Part shown: one piece after another, positions 1 to 64,000 of the stretch | Layout: the number at the start of each line of letters is the position of its first letter | Numbering within the stretch: position 1 is the stretch's first letter | NCBI GenBank assembly: GCA_020536535.1 | Contig: JAHLWZ010000817.1 | Span: 1 to 64,000, forward strand | Reading direction: 5' to 3' | DNA length: 64,000 bases | DNA from: Pelomyxa schiedti | Taxonomy: Eukaryota; Protista; Evosea | Translations under genes and position numbers: made by a program | The notes under the pieces: generated by a model | Database searches by the model: none | The model's input: only the letters and a program-made list of their open reading frames with translations | Told to the model about the DNA's origin: nothing

Positions 1-1800
1 CTCAGAAACTTCTCCATTCTAATGGTGCCTGCCGTTTGGATATGGACCTTGCCACTTCCCCAATAGGATGCCATTTCTTCCGTCTTCAGAAGCATGAATT
101 GTTGAGCACTAATATGCGGCCACTGAATCTGGGTCTTTTCTTATTGCATGGGATTTGTTTCAACAGATGCATTACTCCTTCACATACTGCAGTACCGAAT
201 TGAGAGTAATCCCACACCAGTACTTCGATGTCTTCTGGCAATGGAGCCTTTTGAAAAAGACTTTAAAAAGAGAAGTACAAAGGACACTGAAGAAATCAAG
301 GTGCGCCAAGAAGAAAGGGGCTTCTCCCCCCGGCTCCATCCAAACTCTTCCAGACACATAAATTGAAAGGCCCTCACTCCGTGCCAATTTCTCAATGCCA
401 CAAACTGGCAGTTTCTGATTCTCTACCTTGGGGGAAAGTTTATAGTGGAAGCTGCATCATTAGAGGAGTCCTCACTTGCTAAATGGATTGAAAGTGCCAA
501 TACATCCCTGAAAAAGGTCAAAGGGAAGGACTACGTAGTAGATCAAAACAAGGCCACACACCAACTAGAAGTGCAGATTGTGCACCTTGGAACTGGGAGA
601 ATCATGCATGGTTCTAGGTGGTCGCGTACATGAATTCGTGGAAGCAAGGGAAGGACTATTGCCACAGGACCAAAGCTACACTATTGCGTCAATATACCTT
701 CTTTGGCGGCGTATCTTCAGCCTTACTGGCACAGCTGGAGAGCCAGCGGAAAGAAATGAAGTGCAGGAGATTTACAAAGTAGACTTGTTCGATGTTCCAC
801 AAGGATTTTTCACACATCTGAGAAACACAGGGAAGCCATTCTGGAGTCCATTTCTGCAGTCTCAGAGAAGAAGCATACTTATACTGTTTTTATCAATTTC
901 TGAAAGTGAGGAATTTTCAAGGCTTTTGTATTCAAAGGGGATTGATTACCCACTCGTTACTCAATGAAATGCAGAGAGAAGATGAAGACTACATTGTATT
1001 TAAGGCTGGCCAACCAGGTGCCGTAACGGTTGCCACTAATACAGCAGGTCGTGGTACCGATATAATCCTGAGCCCTGAAGTGAAAAAACAATTCAGGGTT
1101 GCACTGTGTGTTCACTTTCTTCCCTCAAAATTTTCAGATTTTGGTGTCTGAAATCAAGAGCAAACCTCTCTGAGATTTCAGTAGAGTAGTTATACCAACT
1201 AAGGAGTCTAGAAGTGCAATCTCAGTCAGCATCATTGCTGGATCTTCTTCCACAACTAACAGACATCAAATCTTGGAGTGAAGAGAAGTTTTCCAACAAG
1301 TGCTTTTCAAAAGTTGCTCAAGTCAGCACTCTGAATCAGAGTGCCCAATTTCAGGTAAATGGAACTATATGACAGTCAGAACAGTGGCTGCTCCTTCATT
1401 CACAGGCAATCGGCTGCTCAATTCCTCACAAACTTCTGCCTTTTGACAGAGGTTCATGAAAAACAACCAAAATCCACCCCTGAAACCAATAAGTCCCTCA
1501 GTTATTTGGATGACACCCTTTTGCTTGTCCAGGTTTTTTTCTTGGAAAACCAGCTGGAAGTGGCAGCTTGGTTAGTGTGGTTGTGGGGGAAATAAGGTGT
1601 AGACTGGTGCTGGCTGTGCATGTGGCATCTGATGTGGCATTTTGGGTAAAAAACAAGTGAGTGACAGCCCTTGGGTCACAGTCCACTTGTTCTTGTCAAC
1701 TTAACTCAGGACCCAGCAAAGGTAACAATATTGGTGCTGCTGGAGCAGCCACAATTGCATCACTCGTTCCCTCCTTTTTCCTATCAGACCTACACAAATG
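1..1800 (+). pseudogene. Decayed eukaryotic SecA-like (SecA DEAD/helicase-C) gene with LRR remnant; begins before window
   Basis: SecA motifs occur in order but in different frames: DYVV..IVHLGTGRIMHGSRWS (445-633), RVHEFVEAREG..SLTGTAG..YKVDLFDVP (578-967), [30 protein letters not shown] (906-1151), then [10 protein letters not shown] in another frame near 1096. The breaks are not flanked by GT-AG introns, and a GATT duplication at 940-947 explains one of them. LRR-like GNNIGAAGAATIAS near 1720. Confidence 0.75.
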
Positions 1801-1875
1801 CGGCACAGCCGACCACTGCCGTACACCATCATCACATGCAGTAACAGGAAAATCTAAAGTTTGAAACCCAAAAAA

Positions 1876-3134
1876 ATGTCAATGCTGACGGGGATCGGAG
1901 CACACTGCAGCTTGTGTGGGAGACTGGATTTCTTGCCATTCACGTGCGAAGCATGCAACAAACAATTTTGTGCAGAGCACAAGATCCACCCGACGTGTTC
2001 CGTGCTGCCAAATGTTGGTGCATGTATCACTCACGCATTCGTTTTGTTCTTTTTTTTTTTTTTTTTTAAAAGGAAAAAGCTGTGTTATTTGATAGACTAA
2101 GAGCGGTGTAGAAAGTGGTTGCTGAGTGCCCATTGTGCAATTCGGTTGTTCCAGTTTTAGAAGGTGAGGATCCTAACAAAAAGGTGCTTTTTCATATATA
2201 TTTCCCTCTGCTTGGCAGAAGACACTAGTGAGGGAAGAGCACTTACCTTGCCGTTGATGACTTACCCAGGTTAATGAGCACATAGAACAAGGTTGCCACC
2301 GTGACGCCCCCAAGCCCAGTTCATATCATGCCTGCTGTGTAAGGGGTTGCACCCAAACAGAGCTCGTTCCCGTAACTTGTCCACAGTGTAATCTCAATTT
2401 TTGTTTCAGGTAGTAAAGACAGCATACTCCCTATTAAAATACATTACCATCAGCTCTAACTCGTCCCACAGACATCGACATGGTTGGGATCACAACTGCT
2501 CTGGAAAGTCTTCTGGTTCAACCACAACACGTCCTACCCACACTGCAGTGACACCTAAGCCTACACCCACCCTCTCGACTCCAACAGCAGCTTCCTCCAC
2601 CACTGCATCAGCCTCAGTTATACCAAAACAACCTGAATCTGTCCGGAGACTTCAGACACTACAGAGTGAAAACCAGAAGAGAAGTAACAATAGTGTTGCC
2701 AAAAAGGTACCCTCCCCCTAAAAAGCCATTCCAATTAAGTGACAAAACCTAGGTAGCCCTAATGAAATTGAAACAACATGCTCGTGGTGATCAAAACGTT
2801 CCTTCCGAGAGGCGTTTCTATGTCGAAGTTGTTTTTCCTTTCTCAAGCAATCTCCCAACCGCCTACTGTTTCTTTGATCAATCCTGGCCACTTGGAAAAG
2901 GTTGTCTCTCCATTACCATGCGCATTCCAACCTTCTACAGTTCTGGATAAAATTGCTGAGTACGGGAACATTCCCAACCACAACGACCAGCTTGACAGCC
3001 CCAAGTTGATGCTGATATGCCTCAAAACAGGAATACCCCTGCACCTCCCCAGTTCCCTTGCAGAGACTCAGGCCGAAGGCATTCTTGCTTCGGGGGATGC
3101 TGTATTACTTGAAACCTCTGACGCCCTATTGTAA
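1876..3134 (+). CDS. AN1-type zinc finger protein (two AN1 fingers, UBZ-like segment, C-terminal ubiquitin-like region; ZFAND1/Cuz1-like), multi-exon
   Basis: HCSLCGRLDFLPFTCEACNKQFCAEH; ECPLCNSVVPV..DPNKKVNEHIEQGC; CCVRGC..ELVPVTCPQCNLNFC..HRH..DHNC; ALMKLKQHARGDQNVPSERRFYVEV. GT-AG introns link the exons. Confidence 0.88.
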
Positions 3135-3211
3135 ATAATACAACTGTTGCTCGAACTACTCAATTGAAAAAAACAGAGATTCCTTCCAAGAGGGAGTTAC
3201 TTCCTTGTTGT

Positions 3212-5648
3212 TTAAGTGATGTGGGCAAGAAGGTATGTGGCTATATGAGCTGTGTCACTGCAATTGTGCTCGTGGGCTGCCTGTTGTAGGTGCTGTATAA
3301 TGGACTCCACATTACTTCCTTCGTTATGCAGCATGATATTGGCTGCTACGAGGTGTGCCGCGCAGTTGCTGGGAGAAAGAAGCGCCGCTTTTTCAGCAAG
3401 TAGGACACTTTCAGGTTGTCCTTGTTCAGAGAGAATGATGGCGGCGTTGAGATAGTACACTGAAGCTAGTTCGGGTTCACCTGTGTTTTCCCGTATCTCA
3501 GCAATTCCAAGAATGGATGGAACATGACTGGGATTTTGCTCCAGGTTGCCCCTAAAAAGTGGTTGGAGTTTTTTAAAGATAAAGGTAGAGAAATACCCAT
3601 AAATTGTTTTTAGAGCCTCTGCGGCCATCGATTTAGTTTCAGGACAATCAAAGCCCCTCTTTATCAATTCGAGTCCCTCCACAACTTGACCACTTCGGAG
3701 ACGTGAAACACCAATCTAAAGCCAAGTTACTCAACAACTCTCAACTACAAGAAAACCTACAGAGTAGTACACTTCACAATACAATGGCTCTACATGTTTT
3801 AGTGAAAAGGAAAAAGAGTGATTGATAATAACCAATCTCGAGGGCTCTCTCGTTGTATTTGATGGCTAAAGAATATTCTTCTTTTTCAAAAGCATGTCGT
3901 CCCAGAATAAAATGTACTTTCGCGCTGTTTGGGCATACTTCAAGAGCCTTTGCAAAGAGAGTAGCATCATTGTTCCAGGTGTCATTATACTGCAATGTGG
4001 TAATACCATAGAAGCTTAAAAGCAAAACAATAGAAAGAACTTCTAATAGACGAAACAGCTACCAAAATAAGTTCCAACATCAACCGCTAGGGAAAAAGTA
4101 CCTTAGAAAAAGAAAAGCTGCTAGATTTATTCCAACAATAAGAAAATAACTTTGAAGCAGCAACACAAAAGGAAATGGAGGGTAGATATAACAATCTTTC
4201 TCCGATAAATGTTCCAGGAAAGAAGAGTATATTCTACCCGATTTTATCAGAAGTGAGTTGAGAGGATTGGGACACACTGAAGCAGGGAAAAAAAACGTGC
4301 AGAACCAAGCCAACAGTAGAAGCCAAACTCGTCCGTGCTCCAGCTTTCGAAGGCAGATAAGAGTTGTAATGATTGCAAATGAATAGATTCCTACTGAAAT
4401 TATATTTTTCACATCCAACCTGATTTTCAGTGAGATGAAGCAAAAACAAAAAGACACAAAAACCATGTATCCACAAGGGGCAGACAGTTAAAACTGTAGT
4501 CAGGTGAGAGTTTCAAAGGGAGAACCAACAATTGGAGATATTTCGAATGAAGAAGGCCAATATTAAGCCAAAGGGTGCTGCCAGAAAGTGTGATCAGGGG
4601 ATTTTCCAGGTGCCTGAGGTTGTTGGGTGCCATGAAAAGCGTAACTGATCTACAGACATCCAGATATTTAGGAGCAGTCCCAACTAAAAATCGACACACT
4701 TCCGTAAAATTAAAAGCATGAGACCCCAAATTGAGCAAGTAAAACATCTGCACACGAAGCAAAAAACAGCGTAACCCGAGTTGGAGTGAGTGAAAGTCTC
4801 CAGAAGGTCATAGCACAACTACTGGGGTTTACAGAGTAAGGAAGGGGCTGGTAAGGAAATTGAACACACCAGGAACGGAAGCACGGAAAGACCAGTCTCT
4901 TTAGAGAAAAAAGCGGCACTGCAGAGCACCATAGATATCATAAACCATCCACACCCTCTGATCCCCGGTTTTGTGCATTTCTCGTAGGTGAAGAAGGACA
5001 ACAGGCAGAACAAAGCGCAGAGTATCTCTGCACGCCCCACAATTCCTGAAACCGCTTCCACATGAATTGGATGTGCAGAAAACAGTACAGCAGACAGAAA
5101 TGCGGTGAGAGAATCGCCTGGGAACATGTATAGACTAAAAAGGTAAACCTTTTCGAATAAGGAAAAAATGTAATGTGAAAAAGTTCGTACAGTTATACAG
5201 ACTAGGGCGTGAAACATCACATTCCAAAAACGAAAGGTAGATGAAGCTTGCGGTGGAGTGTTAAGGTTTGTCCCATCTTCATTAGAATCAGCAACGAATT
5301 TATCATAAAAAAGTCTGGTGAGCTTAAAACTGAGCACAGTGACAGGTCTGAAGCTTTTGTGTGAAGAGTTGGAAGCAATATCTACAGGCAATAGATAAAG
5401 GTGAGTAAGCATGAAAGTAACAAAGTGAACTACCGTTCCCCCAAAAATCGTGATGCAGAAGGTGATAATAAGGTGTGCTCGGCACCACATCCAAATTTCG
5501 TTCTATTGCTGCATGATCATCAAAGCAAAATTGTCCATGCACAGCATTGCTGAACCATACGCCAACAGAAACGCACACCTTGACTAACTAAGCACGAGGA
5601 TCTTTTTACACAGAACAAACCAAAGACAACAATAGCCCATGTATCCAT
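3212..5648 (-). CDS. TMTC-family protein O-mannosyltransferase (multi-TM GT-C domain plus TPR repeats), multi-exon
   Basis: FCFDDHAAIERNLDV..HHDFWG; SHKSFRPVTVLSF; LFSAHPIHVEAVSGIVGRAEILCALF; FFSKETGLSVL; WNNDATLFAKALEVCPNSAKVHFILG (TPR). Start inferred at 5648 (MDTWAIVVFGLFC) with a 31-nt intron at 5579-5609. Confidence 0.9.
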
Positions 5649-5879
5649 GTGTTCCCACGAGTCGGTGATTCGGTACCGCGGCCCAAGATCTGAGTCTTAC
5701 TCCCCGGCCCTCCTCCCTTCATTCCTCGATTTTTTTCCTGTTATGTCTTTTTTTTTCCCTCGTTTAAACGATGCCGACCTCTTCTCGTAAGGTGTCATCA
5801 CAAAAAAATGGGTGGTGATTGAGGAGTGTCCTCTCTTTGTGCACATGTGTCCCACAATGAGAGCCAAGGTCACTCAAGG

Positions 5880-6362
5880 TCACTCACTGTGATGAACTGG
5901 GGGGCCAATGTGGAATGGGTACAACACATCAACCAAACTGGGCCTCCTTGTGCCGCTGTTTGTGGCACGTGACCGTCCAACAGCCAGTGCTGCCAACACG
6001 ACCGCAGGCACCCAGCCGTAGTAAAAGGCAGATCCAGCGACGCGTCTCACACGCGGGAGCATACTCAGAACCAGAGATCTGTACGAGGTAGTCAGATGTG
6101 TCGTCGGTGCAGTCGTCGTAGTTGTTGCTGCCGCTGCTGTTGTTGCTGTTGTCGTTGTACTCGCGGCCCTCGTCATGACCACACTCGGGGAAGGTGAAGG
6201 AGAACGTGACAACGGAGTCGGTTCGGGTGTTGGTGATCTCGCCCATAATCGCGTCGGTGACCACGACCGCAGGCGTGCCCCCGTCGCTTGCACGTTGTCT
6301 GGCAGTTGCAATGACATCACTTTATTCCACGCCGACCGGTACCACGTCTCCTCCGAGGCCAT
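5880..6362 (-). CDS. TOM7: Tom7-like mitochondrial outer-membrane translocase subunit with about 100-aa Ser/Thr/Pro-rich N-terminal extension (160 aa, single exon)
   Basis: C-terminal VRRVAGSAFYYGWVPAVVLAAL..RPSLVDVLYPF matches the Tom7 pattern (yeast AHYGWIPFVLYLG..RPNFLNLLSPL). ATG at 6362 follows an A-rich leader. Confidence 0.7.
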   Translation of the reverse strand: MASEETWYRSAWNKVMSLQLPDNVQATGARLRSWSPTRLWARSPTPEPTPLSRSPSPSPSVVMTRAASTTTTATTAAAATTTTTAPTTHLTTSYRSLVLSMLPRVRRVAGSAFYYGWVPAVVLAALAVGRSRATNSGTRRPSLVDVLYPFHIGPPVHHSE

Positions 6363-6583
6363 TTCTCCTGTTTTTTTCTTTTCGATTATTAGAAAAGATG
6401 ATAGAACGCAGATGGTTTCTATTTCGGAAAGGGCAGTTGCACCGCCGGATTTGTTTACCTCACTCCAATTAAGAAGAAGCATTTAATTTTTTTCCTTTTT
6501 TTTCCAGTTCGACAAGCACACACCTTCGTTCGGGTGCTCTCTTTTCCGCGCGTCACCGCATTTTTTTTTCTCGCCACAAGAGA

Positions 6584-7483
6584 ATGCACATCCCATCCAA
6601 ACAGCGCCATGACGTTTACATGGCCCTCTTCCAAGGTAAACAACAAAAAACCGCGTTTTTTTTTTTTTCGAAACGCGTTTCGAAAACAAACCGTTTTGCG
6701 TCTTCGCTTGATCGTGTCGTGTTTTTTTTTTCCCTATGTTTTGTGTTTTAAAGGGGGTAGTGTATTGATTTTGGTGGACAGACGGCGTGTTCTTGGCCAA
6801 GAAAGATTTCTTCGGCAAGCACTACATCATGCCCATCAACAACTTGTTCGTAATCAAGATCATGCAATCACTCAAGTCCCGCAACTACGTCACCGAAAAC
6901 TTCAACTGGCAGTGGTTCTACTGGTATCTGACCAACGATGGAATTAACTACTTGCGCAACTACCTTAACATTCCTGACGATGTCATGCCAAACACCCTCA
7001 AGAAACCAACGTAAGTCCTTCTTCCCCATACTACATGTAAAATTAGTTAGTAATATTGCTTTTGCTTTTCCCCAACACCAATACTCACAATTCCCACAGA
7101 CGCAGATTGGACAGACCCGAGAGAGGTGAACGCGGTGATAGAGACCGTGGTGACAGAGACCGCGGTGAGGGCAGGGGATACCGCAGGCCCTATGGAGCAC
7201 CTGGGTCTGACAGGTTCGGAGACAAGAAACCCGGAGCCACCCCAGACTTCGCCCCAACTTACGTAAGTAACCAGTCCTAGCCGCACCCTCAAAACCGCCG
7301 CATCGCAACCGCTTTCCTTAATTCTCGTACCCCTCACAACACCCATTTAACCCAAACAAACACAAACAGCGTGGAGCCACAGGAATGGGAATGGGACGCG
7401 GCCGTGGAATGGGCGCCCCACGAACACCAGGAATGGGAATGGGCCGTGGTGCTGCTCCCCCACCCCCAGCAGACAAATCCTAA
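6584..7483 (+). CDS. RPS10: 40S ribosomal protein eS10, 4 exons
   Basis: MHIPSKQRHDVYMALFQ / DGVFLAKKD..MQSLKSRNYVTENFNWQWFYWYLTNDGINYLRNYLNIPDDVMPNTL; RG-rich C-terminus; intron 1 at 6636-6781. Confidence 0.97.
6665..6686. repeat. Perfect 22-bp palindrome TTTTCGAAACGCGTTTCGAAAA in RPS10 intron 1
   Basis: Sequence equals its own reverse complement (read directly). Confidence 0.9.
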
Positions 7484-7659
7484 ATACAAGTAGTTCATTG
7501 TCCTTGCCTCTTTCTATCCACTTATTTTGGAGACGTTCTTTGTCCCCTGAGAAGCCCTTTTTTTTTTTCTTTCCACACAACACTCCCTTTTGGCTCTCAA
7601 AACTATCTAAAAAAAAAATCGTACTTTTCAAATTCATCGTTTTGGCAAGTCGAGGCTGG

Positions 7660-9241
7660 ATGGGTGGCACTCAAAGCACTACGACGACGGCTGCACCCGT
7701 CGCGCGACCGGTCCAACTTGGAGGAGGCTCCTCGGTCTCGGGTGGCGCCCCGGCCACCGGCGGCGGTGCACGGCAACCAAACCAAGTTGGGGGGTGCGGC
7801 GCGGCCGCGCCTGCGTTGCTGGGACAAGCGGGCGACGACAAGGCTGCGACAACAAGCGGCAACAACGGCGTCGACGGCTCCGAGTGGTTTCGCTTCTTTG
7901 AGGAGCAGGCGCTGACGGTCGCGTGTGCTAGAGGCCGGGAAGGGAATGATGGGAAGGCTGCTGCCGCCGCCGCGGAGAAGCGTAAGGGGATCGTGGGTGG
8001 CCTGCCCGGGATTATGGGAACCGCGCCGGGGCTTGGGGATTTGCCGGTGGAGGCGCTGGCCGAGATTGTGGGATGCGCTTGGCCGTCTGTGCCGTGTTGG
8101 TGTCATTCTTCTTTTCATTCGATTATTGCATATCTTCCATACAATCAGTATCCGACTCACTTTTTTAGGTATTGTTCTTGCCGGTGGTATTTTCGATAGG
8201 TCAATTGGACCCACTAACAGTGCTGTGGCCTTTCATCCTTTAAAGCACAAATGGGCACGCCTGCCCCCAATGACGAGGGCAAGGCAGGATGCCAGTGCAT
8301 GTGTGGTCAGAAATACACGGCTATATGTCACAGGCGGCTCAAACTCAGAGACCCCTTCCATGAATTCTTTAGATGTATTTGACTCCCACAGAATATGCTG
8401 GCAATTGCCACCTGGTGAGGAATCCGCTGTGTCCTGGTCTCGCATGTGCTGGCCCAGGTGTAACCATACCGCTGTTTCTGTCGGTGACTGCATATATGTC
8501 TTTGGCGGAGATGTGCCTGGGGAGATAATGAGTAGTGAATCTTCGTCCACGGCCGAATTCCTGGATACCAGAGAGTCACAGTGGAGGGTGTTGCCGTCAA
8601 TGCCTGTTCCTAGACGAAATGCTTCTGGATTCTCTGTTGATGATTCTTATGTATGTATCTCCGGCGGATTGTTTGGAGGACATCTAGGGTACACCGTTCG
8701 CAGCTGCGATACATTTGATAGAAGGGCAAACTGCTGGCTTCCAGGGTGCAATACTTCACAAATGCCAGACTCTTGCTCAAGGCACTCGGCAGTTGTGCTG
8801 GGCGAAGAAAAATCCGTACTCGTTGGGTCCGATTCCCATCCAGAAATGAATGTTGCAGCTATCTCCTCAAAACAGGCCAATGACTTGCACACAAAAAGGG
8901 TTCTTGTACTTGGTGGTGTAGGACCCTACTGCAACGCAAATACCCGGATATTTCAGTGCATGTTAAGTAAGACAAACGAGCCCTCAGGGAGATACCGAAA
9001 TCAGAGCTGGAGCTATCACAAAGCCACGCTGCCCCCCCTGTTATGGCATCAACATAGCACTGCCGTAGCGGTGGCTAACACTGTCTATATCTTCAGCGCC
9101 GAAGAGGAAGTTCCATTTGGCAACAATAACAAAACAGTCCATGTGTGGGATACTGACACTGATGTGTGGCAACATTTTCCCATGTACCTTAATAAATCCT
9201 GGAAAAACGGAGTGGCAGCCGTAGTCCATTCCCGTTGCTGA
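7660..9241 (+). CDS. F-box-like / kelch-repeat protein with putative N-myristoylation motif
   Basis: MGGTQS N-terminus; LGDLPVEALAEIVGCAW F-box-like segment; after one intron, kelch repeats (RLYVTGG..W; CIYVFGG..W..LPSMPVPRR; VCISGG; VLVLGG). Confidence 0.85.
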
Positions 9242-9401
9242 GTTGACCGCACACACACACCTGTATTGTTCTGTGTGTACGTGTACTATGTCCACAATTC
9301 TCGTGAGAGAATCGGGAAAATTCCGATGTTGTACAATAGAACCATACAGGCACACTGTTGACATTCACATAATAGTAATAATAATTTGACCAGTGTTTGA
9401 C

Positions 9402-9718
9402 ATGGCACAAAAGAGCGCACTGATACTACGGCTCGAAACGCCATTGCAACCAACTCCTCAGACTGTAGACCTAGTCCGTTCCGTTGCACTCCAAGGCCTC
9501 GTTTGGAAACAAAGTAGGGAATTGTTGGTTTTTGTTGTTACTGTCTGTATGTGTTGAAGAGACTCAGGGACATACCAACAGGCCAAATTGATTTGACTGG
9601 ACTGCGAATAATGGCAGTCATCGAAGACGAAAAGGTGTCTTTTGAAGATGTAGAGCAACACCTTGAAAATATCATTCAGGGGGTTAGAGTTCACTTGGAA
9701 GCTTTCAATAAACTGTGA
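9402..9718 (+). CDS. Small protein (82 aa) resembling only the EF1B (eEF1B alpha/delta) guanine-nucleotide exchange domain
   Basis: Splicing intron 9514-9581 gives MAQKSALILRLETPLQPTPQTVDLVRSVALQGLVWKQSQIDLTGLRIMAVIEDEKVSFEDVEQHLENIIQGVRVHLEAFNKL*, colinear with EF1B AKSSILLDVK..VRSIQADGLVW..CVVEDDKV..AAFNKI*. A short upstream exon is possible. Confidence 0.65.
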
Positions 9719-9880
9719 CAGGAAATTTATTTACTTTTGGAAGGACCAGGAAGAGTGGCCGAAAAAAAAAAAATAATAAGTTTATTCACGCATTTACAAG
9801 TCATTTACAATGTATTGGCCTGGCCAATACTCGCGGTTTTTACAATCTCAAAAATGGTAAAGTCTATGTTGCATGATCGT

Positions 9881-11193
9881 CTACGAAGCTGTGAATTTGC
9901 GGAAGACTTCTAGACGAGACCCAGTGCTGGTTTCAGGTGGGTGCATGGTATTAAGTATGTTTACAGTATTCACAGCTTTTTTATTAAAAGTTAGAGGGGT
10001 TTTTCCTAGTTTGGCCGACATACGTGGGTCACCTGCGGTTGGTGTATCAACCAAGGCTGGTGTGGAGTGCGGCATGTTAAACGCCTGTCCCAAGGTTAAA
10101 TATTGTGGCTAACATCTATTGGTCTACCTGTTTTTGCTTATCTTCTTTGGTATTCTCAGGATCACCCATGTTGAATGGCTTTACATTTGTTAGAAAGAAC
10201 AGGATATGGGAAGAGTATTACTTCAGCATTTGGTAGCATGTGGATAAACCTGCACCTTGTTCCATACTTGCATGTCCCTACATACAATGTAAATTATTGA
10301 GAACCGGGATTTCTATCTATCACATACCAATGGTGTGAAAGGTTTTGCATATCTCAGTTTTGTATCTTGGATGTCGTATTACAGGGCGGAGCTCCTCCTG
10401 ACCATGTGCAAACTGGCATTTATAGCCATATCGGCAAGTTCCATTCTCTGAGAAAGATCGACAGAGTTCAGTCTTATATAGGCTGGTGGGTTCCTAAAAA
10501 AAGCCATGTTAGGTTTAACTTCATTTGAAAAAACTCGAAACCTCTGTATGTGAAGGAAATGAAGAGGGAGTCCCACTCATAAGAGATGATGGCCCACCCA
10601 ATGCAAAGTCAGCAGGGATAGATGTTGATGGAGGTGGTAGAAGCCCATCTATCTCAGGACTCTCTATACGGTATAAGACAGGGAAATATGTAATGTACTT
10701 GAAACTTACCTTGAAAGTAAGGAGGCATAAACGTAGAGCCCATATTGGCCTGGGGCCAAGACACGGCATATTGTGGTGTTGGAGCACTCTGCTGGTGGAG
10801 ATTCCGTGTATTTAAGTTTCGGCAAGGCCGTGGCGGGGTCGCTGTGCGCGGAATACTAAAATTCCACGTAGTTTCAAATGGAGTGGATTCCTGAGAAGTG
10901 CTTGACCCACACATCAAGAAGGATTCCTCCTGATTGCCAGGCATCGCCTCCGGCACCTGAAGAACCCAAGGGTGGAGAGGTGGAGGAGACTGTGACGAAA
11001 GTTGTCGCGCCGGGGTTGGCGGTGCGAGAGTGTGTCGATCTGACGCAAAAGTGCCCAGAGGGGTCCCCACCGGCAGCGTTTCCGCGACCGCTGGTAAAAG
11101 TGGGTTTTTCTCGCGAGTATGGTACAAATGAGAGATGTCGTCTGCCCTTGCGGCGTTGTTGCAAGATCCAAACCGTAGTTGTCGCGTAGACAT
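9881..11193 (-). CDS. Tristetraprolin/ZFP36/TIS11-family tandem CCCH zinc finger RNA-binding protein, multi-exon
   Basis: Spliced minus-strand exons give [63 protein letters not shown] (about 10230-10495). C-terminus [12 protein letters not shown]. Confidence 0.92.
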
Positions 11194-11593
11194 GGTTTTA
11201 CGCAGTCCGGATTGTAGATGTAGAGTGTGTGTTTTGTTTTGCGTTTCTCCAAGAAAGCAAATAACGGCTGGGTGTGTCACGCTGTTGTCGTCACACAAGT
11301 TGCGAGTCACGTGTCCACGTGTTTCGTTGGATTTTTTTATGTTTTCTGAAGAAAAACAACAACTTGACATTTCTAGAAGGAGAAGAAATAGCCAACCGAA
11401 AGAAAAAATCCGAATTCGGACTGGAAGAATGATGCACTAAGGGAGAAGTTGCACTTCGGGGGAAGCAACAGTCCAGTTTCGAAAATTGATCCAATTGGTA
11501 CGTTCAGATGCAGAAACTTGACCCAAGTCGGGAACACGAGAATTAGATGCAGGAGTTGGCTTTTGGGGTTGGTGTTGGTTGCTTGGGGTTTCA

Positions 11594-14500
11594 TCAAGAA
11601 AAGAAGGCGAGGAATTCGCGCACCCCTTGTGGCTTTTGTGCTTTGGCTAGCCGGAACATGGCTTCTGCTTTGGCTTTGTCATGTGCTACTCCGTAGCCGT
11701 AAAATAGGCACTTGCAGGCTCCTAGTTGTGCAGCCCAGAAGCCTTGCTCATCGGCGATGGTGGAATAAATTTTCCAGGCCGAGGCCTGATACTCGGTGCG
11801 GGTGCGGGAGTCGCAGCCTGATAATAGCGAATCGGTTATGAGCTGGTCTGCTTGCTTGACCTTCGCTCGTGCATAGTTGGGATGTAGAGCTTGCTCTAGG
11901 TAGAGTTTTGCTAGTTCTTGGACTTCTATGAGCTTGGTGCTTGGTGCATAGCCAGCAGCGACAAGTAATGATAAGCGCAGATAGGCACGGTGGTCCTGCT
12001 GTTGATGTGGCTTATTCATTACGTAGGCGCACTTCTGGAAGCAGTCATAGGCCTGGTACAGGTTCTTCCCAAGTAAAGATGGAACTCCTTTTTCATATAA
12101 CCTTCCACACCGATACAAGCCCATTACATCCTCAGCCTTTCTTGACTCCTCTAATAGATATATTATCTGCTGGTATGATGGTCTTGGCGAGTATAACAAG
12201 GCTACTGCATGGTATACATAAAGCCTCGCTTTTACAGCTGGATCTGGGGCTTGTCTTTCCAACACAGAAAAGAAATCGCCGGTATGCAGCTCGACCTGGG
12301 AGTCTTGGAGTAAAGTACGCGCTTGTCTGGTAAAGAATCTTGGCAAATACTTCATCCAACGTCCTTTTGCTTGAAGGCTTTGCTCTTTGTCAATAAGTTC
12401 ACGAAGTCTGCTCACAGATAGGATTTTTTTTTTGACCTCCGTCAACATTGTCATGTCCGCAGCACACAGTTCACGTAAGACGACAAGAGTGGGAGGAAGG
12501 ATGGGAATCTTCGAAAATGAAATCTTGGAGAGCAATGATGACAGCATCTTTGTATCCTTAAGGTCAAATAAGAGGGTAGCTAGAGGAGCGAGGCTTTGAA
12601 GTTTCTCAGGTAGAATCACTTCAGGGACCTGTGAAGTAGGCAAGTGTCCAGTGACTGGAATGAAATCGGGGTTGCTTTGAGCTCTGTTCGTGCTTGGGTT
12701 TCCTGACTGCATTTGAGGCTGGGCTTGTTGGGGCGGCTGCAGTGGGTGCACTTGAAGTGGAATTTGGTGAGGGGAGGTTTGTGGCAAATTCCCAAAATGA
12801 GATTGTGGGTACCCAAACCCTTGAGGTTGCTGGGGGATTGGCGGTTGTGGAGGTATATTATACTGCTGTGGAAGTGCGTATGATTGTGGTTGAGATTCAG
12901 GGGAGGTTCCAAACATGTATGGTTGGCAATATGGTTGAAAGTACTGATGTTGAGCACCCATGGAAGGCAAAGGCTGGGTCTGAGATGGGTATGGCTGGAA
13001 CTGAGGGTACTGAGAGAACTGAGATGGGGGATATATTGTTGGTTGGGGCGCGAATTGGGTTGAGGGTGGGTTGGTGGGAGGTGGTTGATGTGGCTGTGGG
13101 ACTTGTGGAGGTGCGTTTGGTGGACGAGCGCGTGCGTCTTCAAGAGGAGATGGCAGTGGGATTTTGGGCGGAAGTGGTAGGAGTTCTGCTGGGAGTCGCA
13201 GTTGTGAAGAAGTGTTGGCGTGAAGGGCCGCTGCAGGTGTCGGTAGTGGGTGTAGGTCTTGAGGTAGTGGTGGTGGAGGTGGAGGAGGTGGAGGAGGGGG
13301 AGGGGGAGGCGGAGGCGGAGGGGGTGGAGGTGGAGGGAGCATACTTGTTGTCTCTTTGGGTGCAAGTTGAGTTGTGTTATGAGGCTTGGTTTTCTTTTCC
13401 AAGCGTTTGAGTCTCGGACGTGGAAGTTGTGATTCTTCACATGAAAGCTGGGTCTGTTGTTGATTTTGTTTGTTGTTGGGTTCCACAGTTTCAGAGATTG
13501 GCTTATTTTTCTTTCTTCTCTTTTCCTTTTTTCCAGAATTGGCATTGTTAAACTTAGGCTGCCCTTGTTGAACAGGCTCTTGAATTGCAACTTTTGGTTT
13601 CTTTGGTGCAGGTTGCTGTGGCTGTTCTTCTTTCGTGTCAGGAAATGTCTCCTCCTTAGAGACCTGTTCCCTTAGCGTATGGCTTGCAGACTCTTTGATG
13701 TGATCATTGTTTCCAGGCTCCTGTGGTTGTATAGGATTGACAAGTTCCTGTGATTGCAAAGGCTTGGTTTTTTCTTGTAATTGTTTAGCAGCCACCAGTT
13801 CTGGTGGTGAGTCTGTAGGAACGGCTACTATTACATCCACAGAACTCGACTGGCGTTCATCTTGCACAATAGATGTGTCCAGTATCTTTCTCACCTGGGG
13901 TTGACTTGATTCAACTGACACGATAGGATCTTGTGGAGGAGGTGTTGCTTTATTGGGTTCATCGTCTACCATACTTGGCTCATTGTCATGCAGGATGATT
14001 GTGTGAGAATTAGATTTCAGTAGCCTCTGCCGTTCCTGGGAGTGCCAAAACGTCAGCAACTCCTCCAATGTGACTTTTGACTGCAACATTTCTCTGCCAA
14101 GTTTTTGGTGTAGGTTAAAGAGGTGCTCCTCAAGCCAATTCCACAATGTCTCAGCAGCTTTGCTCTTGTCTGCATGGTTACAGAGGTAATAAACACTCAA
14201 GTAGTGTGGTTATACCAATTTTTGCATCAGAGGCAACTGAAACAGATAAGAAAAGTGCAGGAGGGAGCTTTGACTTCTTCAGCAACATCAAAGCCCTTTT
14301 TTTAATCTCAGTTGTTGGCTCAGCATCACTTTGTGTTCCTATTAAACACAAAGCACGCAGTACACCAACAATTTGAGGCTCCAAGCTTTTTGGTTTTAAA
14401 AAACAAAGAAAACGAAATGAAGAATTAACGTACTCTACGAAAGCCTTCAAGTAGAGTTCGGCTTTGCACAACCGCCAGGACATTACCATAGATCTAACAT

Positions 14501-14722
14501 ATTCCTTATCAAAGAACACCTTCGTTTCTCTTTCGAATCTACGTAACGAACAAGAGCGTTAGTTCTTCGTACGTTGCAGGTCTGGCCTTTTGCTGTTCGT
14601 TTTTTATTCTTTTTCGGGAAAAAGAAAAAAAAAACGAACCAATATGCCTGTGACAAGCAAGGAAATAAATTACTTACTGATGTGCTGTTGAGGACAGTCC
14701 CGAGTCGACAAGGTATTTCCAT
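11594..14722 (-). CDS. Large Pro/Gln-rich protein with C-terminal Sel1-like repeats
   Basis: 868-aa final exon with a polyproline tract and Sel1-like motifs (GLYRCGRLYEKGV..KNLYQAYDCFQKCA; CLFYGYGVAHDKAKAEAMFRLA). Short upstream exons lead back to ATG 14722 (start inferred). Confidence 0.75.
13268..13336 (-). repeat. Polyproline-coding tract (about 23 consecutive CCN codons)
   Basis: Counted from the reverse complement. Confidence 0.9.
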
Positions 14723-15356
14723 ACAATGACGTGACGCTGGTAAGAATCCACAAAAAGGAAAATAAGTTTGATGAAAAAGAAGAAGTGATCACTTGTCTAT
14801 TTTTCTGTTGTTAGTGTTACCCACCTCCTCCATGTGTCCCTTTGCTTGTGATGAATTTATTCCTTTTTTTATTTCTTTATTTTTTTATTTTGTGTGGTAA
14901 AAGGGATGACTAAAATAGTTTTCTGAAGTGAGAAAAAAAAATCAACCACCTTCCTAGAAAAAAGAAAGACCCTTTTCCATGTTTACAAAGTCATGTTACA
15001 CTAACACAAAGAAAAAATAAATACCTACACCAAATAGAACCTAATATGAATACCTGTAGTGAGTTACATGCAAAACAAGAGTTACCTCTCCAAATTAACA
15101 AAAGCACATTCTTTGTGCAAAAGGTAGACTTCTTTCAGACACTAAAGAATGATTTCAATTTTTCTAAAGATTTTGATGTTCTATGGGCCTTGGAGATGGC
15201 CAAATAACATTTGGCATGTGATTTTTCTTTTTTTTTTTGGGTTGTTGAACTCATAAAAAGGAATGGCTGTGTTCTTATCGGCCAACATATTTTTCTTTAT
15301 TTTTTCTATCCCGACAATGGAAAACGAAGAAGCCGACCATTTTTAGCCCTCCCCGT

Positions 15357-17417
15357 ATGGGTCCATTAAGAGGAAAAGGTCATTTCAAACCGAAGAAAAC
15401 GGACAGCGCCAAAGGGAGTGGGTGGGAATGGTTGGGTGCCACAGCACTGAGATCCGTGGCACTCTACACGTGCTCACACAGAACGGCCGACTACGGTGAG
15501 GACGTTGACGTGTTCGAATCAGCCCTTATTCCCCTCGTGAGCCTCCACCACGCTTCCGCGACGTGTCGCCGGTGGAGGCAATTCTTTGGTCCTTGGTTTT
15601 ACGTCTGGCCAATGCTTGACAAGTCGAAAATCGCGCCGTCGTGGATACCGCGTCCGGCTTCCATGAAGATTGCGTCGTTTGGGAGGCAGTGGCTTGGAAA
15701 GGCCATTTTCAAGGGATTTCCGGCGTTCTTGGATTGGGACCTATCCGAGTTGGAATTCGCGTGCAGAGACTCGATGCCGGCGCTGTTGAAGATGTAGTAG
15801 TTAGTAGTCGTTTTATGTAAACTAAAATCAGCGGGCAAATAACTAAACAACTTTATGTGGGTGTTTTCAGATCTACTGCATGTGGACACGGTTTACTTCA
15901 TGAAGCAGTCAAACACAAAAATCTGACTCTTGTCAAGTTTCTTGTGCTCCATGGAGCAGATGTGGAGATTGACTGTGAAAGTTCTTCAGGCTGTTGTGAC
16001 AACCTCTCTCCCATTTCTCTTGCTTACCATGCGGGCTCGTGGGACATATTCTCTGCGATGTGTTCCGTATATCAAACAGGAACTCTGTGTTTCCCTTCAT
16101 TTAGGAACCTGGGCGAGACGGTATTTTTCCACCACCCGTGACTTTCTTTCCTGAACTTTTCAGCTGGATCCTTGCGCTCAAGCTACAATCAAATCAGGTG
16201 GCGCCGCCTTGTCTGCAGTTCTACGTGAAGTTGGAGTGAAACCACGAGATCTAAGTCTCGTTCAAAAGTTTTTAGGACTTGGAGCAATTCCCAGTTCCGA
16301 TTGTTTTCGAGAAGTCCTGCTTGCTGATGCTCCTGAGGTATCATGTACCATCTTGCACTCATCTTACTTCATAGATATTTGAATCCCTTTTAAAAGCAGC
16401 CAAGTATTCACCACCCCGGTTCTTTTCAGCGGAAATAGTGGACGATATCATGTGTACACTTATGCATAAGTTTCCTCGCTGCCATCAATATTTGACCAGC
16501 AATGACCATGCTTCATCGCAGCTGCCAAGGGAACTTGCTTTAGCGTTGACTGAAGGGACTCTCGGCCTTTGGGTGAGCTGTCTCCATGACCAGTCTTCTG
16601 AGAACGTGGATTATTCACTTGATTGGTTGTTCTCCAGCCCATCTCCATTAGACCCTGTCAGCCATGATCCAGCTCTTCAGTTATTTTTGCGGGCAGTGTT
16701 GACCATTGCTAAAGATCCTGGAATTGTTCAACGACTTCTTCTTTGCTTGACTGGTATGTTCCCGCAAAAGAACCAGTGGCGATTTATATGATTATCTAGA
16801 GAAACTCATATCTCTACCTAATTGGATGCAAAGCTTATCATCCTTGACAAAATCTGAACTGTATCGTATTGTTCTATCGCCACCCTATAACAACACTGAA
16901 GACCGTATGAAGGTAGGTGACATCTGAACCTAGTTCGTGCACTAATACATTTTCCTTCAAAATAAGGTACTGCTACCCTTCATGAACCCGGAGCCAAATA
17001 CTGACAATATTGTAAACATTGCTGCGGTTTACCCTCTTCCACATCCAAATCATGAAAATTGAATTTCCTTCCATTCCCACTTTTAGTATGTCATGCAAGA
17101 GTATGCTTCTGCTGAGACAGAGCCAGCACTTCGTGCTATGACTTCTTCCATGCCACAGAGCAGCCTAAATGAAGGTCTTGCCTCTCTCGTAGCTTCGACT
17201 GGGACCACTAAGCTGAAAGAACTACTCCGAGGAATAGACATGATAATAAAGTTTGGAGCAAAACCCAATTATCAACAGAATGGATGCTCAATGCTTGACA
17301 TTGGTTTGTTCCATCCCTGGCTTACCACCAGCTAACATCAAATCAGTCAAAACACGCAAGGGATACTTTGGTTACGCAGAAGTAATAGCCTGCCTACAAC
17401 AGAATGGTGCGCTATGA
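15357..17417 (+). CDS. F-box-like / ankyrin-repeat protein, multi-exon
   Basis: LVSLHHASATCRRWRQFF (F-box end-like); GLLHEAVKHKNLTLVKFLVLHGADVEID ankyrin; last exon GYFGYAEVIACLQQNGAL* ends at 17417. Confidence 0.7.
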
Positions 17418-18082
17418 CCAGAACCCAAAGTAAAAAAAAAACAAAAATGAAAATAATTTATTAGCTTTTATTTCAAGCAAGAACAGCAAGCAAGTATTTT
17501 TTTTTTCATCCAGACATGCAGCGAGTGTTCTAGTCATAGGAACCTCCTGTTTTTCTGTTTCTTTTGGCATAGTCACAAACTAGAATGTTACAAACTCCAA
17601 GGTACTAAATCTTAAACGAACGAACTGAATGTGAGGGGCGAACTGACCTCAGCCGGGAACAACATAACAGAAACATAACAACGGGGACAGTCCAGAGTGG
17701 GCTCACTTTGGCCATAACAATGGTGGTATTGCACTTGCGTTAACCATTTTTAGAATCAGAGAGCGTTCAGATGAATCTCGGTTCCGAAGTGTAAAAAGGG
17801 AGACTGAGCGGAGAATGGAGTTCCAGGGCTTGATGGATCACCATCATCTCCGCTATTTTTCCCATTTCGAGAAAATACTTATGAAAAAATCGATTCAGGA
17901 AAGAAACGAAAACAAAACCAAAACATAATAAATTTCGTGTATTGCCGCCGCGTATATTTTTTTTTTCCTTATTTTCGCTGCTGCGCTCTTCTGACTTCTA
18001 TTTTCCCTCGTTCCAGGTCCCCACCTACGTTGCGCCGTTGTATTTCGTTTTTCTCTTTTTTTCCCCCCTCCTCTACTTCACC

Positions 18083-21088
<3,006 letters not shown>

Positions 21089-21208
21089 CTAGTTAACCTT
21101 TAAGCTTCAATCAATTGATAGCTTGCAAATCAGATTTCACGCATTTCTTCGAAATGGATGTAGCCGGAACAAAAAAATAAAACGCCCAAGGCGAAAGGGA
21201 AATAAAAA

Positions 21209-24200
21209 ATGAAACCAGGGGACAGCGACGCCTCAACCTCGAAAGTTGTCGCCCAATCAAATTTTGGAACCACGTCCTCTGCTGCCCAGAAGCACGATTA
21301 TGGGATGGCAACTACCAGCCCCACACCCGCAGCAACACCCACCACCCCAACACCGTCCCATAATCCCGCCAACACCGTAACCCCAGTCTCCACGTCTTAT
21401 GCGGCAACCGGCACGGTCCTCCCTTCTTCGCACCTGCACCTGCACCACCACACCGTCGGGCTTCCCACGCCCCCGTCGATGCCTCTGCCCTCCAAATCCA
21501 CATCTCCCTCCCTCGGCACCGAACTCGCGACCCCGAGCCCCCTGGGCCTGTCCTCGGCCCCCACGTCGTCCTCCCCGCCGTCGTCGTCGCCCATCGCCAC
21601 CCCCTCGCCGACTCCGTCCTACGCGCCCTCCACGGGCTCCTCCTCCTCCTCGTCCACGTCGCCCGGCTCCCCGCGGCGCTTCGGCGGCGGCAACTCCCCG
21701 CCGCTGACCCACTCGACCTCGTTCATCTCGCTCAAGCACGCCGCCCACCGCTTCATCCCCCACAGCGGCGCGGGCGCCAGCAAGGCGGCGTCGCCGGGCT
21801 CCGCGGCGCTGGCGCCCCCGGGGGCCCTGCGGACCAGCGCCAGCGCGGTCATGTCGCCGCCGGGCAGCGGCGCCGGCACGCCCATCTCGCACTCCACGTC
21901 CACGTCCTCCCCCGCGCTGACGGGGGGCGTCCCCCTGTCCCTCTCGTCGCCGTCCTCGCCCTCCTCGCACCACCCCTCGTCCTCGTCGTCTTCGTCATCG
22001 TCGGCCACGTCCACGTCTTCGCCGACCTACTCGTCCATGTCGGCGTGCTCCTCGCCCATGTACGCGTCGTCGCGGGCGGGGCCGGGGGCGGGGAGCGCGA
22101 GCGGGGGCGGGAGCTGCGTTGGGAGCGGGGGGGCCATCGGGAGCGTCGGCAGCGGCGGGAGTGCCACGGTCCTGCGTGACCCTTTTGCCAACTCAGAGTT
22201 GGCCATCAAGGTCTGTCTCGTCTGGTTTGCGTTGTGGTTGTGGTGGCATGATGGCACCTCATACAGATTTGTCTTAAATGCGCACATACACACACCCACT
22301 TTGTTGCTTTTCCCCAAGATACTTTCATCTTCTGACACCTATGCTTAGGAACTGGAGCAAATGCAGGCATCACTTTCGGCGTTCTACTCTTCAGTTAGGA
22401 AGCAACTTGCAAGCCAACAAGGTTTCTTTTTACACCTCATTTCAATAGGAGATTAAATTTGTTGGGTTTTTTCCCCTCCAGCTATGACAGAGGAGGTGGC
22501 TGCCACTGTTCAGTTCTGGGCAAATATGTGCTCTGATGTATCCAAAACTGAATACTTCCAGCCATCAGAGGACCTAAGTAAAATGATTCATACAACTACT
22601 CCAACTTATTGTTTTCTGTGTACTCAGTTGGTGCCTTTTCTGAAGCTTCGAAAAATTCTAAGAAGTTTTCTCTGTGCTTTCTCCCTCGACTGGTAACTTC
22701 GTTTCCAGTCTATATTAACACTGTTTTCTATTTAGTTCCTTATCAATAAGTCCATAATAGAAAGTATCTTTGAGTGAACTGTCTGCCACTGAAATGTTTT
22801 CTCTCAATTGTATGAAAGAGCACAAGGTTTCACTCCTAACCCTTACTGTCAAATAATGTGAAGCAGCACATATGGCAAGCTTTGCAGTCAAATAAGGAGG
22901 GTTATGAATCAGCCACTATCAAAATGCAATCGCAGTCCAGAAACAAAAGTATTGACCTTGCAAGACTTGCAGAAGTATCACCCAGTTGTGTAAAAAGTCT
23001 TCCTACCCTCTTTTAGATTCAGCAAGAGCGCGATACGAAATTTGCCTTGTGTACGAGGTATTCACAGGAAGCAATAAGTGAAAGTGCGACTTTGTCAAAC
23101 AGGTTACCTTCTTGCACAAGCTGCCCTTGTCATAATTGTGCACAGAACGTTGGCTACAGCTTTATTACAAATCTGCAATACATTCGATGGCTTTATGGAA
23201 TCACAAAAAAGGTCTTAATGCTTGTAAGAGTTTTTTTTCACTCCCTGAGTTCATTTAGATCAATGCAATTTTTGGAAGACCTGAAGCTTGATGTGCAGCA
23301 GTGGAGGCAGTTAGCTTCTTCGGTATCCCTTTTCTTTTTTTCTTCTTTTCTCTCCAATACCTCTTCAACAGAAATTGGCTGAGGGGATAACACAACGCCG
23401 TCGCAGTGCCTCATTCAGTGCAGTCTCTTCACCTATTCCACCTTTTCAAGAGACTTTTACTCCAACTACAAGACTTTCAGATGAAAAATGGCGGAGACTG
23501 GTTGTAAGAGAGAAAGAGCATTGCGAAGGATTAAAATTCGTTACTGATGTATGACACTTAGCCATTTCTTTTGTTAAAGCCTGGATAAGGTTTATTTAGC
23601 CAATATTATGAAAGCAGGATCACTGTTTAGTGAAATTACCCGAGAGCAGGTTGCTCTTATATTCTGCAATATTCCACAAATTTCGGAGATGCACTCGCAA
23701 CTCCTTGCCGCCATGCAGTCAGCAAGCTCAACTACTAGCCCTTTTGTGGAAATAATGGTTTTTCCTTCAAAAAAAAAAACAACCTGGGTTTTTAAATTCT
23801 ACTTTCTAGTCCACACTGTTCCCTCTGTATTCAAGATACTTTGCAAATTTCGTTAATTCACAACACACTCTAGAAACCTGTAAAACAGGGTCCAAAGTCT
23901 TCTCTAGATTATTAAAGGTATGGCTGTTCCAACATTTTGACGATGCCACCTTTCTCTAGGAATGCCAAAAGGAGCATCCCAATATAAAATCAGACCTGGC
24001 TGGTTTACTTGCATCTCCTCTGAACCGTCTCCGTGAATACACACTATTTTTTGAGGTACTATTAAGTTTGCACTTTCCACAATGATATAACAGTGCCTAG
24101 GTTCTTGCAGCTGAGTCAAAGCAATCCGGCTACGAGCCAGATTTACAATGTTTTGAGGCTCTACAAACATTAAATGAATTCGCTGAAACAGCTAAATTCA

Positions 24201-26649
24201 CTCATCAGGTTCCTTCTTTCTGAAGAAAGAAGTGACTAACTACCTTACAGACTGCTCTTGTTTCCAGCAAAGTAGTTGGATGGAACGACTCTTTCCCAGT
24301 CCCACCAGGAAGACGATTCTTGATGCAAGCTGTGGTTTCTTCAAAGGAGTCAAACTCTCTAGTTGCCCTACTGTTCAGGTTTTTTCTCTAAAAACTTTCC
24401 AACAAGGACTCACTTTTCCAAGTGATGCTTTAGTCATAGCAAAGCAAACCTCTGCCAAATCTCATAAACTTCAGCACTTTACAACAATGAATTTACAAAC
24501 GATGATTATCAAACTTATTCCGGACATTTCTCCTAGTACACCTACCTTCAATTCCATAAGTTCCACCTAATTTTTTGAAGCCATGAAGTTTTGCTTTCAA
24601 GTGATAGACCATAATACAGCGTTGGGTTTGAGTGCAGGGACTGATGCCGTATATCAGGAAATTGCCAATCAATCTGCCAAAGCGAAACAACATGCTCAAC
24701 AAAAAAAAGGTGTTCCCATAGCCCTATACTCCTGGTTGTTTTACGCCTCCATAGTTTTTGGTGTTCCACTAAAGGATCTCATGGCAACAAAACGAGAAGA
24801 AGGGCACAACGTTCCGTCTATCGTTGAAACCACTGTTACATACCTTCACACATTCCTTGATCAAAATGGTATAGCACCACTTTTTACTGTTCTAAGCAGC
24901 AAAACACAGCTTGTCGGGTGGAGGGCATATTTCGGTTGAGTGGGAATCAAGAAGAAACAGACAATCTTCTGACAAAGATTGAAAGTGAAGGTGTGAGGCA
25001 AATCCCTGCTGTCATTCCTTATATTTTTTACAGAAAAGATGATAAGCTTTTCTGGACTCGACCCACACACTGTTGCCGGTGTACTGAAGAGATTTGTTCG
25101 CAACTTACCTGATCCTTTAATAACACAAGAATTGCAACCAGACTTCTTGAAATGTGGCGGTATATTCTTTGCTCCTTGGGAAGTGTACCACTAACGTCGC
25201 TCCAGAAGAACATGATACAGAAATTCGAGTCCGGATACTTAAGGATCTTGTCACAAGACTTCCAAAACACCACAAATACCTTCTGCAGTACTTAACACAT
25301 TTTCTGTGGGAAATTACACTCTATGAGCAAGCAAAGATGAATGCCAGAAACTTGTCTATTGTCTTTGCTCCACACTTTCTAAAAAATCAGGTGATTTTTA
25401 CTGTGACAAGAAATAACTACTTTTCTCAGACCTAAACGCAGTCCAAATAACAAACCAAAACAGGACTTCACTGTTCCTAGTTTAAACACTTTTTCCGTGA
25501 TCCAAGCATCCATTGAAAATTATGCAGACATATTCCTTGTTTGTAAGGAGCCTTGTTTTCCCGCCCAACGAATTTGCAGGAAATCGAAGCACAAAGAGAA
25601 GAAGAACTCAATAGCGTTCCCCCAAGTCCCGCAAACACTTTCACCAAGTAGATTTCGAAACAATCCAGGAAAATCTAACTTTCACAGAACTCTCACAACC
25701 AACACTGAGGCCCCTACCCCAGTGGAAATTTTCCCCAGTTATGAAGCTCAAGATAATAATGGTATCCATGTTTCACCTACAGCAAAAAAATTGACATGTA
25801 CACAAAAACAAAACCTTAGGCATAACCATTTCACTACGGGAGATTGTCAAACAAGGTACACTTTTTTTGAAAGGAAGAAGAACCTGGAACACAAGATGGT
25901 TTGTCCTCAAAAAGAATTACATGTACTACTTCAAAACTTCCAAGGTAAAAAAAACAAAAAAGCACAAGTCAACACAACCCAACAAGCAAATGTAACTAAC
26001 TTTCTTATGCCCACAGGACCACACCGCCAAGGGAGTTATCAACCTACAGGTTTGCGATATAGGCCCCCTTGAAGGCAGCAAACGGAAATATGGCTTTGTT
26101 GTATCCACGCCGTCCCAGAAGTACCTCATAGCGGCGACCAACGAAGCCGAGTACCGGGCGTGGATCACGGCCATCAACGAATGCAAGTCACCCGGCACGC
26201 CCTCGTCGCCCGCGAACCCAAAGCACCCACCCTCACCAACCCTCACGCCCCCACTCACCCCAATCTCCGGAACCACAAGCAACCTCAGAAGCCTGCATTC
26301 CGAGGACGAAAGCGAGGGGGCACTGCACAGCGGGGGCTCACTGCAGCAGCCCATGTGTTCATCACCATCACTGCCACCTTCTCCCACAACCAACCCCAGG
26401 CACCTAATCATATCACCCTTCCCAGGTTCAGCTTCAGCTTCAACACAAACAGCCCCATCAACACCCAAGGCCGCAGGCACAACTACATTGCAATCATCAA
26501 CACCAGCAACAAACAGTCAGGCCAGTCCCACATCACATACACAAGTAGTAGGGACACCTCCGAGCACAGGGACAGGGGGGGCCACGGCCTCACACTCCCC
26601 TGATACCTATTACACAAACACCAAAGTGACCACCTCACATGGCAACTGA
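21209..26649 (+). CDS. Dual Rho regulator: Ser/Pro-rich N-terminus, DH (RhoGEF), PH, RhoGAP, second PH (BCR/ABR-like), multi-exon
   Basis: DH: LIFCNIPQISEMHSQLL..LAGLLASPLNRLREY. GAP: IVFGVPLKDLM..VPSIVETTVTYL..EGIFRLSG..DPHTVAGVLKRFVRNLPDPLI..KMNARNLSIVFAPHFL. C-terminal PH: YGFVVSTPSQKYLIAATNEAEYRAWITAINEC. Confidence 0.85.
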
Positions 26650-26754
26650 GTTAATGTTGTACTATGGAATAAGGAGACACGGAATTACAAACCAACCAAA
26701 ATTGCATGACTTTAGTTGGAGAAAGGGGTGAAAGCTATAAGTTACAGGTTGTAG

Positions 26755-29700
26755 TCATATTCTACATTTGCGGAAAACAGCGGGTCCTCTGGCATAATAC
26801 TCGCTCTTTGACACGGCAAAGCGGGAACTGAATTCAGTTTGTCTTGAGGCAATTGAGGCCCCTGGGGGAAACTTAAATGAATTGAATGGGGAATTTTGAT
26901 ATTTCAAACCTATCCACACTAAATCGCCCCTGTTCGGTGGTGCTTTGACGTTCACAACAATATTAGGGAAACATGGTTGCAAATCCCGACGCAGTCTCTC
27001 TTGGAAACCAGGAATGAGAGAGGTTCCGCCAGATAGAACTACATTGGAGAGTATCTTTTGTTCTGGAAAAAAATTGTAAGCATGGGGGAAAAAAACAAAT
27101 GATGCCCATACGGTCAACTGGATGACAGTCGAAAAGCAGATGATAAATGTTGTTGGCGTATTCAGCTTGCTGGTAAAACCACTCTGGTTCAGTTCTGTGG
27201 TAATTTCCAAGTGACAACACCTTTCCATCAGGGAGGGCAAAACAAGGTTGTTGGGGATCTATGCTGGCTGGGTCTAGTGTAAAATACTTTTCTTTGCAAA
27301 ACTCAAAGGCTTGATAAAATGCCGGAGTTGTTGGAAATATTAAATTCACAGCTCGTGAGAAATTGTTAATGAAGAAGTTGGTGACATCCCAGCCACCAAA
27401 ATCCCAATGCAAGGATTTGCCTGGAACGGGAGCTGGTAGAAATTAGTAAAGCAAATAGAGGGAGAAAAGCTAACTTTCGATTGCAGGGATTATGTTGGTA
27501 CTACCAAAGCCCAGTTCGAGAACCAACCCGTTTGAGGTGCCCAAAGCCCACAAGGGTAATAAACTTTCTTCCAGAAAAGAGAGCGATGACATATTGTACT
27601 CTTCAAAGACAGTCTGAGCAATCCAATTCACTCCCCCATCTTGATCAATGTGTGGTGGTACAGTGACTATTACACCAGTGCTTTCACTATTGAAGGAGCG
27701 ACATTTACAGAATTCTCCTATGTGATGAGACCAGATAGTTGGCCTAGCAGGCCTTGGCCCTGCACTACCAACTTAAGGAATGACAGTTACTATAATTGAT
27801 GAAGGTAGGAGGGAATCTACCGCAGTTCCGTGGATCTAAAATTGACTTAATGCGAAGTGACGGATAGTCACAGCTATTGGTGCCCACGCGGGTGGTACTT
27901 GAGCCACTGTCAATGATAATGAAATGTGGATATCCACCTGTAGAGGGGATAGAACTCGTCAACCCAGGAGACACTTGAGGCATCCTGTGGGCAGTCACAA
28001 CTGGAGAAGTGGGAGGGAGTACAGGTGGACCCTTCCTTTGGATACAGGGAAGTGTTGTGTTTTTTGGAGGTACATTCGCGCTGAGAATTGGAGGTTGTTG
28101 TGGAACCAATGGAAGGGGCATTTGGGGAGGGGTTGTAACTGTTGGAGGGGGTTTAGAGGCTCTCAGGTTAGAGCCAACAAGCCCTACTAGCGCAGGTGTA
28201 GGGAGTGGGCAATGAGGGATTGGAGGGTAAGGAGATTGTTGTGGTAGGAAACGATAACCATTTACTGCTGCGGGAATTGGCAGGTTCAAGGGTGGAGGGT
28301 GGGGTTTTGTCTGTGGTGGGGTAACGAACTTCGGTGGAGGAGGTTGTGGGAGTTGATACGTGTTAGGGGGCAGGTTTTTTACAGGAAAACTCTCTTCTTG
28401 GACCGGTTGGAGATTTTGCAATGTGGGAACTCTCGAGACACAAGAAAGCGGAGGATGAGGCAAAGGAGTTGTAGGAGCTTGTGTCGCTTTAGTCCCACAA
28501 AGTTGTGCATTACTTGGGGACCTATTGTGTGAGGTCGGTAAAGGTAATTGCTGGGGGTCTGTCCTTGGAATATCACGCTCTGGCGCAAGGGGCAAACACG
28601 GAGGAGGGTCATGAAGCGGTGAGAGTGGTGTCCGAGATAGTGGTGCCTTAAATGAGTTAGAAGAGCTACTTGGTTGAGTGTCAGTATTCTGAGATTCGAC
28701 AGACTCTCCGAATAGTTGGGCAGATAGGGAGAGAGGTTGATGCCCTGTATCGTGGTGCGGCAAAGTGGGAGTTAAGGGCTCCCCCTCATGTGTATCTTGA
28801 CTATCTCTTTCATAGAAGTTGACGTTTTCTCTGTCCACCTGTAAATATGTCTCGGCTATTTTCACAGGTCCCGTTGTCATTTTGTCTTGCCATTCATCTT
28901 TCTCTGTCCTTCTCGCTGTTTGGTGGGTCTCATGCAAATCTAAGCGACTTTCCAATGAGTGAGAGTCACGGCTCTCTTTTTTCTCTTTTGCACGCTGCAA
29001 ATTGTCTTGGTGTAACACGTCGTTGCTTAGGGAGTTCCATGTTACAGGCTCCAGGCACTTTGAAATGGGCTCTTTAGCTTTCTCCACATGCGAAGAGTTT
29101 GGTGGCGTGCAGGTGACTGGCTGTGGTTTTAGTGTAGTGTGGGTGACTGGCTGTGGCCGCTCCGTACCACACTAAAAGAACAAGTCAGAATCGTAATGTA
29201 GCCAGATACTAGTGACTTACCTTCATGCTTAGTAGAAGACCTGTTTTCCGACATAAGAAGAAAGAAACAGGGGTAATTCTACTAGTAGTGGTGTGCCATA
29301 CCGCGAGCCGTCGCTTCGTCTCCATTTGCTTGCTCAAGTACATCTTCCAGTAAATCTTCGTCGCACCCGCAGAACGACCGCTTCAGGGCGGTAAGTGCCA
29401 AAGCGCGTTTCTGCGAATTCAGCTGGTCGTGCAGCTCCGACATCCTCCTAGCGGTGCTCTCGTTTTCCGAGAGCAAGGTAGCCAGCCTGAGGTCAGTGTC
29501 CTCCTTGGCCCTGAAGCTCTCTTCCCGCGCCTGTTTGAGGGATTCGGCCCTAGCGCGGTGCAAGTCGTCGTCTTCTATAAGGCGCATTGCTGCCGACATA
29601 GACGTAGGTCTGAGGGTTGCGTGGTTCTGCGGCGCGGGGGGAGTGCCACTAATAGTATTGTTGCTGTTGTTGGTGTTGGTGTTGGTGTTGTTGGTGGCGG

Positions 29701-29905
29701 TGCTGCATGGCCCGGATGCGAGTTTAACTCCTGGTCTATTTATACTATTTATAGGCGGGCGATTTGTTTGTGGAGTCGGCGGTGGCGGGGCACCGGGCTC
29801 CCCGTCGAAGTGGCGCTGTATGTCGAGCCTCACCGAGGCCGTCAGCGACCCCAAGTAGTTGAACAGGTCGTCTTCCTCGTCCTCTACATAGTCGCCGTCG
29901 TCCAT
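26755..29905 (-). CDS. Fusion protein: two UIM-like motifs + CUE-like domain + long Pro-rich linker + divergent actin fold
   Basis: The N-terminal exon (EDDDLHRARAESL; EDTDLRLATLLSENE; LKRSFCGCDEDLLEDVLEQANGDEATAR) splices through introns 29241-29301 and 29172-29220 in frame into ORF 27765-29087. Actin motifs follow: IIIDSGSSTTRVG; IAQTVFEEYNMSSLSF..GLVLELGFGSTNIIP; DFGGWDVTNF; FALPDGKVLSLG; NVVLSGGTSLIPGFQERL..APPNRGDLVWIGASI. Confidence 0.8.
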
Positions 29906-30394
29906 GCTTGGTGTTTGTTGCTTGGGTGGTTGGAATGCACAAGTTGGGCAATTTGGAAACCAACCTTCTCAGGAAGAAGGGAACTCAGAGAGTCGAGGAT
30001 TGCAGGCGCACAATAACGATGCGGAGTATCCTTCTCTGGTGCTATGTGCATTCTAATCAGAGACAGCTTGAAAGACCCCACGATAAAGATCGGTGTTTTT
30101 TAATCCCAAAAAAGTAAGTAAATGCAACACCGGCCCGGTTTTTTCGAGGAGCCAAAAAAAAAAAAAACTCGTTGAGCGAAGAAATAAAAAGAACCAAGAA
30201 GAAGCTCACACCACTACCTCCTTCCGTGCACTTTATTCTTTTTTTTTTTTTTTCGTGGACGTGCATCTTGACGGTGTCAACGTTGCCCGTTTTTTGGAGG
30301 GAACCAAAAACAAAAAAAAAAAGCAAAAAGCAATAGAGACACGAACGCGAGTCGTAGGAGAAGGAAGGAGTTCAAGACAAAAACAAACACAAAA

Positions 30395-31476
30395 ATGTCG
30401 GGACAATTAAGCGAGCCTATCGACCGAAAGTGGGTGCTGTGGCTTCCAGAGACCGCCTCCCGTTTAATCTTGGCTCGGATCGAGCCGTCATCTTCTTCGT
30501 CGTCACCCTCGCCGCGATCATCATCATCATTTCAACACCAACCACAACATCCACAATCACGCCCAACTTCACCTTCGACTCGGTCGCATCAACACAAACA
30601 GCAACAGCAACAACAACAAGACCAAAGCCACGCGTTTACAGCGTCGCTCACATACTCGCCCGAAGATGAAGCGGCTTCATCATTGGAGGGAGATACTGTA
30701 CTAATAGACGACGACGATGATAATGATGTCGACGACGACTGCCAGGATTGCGAGGAGAGAGAGCAGGCGGCGACTGTGGGCGGGGGTGGGTGCTCAGAGG
30801 CAGAGTTGATGGCTATAGCCGAACTGTTCAGCGGCGATGATGGCGGTGTCTCGCTTTCGTGGTACCTATCCAGGATTGTGAGATACAGCGGGATTGGCTA
30901 CAGCTCCGTTGTCGCCTCCATCGCCCTTTTGGATAGGGCTTTGTCTTTGAATCCTACCTTCAAACTCTCTCACTCCAACGTGTACAGAATGGTCCTTGCA
31001 AGGTATAGTATTCCCTTTCGTTTGATGTTAACGAGATATGGGGGGGGGGAGTTTGGGGCAATGTCTTTGTAGGGGGAAATACTTACTTTCTCTCCAGCAC
31101 TGTAGTTGCCACAAAATTCTATGATGACGATTACTACCCGAACAGCTACTATGCCAAGTATGGACAACTGGAGCCTTCATTCGACTTACTTACACTTCTC
31201 AGTGTTGGAGGAGTGAACCCAGAAGAAATGAACCAACTAGAACTGGGGTTCCTTGCACTTGTAAACTTTGATTGTCTCATTAAACGCGATATATATGATT
31301 GCTATGCAGCAGCTGTGTGCTGCACGGACCCTCCGGATTTACCTTCTCCTCCTCCAGGTACAAAGAAAGCCCTACCCGGTCTACATTATCCCACCAAACA
31401 AAGAAACAAACATAGGAGAGGAGAAAAATTCCGAATTGCGCGGGACAGAGAGTCTTATAAACATCGAGGCCACTAA
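30395..31476 (+). CDS. Cyclin of the PHO80/PCL (cyclin U/P) family
   Basis: SLSWYLSRIVRYS..SVVASIALLDR..LSHSNVYRMVLA / STVVATKFYDDDYYPNSYYAK / VGGVNPEEMNQLELGFLALVNF. Confidence 0.9.
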
Positions 31477-31767
31477 CACGGCAATCGGCTTAGTGCAATC
31501 CCACTAATGCACATGTACACACTACAACCACAATCACCCTCACAAACGACGGCTATATTCCTATTTTAAATAGAAAAGGCACCTAGTTTTGACACACTCG
31601 TTTGTTGACAACGGTTCAAAAGTCAAACCCAAAACCCGCTCCCTCAAAACCAACGCAGGCAAATGCTGCCAAAAAGGTTACAGTGTTTCCCTGCGCATCT
31701 CTCCGGCAAATCAAAAGGAGATCTCAAGATCATAAAAACCAAATAAAACAAGAGCAAGAACACCGAA

Positions 31768-33096
31768 ATGAAGGCCGAGGACGACACGACGGCCGCGTGG
31801 CTGGAGCCGCAGTCGATAGACAAGACGTGCTCGAGCCAGCGATGTAAGCGTAAGACCAAAGTGTGGGAGATCCGGCCCGAGTACTGCCGCCGAACCCCGC
31901 GGCACCGCCTCTGCATGTCGTGTTTCCGCAAGTCCATGCGCCCCCGCGAGGGCTGCTGCCCCGTATGCGAGGAAATGGAGGGCCGCAGGATGATTGCCTC
32001 CACCGCCGCCGCAGCGGCCGCGGCCGCCGCCATCACCGCGACCGCCGACGCCGCGATGCTCATGGCGGCCTCTTCTTCCTCGTCTTCCGCGTCGTGCACG
32101 CCCGCGCCGCCATCCATGCCCCTTACAACGGGGCGTAGGCGCAGTAACAGTAATAGCAACAGCAGCAGCAACGGCATCGGCATCAACAGCAACAGCGGGT
32201 GCGCTGTGGCGTCTGCTGCTTCGTGCTCTTCTCCTGGGTGCTTCTGTGGGGGAGGAGGTGCCATGGGAGTCGGCGTCGGCGTTGGCGTGGCGGTCGGTGT
32301 GCAGCAGGGAGTAGACGGTGTCAATATTAGTGCGTATGGGGGCTGCGCGGAAGCGAATGGCGGAATGAGACTGGGCACTGGTACGGGTGGCTTTCTTGGG
32401 GATTCTCAAAGTTTCCCCTTGTACAGCTCACCAAAGCAGCAGCAATTTCAACAGCAACAGCAATTTCAACAACAACAGCAACAACAGCAATTTCAGAAAC
32501 AGACGGATATGCAGCAGGGAGGGCCAGGCCAGGGTATTAAACAGGAACAACATCAGCAGCAAGTGAATGTTTCCAGTATGGGAGGAGATGGCGGGAGCAG
32601 GCTTGGGGAAGAGATAGGCGCCGAACTCGTAACTTCTCCCCATTCTTCTCCGTCCTCCCCGCCGGACTACCCTGAAAGTACACATCCACAGGATGGCACC
32701 TCACTCAACAACGCAAGCTCCACCACAACCACGTCCGGAAATGTACCCCTTGCTCCCGCACACCAAGACGCACCACCCTCCAACACCACCCGGCAGTCAC
32801 ATAACATGCAACAACCCCCTCCGCAACCACCACCAAAGCTGGAATTAGACCGGCTGGTTACCGACGAGCTTGAGGCTGTTGTTCGCGTAAGGGACATACT
32901 AGCCCCAGGGGCAACTTGCCCCACCTGTGGACATAAGTTGCAAGTCTCTGGGGGCCAGTTATCTTCATTGTGGATTACCAATTGCCTTCACCTACTGTGC
33001 ACGCGGTGCTCCACGGATGTTGCCATGTATGGCACATGCCCCCTGTGTCACAAAGAGGTTACAAAGCTGATGAGGACCTACTTTGAAAGGAGATAG
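31768..33096 (+). CDS. Single-exon protein with N-terminal RING-like and C-terminal C3HC4 RING fingers (putative E3 ligase)
   Basis: CSSQRC..CRRTPRHRLCMSC..CCPVC; CPTC..CLHLLCTRC..CPLC; polyA/S/Q low-complexity middle. Confidence 0.8.
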   Translation: MKAEDDTTAAWLEPQSIDKTCSSQRCKRKTKVWEIRPEYCRRTPRHRLCMSCFRKSMRPREGCCPVCEEMEGRRMIASTAAAAAAAAAITATADAAMLMAASSSSSSASCTPAPPSMPLTTGRRRSNSNSNSSSNGIGINSNSGCAVASAASCSSPGCFCGGGGAMGVGVGVGVAVGVQQGVDGVNISAYGGCAEANGGMRLGTGTGGFLGDSQSFPLYSSPKQQQFQQQQQFQQQQQQQQFQKQTDMQQGGPGQGIKQEQHQQQVNVSSMGGDGGSRLGEEIGAELVTSPHSSPSSPPDYPESTHPQDGTSLNNASSTTTTSGNVPLAPAHQDAPPSNTTRQSHNMQQPPPQPPPKLELDRLVTDELEAVVRVRDILAPGATCPTCGHKLQVSGGQLSSLWITNCLHLLCTRCSTDVAMYGTCPLCHKEVTKLMRTYFERR

Positions 33097-33276
33097 CAAT
33101 ATGGAATAGTACATACATGAGAGCGGAGCGTTGTTGTGCTTAATAAGTTGAACTACGACTCTACCTTTTGCTATTGCAGTTCCTTTCTTCTGGAAATGAA
33201 ACCAACTTCATTTTTTTCCCTGTGATCTTAAGATTTTGAAGAAATCAAAACAAAGCGAAAACGAACGGGAACGGTG

Positions 33277-34619
33277 ATGATTGTCGTTTGGGTGGGCGTT
33301 TTGGCTTTGATAGGGGTCGTTTACGGCGATAAAAATTGCACTTATGCAGGTTATTTGTTTGTCATGGGGTTGTTTAAACCTGAATGTTCTTCATTTAAGG
33401 TCCTGCACCTGTAATTTGTGGAGAGGGGCAAGTTGACAAAATGAAAACCTTGGTGGCAGTGGAATCTTTCATATCCATGTTTTGTTCAATAGCGTTCATG
33501 GTTTTTTTGGGATGGAGGACGGGTGTGGGAGGGCAGATGTCAGTAAGAAAAGAACCAAGGACAATGATTCTCAGTGCACTTGCATTTGGTGATTTTCTTA
33601 TGGCTTTGTCAATGGTACGTTGTTGTGAAAAGTTGCTTTGGATAGATGAGGAAAACCAAAACCAAACATACAGATTACCAGCATATTGTCTGACAAAGAG
33701 AATGATAGCGCATGTAAAGCTGCTGGATTCCTTCTTCAGACTGCAGATGTCTTTCTCGCACTTCAGATGGCGCACTTGGCTAGTTTGGTGTATCACTTAT
33801 CTTGTACCTCTGATGCCACCGCTGCAAAGGACAGTTCTAAAGATACTTTTCCGTTTCCTTTAGGAACGTTGATCGTAATTGGGATCAACTTGTATGACCA
33901 TTCCCCATTTTTTCTCATTCCAACCTTAATACACTCTTCTCAGCACCGTAGCACTGGCTATGGCCTTTTTCCCGTTATTTGAAGCAAAATGTGCACACTA
34001 TATGAGATCAAACATTGGAACTTGTTGGATTGCAGCCCATCCCACTGCAGCCCGATATGTAACCATCCTTCCGTACTCCTAACGTAAAATAATCATTGGT
34101 AGGTTTTATTTTATATCTGGGAGTGGCTGATAATAGCAGTTGTGATTGTACTGTACGTCTGTGCATTCTGTGCCGCGTATCGTAAGAACAGTACTGCCAA
34201 GGGAGCAGTAAGTTGTCTACCTCCATCACCTTGACAGCAAAAATCACTCAAACGGCAAAAGGACTTCATGGATGTTTTGAGATATTCATTCTACCCAGGC
34301 GTAATGCTTGTTGTATGGATTCCATCCAGTGTGAATAGGGTGATGGAGAGTGCAGGTCACTATAGTTGTGTCGCAGCTTGGTTCCAGGCTATTGTATTTC
34401 CTTTGTGGGGGTATAACTATTCCTTCCCTCGTTTTTTTACTAGTTATCTACGCGTAAATATGGAGGAAATAAATCCGTTTGTATAACCTTTTTTTTTTAA
34501 GGTGTGGTGACTTCTTAGTATTTATGGCCACCAATTGGAAGAACAGGGCTGTGAAATCGTTTTTTGCCAACAAAATGGGTGCCAGGATTGGTGGAATTGT
34601 TCACTGGGCTGATGCTTGA
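33277..34619 (+). CDS. 7-TM GPCR of the cAMP-receptor-like (CAR/Crl/GCR1-type) family, multi-exon
   Basis: Signal-peptide-like start; TM1 VAVESFISMFCSIAFM; MILSALAFGDFLMALS; GTCWI; FYIWEWLIIAVVIVLYV; RYSFYPGVMLVVWIPSSVNRV; FQAIVFPLWGCGDFLVFM; stop at 34617-34619. Confidence 0.75.
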
Positions 34620-34705
34620 CCAGGAGCCAGAGCAAGTTTTTGCTTTGTTGTTTAAAAACCAATCTCAAAATTGTAGTACATAAAGAATGTTTGCCGAATT
34701 TTGAT

Positions 34706-36334
34706 CTACTCTATCTTTTTGGGTAGTTTTACATTGCACACAGGTTTATGTGCTTCAAATTCAACTATAGCCTGGCTGTATTTGTGGAACAGTTCATCTG
34801 ATTTTGCAATATCCGCCAGTGTGACATTATGTGTGGTCTCCCCTTTTGTGAGCTTCAACTGTGTTTGTTGTCAGCGCAGGAACTTTGAAAAAGGGGCCAT
34901 ACAGTAAGTGGTACTCCCGGTGATAAGAGATACCCAGAAAGCCTCCATTGAGGTGTGGTAGTGTTGTGTGTTTGGGATTGTGGCCTTGGAGCACGGGAAG
35001 TTTCTTGCCTGGACTTTTTGGCCTCGGGTTGGTGTAGCTCCTCCTGATTGAAGTTGAGTAACCCATACAGTTAAAGAGGTGGAGTGACTTACAGTTGCGG
35101 CTAATTCGTCACGTGGTGGGCGTTTGGTTCCACAATGATCCCGGGAGCTTCTCTTTTTTGGGGGATGTATCCTCACTATAGCTCGACCCGATTCTCCTCT
35201 GCAGGCACACATACATTCAACCCGTGTTTCAGAGAAAGTGTCCATAGCCTCCTCAATTGTGCTGGCGATATCTGCTGTGTTGTGCTCAAAGGCAGCTCTT
35301 TTGAATGCTTCATATCTTTCACTTTCAGGACCAAGAGTGTCTCTCACAAACTTCACGACTGGGGCAATACTCAATGTCTCTTCCACAATACGCCTCTCCG
35401 AGGAAGAATTAATAGCACTAGTAGTTGCTGAAATAGTACTATTACCCCCAGCCATTTCGTGGGCAATGTCCTTCAGTGAAGATAGCTTGCCACATAGAAC
35501 ACTGGAAGCAATTCTTTCAAATCTTTGGGAACACAAAACATCCCCATGAGCTAGGAGGGCCTGAGCACAACAGTGTAATTTGTGGTGCAGAATCTCTTGT
35601 GCATATGAATTCTTTCTCCCAGTAACAGCAGTAGTAGTAGTAGTTACAAATACTTCTTCATCATCATCCACGGATCCAGGCTGTAAAAAGCCATTGTGGG
35701 TCACCTCGGAGCACAAAGAGCTTGTAGTAGAATCGCACGAACGAACCTGCTGAGAACAACCAGACGCAGAGCACGAGGACTGGTGGTGATTCCCACAATT
35801 GGCAGGAGTCCCCATCCGCCGGTCCGGAGGTACTATGAACGAGAAAGGGGAACCAGAACATGCCGAGGCAGAGGCAGATGCCGGTTGACGCCGGGGAGTT
35901 ACGTCGTCGCCGAGATCGTCGTCGGCTGCGGCGGCAGCGGTACTAATTGCCGGCGAGGACGACGGGGAGGCGGAGTTGCCGCGGCGTGATACGCAGCCGG
36001 GCGACGCGGCATTATGGGACCCGTTGTGCCGGCGGTCCCCGGGCCCCGCGGCGCCCTCGCGCACCACAACGGCCGGCTGCTGGTTTTTCTGCGCTGCGAG
36101 GGACGGGCAGGCCGCCGGCGGGGGCGAGGGCGACGGGGAGGGGGACGGCAGCGGCGGGGGATCGGCCGAGGCAGGGGCGGGGGCTGGGGCCGGCGCAGGG
36201 GCGGGGGCGAGGGCGGGAGCCCTGGGCTCCGTGGGCTGGGCGGCGGGGGCTTGGATTGGAGCCTCTGTGGTATGATATCTTTCGGCAATGGCGTCGTCTA
36301 CGGAGTTGTACTCTGGGGCCTCGATCCCGTCCAT
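34706..36334 (-). CDS. Hypothetical protein with Pro/Ala/Ser-rich GC-rich N-terminus, about 3 exons
   Basis: Long open first exon from ATG 36334, spliced to GYSTSIRR..GFLGISYHREYHL and LKLTKGE..KLPKKIE*. No family recognised. Confidence 0.6.
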
Positions 36335-36540
36335 TTTTCGCCTTTCTTCTTGATTGTGATGTTGTTTTTAGATCAGGTCAGGAGCTCGACCGCATTCTGG
36401 AATCAGACAAGGGTCAGTCGCATTCCCCTGAACGAGAGAAAATTGCACTTGCGACTTGAACCGGAGGCGATCTCTTCCTCTCGAGGTTCCAACAAGATCC
36501 TATTCGAAAGGACAGCCAAAAAAGAAAGCACAAACACAAA

Positions 36541-39298
36541 ATGAAACGGTTCGTGACCTCGTTATCGGTGGGTCACTCTACCGGATCTGCGACAAGCACG
36601 GATCCTGTAGCAGTTACGGCACATGAAGCTTTCTTTGTCTCGGCATTCCATGGTGATATTGAAAAACTGCTCACTTTCATTGCGAGCGGGACGCCAGTGG
36701 ACTCTATTTGGCACCCTTACTTAGCAGATGTTTCTACCACTTGTTTGTTTGTTCCTTGGTTGTGACTGCTACTCTCAGACTGCGTTGCATTATGGCGCTC
36801 AATCTGGATCTGAGCACTGTGTGGCAGAATTACTGCGTCTTGGAGCTATGCCTAACGTGCAGGTAAACTCCGTTTCGTTCTTCTTTTGACTTATATGCCC
36901 AGTTGGTATGTACTTTACTGGTCTTGTTCTTTATTAAAGGATTTTTCTATGGGATATTGTACTACTCATTTTGGCAGCTGGTGAGCCTTTCTTCAGTAAG
37001 TTTATCCAATGTTAAACAGGCACTAACATGGGAAGATTTAATCATTTTTTTTACCTTGTCCACTATGCTATTTTGTCTCGTATTTTGGACAGCGAGTGTG
37101 TAACGATTTTGTTTTTACCAAAATTTAATACCAATAGAATCATGTTTGCCTTCCTTACTTCCTTTTCTAATGCTGACTTCATTTCCCTTCTTGCATATAC
37201 GAAACTCAAGGAGGTTTTTTTCCTTACTCCACCTCAGACTATCATTAACTGCATCACAAAAAAAAAAAATAGCCTGTATGTCCCTTGGTTCCTTTTCCCT
37301 ATTAATAATGACTCCATATTCTCTGCTTTTTCTGTTTAGTTTGTATGCCTTGTGCAGTCAAACCAAAACTAACAATTCCTTCCAGAGGGTGTGTTCACAG
37401 TCCTAAGTCCTTCACCTTTCTGCTCTTTAATCTCTACTACATGTTACAATTCATATTGACTGAATTTTACAGTGGGTATGACTTTTTTTTTTTTTTTTAA
37501 TTGCACCACTCTAACCCTTTCACAGGAGGTATGGTTTCCCTAATTTCTTCTTGCTCTCAACCGATTCATTTATCTTTTCCTGTGACAGAAGGTCCTTTCA
37601 ACTTCCAACCTTTCTCAGAGTACTAAGTAGTATCTCCAGGGTGATGTAAGTTGGCCACTCTTTATACAAGTCCCTTGATACCTTAATTAGACTCCACTCC
37701 ACATTGCCTGCCGCAATGGAGACACTAAAGTTGTAAAAGTACTACTTGAACGATCCAATGTCACTTTAAGGGTAATTCTGAAGTTCCCTCCATCAGACCA
37801 CAGACATCACCCAAAACACCTTTCAAGATTAAGTTATTGCAGAATAACAAACACTTGACGGCTTGTGAAGTTTCAAAGCTTGTTGCAACTAAAGAGCTTT
37901 TTCAAGCATCTACACACTCGTGTTTGGTAATATTCTGGCGTGCATTCAAATAAATTGAAGACTTGTTATAGGAAGTAGCACTTTGTGACACAGGTACAGG
38001 TAATATTTTTTTTCCTTTATCACATCTTTCCCCTCCCTGTCTTTCATTGACTACTATAAGAAACTCCAGCTGATAGTAATTTACCGTCTTCACTAAAAAA
38101 CCTTGAAATGGTAAAAAAAAATGCAACTTAAACAATGCAACTTGACGTGTTTTTCCTGCATCAGCAACTTTCTGTTGAAAAGCAGGAAAGAGACCTATTC
38201 TGTCGTGTAGCACTGCTCACTACGTTTCACTTCCGATACTTTGAGACTGTCCGTTTTGTTAGCACTGGTAACAATGCCGTCATCACGGAAGTCAGAGTGA
38301 AAATCCACCCAAGCCGGCTTCTTATTCTCAAGAGTGTTTTCGGCATCGATTGCACCACTAGCCCAAATCGCAACCCTAAGTAAGCAGTGTGTTCAGAATC
38401 CAACAGACCATACATAGATATGAGAATGAAATACTCATTGCAGGACATTTGCCAATGCACCCTTCAGTTGTACATCCTATTTCCTCCTTCATAGGCACTG
38501 TACCAGATGCTTGGAGAAATGACATTCCACACGTTCCACATTCTTGTGTGTAGGTTCAATCTACATTCTCATAACACTCGGCACAGGCGAGGGTTTCATG
38601 AACATGCCAGCATTCCACATTGTAATGCCACATGCAGGTAACGTAAACTAGTTTTTGCAGCTAATCTCTTGTTCAGGTGTTCCACTGAAATCATTCCTTA
38701 CTAAGTCTGGTGCTCCAGTACTGGACGTAGACTCACAGAAGATTAAAACGCTATTAAAGCAACTTCTATCAGCGATTGTGCATCTTGAAGATAACTTGAT
38801 TGTCCACAAGGCTCTGAAAAACGAACATATCCTTGTTTCTGAGGACCAAGTACTTTTCTTTCCTTTTTTTTCTTACAAACTCACAGAAAACAGGGAGTTT
38901 GTAATCTCAAACTGATTGATTTCGGTCTTGCTAGAATATGCTTAAACTCCGATCTCGACTGTGCTGTACCTGTGGATGACGTTCCCTGGGGTACGCCAAT
39001 GACACTACCTCCTGATGTTGCTGCCGGAATAGAGGCCACCATTCCACTTGGAGGCATTGTGAGGTTTTCTAAGGCTGATTCTTTTGCTGCCGGACTGGTC
39101 ATATGGGATATTCTATCACCACTACCAGGGGACTTCCCCACAGGAAAGTTATTCAATCCCAGCCATTTGCCACCAATTACCATTGGGTCAGTGAAGAACG
39201 ATACCACTTTTGCCGATGTACTCCTTTCACTCATGAATCCATTTCCCTGTGACCGCATGTCCGCAAAACAAGCACTGTTGCAACTAAGATTCCCCTAA
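36541..39298 (+). CDS. Ankyrin repeats plus PINK1-like kinase-fold domain, probably a pseudokinase
   Basis: TALHYGAQSGSEHCVAELLRLGA and TPLHIACRNGDTKVVKVLL ankyrins; kinase: LLILKSVF, LKQLLSAIVHLEDNLIVHKALKNEHILV, LKLIDFGLA, WGTPMTLPPDV, SKADSFAAGLVIWDIL. Exon structure at about 36900-37650 is unresolved. Confidence 0.7.
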
Positions 39299-39663
39299 AA
39301 CACAAATATCTTCCTCCTTTCTATCCCAAAGCACAGTTCAAGAAAGAGAACACACTTAGGCCACACCAGTGATACTGTTGCTGTGACCAGTACATTTACA
39401 TGGAATGGAATGGTTGATGGGATGAGGGCTTGCCAAATGCTTGGAGTCACATGATGGAGCCGAAAACTCTGGTATTCGATTGGTTCACAGTGCCAAAAAG
39501 AAGCTTTTCCAAGTAGGAGCACATGGGTGATTCAAGTTCCAAACACCACCCAAACACCTCCATTTTGAAAGTGTTGGGAGCATCTGTGGGTTGCAACATT
39601 GACAGGCCACAATCCAAAGATAAAGCTCCCAAAGTCCACACGCAACTGCCGAACAGGCTCCAT
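39295..39663 (-). CDS. Possible small spliced gene of unknown function
   Basis: ATG 39663 preceded by CpG-rich sequence; an in-frame GT-AG splice joins MEPVRQLRVDFGSFIFGLWP..QNG to ASFWHCEPIEYQSFRLHHVTPSIWQAL. No family recognised; 3' end uncertain. Confidence 0.3.
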
Positions 39664-39777
39664 CACCGCCGAACCGTTAGTCGTGAGTTATGGGAACGTT
39701 GCCGATTTTTTTAAAGAGCTTTTTTTTATGAAAGAGCTTTCGGGTTTTCTCTTTTTTTTTTATGTTATTTACAAATT

Positions 39778-41498
39778 CTAGGCTGAAATTTTGATTGGGT
39801 GAGCCTTTTCTATGCGGTCTATGACATGAGGGGGGAATCTAGATCTGTCATAGAAGCAACACCCCCTCATTGGAAGAGAGCCATATACTGATTCCGATAT
39901 TCTTCTTTCATATTCCACCAGTTCACCATAGTAGTAATTTGTGGAACTGGGATCCACATCAACATATGAGACTTCACCAATAGTGTGAAGGTGCGATTTG
40001 CCGGATTCTCGAAGTGCAGTATTGCAGATATTATACCCCCACTGTTCCTTCTGTGTTGCAGTTGCGGCTACCTAGATTTGAATTCAATTACTATGTGTAG
40101 GCTGAAGAGTCTTGGGGGAAATTCTGTACCATATCTGGAGTTACATAGCAATCATTTGGAACGGCAGAGATTTGATGAGTATCCAATAAGAGTTTCGTGT
40201 TGACTCCCATTCTACTTAGAACTCCCATAGTTTCATCTATCTGCTTCTGCGATCTCAAAACAAGAACTGCTGTTTCATTAGAAAGTGCTCGCAAAATAAT
40301 CTCAGCTGCAACTGCTAACCCCAGCTGCGGGGTTGGGTAGCACAAGACACAGTGGTCATGGAGTTTTAGACTACCCTGGGAGCGTGTGAGTGAAACGAAA
40401 ATCACAGTGGGAATGTACAATGGCATCCCCCACACATAGTGGAGATGAATCTATTCCCCGACACATTTGCACTGGTATCGAAGATAAAGGACTTCGATTC
40501 TGTTGCCTTGGTAAAAAAAAAAGAAAAAAATTGATTTGGTAGTGGGAAGAAATACAGTTGGAACTGCTCTGCCCCTTGATGTCTGGACTGCAATGACACC
40601 ATTAGGAGTGGTTGACACGAAGCTTGAATTACTGGAGCCCGAGAAATTGGAAAGGCTACAGCCAACCATCCCTAACAGCACGGCCGTTTTTTGACACATT
40701 GGCGCAATTTTGGTTGATGCCTCTTGAACATCACCCCTGTGGTTAAAGTTAGAAAAGAGGAAAGGAAGAAAGGGAATGAATCACACCATTGAGAAGAGCC
40801 AATGGTAGTCTTAGAAATGGAATCAGCAAGTTTTTCCAAATCTCTTTTGATGTCAGCCAGTGATGAGCATGTTTGTGACAGTGTTTGTGCTAAGAGAAAA
40901 GAAAGTTAGACAGTACGGGAAAAAAAAAGAAATTTAACCCACCAAGTTCTTCGTGTGGAGAAGCCAGTGGAGGCATGTTTAAAAGATTTCTTGTGTGAGA
41001 AAGTCCCTAATTATTCAGTCATAAACACAAAGACAATACAAGGAGGATGAGTACTTTTTCCCACCCAAGGTCAGCATTTTTTGTTCCATTGGAATTCTCA
41101 AGGTGGCTAGCTATTGCCTTGCAAACTGATACAGGGTCTACTCTTTCCTCTGCTCCATCAAGCTGATATGACAAGGTGCCACACACTAACTGCCGCGGGG
41201 ATGTGCCATTTGTGTTGGGGTTATTGTCACAACCAATGATAGGTGCTGGAGTGCCACTGTCACCAACAGAATTGCCCCTCAATACTGCGTACAGAGTGTC
41301 GCCGCTCTTTACACCAAAGGATGATAGTGGCGTTGGATCCTGTGACTTCAGTATCCTACCATTGAATACCAACAGGGTCCTCGACAGACACCACCCACAT
41401 TTCCCACTGACCCTACCACTCAACTCCATTACTGTGGTCTGAAAGAAAGAAACAAACCCATTCAGTTTTTGTATACAAAAGACACCAAAAAATCCCAG

Positions 41499-41529
<31 letters not shown>

Positions 41530-41607
41530 CTGTGGCGATATGTCAACAGCTAGTGGTGTCTCGTCACCATTAAACCGTACCACGATCTGCAACGCGCCGT
41601 CGTACAT
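39778..41607 (-). CDS. Ubiquitin-like domain + helical linker + C-terminal MEDS-like sensory domain, multi-exon
   Basis: UBL: LQIVVRFNG..ISPQTTVMELSGRV..LLVFNGRILK..LSSFGVKSGDTLYAVLRG. MEDS-like: HDHCVLCYPTP..AAEIILRALSNETAVLVL..LSRMGVN..HTIGEVSY..GELVEYERRISESVYGSLPMRGCCFYDRSRFPPHVIDRIEKAHP, with intron 40072-40129 inside the domain. Confidence 0.75.
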
Positions 41608-42035
41608 CGTCCTCGGTGCCGCTGTACGTTCTGGTAGTGCACAAAACTTTGCTGGGCTGACGAACGAAATAGAAGGAACGAATGATCGTTTGTTTTGTGC
41701 GTTTTTTTTGGTCTTGCTTGTTTTTTCGTTTCGGGCTGATTTTCCCGATGTTTTCGCCTTACCAGATATCTTCCACCGACGTGATGTGATCACTCCACTG
41801 ATATAGGACCGAAGCACTTTCGTGGATGGCGTCTTCTCGCCCGATGCAGCAATGACACACAGCGCTTTTCTGCGTTTTTTTCATACATTTGCGTTGACGT
41901 TCGTGGGGGGTGTTGGTGGGGGTGTACATCTATCTCTGTGTGGTTTGGTTTGGGCCGGGCCGGGGGTTCTTTTTTTGGGGGTGGGCCGGCCGGCTCTCTC
42001 AGTATTGTATGTGTGTGTTGCTCATACTTCTCCCA

Positions 42036-45000
42036 TTATGATGAGCCAGTCATGCTCGGTCCGACCTCGAGGAGGGTCTTGGCTAGGCGTTGCCTGGTGT
42101 GCGAGGGCACTGAGGATGGGTTGTCGCGGTATTGTGCAAACAAGCCCGTGGTGAGGCGCGTGAGGCACTCTTCCTTGACAAGAAGGAGCCGGTGTTTCTC
42201 TGTCTCGCTCAGGCTGCCAAACAAGGTCCCGCTGCGGGATGCCTCAGTCACGGTGGTGAACAGCCCTTTTATCTTCAGCGGAGAGTCCGGGAAGATGCCG
42301 GACTTTCCTAGAATCTGTGTGTGTGTGTGTGTGTGGTTGGTTGAGTGGTTGTTGTGTGATATAAAGTGGTGGTGGGTCGGGACTTTTGTTTGGGGGTGTG
42401 TCACACCTTGCTCACTGACAGGACTCGCAACCACATTGTCAGAGGGCTGTCTTCCGTCACAACGGATATTATCGCAACAACCGAGGTGATTTTTTCTTTG
42501 ATTTCTTCGTCCTCTAAGGCAGGGGTATCAGTGAGGCAATTCCACGAATTTGTACTAACCGTTTCTTTTGCAGGCTAGCATAAGGGAATACACTGACTCG
42601 TGGTTGTTGTTCGTCTTGGGTGAAGAAAATTAGAAAAGTATAGGGGAAATGGAGTGAAACCTTGTTCCTACTGGCACCAAGATCGAGAAGAGCGTCTAAA
42701 ATCTTCATATTCCCCTGATTTGGTATTTAGTGGCCGCTTCTTTAACAAGAAGTGGGAAAAAAAGCAGGGAAGAAACCGATCTAACGGCAATGTGACAGGG
42801 TGTATCACCACTAAAAAAAAAGTCAGCATTAACATGATTTCTCCTATTAGTTTATTGTAAGCACTTGTTGTCAACTGCGTGAAGGTCAATTCCTCTTTGA
42901 ACCAGGGCAAAGCAGATGTGCTCACAGTTGGCGAAAGGGTGCCTTGCCATAATATGTAAAAGTGTGGATCCTGGGAATCAGAGGGTTAAACAAGATCGTA
43001 GTCAACTTCTTGAGGAAGGAATACCATCTTCGAGTTTTGTAGAGACATCCACTGGGTGGCCACTGACCAAAATGGACATAGCACAATCCACTTTTTCACT
43101 TGCAGAAAGAGCAATCATTAGTGGTGTCATACCACTGCTGTTCTTTGATGATGATACATGTGAAGATAATAGAAGTGCCTAAAGTACTGTGAGTATTTTC
43201 CTAAATTAAGAGGTTTCTTACCTTAGTCATACCGATATTGGTTGTAGTGACAGCAATATGTAGTGCAGTATTCCCACTTGGATCTGTGGCACGAGAGAGA
43301 TTTCTTTTTGTAAAAAAAAGTAAGAAAAAAAAAATGACTTCATTTTACTGACGGATCATTTCTGAGCATTTCCTTGACTAGAGGAACATTCCCTTCGGAG
43401 ACTGTTTCAAGAAACTTTTTGCACTTGGAGAAATTAGCAAATCAAAGTGGTCCACCGAACATCAACTTACCACTTGTGTTGGGTCAACTGGTTTGGAAGC
43501 TTCCTATGAGCAATGGTAGTGAAGGAAGGAATTGTTAAAGGAATACATCTAATGCTTTTTGGAGAAGCGCCGTGATGGCTGGGTTGTTTAATCTAGCTGC
43601 CCAAACCATTGGAGATTCAGATTTAGAATTCGTCTTCGTGGGATCAGCCCCATGAATTAGTAGTTGTTCTATGACTTCTTGGTTTCCCTACCGAGTCTTA
43701 GTTGTTTGACACATACTTTCCCCTTTTATAAGGAATAATATTTATTTACTCCATATTACTTTACTTTTCTCACATGCCTTCATTACAGCAAGATGAAGAG
43801 GTGTCTCGCCATTGGCATTCTGAGCATTAATGTGCGCGTGTCTAAAAGTGTTAGTCAAAACGAACCACAAGAAGGATACTTTTTCTTGAAAATTGGTAAG
43901 AAGCGGGGCAGTGAAGGATGACGGGATAAGTAGTGAAGAGGTGTATTATCTGCTTGTATGTAAGTGAAAAAATCAGAAAAAGGGTGACTCTTTCCATCTT
44001 CATTCTGTGCGTTCAGGTCAATGTGCTCTTGTTGGATTAATTCCCAAATAATTTCCTAAATTACATTGACCAACTTGGAAAAAGTGGTGAATGCAAAAGT
44101 ACTTCGTGATTTTCAGATGAGGCTATGTGAAGACAAGTCCACAGCCTATCATCCTAGGTAATATCTAAGTGAAATTTGTACAGTATTGCTTTGCAGAGCT
44201 ACAGTGAGATAGCAAGATGCCTCATATTTCAACAATAATCTTACACTTCTCAGTTGGCCAGCTTTACAAGCATAGTGCAAGGCTTTATGTATGTAAGGTA
44301 ACAGATAGGCACAGGGGCAACTTTAAAATATACACCTGTCATGTCATGTGTGTACGGAGCGTTTATATACTTCCTATTGGTCTCAAGGATCAGTTCCAAA
44401 TCTTCAGACCCTGTGAATAGTATGAACAAATATGAGGGTGAGAAGAAAAAAAGAAACCCGCTTGTACAGCTTCAATTAGACGCGATACAATGGTTTTTTT
44501 GTACAGATCCCGATCTTTCTTCTTCAGGAGAATACACTACATTTCTCTGGTGAAGGACTAAGAGAAGAAAAATTAAATACATCTGACGAGGGAGAGCTTC
44601 TGAATAGCCGAATTCTGGATTTTTCAAGTTTCTATTTTATGTTCACTTGAAGTTTGGGGAATGAACTGAAAAACCGTTGAACTAGTTGACCTGGTTGTAG
44701 AGCGGTCGGCCTTTTCAACCTTCTCCACAGTTTTTGCCACCTCTTTGTCTCGTTTGCGTTGCTCCTTTTCTGACAGCAAGGACATGGTTGCCACTTTTGG
44801 TACCAAGGCTTTGATTTCATCAGTTGTAGCTTTCTGTGGGTTGTGAGAAATAAAATGAAGTGTCGATTGATGCCTTCTGTGCAGGGTCACTTAAAGGATA
44901 TTTATCCAAATGAGGTGTAGTTAAATAGGAATTACATAATTGCGCGAGGGCAACGATGGATGAATCCCGTTCTTCTGTGGGAACCTGAGCAGGTGGTGGT

Positions 45001-46231
45001 ATTTGTCCAGATGTGGCTTGCTGTATGTGTTACAACACTCTAAGGTATAGTAGACATACTGATATGCTGTCCAAGTACCCTTTCATGCGGTCTTGATTTG
45101 AATCGAGGAACGAATTTAAAGGCATCATAAAGGACTCTCTGAATATTACACAATTTGCAAGGTTTTGTATTGTCTTCGAAATGAGAACCAAGTTCCGTCT
45201 TGTGTCTAATGATGGAGACTCTAATCATAGATTACAGTGTGATTAACACTCGTAAAACCTGCCCTCCAGAATTCCAGTATTATCTGGGGCCACAATTGCT
45301 GGGCAAAAGTATCGTAGTACTACAAATCCCGCAACACAAATTAGTGCGGACTCCGGGAATCTTTTTTTGTTTTTTTGAGCCAGAGGAAAAAGGGAAATTT
45401 TTCATACTTTTCACCACAATACTGCTTTAAGTAGGAACAAACCATTCGAAACCGTCTGATTGAGTTTAACAGAGAAGAGTGACGGGAAATCATACAATGG
45501 GTATTTATCAGCACCAGCAACAATTGCATCAAACACTCTTTGAATGATTTGATGCAATTGTGCAATATTTCTCTCAAGCATACTTGGATCAGCCAGGTTA
45601 ATTGGATTAATCTTTGCACAAACTTCTCAGGAGAAAATGTAAATCACCATGTGACACACTTCTAGGGAGCCATAGTTGCCAGCCACAATACCCTTGATAG
45701 GTTCAGTCAATACTTGTTGGAGATATAACTGGCCATCTTCTAACTTGGACCAAGCAGACATCATCTTCGATGCCAGACTGTTAGACCGGAAAAGAATCCC
45801 CGCTTGGTCTGTGGGTGGGTATCGTGGTAAGAACACTGGTTATGAAGAGGCTGCATCAGAAAGGAAGAAACATACTGGTGGTCCGAATTTCCTTCTTGAT
45901 GAGGAACTCTATCAATGGGAGAGCTCTTCCCTCAGGTTCGAGTACTTTTACACACAAGTCAGCAATCTGCTGTGAATCTTTGGTGTTGGCAACTGTGCAT
46001 AGCCATTCCCCAAACTCCGGAGTTAACACAAGCTGTCATGCACATTTAGTTTTCAATTGGATTTTTCATATATGCACGACTTTGCACGCGAAACAAACAC
46101 CGCCAACGACGCCGACAGCCAATAGCTAAATAATATAATATACATAACAACTAAAAACCAACTACAGTATAGTGTCAACAACACGGTTAAAATACTATAG
46201 CACAAAACGATACCCTACGGAACTCCTCCAT
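42036..46231 (-). CDS. RasGAP domain followed by multiple ankyrin repeats, many exons
   Basis: ILFRSNSLASKMMSAW; NIAQLHQIIQRVFDAIV..YPLRFRMVCSYL; AGFVVLRYFCPAIVAP; ankyrins ALHYACKAG, WTCLHIAS, NTPLHYL, GETPLHLAV, GNTALHIAV, GMTPLMIA, GDTPCHIAV. Confidence 0.85.
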
Positions 46232-46364
46232 CGTATTTGAGAGAAACAGGACAAAAAAGAGAAGAATGATCTTTGGAGATCTAAAGCGAACGTGCGACTT
46301 CCGGAAAAAAATCCAACCAACAGAAAATACCGTTTGACTCGAAAAAGTTGCGGCGAACGAAAAG

Positions 46365-48016
46365 ATGGGCGGCGCGTCGTTGTTGGCTTTTTGTTTCGTT
46401 TTAATGCTGTCATTGGATGGCATCACTTGCCTGGCGACATGTCATTCTGGATCTGGGGATTGCGTGCTCGAGGGAAACGCGGCACAAATACAAATAAAAA
46501 AAGAAATCGAGGCCCTGTGTGCGATGCGCACGTCGTTGAACATTTCGGATTGGCGGGTGTACGACCCGTGCGGAGATCCATCGTGGACTTGGCCGTGCTC
46601 CCCTCATAGGCTTCCTGGCGTTGTTTGCGATCCCACATCGCAAAGAGTTAAAGAAATGTACCCTCACCTCTTGAGTGGCAAGGTTTCTTTTCTTTTTTCC
46701 CGTTTTTTTATTGTGTCTAGAAACTTGTATGCTGGAAACGTGGAGGGGACTATTCCAACACAGATTGGTGATCTTACGGCCCTCAAAATTTTGTGTGTGA
46801 AAAATACTTTCGAAGAAACTTTATTTACATGGAGAAAAGAATTCTCTCTCGAAACAAGATTTCTGGAAGTCTCCCCAATGAAATTGGCCGGCTCACAGTG
46901 CTGATTACATTGTAAGTGACACATTTTTCTTACCAGCATAATGCTCTTTCAAGGGATATGAGTACAAATGAAATTACTGGGGAGATTCCAGAAAGTATAT
47001 ACGATTTGTCAGCACTTCTTCAATTGTATGGCTTCCCTCCCTTCCTTTGTGGTGGGAGCTTCGTTCCTCTTGCCTTTGACATGAGTAAAGATTCTCATTA
47101 GAAAGCTGCACGAAAACCATTTAACTGGAACGCTTTCTAATTCTGTAGAAAAGTTTTCCAGCCTGCAACAATTGTATCCCTTGTTCTTTTGGGCGTTTCT
47201 AACTTTGTGCAGGCAGTTGCAAAAGAATCAACTTGTGGGAACCATACCTGAAAGCGCAGGAAAACTCTCGCACCTTCTTTTCATGTTTTCTTCTTTTCTT
47301 TTTCTTTTTCTTTTTCTTGGACTAACAGGTCTTAGGATGTTGGATAACAACAAGCTCACAGGGGGCCTTCCTGAATCTCTGGGTTCCATTTCCTCCCTCA
47401 GTGAGATGTGTGTGCCTAGTTTCCTTCCCCCTCTAACCCTTGGAAGATCTCTTTATGAAAACCAGCTTGCAGGAACAATCCCACTCCCCTGGATGAAGCT
47501 CCCATCTCTAACTTTTTTGTGACATTCCTCTCCCAACACTTTACCGTTTAACTCGACAATACAGACAATTGAATGGGAATCAGTTGACTGGCAACATCCC
47601 GGCAACTATAAGTTACTTAAGTACTCTTGTCTACCTGTACCTTTAGCAACATATGAAAGCAAACTAAAATTATATTTAGAGATTTATCACATAACAAGCT
47701 GACGGGGGAAATCCCATTTGGCTTGATATACCCTCAAAACTTGCAAACAATGTACGGTCCTCCTACATCTGCCCACTTACTTATTCTTTTCCTTTGCAAA
47801 ACAAAGTCTTCTCCAGGACAATTTCCTTTCAGGAACTATACCGCAGCCGGTTACATACCTCCAACCCAGCAACTGGTATTTGTAATTTTTTTAATCACTT
47901 CACCACTCAATACCCCAACCAGTGACGTATCCCACAACTGCCTCGCAACGACGCAGCGCTGGTGCGACAGCCAAATTTCGCGCCCCGCTTCTGAATGCCA
48001 CTCTTCGTCGCCTTGA
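46365..48016 (+). CDS. Secreted protein with plant-type extracellular LRRs (PGIP/RLP-like), no TM or kinase seen
   Basis: Signal peptide MGGASLLAFCFVLMLSL; N-cap W..DPC..W..GVVC; about 10-11 LxxNxLxGxIP repeats, mostly one per exon (NNKLTGGLPESLG; ENQLAGTIP; HNKLTGEIP); ends DVSHNCL..*. Confidence 0.85.
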
Positions 48017-48164
48017 CAATTCCAACCAAACCCCTTTTTGGAAAAACAAACCAAAACAAAAAAGGTCAAGCATTTTTTCGTTTTAAACAAACGAATCAGA
48101 TCTGTAACGACAAAAAAAAAAACAAAAAGAACAAGTTGAGGCAAGATCCATACACGACGAGGAG

Positions 48165-51106
48165 ATGTGGCACAAGAAACCAAAGGGAGATGTGCAAGCG
48201 TTGGCGGCGCTTAAGAAAATATCACCAGATCGAGCTATGACAGACATGCGAGTGCTGACAGGTACCGCAAAACCAGCTGTGCCGCCTTTGCCGAACTGCC
48301 CAAAAGACGTATATATTTTTGGTGGTACGTATTGCAACGTTGGTTATTGTTGAGGCAGAGAGTGTTTTTTTACAGGTGTAATAATCTCAAGGTCAAACGA
48401 TGTGCGCTAGTGGGACGTACAGGCGTCTTCTTGAAGCACAGGGAAAAAACATAGTTCAGGTGTCAGCCAAAGGAAGCAGAATTCTGGCAGTTCTCACGGG
48501 TTATCTTTCTTCCCACAAACAAATCGTGAAAATTCTAATGCTTTTCCTTATTCAGTTGATGGGGAGGTTTTTGTTGGTCAAATTGCAAAACCACTGGTTC
48601 AGGCTGCCGTGCCAGAACGTGCTGTACAAATTGCTTGTGCAATGGACACCCTGGCGGTTGTTGGAGGTATTAGGTCCTTTTGGGAAGTAATTCCATTTGA
48701 AATTTGGTGGCAGAGTCAGGGATGTTGTACACAGGGACAGTCAAGAGCTCTGGCTCTTGTGCTCTCTCTACCGTTGAAAATCTTCCACGTATGTTCTTCT
48801 GAAAAACTCTTTTTTTTAACATTTCAATTCACAGCTGTCAAACAAGTTTTACTTTGCTCATGCATATCTGTAATTGTTGCCCTCTCCACCAAGGGGGTAT
48901 TATTTTCTTGGGGGCAAAATACTGCCGGACTACTTGGCACAGGGGTTTGTCCGTTAGGCGAAACCGCTCCAACGCCACACCCAATAAAAGTCCCTGGCAC
49001 AGTGGTATTTGCATGTAGTTTTTTTAATTTCTCTAACTGTAATCCTGAAATCAACTTGTTTTCGGGTAGATAGCCTTTGACTGTGGTGAAACACATGTCA
49101 CAGCATTGAATGGTAGTTTAATTTTTCAAAATTTTTCTTGAATGCACTCAGATGCACGGGAGGTGTTTGTGTGGGGAGATAATACCAGTTCTCTGATTGC
49201 GCCTACATCACAGACTACCCTTGAGACACCTTTCCAACTCCCACTACAATTGAGAAATATATGCTCATTATCGTGTGGGGCACAAATTACGTTTGCCATT
49301 ACTGGTACGCATTGTCAGAAGTTTAAGTGCACTCATTAGTATCAGATGATGGGCAACTTTGGGCCTGGGGGTCTGGTAACTACAAACTTCTCACAGGCGA
49401 TTCTATGGATAATAAGATGATGCCAATCCAGCTTGCCCTTCCTCCTGTTCAAAGCGTTTCGTGTGGAGCTAATCATGTCATTGCTCTGACAAGTAAATTT
49501 AGTTGTCTGGGGCAGGGGCCACATCATAAAACAGAGTAACTCACTTGTTCACAAGAAACGTGGGATGTCTATACATGGGGTAGAAATGATCACGATAAGT
49601 TGGGCTATACGGCTGTTCCTGGAAAAAGTATTTATTTTTTCTACTTGCCCACTCTTTTTCCTCTTAGTCCCTGAAGTAAATGGTTTCTTTTCTTTGGCCC
49701 AAGATTATATATTAATGTTTCCAGGCACGCCTACTATGGTTAATTGTGTGGGACGTGCAGTCCTTCAAACTGCTGCTGGTTCAGGATTCACAGCTTTATT
49801 ATCAGGTATTTGGTTTTTTTTATTAAGAAATTGGTATAGTTAGTTATGTCAATTAGAAAGATATCTCTTTGGTGAACATCTCACTGATGTCATGTTGAGA
49901 TCAGAGAATCGCGGTCTGCCTGCACCACGTTTAATTGTAGATATTGTCAACATTTTGTACAAAGGAGGCATGCTCTGAAAAACTCACTGAATAAAGAGTA
50001 ATGGTTTCTCTTAACAATAGCTGAGACTGAGAGCGAGCTATTACGTTTGGCTGGCACCAAAACTCAAGTAATGGCCATCATGGCAATAGTTGACCGTGGT
50101 AAGTTGGCTACATTTCCAAATATCTGTTTATGCCTGTAGGTCAGCCATATGACTTCAGCACAGTTGAAGATCTCAACAATCTTGTAGATCTTTTAAAACA
50201 GTACCTTAACAACCTTCCCGATCCAGTTATTCCTTATGAAGAGTATCCTAAAATACTTGCCCTGGGTGAAAGTATAACAATGGTAGAAACAATCTCGATT
50301 CTCACAATACACTTTAGGGAATGCTCCTGTTGTAGAATACAAACAGTTTATTGCACAACTTCGTCCTGAGACCCACAAGAACTTTTTACTTTTTCTCATT
50401 GCCTTTTTAAATAGGGTACCTCTTTGCATAGTAGATTCCAATTAAATGAACCAGGTTCTCAAAACAAGCCTTATGAATAGCAAAAACATTGCAGTTTGCT
50501 TCCGAGGAATGATGCGTGTCAAACCGGAGGAGCAACTGAAGCCTTCAGATTGCCCAGAGGATCCATCTGCACTCCTTTTCAAGGAGAGTCAGAAGATGAA
50601 CTCTGAAAGTACGGCATTGTCCGTACTTATCGAGAACGGGGCCACGGGACTGGGATTCCCTGATCCATTCAATTTAACAGCTCAGGTTGCTACTCCTTCA
50701 AAAACGTTGTTTCCTCTTTAATGCAATTACCTCTTTTTCCTCACGACAGAAGAAACCAAAAACAAAGCGAGTCAAGGTGTGTAACGTTCCCATAGCCTCT
50801 CAACACCCTAACACTTGCACGCAGGCCAGAACTGCGGAGCTTACTCCAGCAGAACAACAAGCTTGCACTATGTGGGGCAAGGGCACTTCCATGACCAAAA
50901 CCCAGTTCAGAGACCTTTTACAAGACCTGTGCCGCGACCAGGTTCGTCTTGAACTGCTTATCGCAAGCTTCTGATTATTAAAATAGTCAATCCCCCCTCC
51001 CGACGATGCCGACATTGAAGAAGGCTTGCAGACTATTGATTTGGCTGATCCCAGCAGAGTTACCTTCAAAGAGTTCCAACAGGTTATCCATTCCCTTCTC
51101 AAATAG
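48165..51106 (+). CDS. RCC1 repeats + RhoGAP + C-terminal EF-hand-like domain, multi-exon
   Basis: RCC1: GVLFSWGQNTAGLLG; EVFVWGDN; SLSCGAQITFAIT; GQLWAWGSG; VSCGANHVIAL. GAP: LFGEHL..LLRLAG..LVDLLKQYLNNLPDPVIP..LMNSKNIAVCF. EF-like: IEEGLQTIDLADPSRVTFKEFQQV. Confidence 0.82.
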
Positions 51107-51317
51107 GCACCTAACACTAGTACAGTTTTGGAAATGGTACACAAGCACACGCAAGTAGGGAAGCTTCCTTCTGCCAATTTTTGTCATGGTTGTTTTTTGT
51201 ACAATGAAATTTTTAAAAAGGGCACCACTGCCGCACCCAAAGCTCAATAGGAGGAAGGGAAAAAAAGTTTATGGCCTATTTATTTGGTTTTCTTCAAGTC
51301 TTTCCAAAGGTTCTATA

Positions 51318-52442
<1,125 letters not shown>

Positions 52443-52777
52443 TGGCAATTATGGGAAAAAACCACTACTGCAAAAAAGGGTCTGCCAAAGGGGACCTGTT
52501 GTTGGTTGGTTTTCTTTTGAAAAAAATTTCTATTTCCCCGTTGTGGCGCGTCTTGTACCTTGGCTCTTTTTTTTTTTTTTCTTTCGCTTCTTTCATTTTT
52601 TTCCACTGTCCCTTTTTTTAGATTCAGGTTCGAGCGAACTACTTCTTGGGCAAGTGATCTCGTGGTACCCACAACCTCCTCCACTTGCACCTGTGTCACA
52701 GCGCTATGTTCCGTTCCCCGTATACGAAAGAAATCTGTTAACTCCAGGGTTTATTGCGTTTTTTTTTTTTTCTTGTG

Positions 52778-54092
52778 ATGGATGGTGCGTACTTCGTGTC
52801 GCGGTCAGAGCTTTTGGGTTGGCTCAATGACCTCCTGGGTCTAGATTACACCAAGTTGGCCGAATGGCCGTTCACTCTCGCCAACGCACCCTTTTCTCTC
52901 CCACAATGCGCCTTATGGTTGCGAACTAAATGAATTCTACAGAGTGGAGCAAACTTGCACGGGCGCTGCTCATTGTCAAATTATGGACATGCTGTATCCT
53001 GGTAAATTTTTCGCTCTTGACTGTTGTAATTATCCTTATTTCATATCTGAATTATGGTTTGAAATTAAATCTTTCAATTTCAATTTACATATGCACATTA
53101 CTTTCCACAATCTCACACTTATTTAAATTAACAAGGAAGGGTGCCTCTGTCAAAAGTGAACTTCAATGCCAGACACGATTATGAATACATTCAGAATTAT
53201 AAGGTATGGTTTTTAAGGGTTACTTTCTGATTAGGACCGCATTAACACTGCAGCCAGATACTTCAAACGGTTTTTCAAAAATGTGGAGTAGAAAAGGTTA
53301 TTTTCTTTGCCCCCTGTTCCAGCTGGGATTCCTCAAAGCATGCAGATTATAGATGTAAGTAAATTAATAAAGGGACGAATGCAAGATAACCTTGAATTCT
53401 TGCAATGGATGAAGCACTATTGGGACCTTCACAACCCTGGTTTCATTTTCCCTTTCCCAGCAAACTTCCCCACTGTCAAAAACAAAAGGTGGAGAATATG
53501 ACGGGCCCGAAAGAAGACGGCAGTCAGGAATTAGACTGGAGTTTGACAGTCAGTCCCTTCATCCCACAAACACTGCCCCCGCTGTCTCAACTGGAAGAGG
53601 AAGAGTAACACCCACTGTTACTGCCGCTCCCGTTAGGCCAAAGCCTGTCACTAGTACACTATATCTTGAAATCTAACCAATCTAACAACTTACTACAACA
53701 AAATCCAGCTAAACCCACTTCAGTGCAACAACAGACACCCGCAGACCGAAAGCCATCTGCAGCCCAAGATATTCCCGATCCAGTACCTGCCCAACTGACG
53801 TGAACACTTTCCTTCCAATAACTTCCTGTAGTGGGAACAAGTTCGAATACTTAAGAACACAGTGGATGTATTCCAGCACGAGCGTGATTGGTATTGGAAA
53901 AAACTCCGTGAAATTGAAGTTCTGTGCCAAAACCACAAGAATCCTGCTGCTGATACAACCAGCTTTACAAATGTGGATGAATTTGTGGAGTCCGTTCTAG
54001 CTGTTCTGTATGTGCATGAATTCCCATTCACTCGTAATGGTTTTTTTAGTTATGCTCCGGACCCAGAGGGAGAAGAGCACAACAACTCGTAA
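52778..54092 (+). CDS. EB1: Microtubule end-binding protein EB1 (CH domain + EBH), multi-exon
   Basis: [75 protein letters not shown]. Confidence 0.95.
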
Positions 54093-54139
54093 ACTATGTA
54101 AACGATTTTTTGGGAAAAAAAAAGTGGCCATTTTATATT

Positions 54140-55882
54140 TCAAAAACGATTACTGCAGGCTCCATACAATTCACAAACTTTTTCAGCTTGTGACAAATCC
54201 CCCCCAATGAATGCAGAAGGCTCCTTTGATTTGCCACTCTCGTAGGACTGCACCCACTTGGTAATTGTGGCACTTGTGGAGCACAATGTCTGCCTTATGG
54301 ATGCTTGTGGTGTACCCTGTTGCAACAGCCACATTGCCATGTGATGCTTGCCTTTTTTAGTCAGGCCGGGATAGGCAACATATCGGTAAGGCCGCATTAT
54401 GTAGGACTCCTTGTTTTGCGTAGAATTTTTCAGGGATAGCCCAACTCTAGGACTCTTGATCAGCTTTGCGTTTCTGGGTGCATCAGGGTGTGCTGCCAGC
54501 CAAAGGGCTCTTTTAGTGCAATCCTCACCTGGACACAAATTAGAAAAATAGATAAAAGCATTTAGTGGTGTACCTGGCTGCAAAGTCACAAAAGTACCGT
54601 GACTACGTACAAATTTGTCTATGCTATCAGCCTTATTCATCTTCAAAATGTAATCAACGCACACACAGGGTCCATCTTTAACAGTGTTACAGATGAAAAA
54701 TTACACAAAACCAACCTTTGATAGTTTTTGAGGAGGGATCATAGAGCCCTCTGACGAGGATACCTCCATAGGCACCACTTGGACCAAAGGTTAAATCCAT
54801 GCCTACCACGCTTAGTTTACAAAGAATTAATTACAACATACCCTTAAATGTGCCAGAGCGATATTTCCCACCAGTCTTGTGGAAATACCAGTTTCCATAG
54901 GTCATTTGCATTGCATCACCATGTGTAAATGTGTCTAAAAGTGGTGAGACACGTACCAGTGCTGTAACACCAACACAATTAGGTTACCTTTGTGAGCATA
55001 TGCATTGAAATAGAATTCCAGTTCTGCAAAGTCTTTTCCCCCAAGTTAATCTTCAAAGGCTTTTGATCATTACTACGCACAATGTGGAAGTTGGCCGATG
55101 TACAAGGTGCAACTATTGAATAAAAAGTTTGCAATTCTGTCGAATTCCTTCTCGAATAACTTGTCATCAGGTATCGTAGAGGCATGGTCAAACCGCAGGC
55201 AGTCAGTGATCAAGGACGACCCAGTTCCATCATCCGGAGCAGAAGGCGGTGCCGCCGCAGCTGTAGATGTTGCAACAGAGGCAGATGCTGGTTTAGTAGT
55301 AGCTTCCTCTTTCACGGAAGTTGTGCTTGTTGTAGCAGCTTCTTCAGGTGATTCCTTCTTAACAACTTTAGAATCTGTGGAAGTGCAATTAGTACCAGCG
55401 GATCCAGTATCAGCACTGCTACTTGATGTAGAAGTAGTAATTGTTGTTGATGTGGCTGAAGTTGTTGTAGTCCCACAATTGGGCTCGTTCTTTACTCCTT
55501 CCGCACCATTTGGTGCCGTCGACTCGGCCGCAAGAGGCGTTCCCGTAATTACCTTTTGTGCTCCTTTGCCGGGAGGTGCTACTTCGGCGTTCCTCTTTCC
55601 TCGCGCCTTTTTTGGTGTTGGTTGCTGGGCGTCACTTTCTGAAGAAGAGGACGCCGACGACGACGACGACGAGTGTTTTCCTCCCTTCGTTGTGGTTGCA
55701 GACTTGAGCGCAGACTTCGATTTGGGAGGGAAGTCGCGTTTGCGGGGGGCGATCGCCCGGCCGTCGCTGTCGCTGCCGCCGCTCTCGCTGACGTCCGTGT
55801 CCTCGCTGGATGGGTTGCTATCTTCGCTATCGCTCTCGTGCTTTTTGCAGCCGGGCTTGGCGTGGCAGCACCTCCCGCTCAT
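54140..55882 (-). CDS. Protein with divergent MPG/AAG (3-methyladenine DNA glycosylase)-like motifs after a low-complexity N-terminus
   Basis: Spliced AELEFYFNAYAHKDTFTHGDAMQMTYGNWYFHKTGGKYRSGTFKGMDLTFG..GGILVRG..GPCVCVDYIL..SPRVGLSL..PYRY. Motif order parallels MPG (ETEAY, GxVLIRA, GPGKL, TPRIG, PWRF). Confidence 0.6.
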
Positions 55883-56241
55883 CTTGGATCTGTTTTCTTT
55901 TTGCCTCTTCTTCAGAGTTTCCTCAGCGGCAGAATGGACTCCGAGAGGTCAGAACAGAATCCTCTGTGCTCAGAGCTCTGAGTGGTGTTGCCCAGCCTGA
56001 ACACCACCTCTCACAGTCTGGTTGATGGAATTTGTTAGGAGATGTCATAAGACTTCCAAGGGGGCGGGTGGATTGAGGAAAACTCGGGAAGGAAAGGTTC
56101 CATAGCTTTCCAGAAGGCACAAGGTTCTCAATCCAAAATCGCCTTACAAAGCACACAGCACCAAGTTGGGCTCTTCCACCAATTTTTTTGGTGGTGCACG
56201 TGGCGAGGGCCGCAGCCCCTCGCCACAGTGCAATAAAAAAA

Positions 56242-59200
56242 ATGAGGACAAGAGGGTTGGGACCAGGGGGATATGGAAAGTCCAACTCGAACAGCGACGC
56301 TGGCAAACTTTTCAACGGGTTTTTGTTTTATTGCTCGTTTGGTTGTTTTTTTCCTCTTATTTTTTTTAAATATTACAATTAGTATTTTCGTTATTACTTT
56401 TAAGTTGTGTTTTTTATGGAATTGTCTGCTACTTACTGACTTATTTTTTTTTTTCTCTGTCACTTTAACTGTATGTTTGTGTGTAGCCTGCGGCGTTCCA
56501 GTGATACCAACCCACAGCAGCAACATTCCCAACAAAATCACCGAGCGTCTACTCTAATGAAGGTTTGTTCCTTTTTTGTTTATTTTACAAATGAACTTTC
56601 CCAAGGAATGGGGACTCACAGCGGCAGATGAAGCCCTATCTGTGCCCAAAAAGCAAAGCAAACTCACAGAACAACAAAGGGAACTTGAAAAATTATTGAA
56701 GGTTGTATTATTGTGTAAACTGCCTGCTTAACAGTAACAAAAGGCTGAAGAGGGGCAAATAGCTGCCCTGGAGAAATTATCTCAATTATTTACTTCTGAT
56801 CCTGCTGGAAAGAAAAAGACTGATAACGAACTTGCTGAGCATCAGAATCAGGTTTCCTTCCGGCACATTTCTTGCAGTAACACACATCAGGCTGCCAGTC
56901 TCAAGACTGGGCTCTCCAAGGTGCAAACTCAACTAAGTGGTCTAACAGGTTATGTAGCAACGCCCGAGACTGAACCAGTGGTACCAACCCCAAATACAGT
57001 ATCTAAATGTGCAATAACTCACTATCCCCGTCACAGTTACGGTCTTCTGGCACCACTTGTATGCTTTCAGTATCCACTGGCCAAGCCGAAAAGGACTTGG
57101 GTGATGCTCGAGTGATTGAGGGAATAGCTCCGGTACCACAAAATCCGGAAGAAACGAGTAACACCCTTGTGGAAGCGTGCCGGCGTGGTGAAGTAGGAGC
57201 GGTAACGAAGTTGCTGGCTATGCTGCCAACGTCGCCACCACAACAATCTCACGTTAACACCAGCTTTGGAGTGAACTATGTGAACAAGACTGGAGAGACA
57301 TGCTTGCATGTTGCTTGCGACATGGGACATGTTGAAATCGTAAGAGTTCTGCTTCAACAGCCCAACTTGGACTTGAACCTTACCCGCCCTCTGCTCTACT
57401 GTACAAAGGCTGCACGTTCCCAAATAGTAAAGCTTATGCTAGGAGCAATGGTGGAGGCCGCGTGCGCAGCTGAATCACGCAATGGAGAGTTGGAAGAAAA
57501 AGAAAGAGAGGAAACTATACAGCACGTCGGGGCTACCTTTGTTGCAGCTGCCAAGAATGGACTCAAGGATATAGTTGCGACAATGCTGACTTTACCTCCG
57601 ATCTTGAGACCCAGGGTGAACTTCGAGAACTCGGAGGGAACTGCACTAAGTACAGCCTGCAGAGAGGGGCATGCTGGGGTGGTGGATCTACTGCTCAAGG
57701 AGCCAAGTCTTGACTTGAACTGCGGTGATCCTCTGTGGTATGCCTCTCAGGCTGGCCATCTAGTAATCGTGAATATGCTTCTGTCCCACCCTCGCACTGC
57801 AGTAAACAAGATGAACCTTCAACACAAAACCCCACTGGTGGTTTCAATTCTCCACAACAGACCTGATGTTGCTCGAGCCCTGATTTCCCATGGCGGATCT
57901 ATCCCAAAGGCTTGCGAAGAAGAGGTCTTGGCCAAGATAGGGTATAAGGGACTCTACACTTTGTTTTCACAAGGTTCCCCTCAGTGCATGCTTCCTCTGC
58001 CTAATGCTTTTTAGCAACCAGTATTGAGCTTTATCAGCGACGGCAAGATGAACAATCAACAAAGCAACAGCTGGAGAAGCAGATAATGGACTTGGAAGAC
58101 CGGAGCAAGACACCAGGTAGAGCTACTTACCTTAACCGATTTATTTACAACAAGTTAAAGATACCAACCGCACCCAAGATTCCACTGAGTTAACCAACAG
58201 TAAGAATGGTTTAACAAAAGACTCTTTTCACTTTCTTTCAAGAACTATGTGAATTGCAAGCTCGAGTAGAGACCTTGGAGCAGGAACTTGCAGACCAGAG
58301 ATCAAGTACTATTTCCTTTTATCAAGTCGAACTCACTTCATTGAAGTGGCTGCTCTCGATGCTGAACTCTATGTCAAATTAGAGTCGTGTAAGTATTACA
58401 GTACTGTGCACTTTTAATCCTATGTGCAGATAGTGATCACGTCTTATTACACTTGCAACAAGGTGTTTGGTGTAATGTTCTTCCTGAATGCCAGAATTTA
58501 TCATCTGTAACTATAACGCTTTCTGGTCGCAGTCCCTTTTCAGAGACTATTTGTCGGTTTACTCCGCTTGATAAGGTATTTCATCCTACAGTATGTACTG
58601 TTTTCACCCCAGAAAAGGTTGTAAAAATTGTCATTCAACGAAAGTTTGGAATTAATGAAGCTGAACAACTTGTTTTTGCAAAATGCGGCGATACTGAGAC
58701 CCCACTTGCGGATTCTTCTCTCACCTTAGCCAGTCTAGATTCTGCCAAGCTTGAAATCGAAGTGAAGGTCAAACCACTGTTGTCAATCCAAGAAAAGAAT
58801 TTGGAATCTATAACAACGATCGGAACAGGCTCATATGGTCTCGTGTCTAAAGAATGTTTGCATTCTCCTTTTAGTGAACAAGTGAAAATTGTGGCAGTGA
58901 AGTCACTTCATGAAGCAATAAGATCAGAACTTCACATTGATAACTTATGGAGAGAGTACAAGGTTGCAATCCATCCAACCCCTGACTAAATGGGAAAAAA
59001 GATCGCATCCAGCTTGCGTCACCCAAACATAGTGAATTGCATTGGCACATGTTTAAACAGTTCAAGAGGTCTATGCATTGTGTATGAACTTGCAGAATTT
59101 AGCCTTAGGCAGCTTACCGAGAATGTACTTTCTCCACATTACTCAATTAACATAACGGTACAGAGAGGGCTGAGCTTTCAAGAGATTATTGCTATTGGAC

Positions 59201-60164
59201 TGGGAATTTCAAAAGGGATGCATGCCCTACATAGGTTACATCCCTTTTCGATTCACATGGAGAAAATAATTGATTTTTCAGGCAGAGCATCATCCACCGT
59301 GATCTCAGTAGTAATAACATTCTTCTTGACGCCTCGGGGATTCCCAAAATAATTGATTTTGGTTTGAGTCGCACCCTGGTGGTTTGTTAATTCTTGCCTA
59401 GGCATGTCTAAGAACCTAACTTGTGGAGCATCCACTCTCACACGGGCGCCGGGAACATTGATATACATGTCACCACAAATGTTTACAAACCACTACAGTC
59501 TGGAAGGTGTTTCTCAATCGGACGTCCTCACACTAACTCGGCCTCAGGAGACATGTGGCAGTTTGGCATCTTATTTGGTGATCTACTGGCTGCAGAGCAA
59601 ACCTCGCCACCGCGGACATTAGCTGATATTAAGAGATTCTTGGAGGTTCAAAAGAGTTCCCTTTCTCCAGAGGATTGTGCCGGTATGTGATGAAAAAATC
59701 TGAAAGCTGCTCATCTAGTATCCAACAGAACTGGATCAACTGTGCGCAAATACGGATGTTGGAGAGGGTATCGTTGTTGAATTCCTGAATAGAAGAAATT
59801 CATGTCTACGTGCAACGTCAAAGTTGGACTCCAAGTTCCCGAATCTTCATCCTATTTGCTCTCAGCTTGTTGCACTTATTGTCAAGTCCTGTCTCTCAAT
59901 AAGAGGTGAGCTGCCAGCACGTTCATTAAATAGGAATATAAGCTAGTAGTAAATTCTTACAGGTAAGGTTATAACCATTTATTACCAACAGAGTGCAACC
60001 GGCCGCCATTCTCAGTGATTGAGAAGTTGTTGTACAGCTGCGCATCCATTGTATTCTCACCCACCGTTTCCGCACCAACAACAACCGATGACGAAATAGC
60101 ACTTGCAATCAACAAGTGCCTGTCATCCCTCGCCTTCTCCTTCTCACACTCACACCACCACTAA
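56242..60164 (+). CDS. Ankyrin repeats + coiled coil + ubiquitin-like segment + TKL-type protein kinase, many exons
   Basis: [21 protein letters not shown] etc.; [20 protein letters not shown] (UBL-like); [64 protein letters not shown]; stop 60162-60164. Confidence 0.87.
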
Positions 60165-60923
60165 ACTCCTCCTCCACCTCCCACACACACAAGCGCGACC
60201 AGTTTATTAAATCGTCCTACCACCCCCGCCACCACCAACACCCCGTTGGCACACAGTCACACAAGAGAGAGTAAAAAAAACTGGTACACCTTCTTGTATG
60301 TGGTCGTTTTGCCGGCACAAATGCTTTTGCCGAAGTGCACGTTTCTACAAACCACAAAACAAAAAAAAACACGGAGTCCACACTACCAGAGTTTTACCTC
60401 CTAAACCCTCCTGAGGCCTAAGCATTGGTCTTCAGCGATAGAGCTACGTCACGAAGGTTAGTCCGAACATAATGTCTGGGATCTCTGGGATTTTCCAATT
60501 AGAAAACCTAAACAGTCAAAACATAAAACAAATAAGCAAGGGTACACAGATATGAGATCTACTAAGACATCTACTAATACATCTCGGTCGGTTTTTTGTA
60601 GTATCATCGCCACAAACGCCACACAGCAACCCTGTTTTTCTTTTCGTTTTGACCACAAGTTAAAAGGCAAGAACCAGCAGCATAACCCACAGCCACCACG
60701 TTGTGCAGTTTGTGCTAACCACGAGTTAATAGGCAAGAACCCACAGCCGCCACGAGAGTACTCTTCTTCTGCCTCTGCCCGATTTCAGCCTCAGCCTCAG
60801 CCTCAGTTTATAAGTAAGTAAATCATCTTCAACAACATGTTCAGTTATAAGTAAATCATTCAACTTCGACCCCAACAATGGGACGATGATAAAAAATAAA
60901 AAATTTAACAGGAAAATTCTGTG

Positions 60924-62216
60924 ATGGGGGACACACTTGCCGTGGTCGATGGCGAGCAATGCACTAACAGAGAGAAGCACAAAGCTAGTCACCACTCAGC
61001 CAACAAAGACCCCGTCGCGCACAAAAAGCACAAACACAAACACGAGAAAAAACACAAGCACGGCCGCAACAACCACAACTCCGACTCAGAACTCCACGAC
61101 AATAACGCCAACACTGGGGAGGCCGAGGTATACGGACCCGCCGAGCCACCCACGTCACCTGCTGCAACTGCAACGACGGGTACCACCATCGACTGCTGTG
61201 CCGAACAGGACGTTGTTGCCTCAAACCAAGACCCAAACGGCAACGGGACAGATACCACCACCACAACAACAACAACATCATCATCATCATCAACAACATC
61301 AACAAAAACAAAAGCAGGGGGGGCACTGGAGAGGGATGCTTGGATGATAGCGCCCCCAAAGAGGACAAACCCACTACCTGGGGCTAAGAGCGAAGGGGGA
61401 TTGAATGATGAAAGCAGTGCTAAGAATGTCAAGGCGCCGCCGGTGGAGCTGAACCCGTTTATGAGTGGCGCAAAGCCACCGCCCGCTAAGGAGGATTCTG
61501 ATCCTGCCAGTGTGTGGCCTATGTGTTTGGTGCATTTGTTTTAATTTTTCTTTTTAACTGCTGGGTAGTTCCAAAGTCCGCTCTGGTTGGTGATGGTGGA
61601 GCCAGTTGGCGAAGGCGTGCTTTGCTTAGAGCAAAGCAGCGAGCAGTCGAGGAAGGTAGGTCTCTTGACGAAGTTGTGGAAGAGAGATTTGAGGTGTCTT
61701 CCCCTTTTAAAGAAATAATATAGAACCCTTAGAATGTGTTGCAGAGTGTGGAAGCTTTGATAAAGCGGACTCCTGCCCCTGAAAGGCATAGTCATCATGT
61801 AAAGTACGAAACATTCTCTCATATTTAAATATATAATACCACAGCCAACATATCCCATCACTGCACCAAATCAGCCCTAAAGCAATTTTGCTGGCAGTTC
61901 GTCTCGTTCAGATTTTGGGGAGAGGAGATCTTATCTGCAAAGAGACCACGCAACAATGCACAAGCCAACTGAGAACTCGTTAAGATGGTCAAGAGATATT
62001 CCCATTGCCAATCAAGATGAACCAAGTGATAAAACGCCCCCTGAATCCAATCCTCATGATGACAGAACTAGTTCAAAAGAAACTGGTGATAGAAACAGAC
62101 CTAGGAGGAGTGAGGATTGGGGAAGGACCCCAACTCGTGACAATGAAAGAAGTGTGACTAGGAGCACTGGAGAGGGGGAAAGATACAGAGATAGAGATAG
62201 AGTCAGGGAAAGGGAA

Positions 62217-62257
<41 letters not shown>

Positions 62258-64000
62258 AAGAGAGAGGGAGAGAGACAGGAATGTGGATAAATTTGGACGT
62301 GAAAAAAGGGAAGGCGACCAGAGAACTTCTGTGCAACAGCCGAGGGACCAGCGTTGGGAGAGGGACAAAGAAGCTCAAATGTCCCTCCGAGGCAACCCAA
62401 CTTCAGAGGATGAGATCCCCACACACACTAACGAAGGGCTCAGCACAGAGCTATCCCCTGATTCTATCACTCCTACCACATCTGCACTTGATCAAAATTA
62501 TGAAGAACTAGATGCAAACCAACAAGTTGCTCAGGCACTGAGAGCCAAGCTTCTTGGTCTACCCGTTCCAATCCCAAAGGCGAATCAAGAGCACACAGAG
62601 TGTGATTCCAAGGACTTACTTTAGCTTTTGTTTTTACTGATGAACTCCCAGATACCCTGAAAACTCTGGTCACGTCTCAATTTCTACGGGTATGCTTCAA
62701 CAAGGAATTGCTCTGAGCTAACGCACGGTAGACGCCAGAGGTGTACCCTTAGCAATTTCCTCCAGATACAGTCAACAGCCTCTCCAGGACTCACGTAGAC
62801 GTAAAAGACCAAATTTATTTAATGAAAAAGGGGAAAGGACGGATTATTTCGAGAACGATGACGCAGATTTGGATACTCTCGTTGCAAGAGAGGCATGTCA
62901 AATATCTGAGTTGGCACACAACACTCACCTTCATGATGCAGAAACTTGGATCCCACGATGTAGACAGGCACTTTGCCATGAATCTTGTCAAGAGACCTAG
63001 AGTTGCTGTGTGCGAATTTGGTTAACACACTAGATCTCACTACTAGTATAGCACAATGATGTTGAAGATGAATACAATTTTGGGGAGACGCAGCTTCTGA
63101 CTGATAAACCAAGAAAGCGGTACTCAACTGAAAAGGAAGAGAGAAGAATAGAGCAACAAGCAATACGAGGTTTGATTACACAATACCAACCAATAAATCT
63201 CAATCGAGGCAGCACACGTTCTTGCAGAAAAGCGGGCAAACGAGTGCTGGTTTTGCATGAATACCACTAGATATAGCAAGCATTTGACAATTTCATTGGG
63301 AGATAATGTAAGCAACTCTACTCCAAGGAAACAATCAACTAACGATTCGCTTCCTCCCAACAAGGTTTATCTTGCTCTCCCACAGAAGGGATCACTAGTA
63401 GAAGGCCATTGCCTTTTAATACCCGTTCAACATGTGTCCTCAACGGTAGAGGCAGATGAGGTTTGACGTTTGACCAATTAATAATACAGTGCACGCAACA
63501 CCAACCCCTACCTTTACAGGCTGTTAATCGAGAACTGCGCAAGTTCAAGCAGTGTTTATGCAAGATGTTCGCAACCAAACATATGGATGCTGTATTTTTG
63601 GAAACAGCAATCAATCTAAAACGAGAGCACCATATTTTTGTTGAATGTATACCTTTACCACAAAAAAGTACGGCTGATGCTCCTATGTACTTCAAGGTAA
63701 GACCAGAGTCTTTTTGTTTTAAAAAGGTAGTAACAACTCATAGGAAGCCATAAACAACTCCGAGAAGGAGTGGTCCCAACATAAAAAGCTTATAGATACA
63801 CAAAAGCGTGGGGGCGTTGTTGGCTCAGTTCCACCAGGTTTTCCATATTTCCACGTAGACTTTGGCGGCAACGGCGGATTCGCACACGTTATAGAAGATG
63901 AAGCCTCCTTCCCCCACTACTTTGGCAGGGTATGCTGTTTCTTTACCTCATTCCCTCATTGACTGACTCTTCTTTTTCATGCAGTCTGTTATCGCCGGAA
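60924..64000 (+). CDS. CWF19L2: CWF19-like 2 spliceosome-associated protein, truncated by window end
   Basis: [35 protein letters not shown]; [30 protein letters not shown]; [23 protein letters not shown]; [32 protein letters not shown]. Confidence 0.92.
62185..62278 (+). repeat. GACAGG/GAGAGG hexamer tandem repeat coding RD/RE dipeptides within CWF19L2
   Basis: About 6 exact GACAGG copies at about 62220-62255, flanked by degenerate copies. Confidence 0.9.

Follow-up and report, generated by a model that had tools for sequence, protein, structure and literature searches.

A Seven-Exon Gene of Pelomyxa schiedti That Most Likely Joins UIM-Like and CUE-Like Elements to a Stripped-Down Actin Fold

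The minus strand of a stretch of Pelomyxa schiedti DNA (contig JAHLWZ010000817.1, positions 1 to 64,000; the whole stretch is referred to here as the window) most likely carries a single seven-exon gene whose product consists of two UIM-like motifs and a CUE-like helix bundle, a Pro-rich tether, and a stripped-down actin fold. I put at roughly 60% the probability of the full reading that best explains the observations, namely one gene for a lineage-specific adaptor of 950 residues in which a module of the ubiquitin-reader type is combined with a degenerate actin fold. A preliminary description of this DNA had proposed such a fusion, and all the sequence features it listed are present on that strand where it had placed them. 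The single-gene architecture itself is supported by a public gene model, by RNA contigs over the 3' half, by matches to the UIM consensus, and by the predicted fold of the bundle.

Once RNA contigs had corrected two acceptors, setting the start of exon 4 at 27771 and that of exon 5 at 27432, the translation of the seven-exon model is identical to that of GenBank KAH3756703.1 (950 aa, Pelomyxa schiedti), a product of an annotation pipeline that used Augustus, PASA/EVM and transcript data (PMC8887013). The fusion gene model is already public, under a product name, "Actin alpha skeletal muscle", that misleads and conceals the architecture.

Exon 1 (29302..29905, minus strand, as are all features below) begins with the ATG at 29905 and encodes residues 1-201 plus one base: an acidic N-terminus, a low-complexity Asn/Thr tract, the two UIM-like motifs, and the first two helices of the CUE-like bundle. 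An RNA-library contig lies over 29348-29498. The 207-aa ORF seen at 29282-29905 does contain, as had been claimed, a GTATGG donor at 29301, five codons ahead of its stop in the minus-strand reading. The intron that starts there (intron 1; 29241..29301, 61 nt, phase 1) is predicted and is present in the GenBank model; it proceeds through a pyrimidine tract to a CAG, and its retention would end the ORF at the stop at 29282. The micro-exon that follows (29221..29240) is 20 nt long and reads G-LLLSMK in phase 1, encoding the latter half of helix 3 of the CUE-like bundle with the di-leucine L204-L205. Intron 2 (29172..29220; 49 nt, phase 0, GTAAGT...CTGAC...TTTTAG) is likewise predicted, and the downstream open frame starts exactly at its acceptor. 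The 61-nt intron, the 20-nt exon and the 49-nt intron connect in frame to the 440-aa Pro-rich ORF (27765-29087), and then to the actin-like exons, just as first described.

Exon 3 (27821..29171) encodes the Pro-rich linker (residues 209-620) and the first 38 or so residues of the actin fold, including the phosphate-1 loop IIIDSGSSTTRVG; RNA contigs cover 27821-28292, 28523-28846 and 28614-28878. Intron 3 (27772..27820, 49 nt) is confirmed by RNA, the joint 27771/27821 lying within a 735-nt contig from run X2, and so is intron 4 (27433..27474, 42 nt), with the joint 27432/27475 in a contig from run X1. Exon 4 (27475..27771), between them, encodes what remains of subdomain 2, along with subdomain 1 and the phosphate-2 loop (LELGFGST); this piece matches Pfam Actin at 1e-07 and aligns to actin and Arp2 in the PDB. 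Exon 5 (27112..27432) supplies subdomains 3/4 (shortened), an LPDG motif and a shortened plug loop, and exon 6 (26910..27062) the LSGGTSLIPG segment of the adenosine site (Pfam Actin 4.8e-11; PDB actins down to 3.9e-08). The C-terminal actin helices come from exon 7 (26755..26861), which ends in FRKCRI before the stop at 26755-26757. Introns 5 (27063..27111, 49 nt; in the GenBank model) and 6 (26862..26909, 48 nt) are predicted. According to the RNA contigs, a single spliced RNA contains both the Pro-rich arm and the actin domain.

The RNA evidence for the fusion takes in introns 3 and 4 and the link between the Pro-rich arm and the actin domain, but no contig covers 28879-29347 and none crosses either micro-exon junction. 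From the sequence, I infer that the micro-exon is used and that exon 1 is joined to exon 3. Because 479 two-intron GT-AG combinations across the stretch likewise keep the frame open, the frame match is by itself weak evidence, and frame compatibility was rejected as an argument for the micro-exon. What goes beyond chance is the run of 97 codons from 29171 to 28881 (stop-free in one frame only and without an ATG, P ~0.01, with codon usage favouring the same frame), together with the strong splice signals of intron 2 and the occurrence of the CUE di-leucine at its canonical spacing. A mis-assembled chimera was considered and rejected, since a single contig from a DNA run spans the whole stretch contiguously.

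That so many combinations keep the frame open also gives some room to a reading with two genes or transcripts, in which a 207-aa UIM/CUE-like protein ends at the 29282 stop, a separate Pro-rich actin-like protein lies downstream, and the fusion is a merger made by the gene predictor. The second protein might start at an in-frame ATG at 29226, within the presumed micro-exon (MKCGTERPQ...), which has an A at -3 and a strong GTAAGT donor after it. Alternatively, it might start near 28878, the position of exon 3's first in-frame ATG, where one cDNA contig ends with a template-switch oligo, possibly marking an internal 5' end. The gap between the RNA contigs also speaks for this reading. I nevertheless consider two genes unlikely. 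The upstream stop would be only 55 nt from the downstream ATG, as compared to 181-261 nt (CDS to CDS) for same-strand neighbours. Intron 1 has a good donor, pyrimidine tract and AG, and a start at 28878 would leave the 97 stop-free codons upstream of it unexplained. Unspliced read-through would put Ala-His at the position occupied by the di-leucine of every CUE, whereas splicing gives Leu-Leu at exactly the right spacing. The Augustus+PASA+EVM model, moreover, is fused.

If the gene is indeed one, the N-terminal third of its product would be a module of the ubiquitin-reader type: two UIM-like motifs on a long helix that continues directly into a CUE-like bundle, where the micro-exon would complete the final helix, canonical di-leucine included. 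The UIM consensus is a helix with the pattern Ac-Ac-Ac-x-hydrophobic-x-x-Ala-hydrophobic-x-x-Ser-x-x-Ac (PMC5361193). Motif 1 (29531..29575; residues 111-125, EDDDLHRARAESLKQ) and motif 2 (29459..29503; residues 135-149, EDTDLRLATLLSENE) both have the acidic run, the Leu, and the invariant Ala and Ser, but the position after the invariant Ala, hydrophobic in the consensus, is here Arg or Thr, a difference from AIRAPL as well. In the six-frame translation of the window (58,383 residues), only these two segments match the core pattern. The best PDB sequence match of the N-terminal module is the tandem UIM of AIRAPL/ZFAND2B (4xkh, E=0.021): both UIMs align, UIM1 with motif 1, and motif 2 lies 24 residues beyond motif 1, the same Ala-to-Ala spacing as in AIRAPL. 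AIRAPL, a zinc-finger protein associated with the proteasome, selects K48 chains by means of its tandem UIMs (PMC5361193). A single predicted helix of 70 residues carries both motifs (pLDDT >90 over each), and its end is helix 1 of the CUE-like bundle. Pfam UIM gave no match even at E<=10, with exon-wise pieces or with sub-ranges of the protein, a result to be read in light of the shortness of that model and of the HMMER filters, which discard weak matches. Nearer the N-terminus, a regex match identified an acidic F-x-x-L motif of the LIR/AIM type (EDDLFNYL, residues 11-18, 29852..29875), noted here as a lead only.

Residues from about 165 to 208 (29221..29413, split by intron 1) are confidently predicted to form a three-helix bundle of the CUE/UBA type. 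The AlphaFold2 single-sequence model has a pLDDT of 89, and about 86-93 over the bundle. Structure comparison with VIA gave Z 7.8 for the CUE of gp78 (53/53 aligned, 1.8 A) and Z 7.7/7.3 for CUE1 of SMARCAD1, and the CUE superpositions overall fall in the range of Z 7.3-7.8 and rmsd 1.1-1.8 A over the full length of a CUE; Z values below 8 are what the tool calls middling and are common for helical bundles. The top Foldseek matches are nearly all UBA or CUE domains, including the Ede1 UBA and the Tollip CUE, at weak E values of 0.2-3. Four of the ten rows of an Atlas shape search contain Pfam CUE, with Vps9-CUE proteins among the matches. The ESM Atlas feature search produced one weak UBA lead (0.78) for a 99-aa piece and nothing with residues 160-215 or 100-215. 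Pfam CUE and UBA found no match at E<=10, with or without the residues of the micro-exon, the only weak Pfam matches outside the actin domain being CCDC50_N (E 0.04-0.05) and NBP1, and a phmmer search of PDB sequences with the CUE-like piece turned up no meaningful match. Of the UIM-UIM-CUE module as first named, then, the consensus matches, the likeness to AIRAPL and the CUE/UBA-like predicted fold stand, but support from the Pfam UIM, CUE and UBA profiles does not, and a lack of UIM/CUE profile support is among the outcomes that the preliminary description had itself named as refuting its proposal.

As for the residues that mark a CUE domain, the MFP (hFP/haP) motif at the end of helix 1, as defined for these domains (PMC6688830), has degenerated to S177-F178-C179, only the aromatic position being retained. 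The spacing from F178 to L204/L205 is 26/27 residues, as it is in Cue2-1 (F20; L46, L47) and in CUE1 of SMARCAD1 (F169; L195, L196) (PMC6688830). The Pelomyxa bundle resembles the CUE domains of gp78/AMFR, SMARCAD1, Tollip, Vps9 and Cue2 in predicted fold, in its central Phe and in the spacing of its di-leucine, and differs from them in reading SFC for MFP, in the lack of a Pfam CUE match, and in having as helix 1 the end of the 70-residue helix that bears the UIM-like motifs. The model agrees with the earlier claim that the 20-nt exon completes the CUE helix, the exon supplying L204-L205 of helix 3 at canonical spacing. An exon this small, if used as predicted, would carry functionally critical residues.

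The N-terminal module would, on this reading, bind ubiquitin or ubiquitin chains on cargo, but ubiquitin binding by the CUE-like domain is uncertain because the MFP motif reads SFC. CUE folds can bind other partners, and CUE1 of SMARCAD1, among the best structural matches here, binds KAP1 rather than ubiquitin (PMC6688830). One might suppose, accordingly, a single fusion gene in which the module does not read ubiquitin at all, the charged helix and UBA-like bundle serving some other contact or dimerisation and the UIM matches being incidental. The silence of the Pfam profiles, the SFC, the Arg or Thr after the UIM Ala, and fold-search scores within the range usual for helical bundles all fit that supposition. 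It seems to me somewhat improbable, in that two independent matches to the UIM core, found nowhere else in the window and spaced as in AIRAPL, adjoin a fold of the CUE/UBA type that keeps its central Phe and di-leucine the canonical distance apart.

The reader module would be joined to the degenerate actin-fold domain by the linker of about 410 residues, which is probably disordered. It contains 19% Pro and 18 PxxP motifs, with a single PPPP run, far from the tracts of formin FH1 regions.

The C-terminal domain is on its sequence a clear member of the actin family. Pfam Actin (PF00022) scores 110.5 bits on the full protein (cut-off 27, E 9.7e-32) and 117.6 bits on residues 615-950. The best 60 PDB sequence matches are all conventional actins (phmmer, top 1.7e-27), and no solved Arp is as close to the domain in sequence as these are; identity to actins is about 21-26%. 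The AlphaFold2 model of the domain, with a pLDDT of only 67, finds solved actins by Foldseek with E of about 1e-22 and TM of 0.64-0.71. The fold had been called complete but divergent. Divergent it is, but not complete: 16 residues replace actin residues 37-84, about 32 residues of subdomain 2 are gone, the D-loop among them, the hydrophobic plug loop is 7 residues shorter, and 9 residues of subdomain 4 are absent. In the phmmer alignment to actin, the catalytic and phosphate-2 changes are Q137E, D154E, D157F and H161N, which makes reasonable the earlier suggestion, based on the ELGFGST that is indeed present, that nucleotide handling may differ. Residues of the target cleft are also altered (L346A, L349Q, T351E, M355F, Y143W). 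Retained are D11, G13, S14, G156, G158, K213-E214, the GGT segment, and the C-terminal helices. The features of a conventional polymerising actin (an intact subdomain 2 with D-loop, an intact plug, and Q137, D154, D157 and H161) are not found in this domain.

The actin fold, which keeps its ATPase core and most nucleotide-contact residues, would be incapable of assembling into canonical filaments; it would serve as a nucleotide-binding head for protein interactions, more like an orphan or nuclear Arp than a polymerising actin. It might instead still be active on filaments, capping or decorating their ends or co-assembling, and so tether ubiquitinated cargo or membranes, with the Pro-rich arm recruiting SH3 proteins or profilin. 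The sequence similarity to conventional actins, which exceeds that to every solved Arp, the retained residues and helices, and the PxxP motifs of the linker speak for such a role, and a convergent neighbour gene encodes a RhoGEF/RhoGAP/PH protein, though this is context only. I hold the filament role to be rather doubtful, given the deletion of the D-loop with most of subdomain 2, the shortened plug, the altered cleft, the low identity to actin, and a lone four-proline run. Because the actin fold is incomplete and the target cleft changed, the link to the actin system and to SH3 or profilin partners put forward in the preliminary description is an inference that finds no support here.

Searches for relatives returned little. 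Word-index searches, run with the full protein and separately with its N-terminal module and its actin domain, brought back nothing beyond the protein itself, a single fish protein and two actins of Lokiarchaeota; an exhaustive phmmer search with exon 4 found the protein itself, the rest (E>=1e-6) being spurious BNR-repeat proteins or distant members of the actin family; and a scan of JGI metagenomes with exon 5 found no relative. The 207-aa ORF, looked up by exact match as a product in its own right, has no record. Conservation lends no support to any part of the protein, because no orthologue turned up. The combination of UIM/CUE elements with an actin fold was seen in no other protein or paper among the databases and literature searched. 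Accessory domains are rare among proteins of the actin family, and no Arp is known to carry UIM or CUE domains.

If the module does bind ubiquitin, then an anaerobic amoebozoan of an early-branching lineage would have a direct physical coupling between the ubiquitin code and an actin-fold module, and the protein would also be a naturally occurring case of an actin fold that has been stripped of its subdomain 2. One may go further and imagine that degenerate actin-fold heads are a common module of P. schiedti, fused to varied targeting domains, of which the ubiquitin-specific member couples marked cargo to the ends of actin filaments or to an actin-binding machine, the N-terminal F-x-x-L perhaps adding a link to Atg8 in the fashion of an autophagy-receptor-like adaptor; I regard this extension as a long shot.

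Among known systems, filactin (Fia) of Dictyostelium is similar in total length, about 940-950 aa, and has an extension with Ist1-like and filamin-type parts. An orthologous relationship was rejected, since neither domains nor identity fit: the actin domain of filactin is near-conventional and "extremely homologous", unlike that of the Pelomyxa protein, in which Pfam finds no Ist1-like or filamin-type part, and no sequence relationship between the two was detected. Arps are classed by decreasing similarity to actin, with an additional orphan group (PMC2441452). The nuclear and orphan Arps (Arp4-Arp9, orphan) share with the Pelomyxa domain an actin fold that has diverged through insertions or deletions, is not expected to polymerise, and serves as an interaction module, but the best PDB matches of the Pelomyxa domain are conventional actins. 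The adaptors Eps15/Ede1, epsin and Tollip/Cue5 likewise combine UIM, UBA or CUE elements with long disordered Pro-rich regions; they have no actin fold, and the Pelomyxa protein has, by Pfam, no EH, ENTH or C2 domain. The POTE-actin fusions of primates have different partner domains and resemble the Pelomyxa protein in carrying an actin fold C-terminal to an unrelated targeting or scaffold region.

Coordinates given here equal those of the record of contig JAHLWZ010000817.1 (GCA_020536535.1), of which the initial 64 kb were examined. The genome of P. schiedti carries 7.43 introns per gene and was annotated by Augustus, refined with PASA/EVM and single-cell transcriptomes (PMC8887013). The gene at 26755-29905 begins, on the minus strand, with a 207-aa ORF (29282-29905) containing a GTATGG donor at 29301, five codons upstream of its stop. 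There follow a predicted 61-nt intron 1 with a pyrimidine tract, ending at 29241, a predicted micro-exon of 20 bases (29240-29221) encoding (G)LLLSMK, and a predicted 49-nt intron 2 that starts with GTAAGT at 29220, whose branch-like site is CTGAC and whose acceptor is TTTTAG. The features named in the preliminary description all lie where it had placed them, and the reading frame continues, as it proposed, through a 440-aa Pro-rich ORF and then actin-like exons. RNA contigs, which derive from the genome study's own single-cell RNA-seq, establish the joints of intron 3 (49 nt; 27821/27771, minus strand) and intron 4 (42 nt; 27475/27432, minus strand). The seven-exon model with these joints translates to an exact match of the 950-aa protein KAH3756703.1, and the fused model, micro-exon included, is therefore already in GenBank as public annotation. 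The product name given there, 'Actin alpha skeletal muscle [Pelomyxa schiedti]', is an automatic transfer and misleading: it does not suit a protein of 950 aa in which the actin-like domain shares about 21-26% identity with actins. Intron lengths are 42-61 nt; all but one of the six introns are in phase 1, and exons 4-6 are symmetric (1-1).

Do the two halves of the gene belong to one transcript? A 735-nt RNA contig covering 27509-28292 crosses intron 3 and thereby places the Pro-rich arm on the same spliced RNA as the actin domain. Exon 1 is represented by an RNA contig at 29348-29498, and RNA contig coverage is absent over 28879-29347, the interval that holds both predicted micro-exon junctions. 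Frame compatibility by itself is weak evidence for these, because the frame also stays open in 6 GT-AG models with one intron and in 479 with two. The 97 codons from 29171 to 28881, on the other hand, contain neither a stop nor an ATG in the frame of the gene (four stops in each other frame; chance about 0.01). Codon usage points to this frame too. This stretch of coding sequence must therefore be reached through a splice from somewhere upstream of 29172. The splice signals of intron 2 are near-ideal. Splicing of exon 1 to the micro-exon yields a helix 3 of CUE type, in which Leu-Leu falls at precisely the position it has in CUE domains, instead of the Ala-His and stop produced by reading through intron 1. 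A scaffolding chimera was ruled out, since the stretch is unbroken in one contig from a DNA run.

Three points count against fusion. A separate downstream protein (MKCGTERPQ...) could instead start at the ATG at 29226, within the micro-exon and in frame with the downstream ORF, but this start would leave just 55 nt past the upstream stop, as compared to gaps of 181-261 nt between neighbouring same-strand coding sequences. No orthologue was found that might provide evidence of conservation. Finally, a cDNA contig from sequencing run X3 stops matching the genome at 28878, where its loose end (CCATGTACTCTGCGTTGATAC) reads into the SMART template-switch oligo. This cDNA 5' end, located at the ATG that is first in frame within exon 3 (28880-28878, minus strand), could be an internal transcription start or a fall-off of reverse transcription. 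I put the probability of a fused transcript at about 80%. At position 29420, the sole RNA contig of exon 1 (run X1, depth 2) has T where the genome has C (plus strand), a depth too low to tell apart an allele, an error and editing.

For the proposed UIM-UIM-CUE module, the Pfam profiles for UIM, CUE and UBA gave no match at E≤10, whether the residues encoded by the micro-exon were included or left out. Strictly, this is an outcome that the preliminary description had itself listed as refuting its proposal, but other lines of evidence favour the module. Comparison with the UIM consensus (quoted in PMC5361193) identifies two UIM-like motifs, residues 111-125 (EDDDLHRARAESLKQ) and 135-149 (EDTDLRLATLLSENE), both possessing the acidic run, the Leu, and the Ala and Ser that are invariant, and both lacking the hydrophobic residue at the position following Ala. 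A UIM core pattern matches at these two places and nowhere else among 58,383 residues, taken from the stop-free stretches of all six frames of the window. In PDB, the sequence that matches best (E 0.021) is the AIRAPL/ZFAND2B peptide with tandem UIMs (4xkh); the alignment takes in both motifs, and the two proteins share a UIM spacing of 24 residues. In the acidic N-terminus, EDDLFNYL (residues 11-18; 29852-29875, minus strand) fits the LIR/AIM pattern of acidic residues and then F-x-x-L, a regular expression match only; together, the putative LIR/AIM and ubiquitin-binding-type modules recall the selective autophagy receptors Cue5 and Tollip.

An AlphaFold2 single-sequence model of residues 100-218 (mean pLDDT 89) has a long helix (105-177) followed by helices at 183-192 and 197-207. 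The top Foldseek matches in PDB are almost exclusively UBA and CUE domains (E 0.2-3), including the Ede1 UBA (probability 0.96), Tollip CUE and SMARCAD1 CUE1, and four of the ten entries listed by an Atlas shape search are CUE-bearing clusters, Vps9-CUE among them. VIA-align scores the bundle at Z 7.8 against gp78 CUE (53/53 residues, 1.8 A) and 7.7 and 7.3 against SMARCAD1 CUE1 (1.1 A, 48/48), but helical bundles commonly score Z below 8, so that these matches support the assignment at fold level without proving it. Two elements are conserved in CUE domains, MFP and di-leucine, and ubiquitin binding depends on both (PMC6688830). Here the MFP equivalent is degenerate (S177-F178-C179), and the di-leucine, L204-L205, both encoded by the predicted micro-exon, lies 26 and 27 residues downstream of F178, the same spacing as in Cue2-1 (F20; L46, L47) and SMARCAD1 CUE1 (F169; L195, L196) (PMC6688830).

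Residues 209-620 form the linker, 19% Pro, with 18 PxxP but only a single PPPP and three PPP, and no domain found by Pfam. Binding of SH3 domains or profilin, as proposed earlier, is possible but unsupported. Near the start of exon 3, a short peptide is directly repeated (RPQPVTHTTL / KPQPVTCTPP; residues 213-231; 29105-29160, minus strand).

The remaining domain clearly belongs to the actin family and is divergent (Pfam Actin, 110.5 bits, E 9.7e-32; the best 60 PDB sequence matches are all conventional actins, top E 1.7e-27). Its AlphaFold2 model, from a nine-sequence alignment (pLDDT 67), matches actins in Foldseek at E about 1e-22, TM 0.64-0.71 and 21-26% identity. Alignments show D11, G13, S14, K18 (as Arg), G156, G158, K213-E214-K215, G301-G302-T303 and the C-terminal helices to be kept. 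The fold is not complete, contrary to what had been thought: 16 residues replace actin 37-84, a segment comprising the D-loop and the larger part of subdomain 2; compared with actin, the plug loop lacks 7 residues and subdomain 4 lacks 9; and substitutions affect the cleft (Y143W, L346A, L349Q, T351E, M355F) as well as catalytic and phosphate-2 positions (Q137E, D154E, D157F, H161N), the altered phosphate-2 motif having been noticed already. Judging from sequence, canonical polymerisation and binding of canonical cleft ligands are unlikely, and nucleotide binding may persist.

When 1.84 billion representatives were searched exhaustively with exon 4 by phmmer, no close relative appeared beyond the protein itself; the remaining matches (E≥1e-6) are BNR-repeat artefacts or distant actin-family members of about 33% identity, none with a similar architecture. 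Word-index homologue searches and a metagenome scan also found no relative. Since all these collections possibly exclude Archamoebae transcriptomes, relatives may exist elsewhere. Actin-family proteins with accessory domains are already known, but none with UIM or CUE domains was found in the published literature searched. The protein is most likely a lineage-specific adaptor, with a putative ubiquitin-reader type of N-terminus and a degenerate, non-polymerising actin-fold head, a reading that retains the architecture first proposed but not its link to the actin system.

The gene is flanked by a convergent neighbour (22794-26649, plus strand), whose annotation gives a protein of 954 aa carrying RhoGEF, RhoGAP and PH domains and whose coding sequence ends 105 nt from the stop of the actin-fold gene. 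Upstream lies a divergent gene (30395-31507, plus strand) for a 308-aa cyclin-domain protein, and the 489-nt 5' intergenic region shared by the two contains long poly-A/poly-T runs.

Follow-up and report, generated by a model that had tools for sequence, protein, structure and literature searches.

The window analysed here is a stretch of 64,000 nucleotides from Pelomyxa schiedti. Its minus strand carries a gene whose exact product is the 476-aa protein KAH3756709.1, deposited as "hypothetical protein Pelo_11478 [Pelomyxa schiedti]" (sequence label P0020, Table 1). Exact protein-to-genome threading reproduced 476/476 residues in eight exons, from the ATG at 41607-41605 to the TAG at 39780-39778. 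The seven introns measure 91, 48, 53, 50, 56, 43 and 58 nt and are all of the GT..AG type; exon 8 was also recovered with 100% identity when P0020 was compared with the window by tblastn. The contig is eukaryotic in its neighbours, with genes for Kelch, ankyrin and RING proteins on the flanks, and the G+C content near the gene (43-45%) lies inside the range of the window (40-54%).

The original prediction had described this locus as a single intron-containing eukaryotic gene with an N-terminal ubiquitin-like domain (UBL) and a C-terminal MEDS domain. Threading, Pfam matches and the continuity of exon 2, a single open exon of 384 nt reaching from within the UBL as far as the GWEK/GL motif at the start of the middle region, bear this out. 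The manual splicing behind that prediction had correctly found both domains and the 58-nt intron, which threading confirmed as a real phase-0 intron, but had overlooked two small exons (41006-40943 and 40499-40419) that we recovered with the help of the paralog P0001. Both the identity of Pelo_11478 and its architecture, one intron-rich gene in which the UBL comes first and MEDS last, can be stated with very high confidence.

Table 1. Features of the Pelo_11478 gene, in coordinates of the window
Feature	Coordinates	Strand	Basis
Pelo_11478 coding span, 476 aa	39778..41607	minus	Exact threading of P0020, introns all GT..AG
Exons 1-8, high to low, stop codon counted in	41607-41530, 41438-41055, 41006-40943, 40889-40787, 40736-40556, 40499-40419, 40375-40130, 40071-39778	minus	Threading
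UBL, residues about 5-80, split by a 91-nt phase-0 intron (41529-41439), ends ...LYAVLRGN	41277..41607	minus	Pfam, AF2, Foldseek, alignment to ubiquitin
Middle region, residues about 128-241, exons 2-5	40643..41135	minus	AF2 secondary structure (pLDDT 60-90), conservation
MEDS domain, residues 304-471, exons 7 and 8, split by a phase-0 intron (40129-40072)	39796..40357	minus	Pfam PF14417, AF2, Foldseek
58-nt spliceosomal intron within MEDS, gtacag...atctag, phase 0	40072..40129	minus	Threading

The N-terminal domain was identified by sequence and by predicted structure. Residues 1-90 matched the Pfam ubiquitin family PF00240 with 28.7 bits (cutoff 25.4; 24.2 bits in a scan of the whole protein), and phmmer against the PDB retrieved ubiquitin, ISG15, Dsk2 and Rad23. 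In AlphaFold2 (AF2) models, which derive from shallow alignments of 24-28 sequences and do not predict domain packing (pTM 0.46-0.53), residues 5-80 reached a pLDDT of about 90, as did the MEDS domain. Foldseek aligned the modelled UBL with ubiquitin at a target-normalised TM of 0.85-0.92 and an rmsd of 1.4-2 A. Residues V50, Y76 and V78 occupy the positions of I44, H68 and V70 of ubiquitin, and most of the Ile44 patch is kept. Aligned residue by residue, the C-terminal end of the domain reads LRGN where ubiquitin has LRLRGG, and the paralogs read ILQSTP, VCFSPR and VTINPK at this point. Lacking a C-terminal Gly-Gly, the domain of Pelo_11478 is an integral UBL and cannot be conjugated to other proteins. 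In addition, Pfam revealed no UBA, UIM or other ubiquitin-system domain in Pelo_11478 at E values up to 1. A link to the ubiquitin/proteasome system may thus be drawn only by analogy, from the presence of the UBL. The UBL is also poorly kept in some members of the family: residues 1-100 of the paralog P0008 gave no Pfam match, P0014 gave 16 bits, and the open reading frame of the Mastigella homologue (P0007) has no UBL at all. Thus, the domain may be dispensable or have another purpose.

The C-terminal domain matched Pfam MEDS (PF14417) over the full profile (positions 1-161 of 161) with 62.6 bits and an E value of 5e-17, well above the cutoff of 29.8. Taken alone, exon 7 gave 23.4 bits (profile positions 1-72) and exon 8 gave 38 bits (E 1.9e-9, positions 92-161). 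The UBL and MEDS scores are both far above chance. A bacterial comparison set that consisted of Streptomyces only shares the signature residues H305, Y310, G354, Y374, G403, G411, Y433, E434, C451 and H470 with Pelo_11478. Nine amoebal and ten Streptomyces sequences were compared at H305, Y310, G411 (IGE), Y433-E434, C451 and H470, and each of these is invariant in 8-9 of the former and 8-10 of the latter. The family signature (a His and a Tyr in the first strand, a GE-type motif, YE, a Cys in the last strand but one and a His at the C-terminus) is therefore kept.

Foldseek placed the modelled residues 300-476 beside KaiC CI (4tla, 4tlc; target-normalised TM 0.45-0.51), archaeal FlaH (4yds) and RAD51 paralogs/DMC1, over 155-183 aligned columns. 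A sequence search of the PDB found no solved MEDS structure. The MEDS profile itself matched KaiC weakly (E 0.33). In contrast to KaiC-type ATPases, to which it is about 10% identical, the domain is single and not part of a double-domain hexamer, and a regular-expression search of P0020 for the Walker A P-loop (G-x4-GK[ST]) found none. ATP binding is not expected from this sequence. In the classification of Galperin et al. 2018, MEDS belongs to 'iKaiC', KaiC-like ATPase domains that have lost their activity (PMC5847659); the predicted fold and the missing Walker A motif are consistent with this. The model suggests that Pelo_11478 carries in its MEDS a prokaryotic-type alpha/beta domain of KaiC/RecA-like fold that is no longer active.

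The middle region consists in the AF2 model of two short helices followed by a long antiparallel helical hairpin (residues 171-202 and 210-241). It matches no Pfam or NCBIfam family, and the PDB returned by sequence only designed antiparallel coiled coils and similarly weak matches. Nevertheless, every paralog has kept it, as has the Mastigella transcript, with the conserved motifs GWE.GL, LAQTLSQTC.SL and CQKTA..LG. The region may bear some resemblance to the BAG6 domain, a likeness that we do not claim.

A search for paralogs, as proposed with the original prediction, revealed four loci in P. schiedti (P0020, P0001, P0008 and P0014) that have intron positions and phases in common. All four contain, in the same phase, an intron homologous to the 58-nt one (after aa 379, 367, 356 and 376), and the paralogs of Pelo_11478 matched Pfam MEDS with 46.9-51.6 bits. 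The gene model of P0014 is merged with a downstream glycosidase-like gene. A second eukaryotic assembly (ENA ERZ21831265) holds at least four members of the family. UBL, middle region and MEDS are collinear in three of its sequences (L001, L005 and L006); the UBL exon pieces of L001 and L005 gave 24.9 and 22.8 bits with Pfam ubiquitin and that of L006 gave no match. No transcript spanning the whole of Pelo_11478 was seen, and the transcript evidence comes from other family members: in P0007, from Mastigella eilhardi, a single open reading frame encodes the middle region together with MEDS, and the homologous MEDS intron is spliced out in the transcript of the paralog on L052. A similarity search with P0001 retrieved only P0001 itself and P0020, and amoeba-only sequence patterns had no match in genome contigs or in two metagenome scans. 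Three further phmmer matches (P0004, P0005 and P0006) were rejected as spurious, being repeat proteins (SRCR, Big_3_5) with no MEDS match; another, P0010, showed no aligned stretch. The literature retrieved on 'MEDS domain' or PF14417 deals with no eukaryote, in agreement with the earlier remark that no eukaryotic UBL-MEDS system was known, and in the paper on the P. schiedti genome neither MEDS nor ubiquitin comes up. UBL-MEDS proteins form a small, apparently undescribed amoebal gene family that is probably specific to Archamoebae.

The original prediction had proposed that the sensor was acquired horizontally. Among 1.84 billion representatives, an unbiased phmmer search with a threshold of E<1e-3 yielded a single match from prokaryotes, to a MEDS-STAS protein of Streptomyces (36 bits). 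Neither methanogens nor symbionts contributed a protein to the matches of this search, and no donor was found. The MEDS domain of Pelo_11478 is about 20-23% identical to Streptomyces MEDS and sits on a very long branch. In the tree, all MEDS sequences from eukaryotes group together against the Streptomyces set (support 100/100), which says little on monophyly as a single prokaryotic group was sampled. A profile search also returned only Streptomyces MEDS-STAS proteins, but we rejected it as evidence for a donor because the Streptomyces sequence P0011 had been part of the query alignment and a shared-word index was used. The same bias applies to a contig scan with the patterns R[GA]CCFYDR and [VL]EYE[RL]RI[SH][EH], derived with P0011, which gave 40 Streptomyces loci and two weak others. 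The shared introns show that the UBL-MEDS gene has long been part of the eukaryotic genome. Together with the many paralogs and their divergence, they speak for an old presence in Archamoebae and not for recent transfer. We infer that an ancestor of Pelomyxa and Mastigella acquired MEDS once from a prokaryote, and that fusion to a host UBL and duplication followed.

Prokaryotic proteins carry MEDS at the N-terminus, where it serves as input module for histidine kinases, RsbA-type anti-sigma kinases, STAS proteins and HTH proteins. Pelo_11478 shares the full-length PF14417 match and the signature residues with such regulators (DcmR with HTH and MEDS, RsbA-type proteins with MEDS and HATPase, Streptomyces MEDS-STAS, methanogen MEDS histidine kinases), and with Streptomyces MEDS-STAS also the local C-terminal motif CCFYDR / EYE.RI. 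Unlike them, it is eukaryotic, is interrupted by seven introns, carries MEDS at the C-terminus instead of the N-terminus, and has no kinase, STAS or HTH output, the partners of MEDS here being a UBL and a helical hairpin. Pfam and NCBIfam gave no match to HisKA, HATPase, STAS or HTH in Pelo_11478, the UBL being the only other recognisable domain. The NCBIfam model RsbA_anti_sig (NF041045) scored 30.1 bits against a cutoff of 210, with only the C-terminal half of MEDS aligned. A second comparison is with Rad23, Dsk2/ubiquilin, Ddi1, BAG1, BAG6 and midnolin, which likewise combine an N-terminal non-cleavable UBL with flexible linkers and a C-terminal functional module. The UBL of Pelo_11478 matches those of Dsk2, Rad23 and ubiquilin-3 in sequence and those of ubiquilin-3, Ddi1 and BAG1 in structure. 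In contrast to Rad23/Dsk2/Ddi1/BAG-type proteins, Pelo_11478 has no UBA, UIM, BAG or protease domain, and its C-terminal module is the prokaryote-type MEDS.

The best overall explanation, towards which we lean slightly, is that Pelo_11478 is an Archamoebae-specific UBL-domain adaptor with MEDS as its input or partner-binding part. How such an adaptor might work we propose only tentatively and by analogy. Pelo_11478 would be a soluble protein composed of the UBL (5-80), a disordered linker, the antiparallel helical hairpin and the C-terminal MEDS. The latter would serve as input or partner-binding module as in prokaryotic MEDS proteins, and the UBL as output that docks the protein or its cargo onto ubiquitin receptors (the proteasome, UIM/UBA proteins), as in other UBL-domain adaptors. 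The domain order of Pelo_11478 is opposite to that of prokaryotic MEDS proteins, a point that we counted against the adaptor reading.

A scaffold that neither senses nor is linked to the proteasome is a rather doubtful alternative. MEDS would then be a KaiC-like pseudo-ATPase domain for scaffolding or oligomerisation, the hairpin would dimerise, and the beta-grasp domain would be a generic interaction module comparable to UBL/RBD-like domains in kinases and scaffolds, making Pelo_11478 a lineage-specific scaffold or regulator. The structural matches (KaiC CI, FlaH and the RAD51 paralogs) all form oligomers, and the 'iKaiC' class is treated as a signalling-hub domain in archaea (PMC5847659). 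The lack of a Walker A motif, the coiled-coil-like middle region with its matches to designed antiparallel coiled coils only and the weak or absent UBL of some members would fit a scaffold too. However, the UBLs of Pelo_11478, P0001, L001 and L005 resemble ubiquitin, ISG15, Dsk2 and Rad23 more closely in sequence than they do other beta-grasp families, and the pattern of V50, Y76 and V78 is typical of receptor-binding UBLs. Moreover, the MEDS signature is strictly conserved although the branch is very long, which suggests that its role is not just structural.

Given that the host could be Pelomyxa with its methanogens, the original prediction had proposed a host sensor of symbiont state, in which MEDS would bind a C1 or small hydrocarbon-type metabolite from methanogens or sediment and thereby switch UBL-dependent proteasomal targeting. 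The host is indeed P. schiedti, which carries and depends on Ca. Methanoregula pelomyxae, and the amoeba dies when methanogenesis is blocked (PMC10579272). Apart from Pelomyxa and Mastigella, the family turned up only in one assembly that looks related, and its expansion to at least four paralogs per genome is of a kind common among sensor families. H305, E434, C451 and H470, kept across bacterial and amoebal MEDS, could form a candidate ligand or metal site, and bacterial MEDS regulators are located in dichloromethane and epoxyethane pathways (PMC11507031). Small-molecule or C1 sensing by MEDS is nevertheless a prediction, made in 2005 from gene context and restated in later papers as hypothesised (PMC11507031), and the MEDS literature found describes no demonstrated ligand for any MEDS domain. 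Inactivated KaiC-like folds are also often protein-protein hubs, and the unbiased phmmer search yielded no close methanogen or symbiont relative. We regard a sensor of this kind as clearly unlikely. Similarly, it is very doubtful that UBL-MEDS is a ligand- or partner-gated degradation/adaptor switch, built in Archamoebae from a laterally acquired prokaryotic input domain, that would read a metabolite, metal or redox signal tied to the obligate methanogenic and syntrophic endosymbionts and pass it on directly to ubiquitin-receptor/proteasome engagement.

That the UBL and MEDS are two adjacent genes misjoined, or that MEDS is prokaryotic contamination, is scarcely credible and already largely refuted: the genome was indeed obtained by whole-genome amplification of single cells rich in prokaryotic symbionts and the merged model of P0014 is a true case of misjoining, but MEDS is split by a canonical intron, all seven introns are of typical P. 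schiedti size, the G+C content fits the window, exon 2 links the UBL to the middle region and the Mastigella transcript links the latter to MEDS, and architecture and intron phases recur at the four separate loci of P. schiedti as well as in a long-read-style assembly of independent origin.

As the sequence of Pelo_11478 is already public as a 'hypothetical protein', the novelty lies in its recognition and interpretation. The literature searched treats MEDS solely as an input domain of bacteria and archaea. In the present case a eukaryotic gene with spliceosomal introns joins it to a UBL, a multigene family has arisen, and its hosts are anaerobic amoebae whose consortia with methanogens are obligate. 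UBL-MEDS thus clearly exemplifies how a signalling module of prokaryotes can be domesticated within an architecture specific to eukaryotes, and Pelo_11478 provides a tractable soluble protein for testing what MEDS binds. A symbiont-signal switch, if true, would mean that prokaryotic one-component sensor logic was grafted onto the eukaryotic ubiquitin system. If the UBL docks on ubiquitin receptors, the family would represent UBL adaptors of a new type, controlled by an input; if it does not, the family would still be a lineage marker and a likely case of lateral transfer for Archamoebae.

The first gene model was built from the reverse complement of the reported interval, spliced at GT..AG sites. 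Searching 1.84 billion representative proteins with exon 8 (phmmer) gave 13 matches, the best being P0001, a P. schiedti paralog of 467 aa, whose alignment to the window revealed two additional short exons. With P0001 as query we retrieved P0020, GenBank KAH3756709.1 ('hypothetical protein Pelo_11478 [Pelomyxa schiedti]', 476 aa). This protein threads exactly onto the window in eight exons with seven GT..AG introns (91, 48, 53, 50, 56, 43 and 58 nt), which identifies the window as nuclear DNA of P. schiedti. The original prediction, spliced by hand, had given the exact CDS ends and the 58-nt intron and had overlooked the two short exons. The published gene models were obtained with Augustus and PASA/EVM using single-cell transcriptomes as input; the genome-wide mean is 7.4 introns per gene (PMC8887013), so that a gene with seven short introns is typical. 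Intron 1 holds about 30 consecutive T residues (A on the plus strand), and T-rich tracts ahead of the acceptor site occur in other introns of the gene as well.

Coordinates of Pelo_11478 and of other features in the window
Feature	Position	Strand	Remark
Pelo_11478	41607-39778	-	exact threading of P0020
T run in intron 1	41497-41526	-
Exon 7	40130-40375	-	first part of MEDS
58-nt intron	40129-40072	-	phase 0, inside MEDS
Exon 8	39781-40071	-	last part of MEDS
Kelch-repeat protein	7925-9238	+	101 bits
Pro/Gln-rich protein	11597-14200	-	single 868-codon open frame
Protein with C-terminal RING finger	31768-33093	+
ORF fragments	38655-39298	+	converge on 3' end of MEDS gene
Ankyrin-repeat protein	57007-58011	+	116 bits

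The C-terminal part is a complete MEDS domain. Pfam MEDS (PF14417) matched exon 7 alone with 23.4 bits (profile positions 1-72) and exon 8 alone with 38 bits (E 1.9e-9, positions 92-161); in the whole protein, residues 304-471 cover the entire profile (62.6 bits, E 5e-17). Foldseek placed the MEDS model beside the KaiC CI domain, archaeal FlaH and RAD51 paralogs/DMC1 over 155-183 columns, with target-normalised TM scores of 0.45-0.5 against single-domain targets. A motif search of P0020 found no Walker A motif, which agrees with the listing of MEDS as 'iKaiC', an inactivated KaiC-like ATPase domain (Galperin et al. 2018, PMC5847659).

At the N-terminus, residues 1-90 matched Pfam ubiquitin with 28.7 bits (cutoff 25.4) and, by sequence in the PDB, ubiquitin, ISG15, Dsk2, Rad23 and ubiquilin-3. 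The model of this part superposes on ubiquitin with target-normalised TM scores of 0.85-0.92 and an rmsd of 1.4-2 Å (Foldseek). Both domains named in the original prediction, the UBL and the MEDS, are thereby confirmed. In the HMMER alignment V50, Y76 and V78 correspond to ubiquitin I44, H68 and V70, with N13 at L8 and R54 at K48, so that the Ile44 patch is mostly kept. Since the domain ends in LRGN instead of LRLRGG, the UBL is integral and non-conjugatable. An AlphaFold2 model built on a 24-sequence alignment had a pLDDT of about 90 at residues 5-80 and 300-476, disordered linkers at 83-126 and 263-295, and a helical region at 128-241 with a long antiparallel hairpin; a separate model of residues 120-476 was concordant. 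This middle region had no match in Pfam or NCBIfam and no meaningful one in the PDB.

The domain layout of the UBL-MEDS protein is thus directly observed. Since prokaryotic MEDS is an input module ahead of kinase, STAS or HTH outputs, we infer that it may serve as an input or partner-binding module in the amoebal proteins. The UBL would be the output, docking on ubiquitin receptors, the helical hairpin a dimerisation element or spacer, and the whole protein a UBL-domain adaptor. The chief competing reading is that the protein acts purely as a scaffold or pseudo-ATPase, with a generic beta-grasp fold. Amoebal and bacterial MEDS (the latter being Streptomyces sequences) have H305, Y310, G354, Y374, G403, G411, Y433, E434, C451 and H470 in common, and amoebal MEDS alone have invariant H303, creating an HDH motif, as well as N371, S402 and F458. 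Such strict retention suggests that a biochemical role was kept, involving a ligand, a metal or a defined partner. The methanogen-metabolite sensor originally proposed would be a narrower version of the adaptor, and the data in its favour are those on host ecology (PMC10579272).

The original prediction of a single gene running from UBL to MEDS is borne out at several levels. Exon 2 is one open exon of 384 nt, which starts within the UBL and extends as far as GWEK|GL, the opening motif of the conserved middle region, and a Mastigella eilhardi Trinity transcript (P0007) encodes the middle region and MEDS in a single ORF. In four P. schiedti paralogs (P0020; P0001, Pelo_8467; P0008, Pelo_13107; P0014 residues 1-477) the parts follow one another in the same order, and the introns, including the phase-0 intron in MEDS, lie at homologous positions in matching phase. 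The fourth forms residues 1-477 of KAH3759008.1 ('Beta-galactosidase bgaB', 1448 aa; L052:3001-8922, JAHLWZ010000721.1), where a glycosidase-like gene downstream is joined through a 399-nt 'intron' opening GTATGA (Val, then stop). Its spliced transcript (L053, a Logan contig from run SRR23919877), with two introns removed, reads straight through and its ORF closes ...TTV and stop, so KAH3759008.1 looks like a merged gene model. Separate UBL and MEDS genes, or contamination as the source of the MEDS part, are essentially excluded by this gene-structure, paralog and transcript evidence. The typically eukaryotic Kelch, ankyrin and RING genes of the window support a nuclear amoebal origin of the contig.

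Two further features of the window were noted. The Pro/Gln-rich protein has a run of 23 prolines and no Pfam match; local GC skew is strong across its frame (+0.30), and its C-terminal part presumably resembles Sel1/TPR-type repeats. On visual inspection the ORF fragments resemble a degenerate protein-kinase domain, with VHKALKNEHILV replacing the catalytic loop and a C-lobe-like end; the one scanned (38972-39295) had no Pfam match. They may represent a pseudokinase or a multi-exon gene.

The short matches P0002, P0009, P0012/P0017 and P0013/P0019 all came from a single ENA assembly (ERZ21831265), whose contigs of up to 200 kb carry eukaryotic neighbours (RCC1, filamin, copine, PUF). Of its four loci (L001, L003, L005 and L006), three gave pieces of UBL, middle region and MEDS in collinear order with our family HMM, and the fourth is truncated by the end of its contig. 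Pfam ubiquitin matched the UBL exon piece at L001 with 24.9 bits and that at L005 with 22.8 bits; the piece at L006 had no Pfam match. Judged by these sequences, the source, presumably another archamoeba, has at least four diverged UBL-middle-MEDS paralogs. Two scans of JGI metagenome contigs with amoeba-only patterns returned no match. In a maximum-likelihood MEDS tree the nine amoebal sequences formed one clade (100/100), within which P0020 paired with P0001 (99/99) and Mastigella grouped weakly with P0014 and P0008 (85/79); since Streptomyces alone represents the prokaryotes, the tree is uninformative on the donor.

Lateral acquisition is the simplest origin, since MEDS appears in the literature found solely as a bacterial or archaeal domain. 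The unbiased exon 8 search returned one prokaryotic protein at E<1e-3, the Streptomyces MEDS-STAS protein P0011 (36 bits, 40% identity over 67 residues), and no protein of methanogens or of the Syntrophus, Vesiculincola or Methanoregula symbionts. Later Streptomyces-rich outputs are an artefact of a query seeded with P0011 and are no evidence on the donor. Streptomyces MEDS-STAS proteins (P0011, L008-L047) share the local motifs R[GA]CCFYDR and [VL]EYE[RL]RI with the Pelomyxa proteins at a domain-wide identity of about 20-23%, reflecting either shared ancestry or convergence. An old acquisition in the Pelomyxa/Mastigella lineage, and not a recent transfer from present symbionts, is favoured by the long branch, the shared introns and the several old paralogs.

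UBL and MEDS are each known domains, and the Pelo_11478 sequence is public with a precomputed Pfam MEDS match. The literature found mentions neither MEDS in a eukaryote nor a UBL-MEDS architecture. The family is relevant to domain evolution, to lateral transfer into anaerobic protists and to UBL adaptors.
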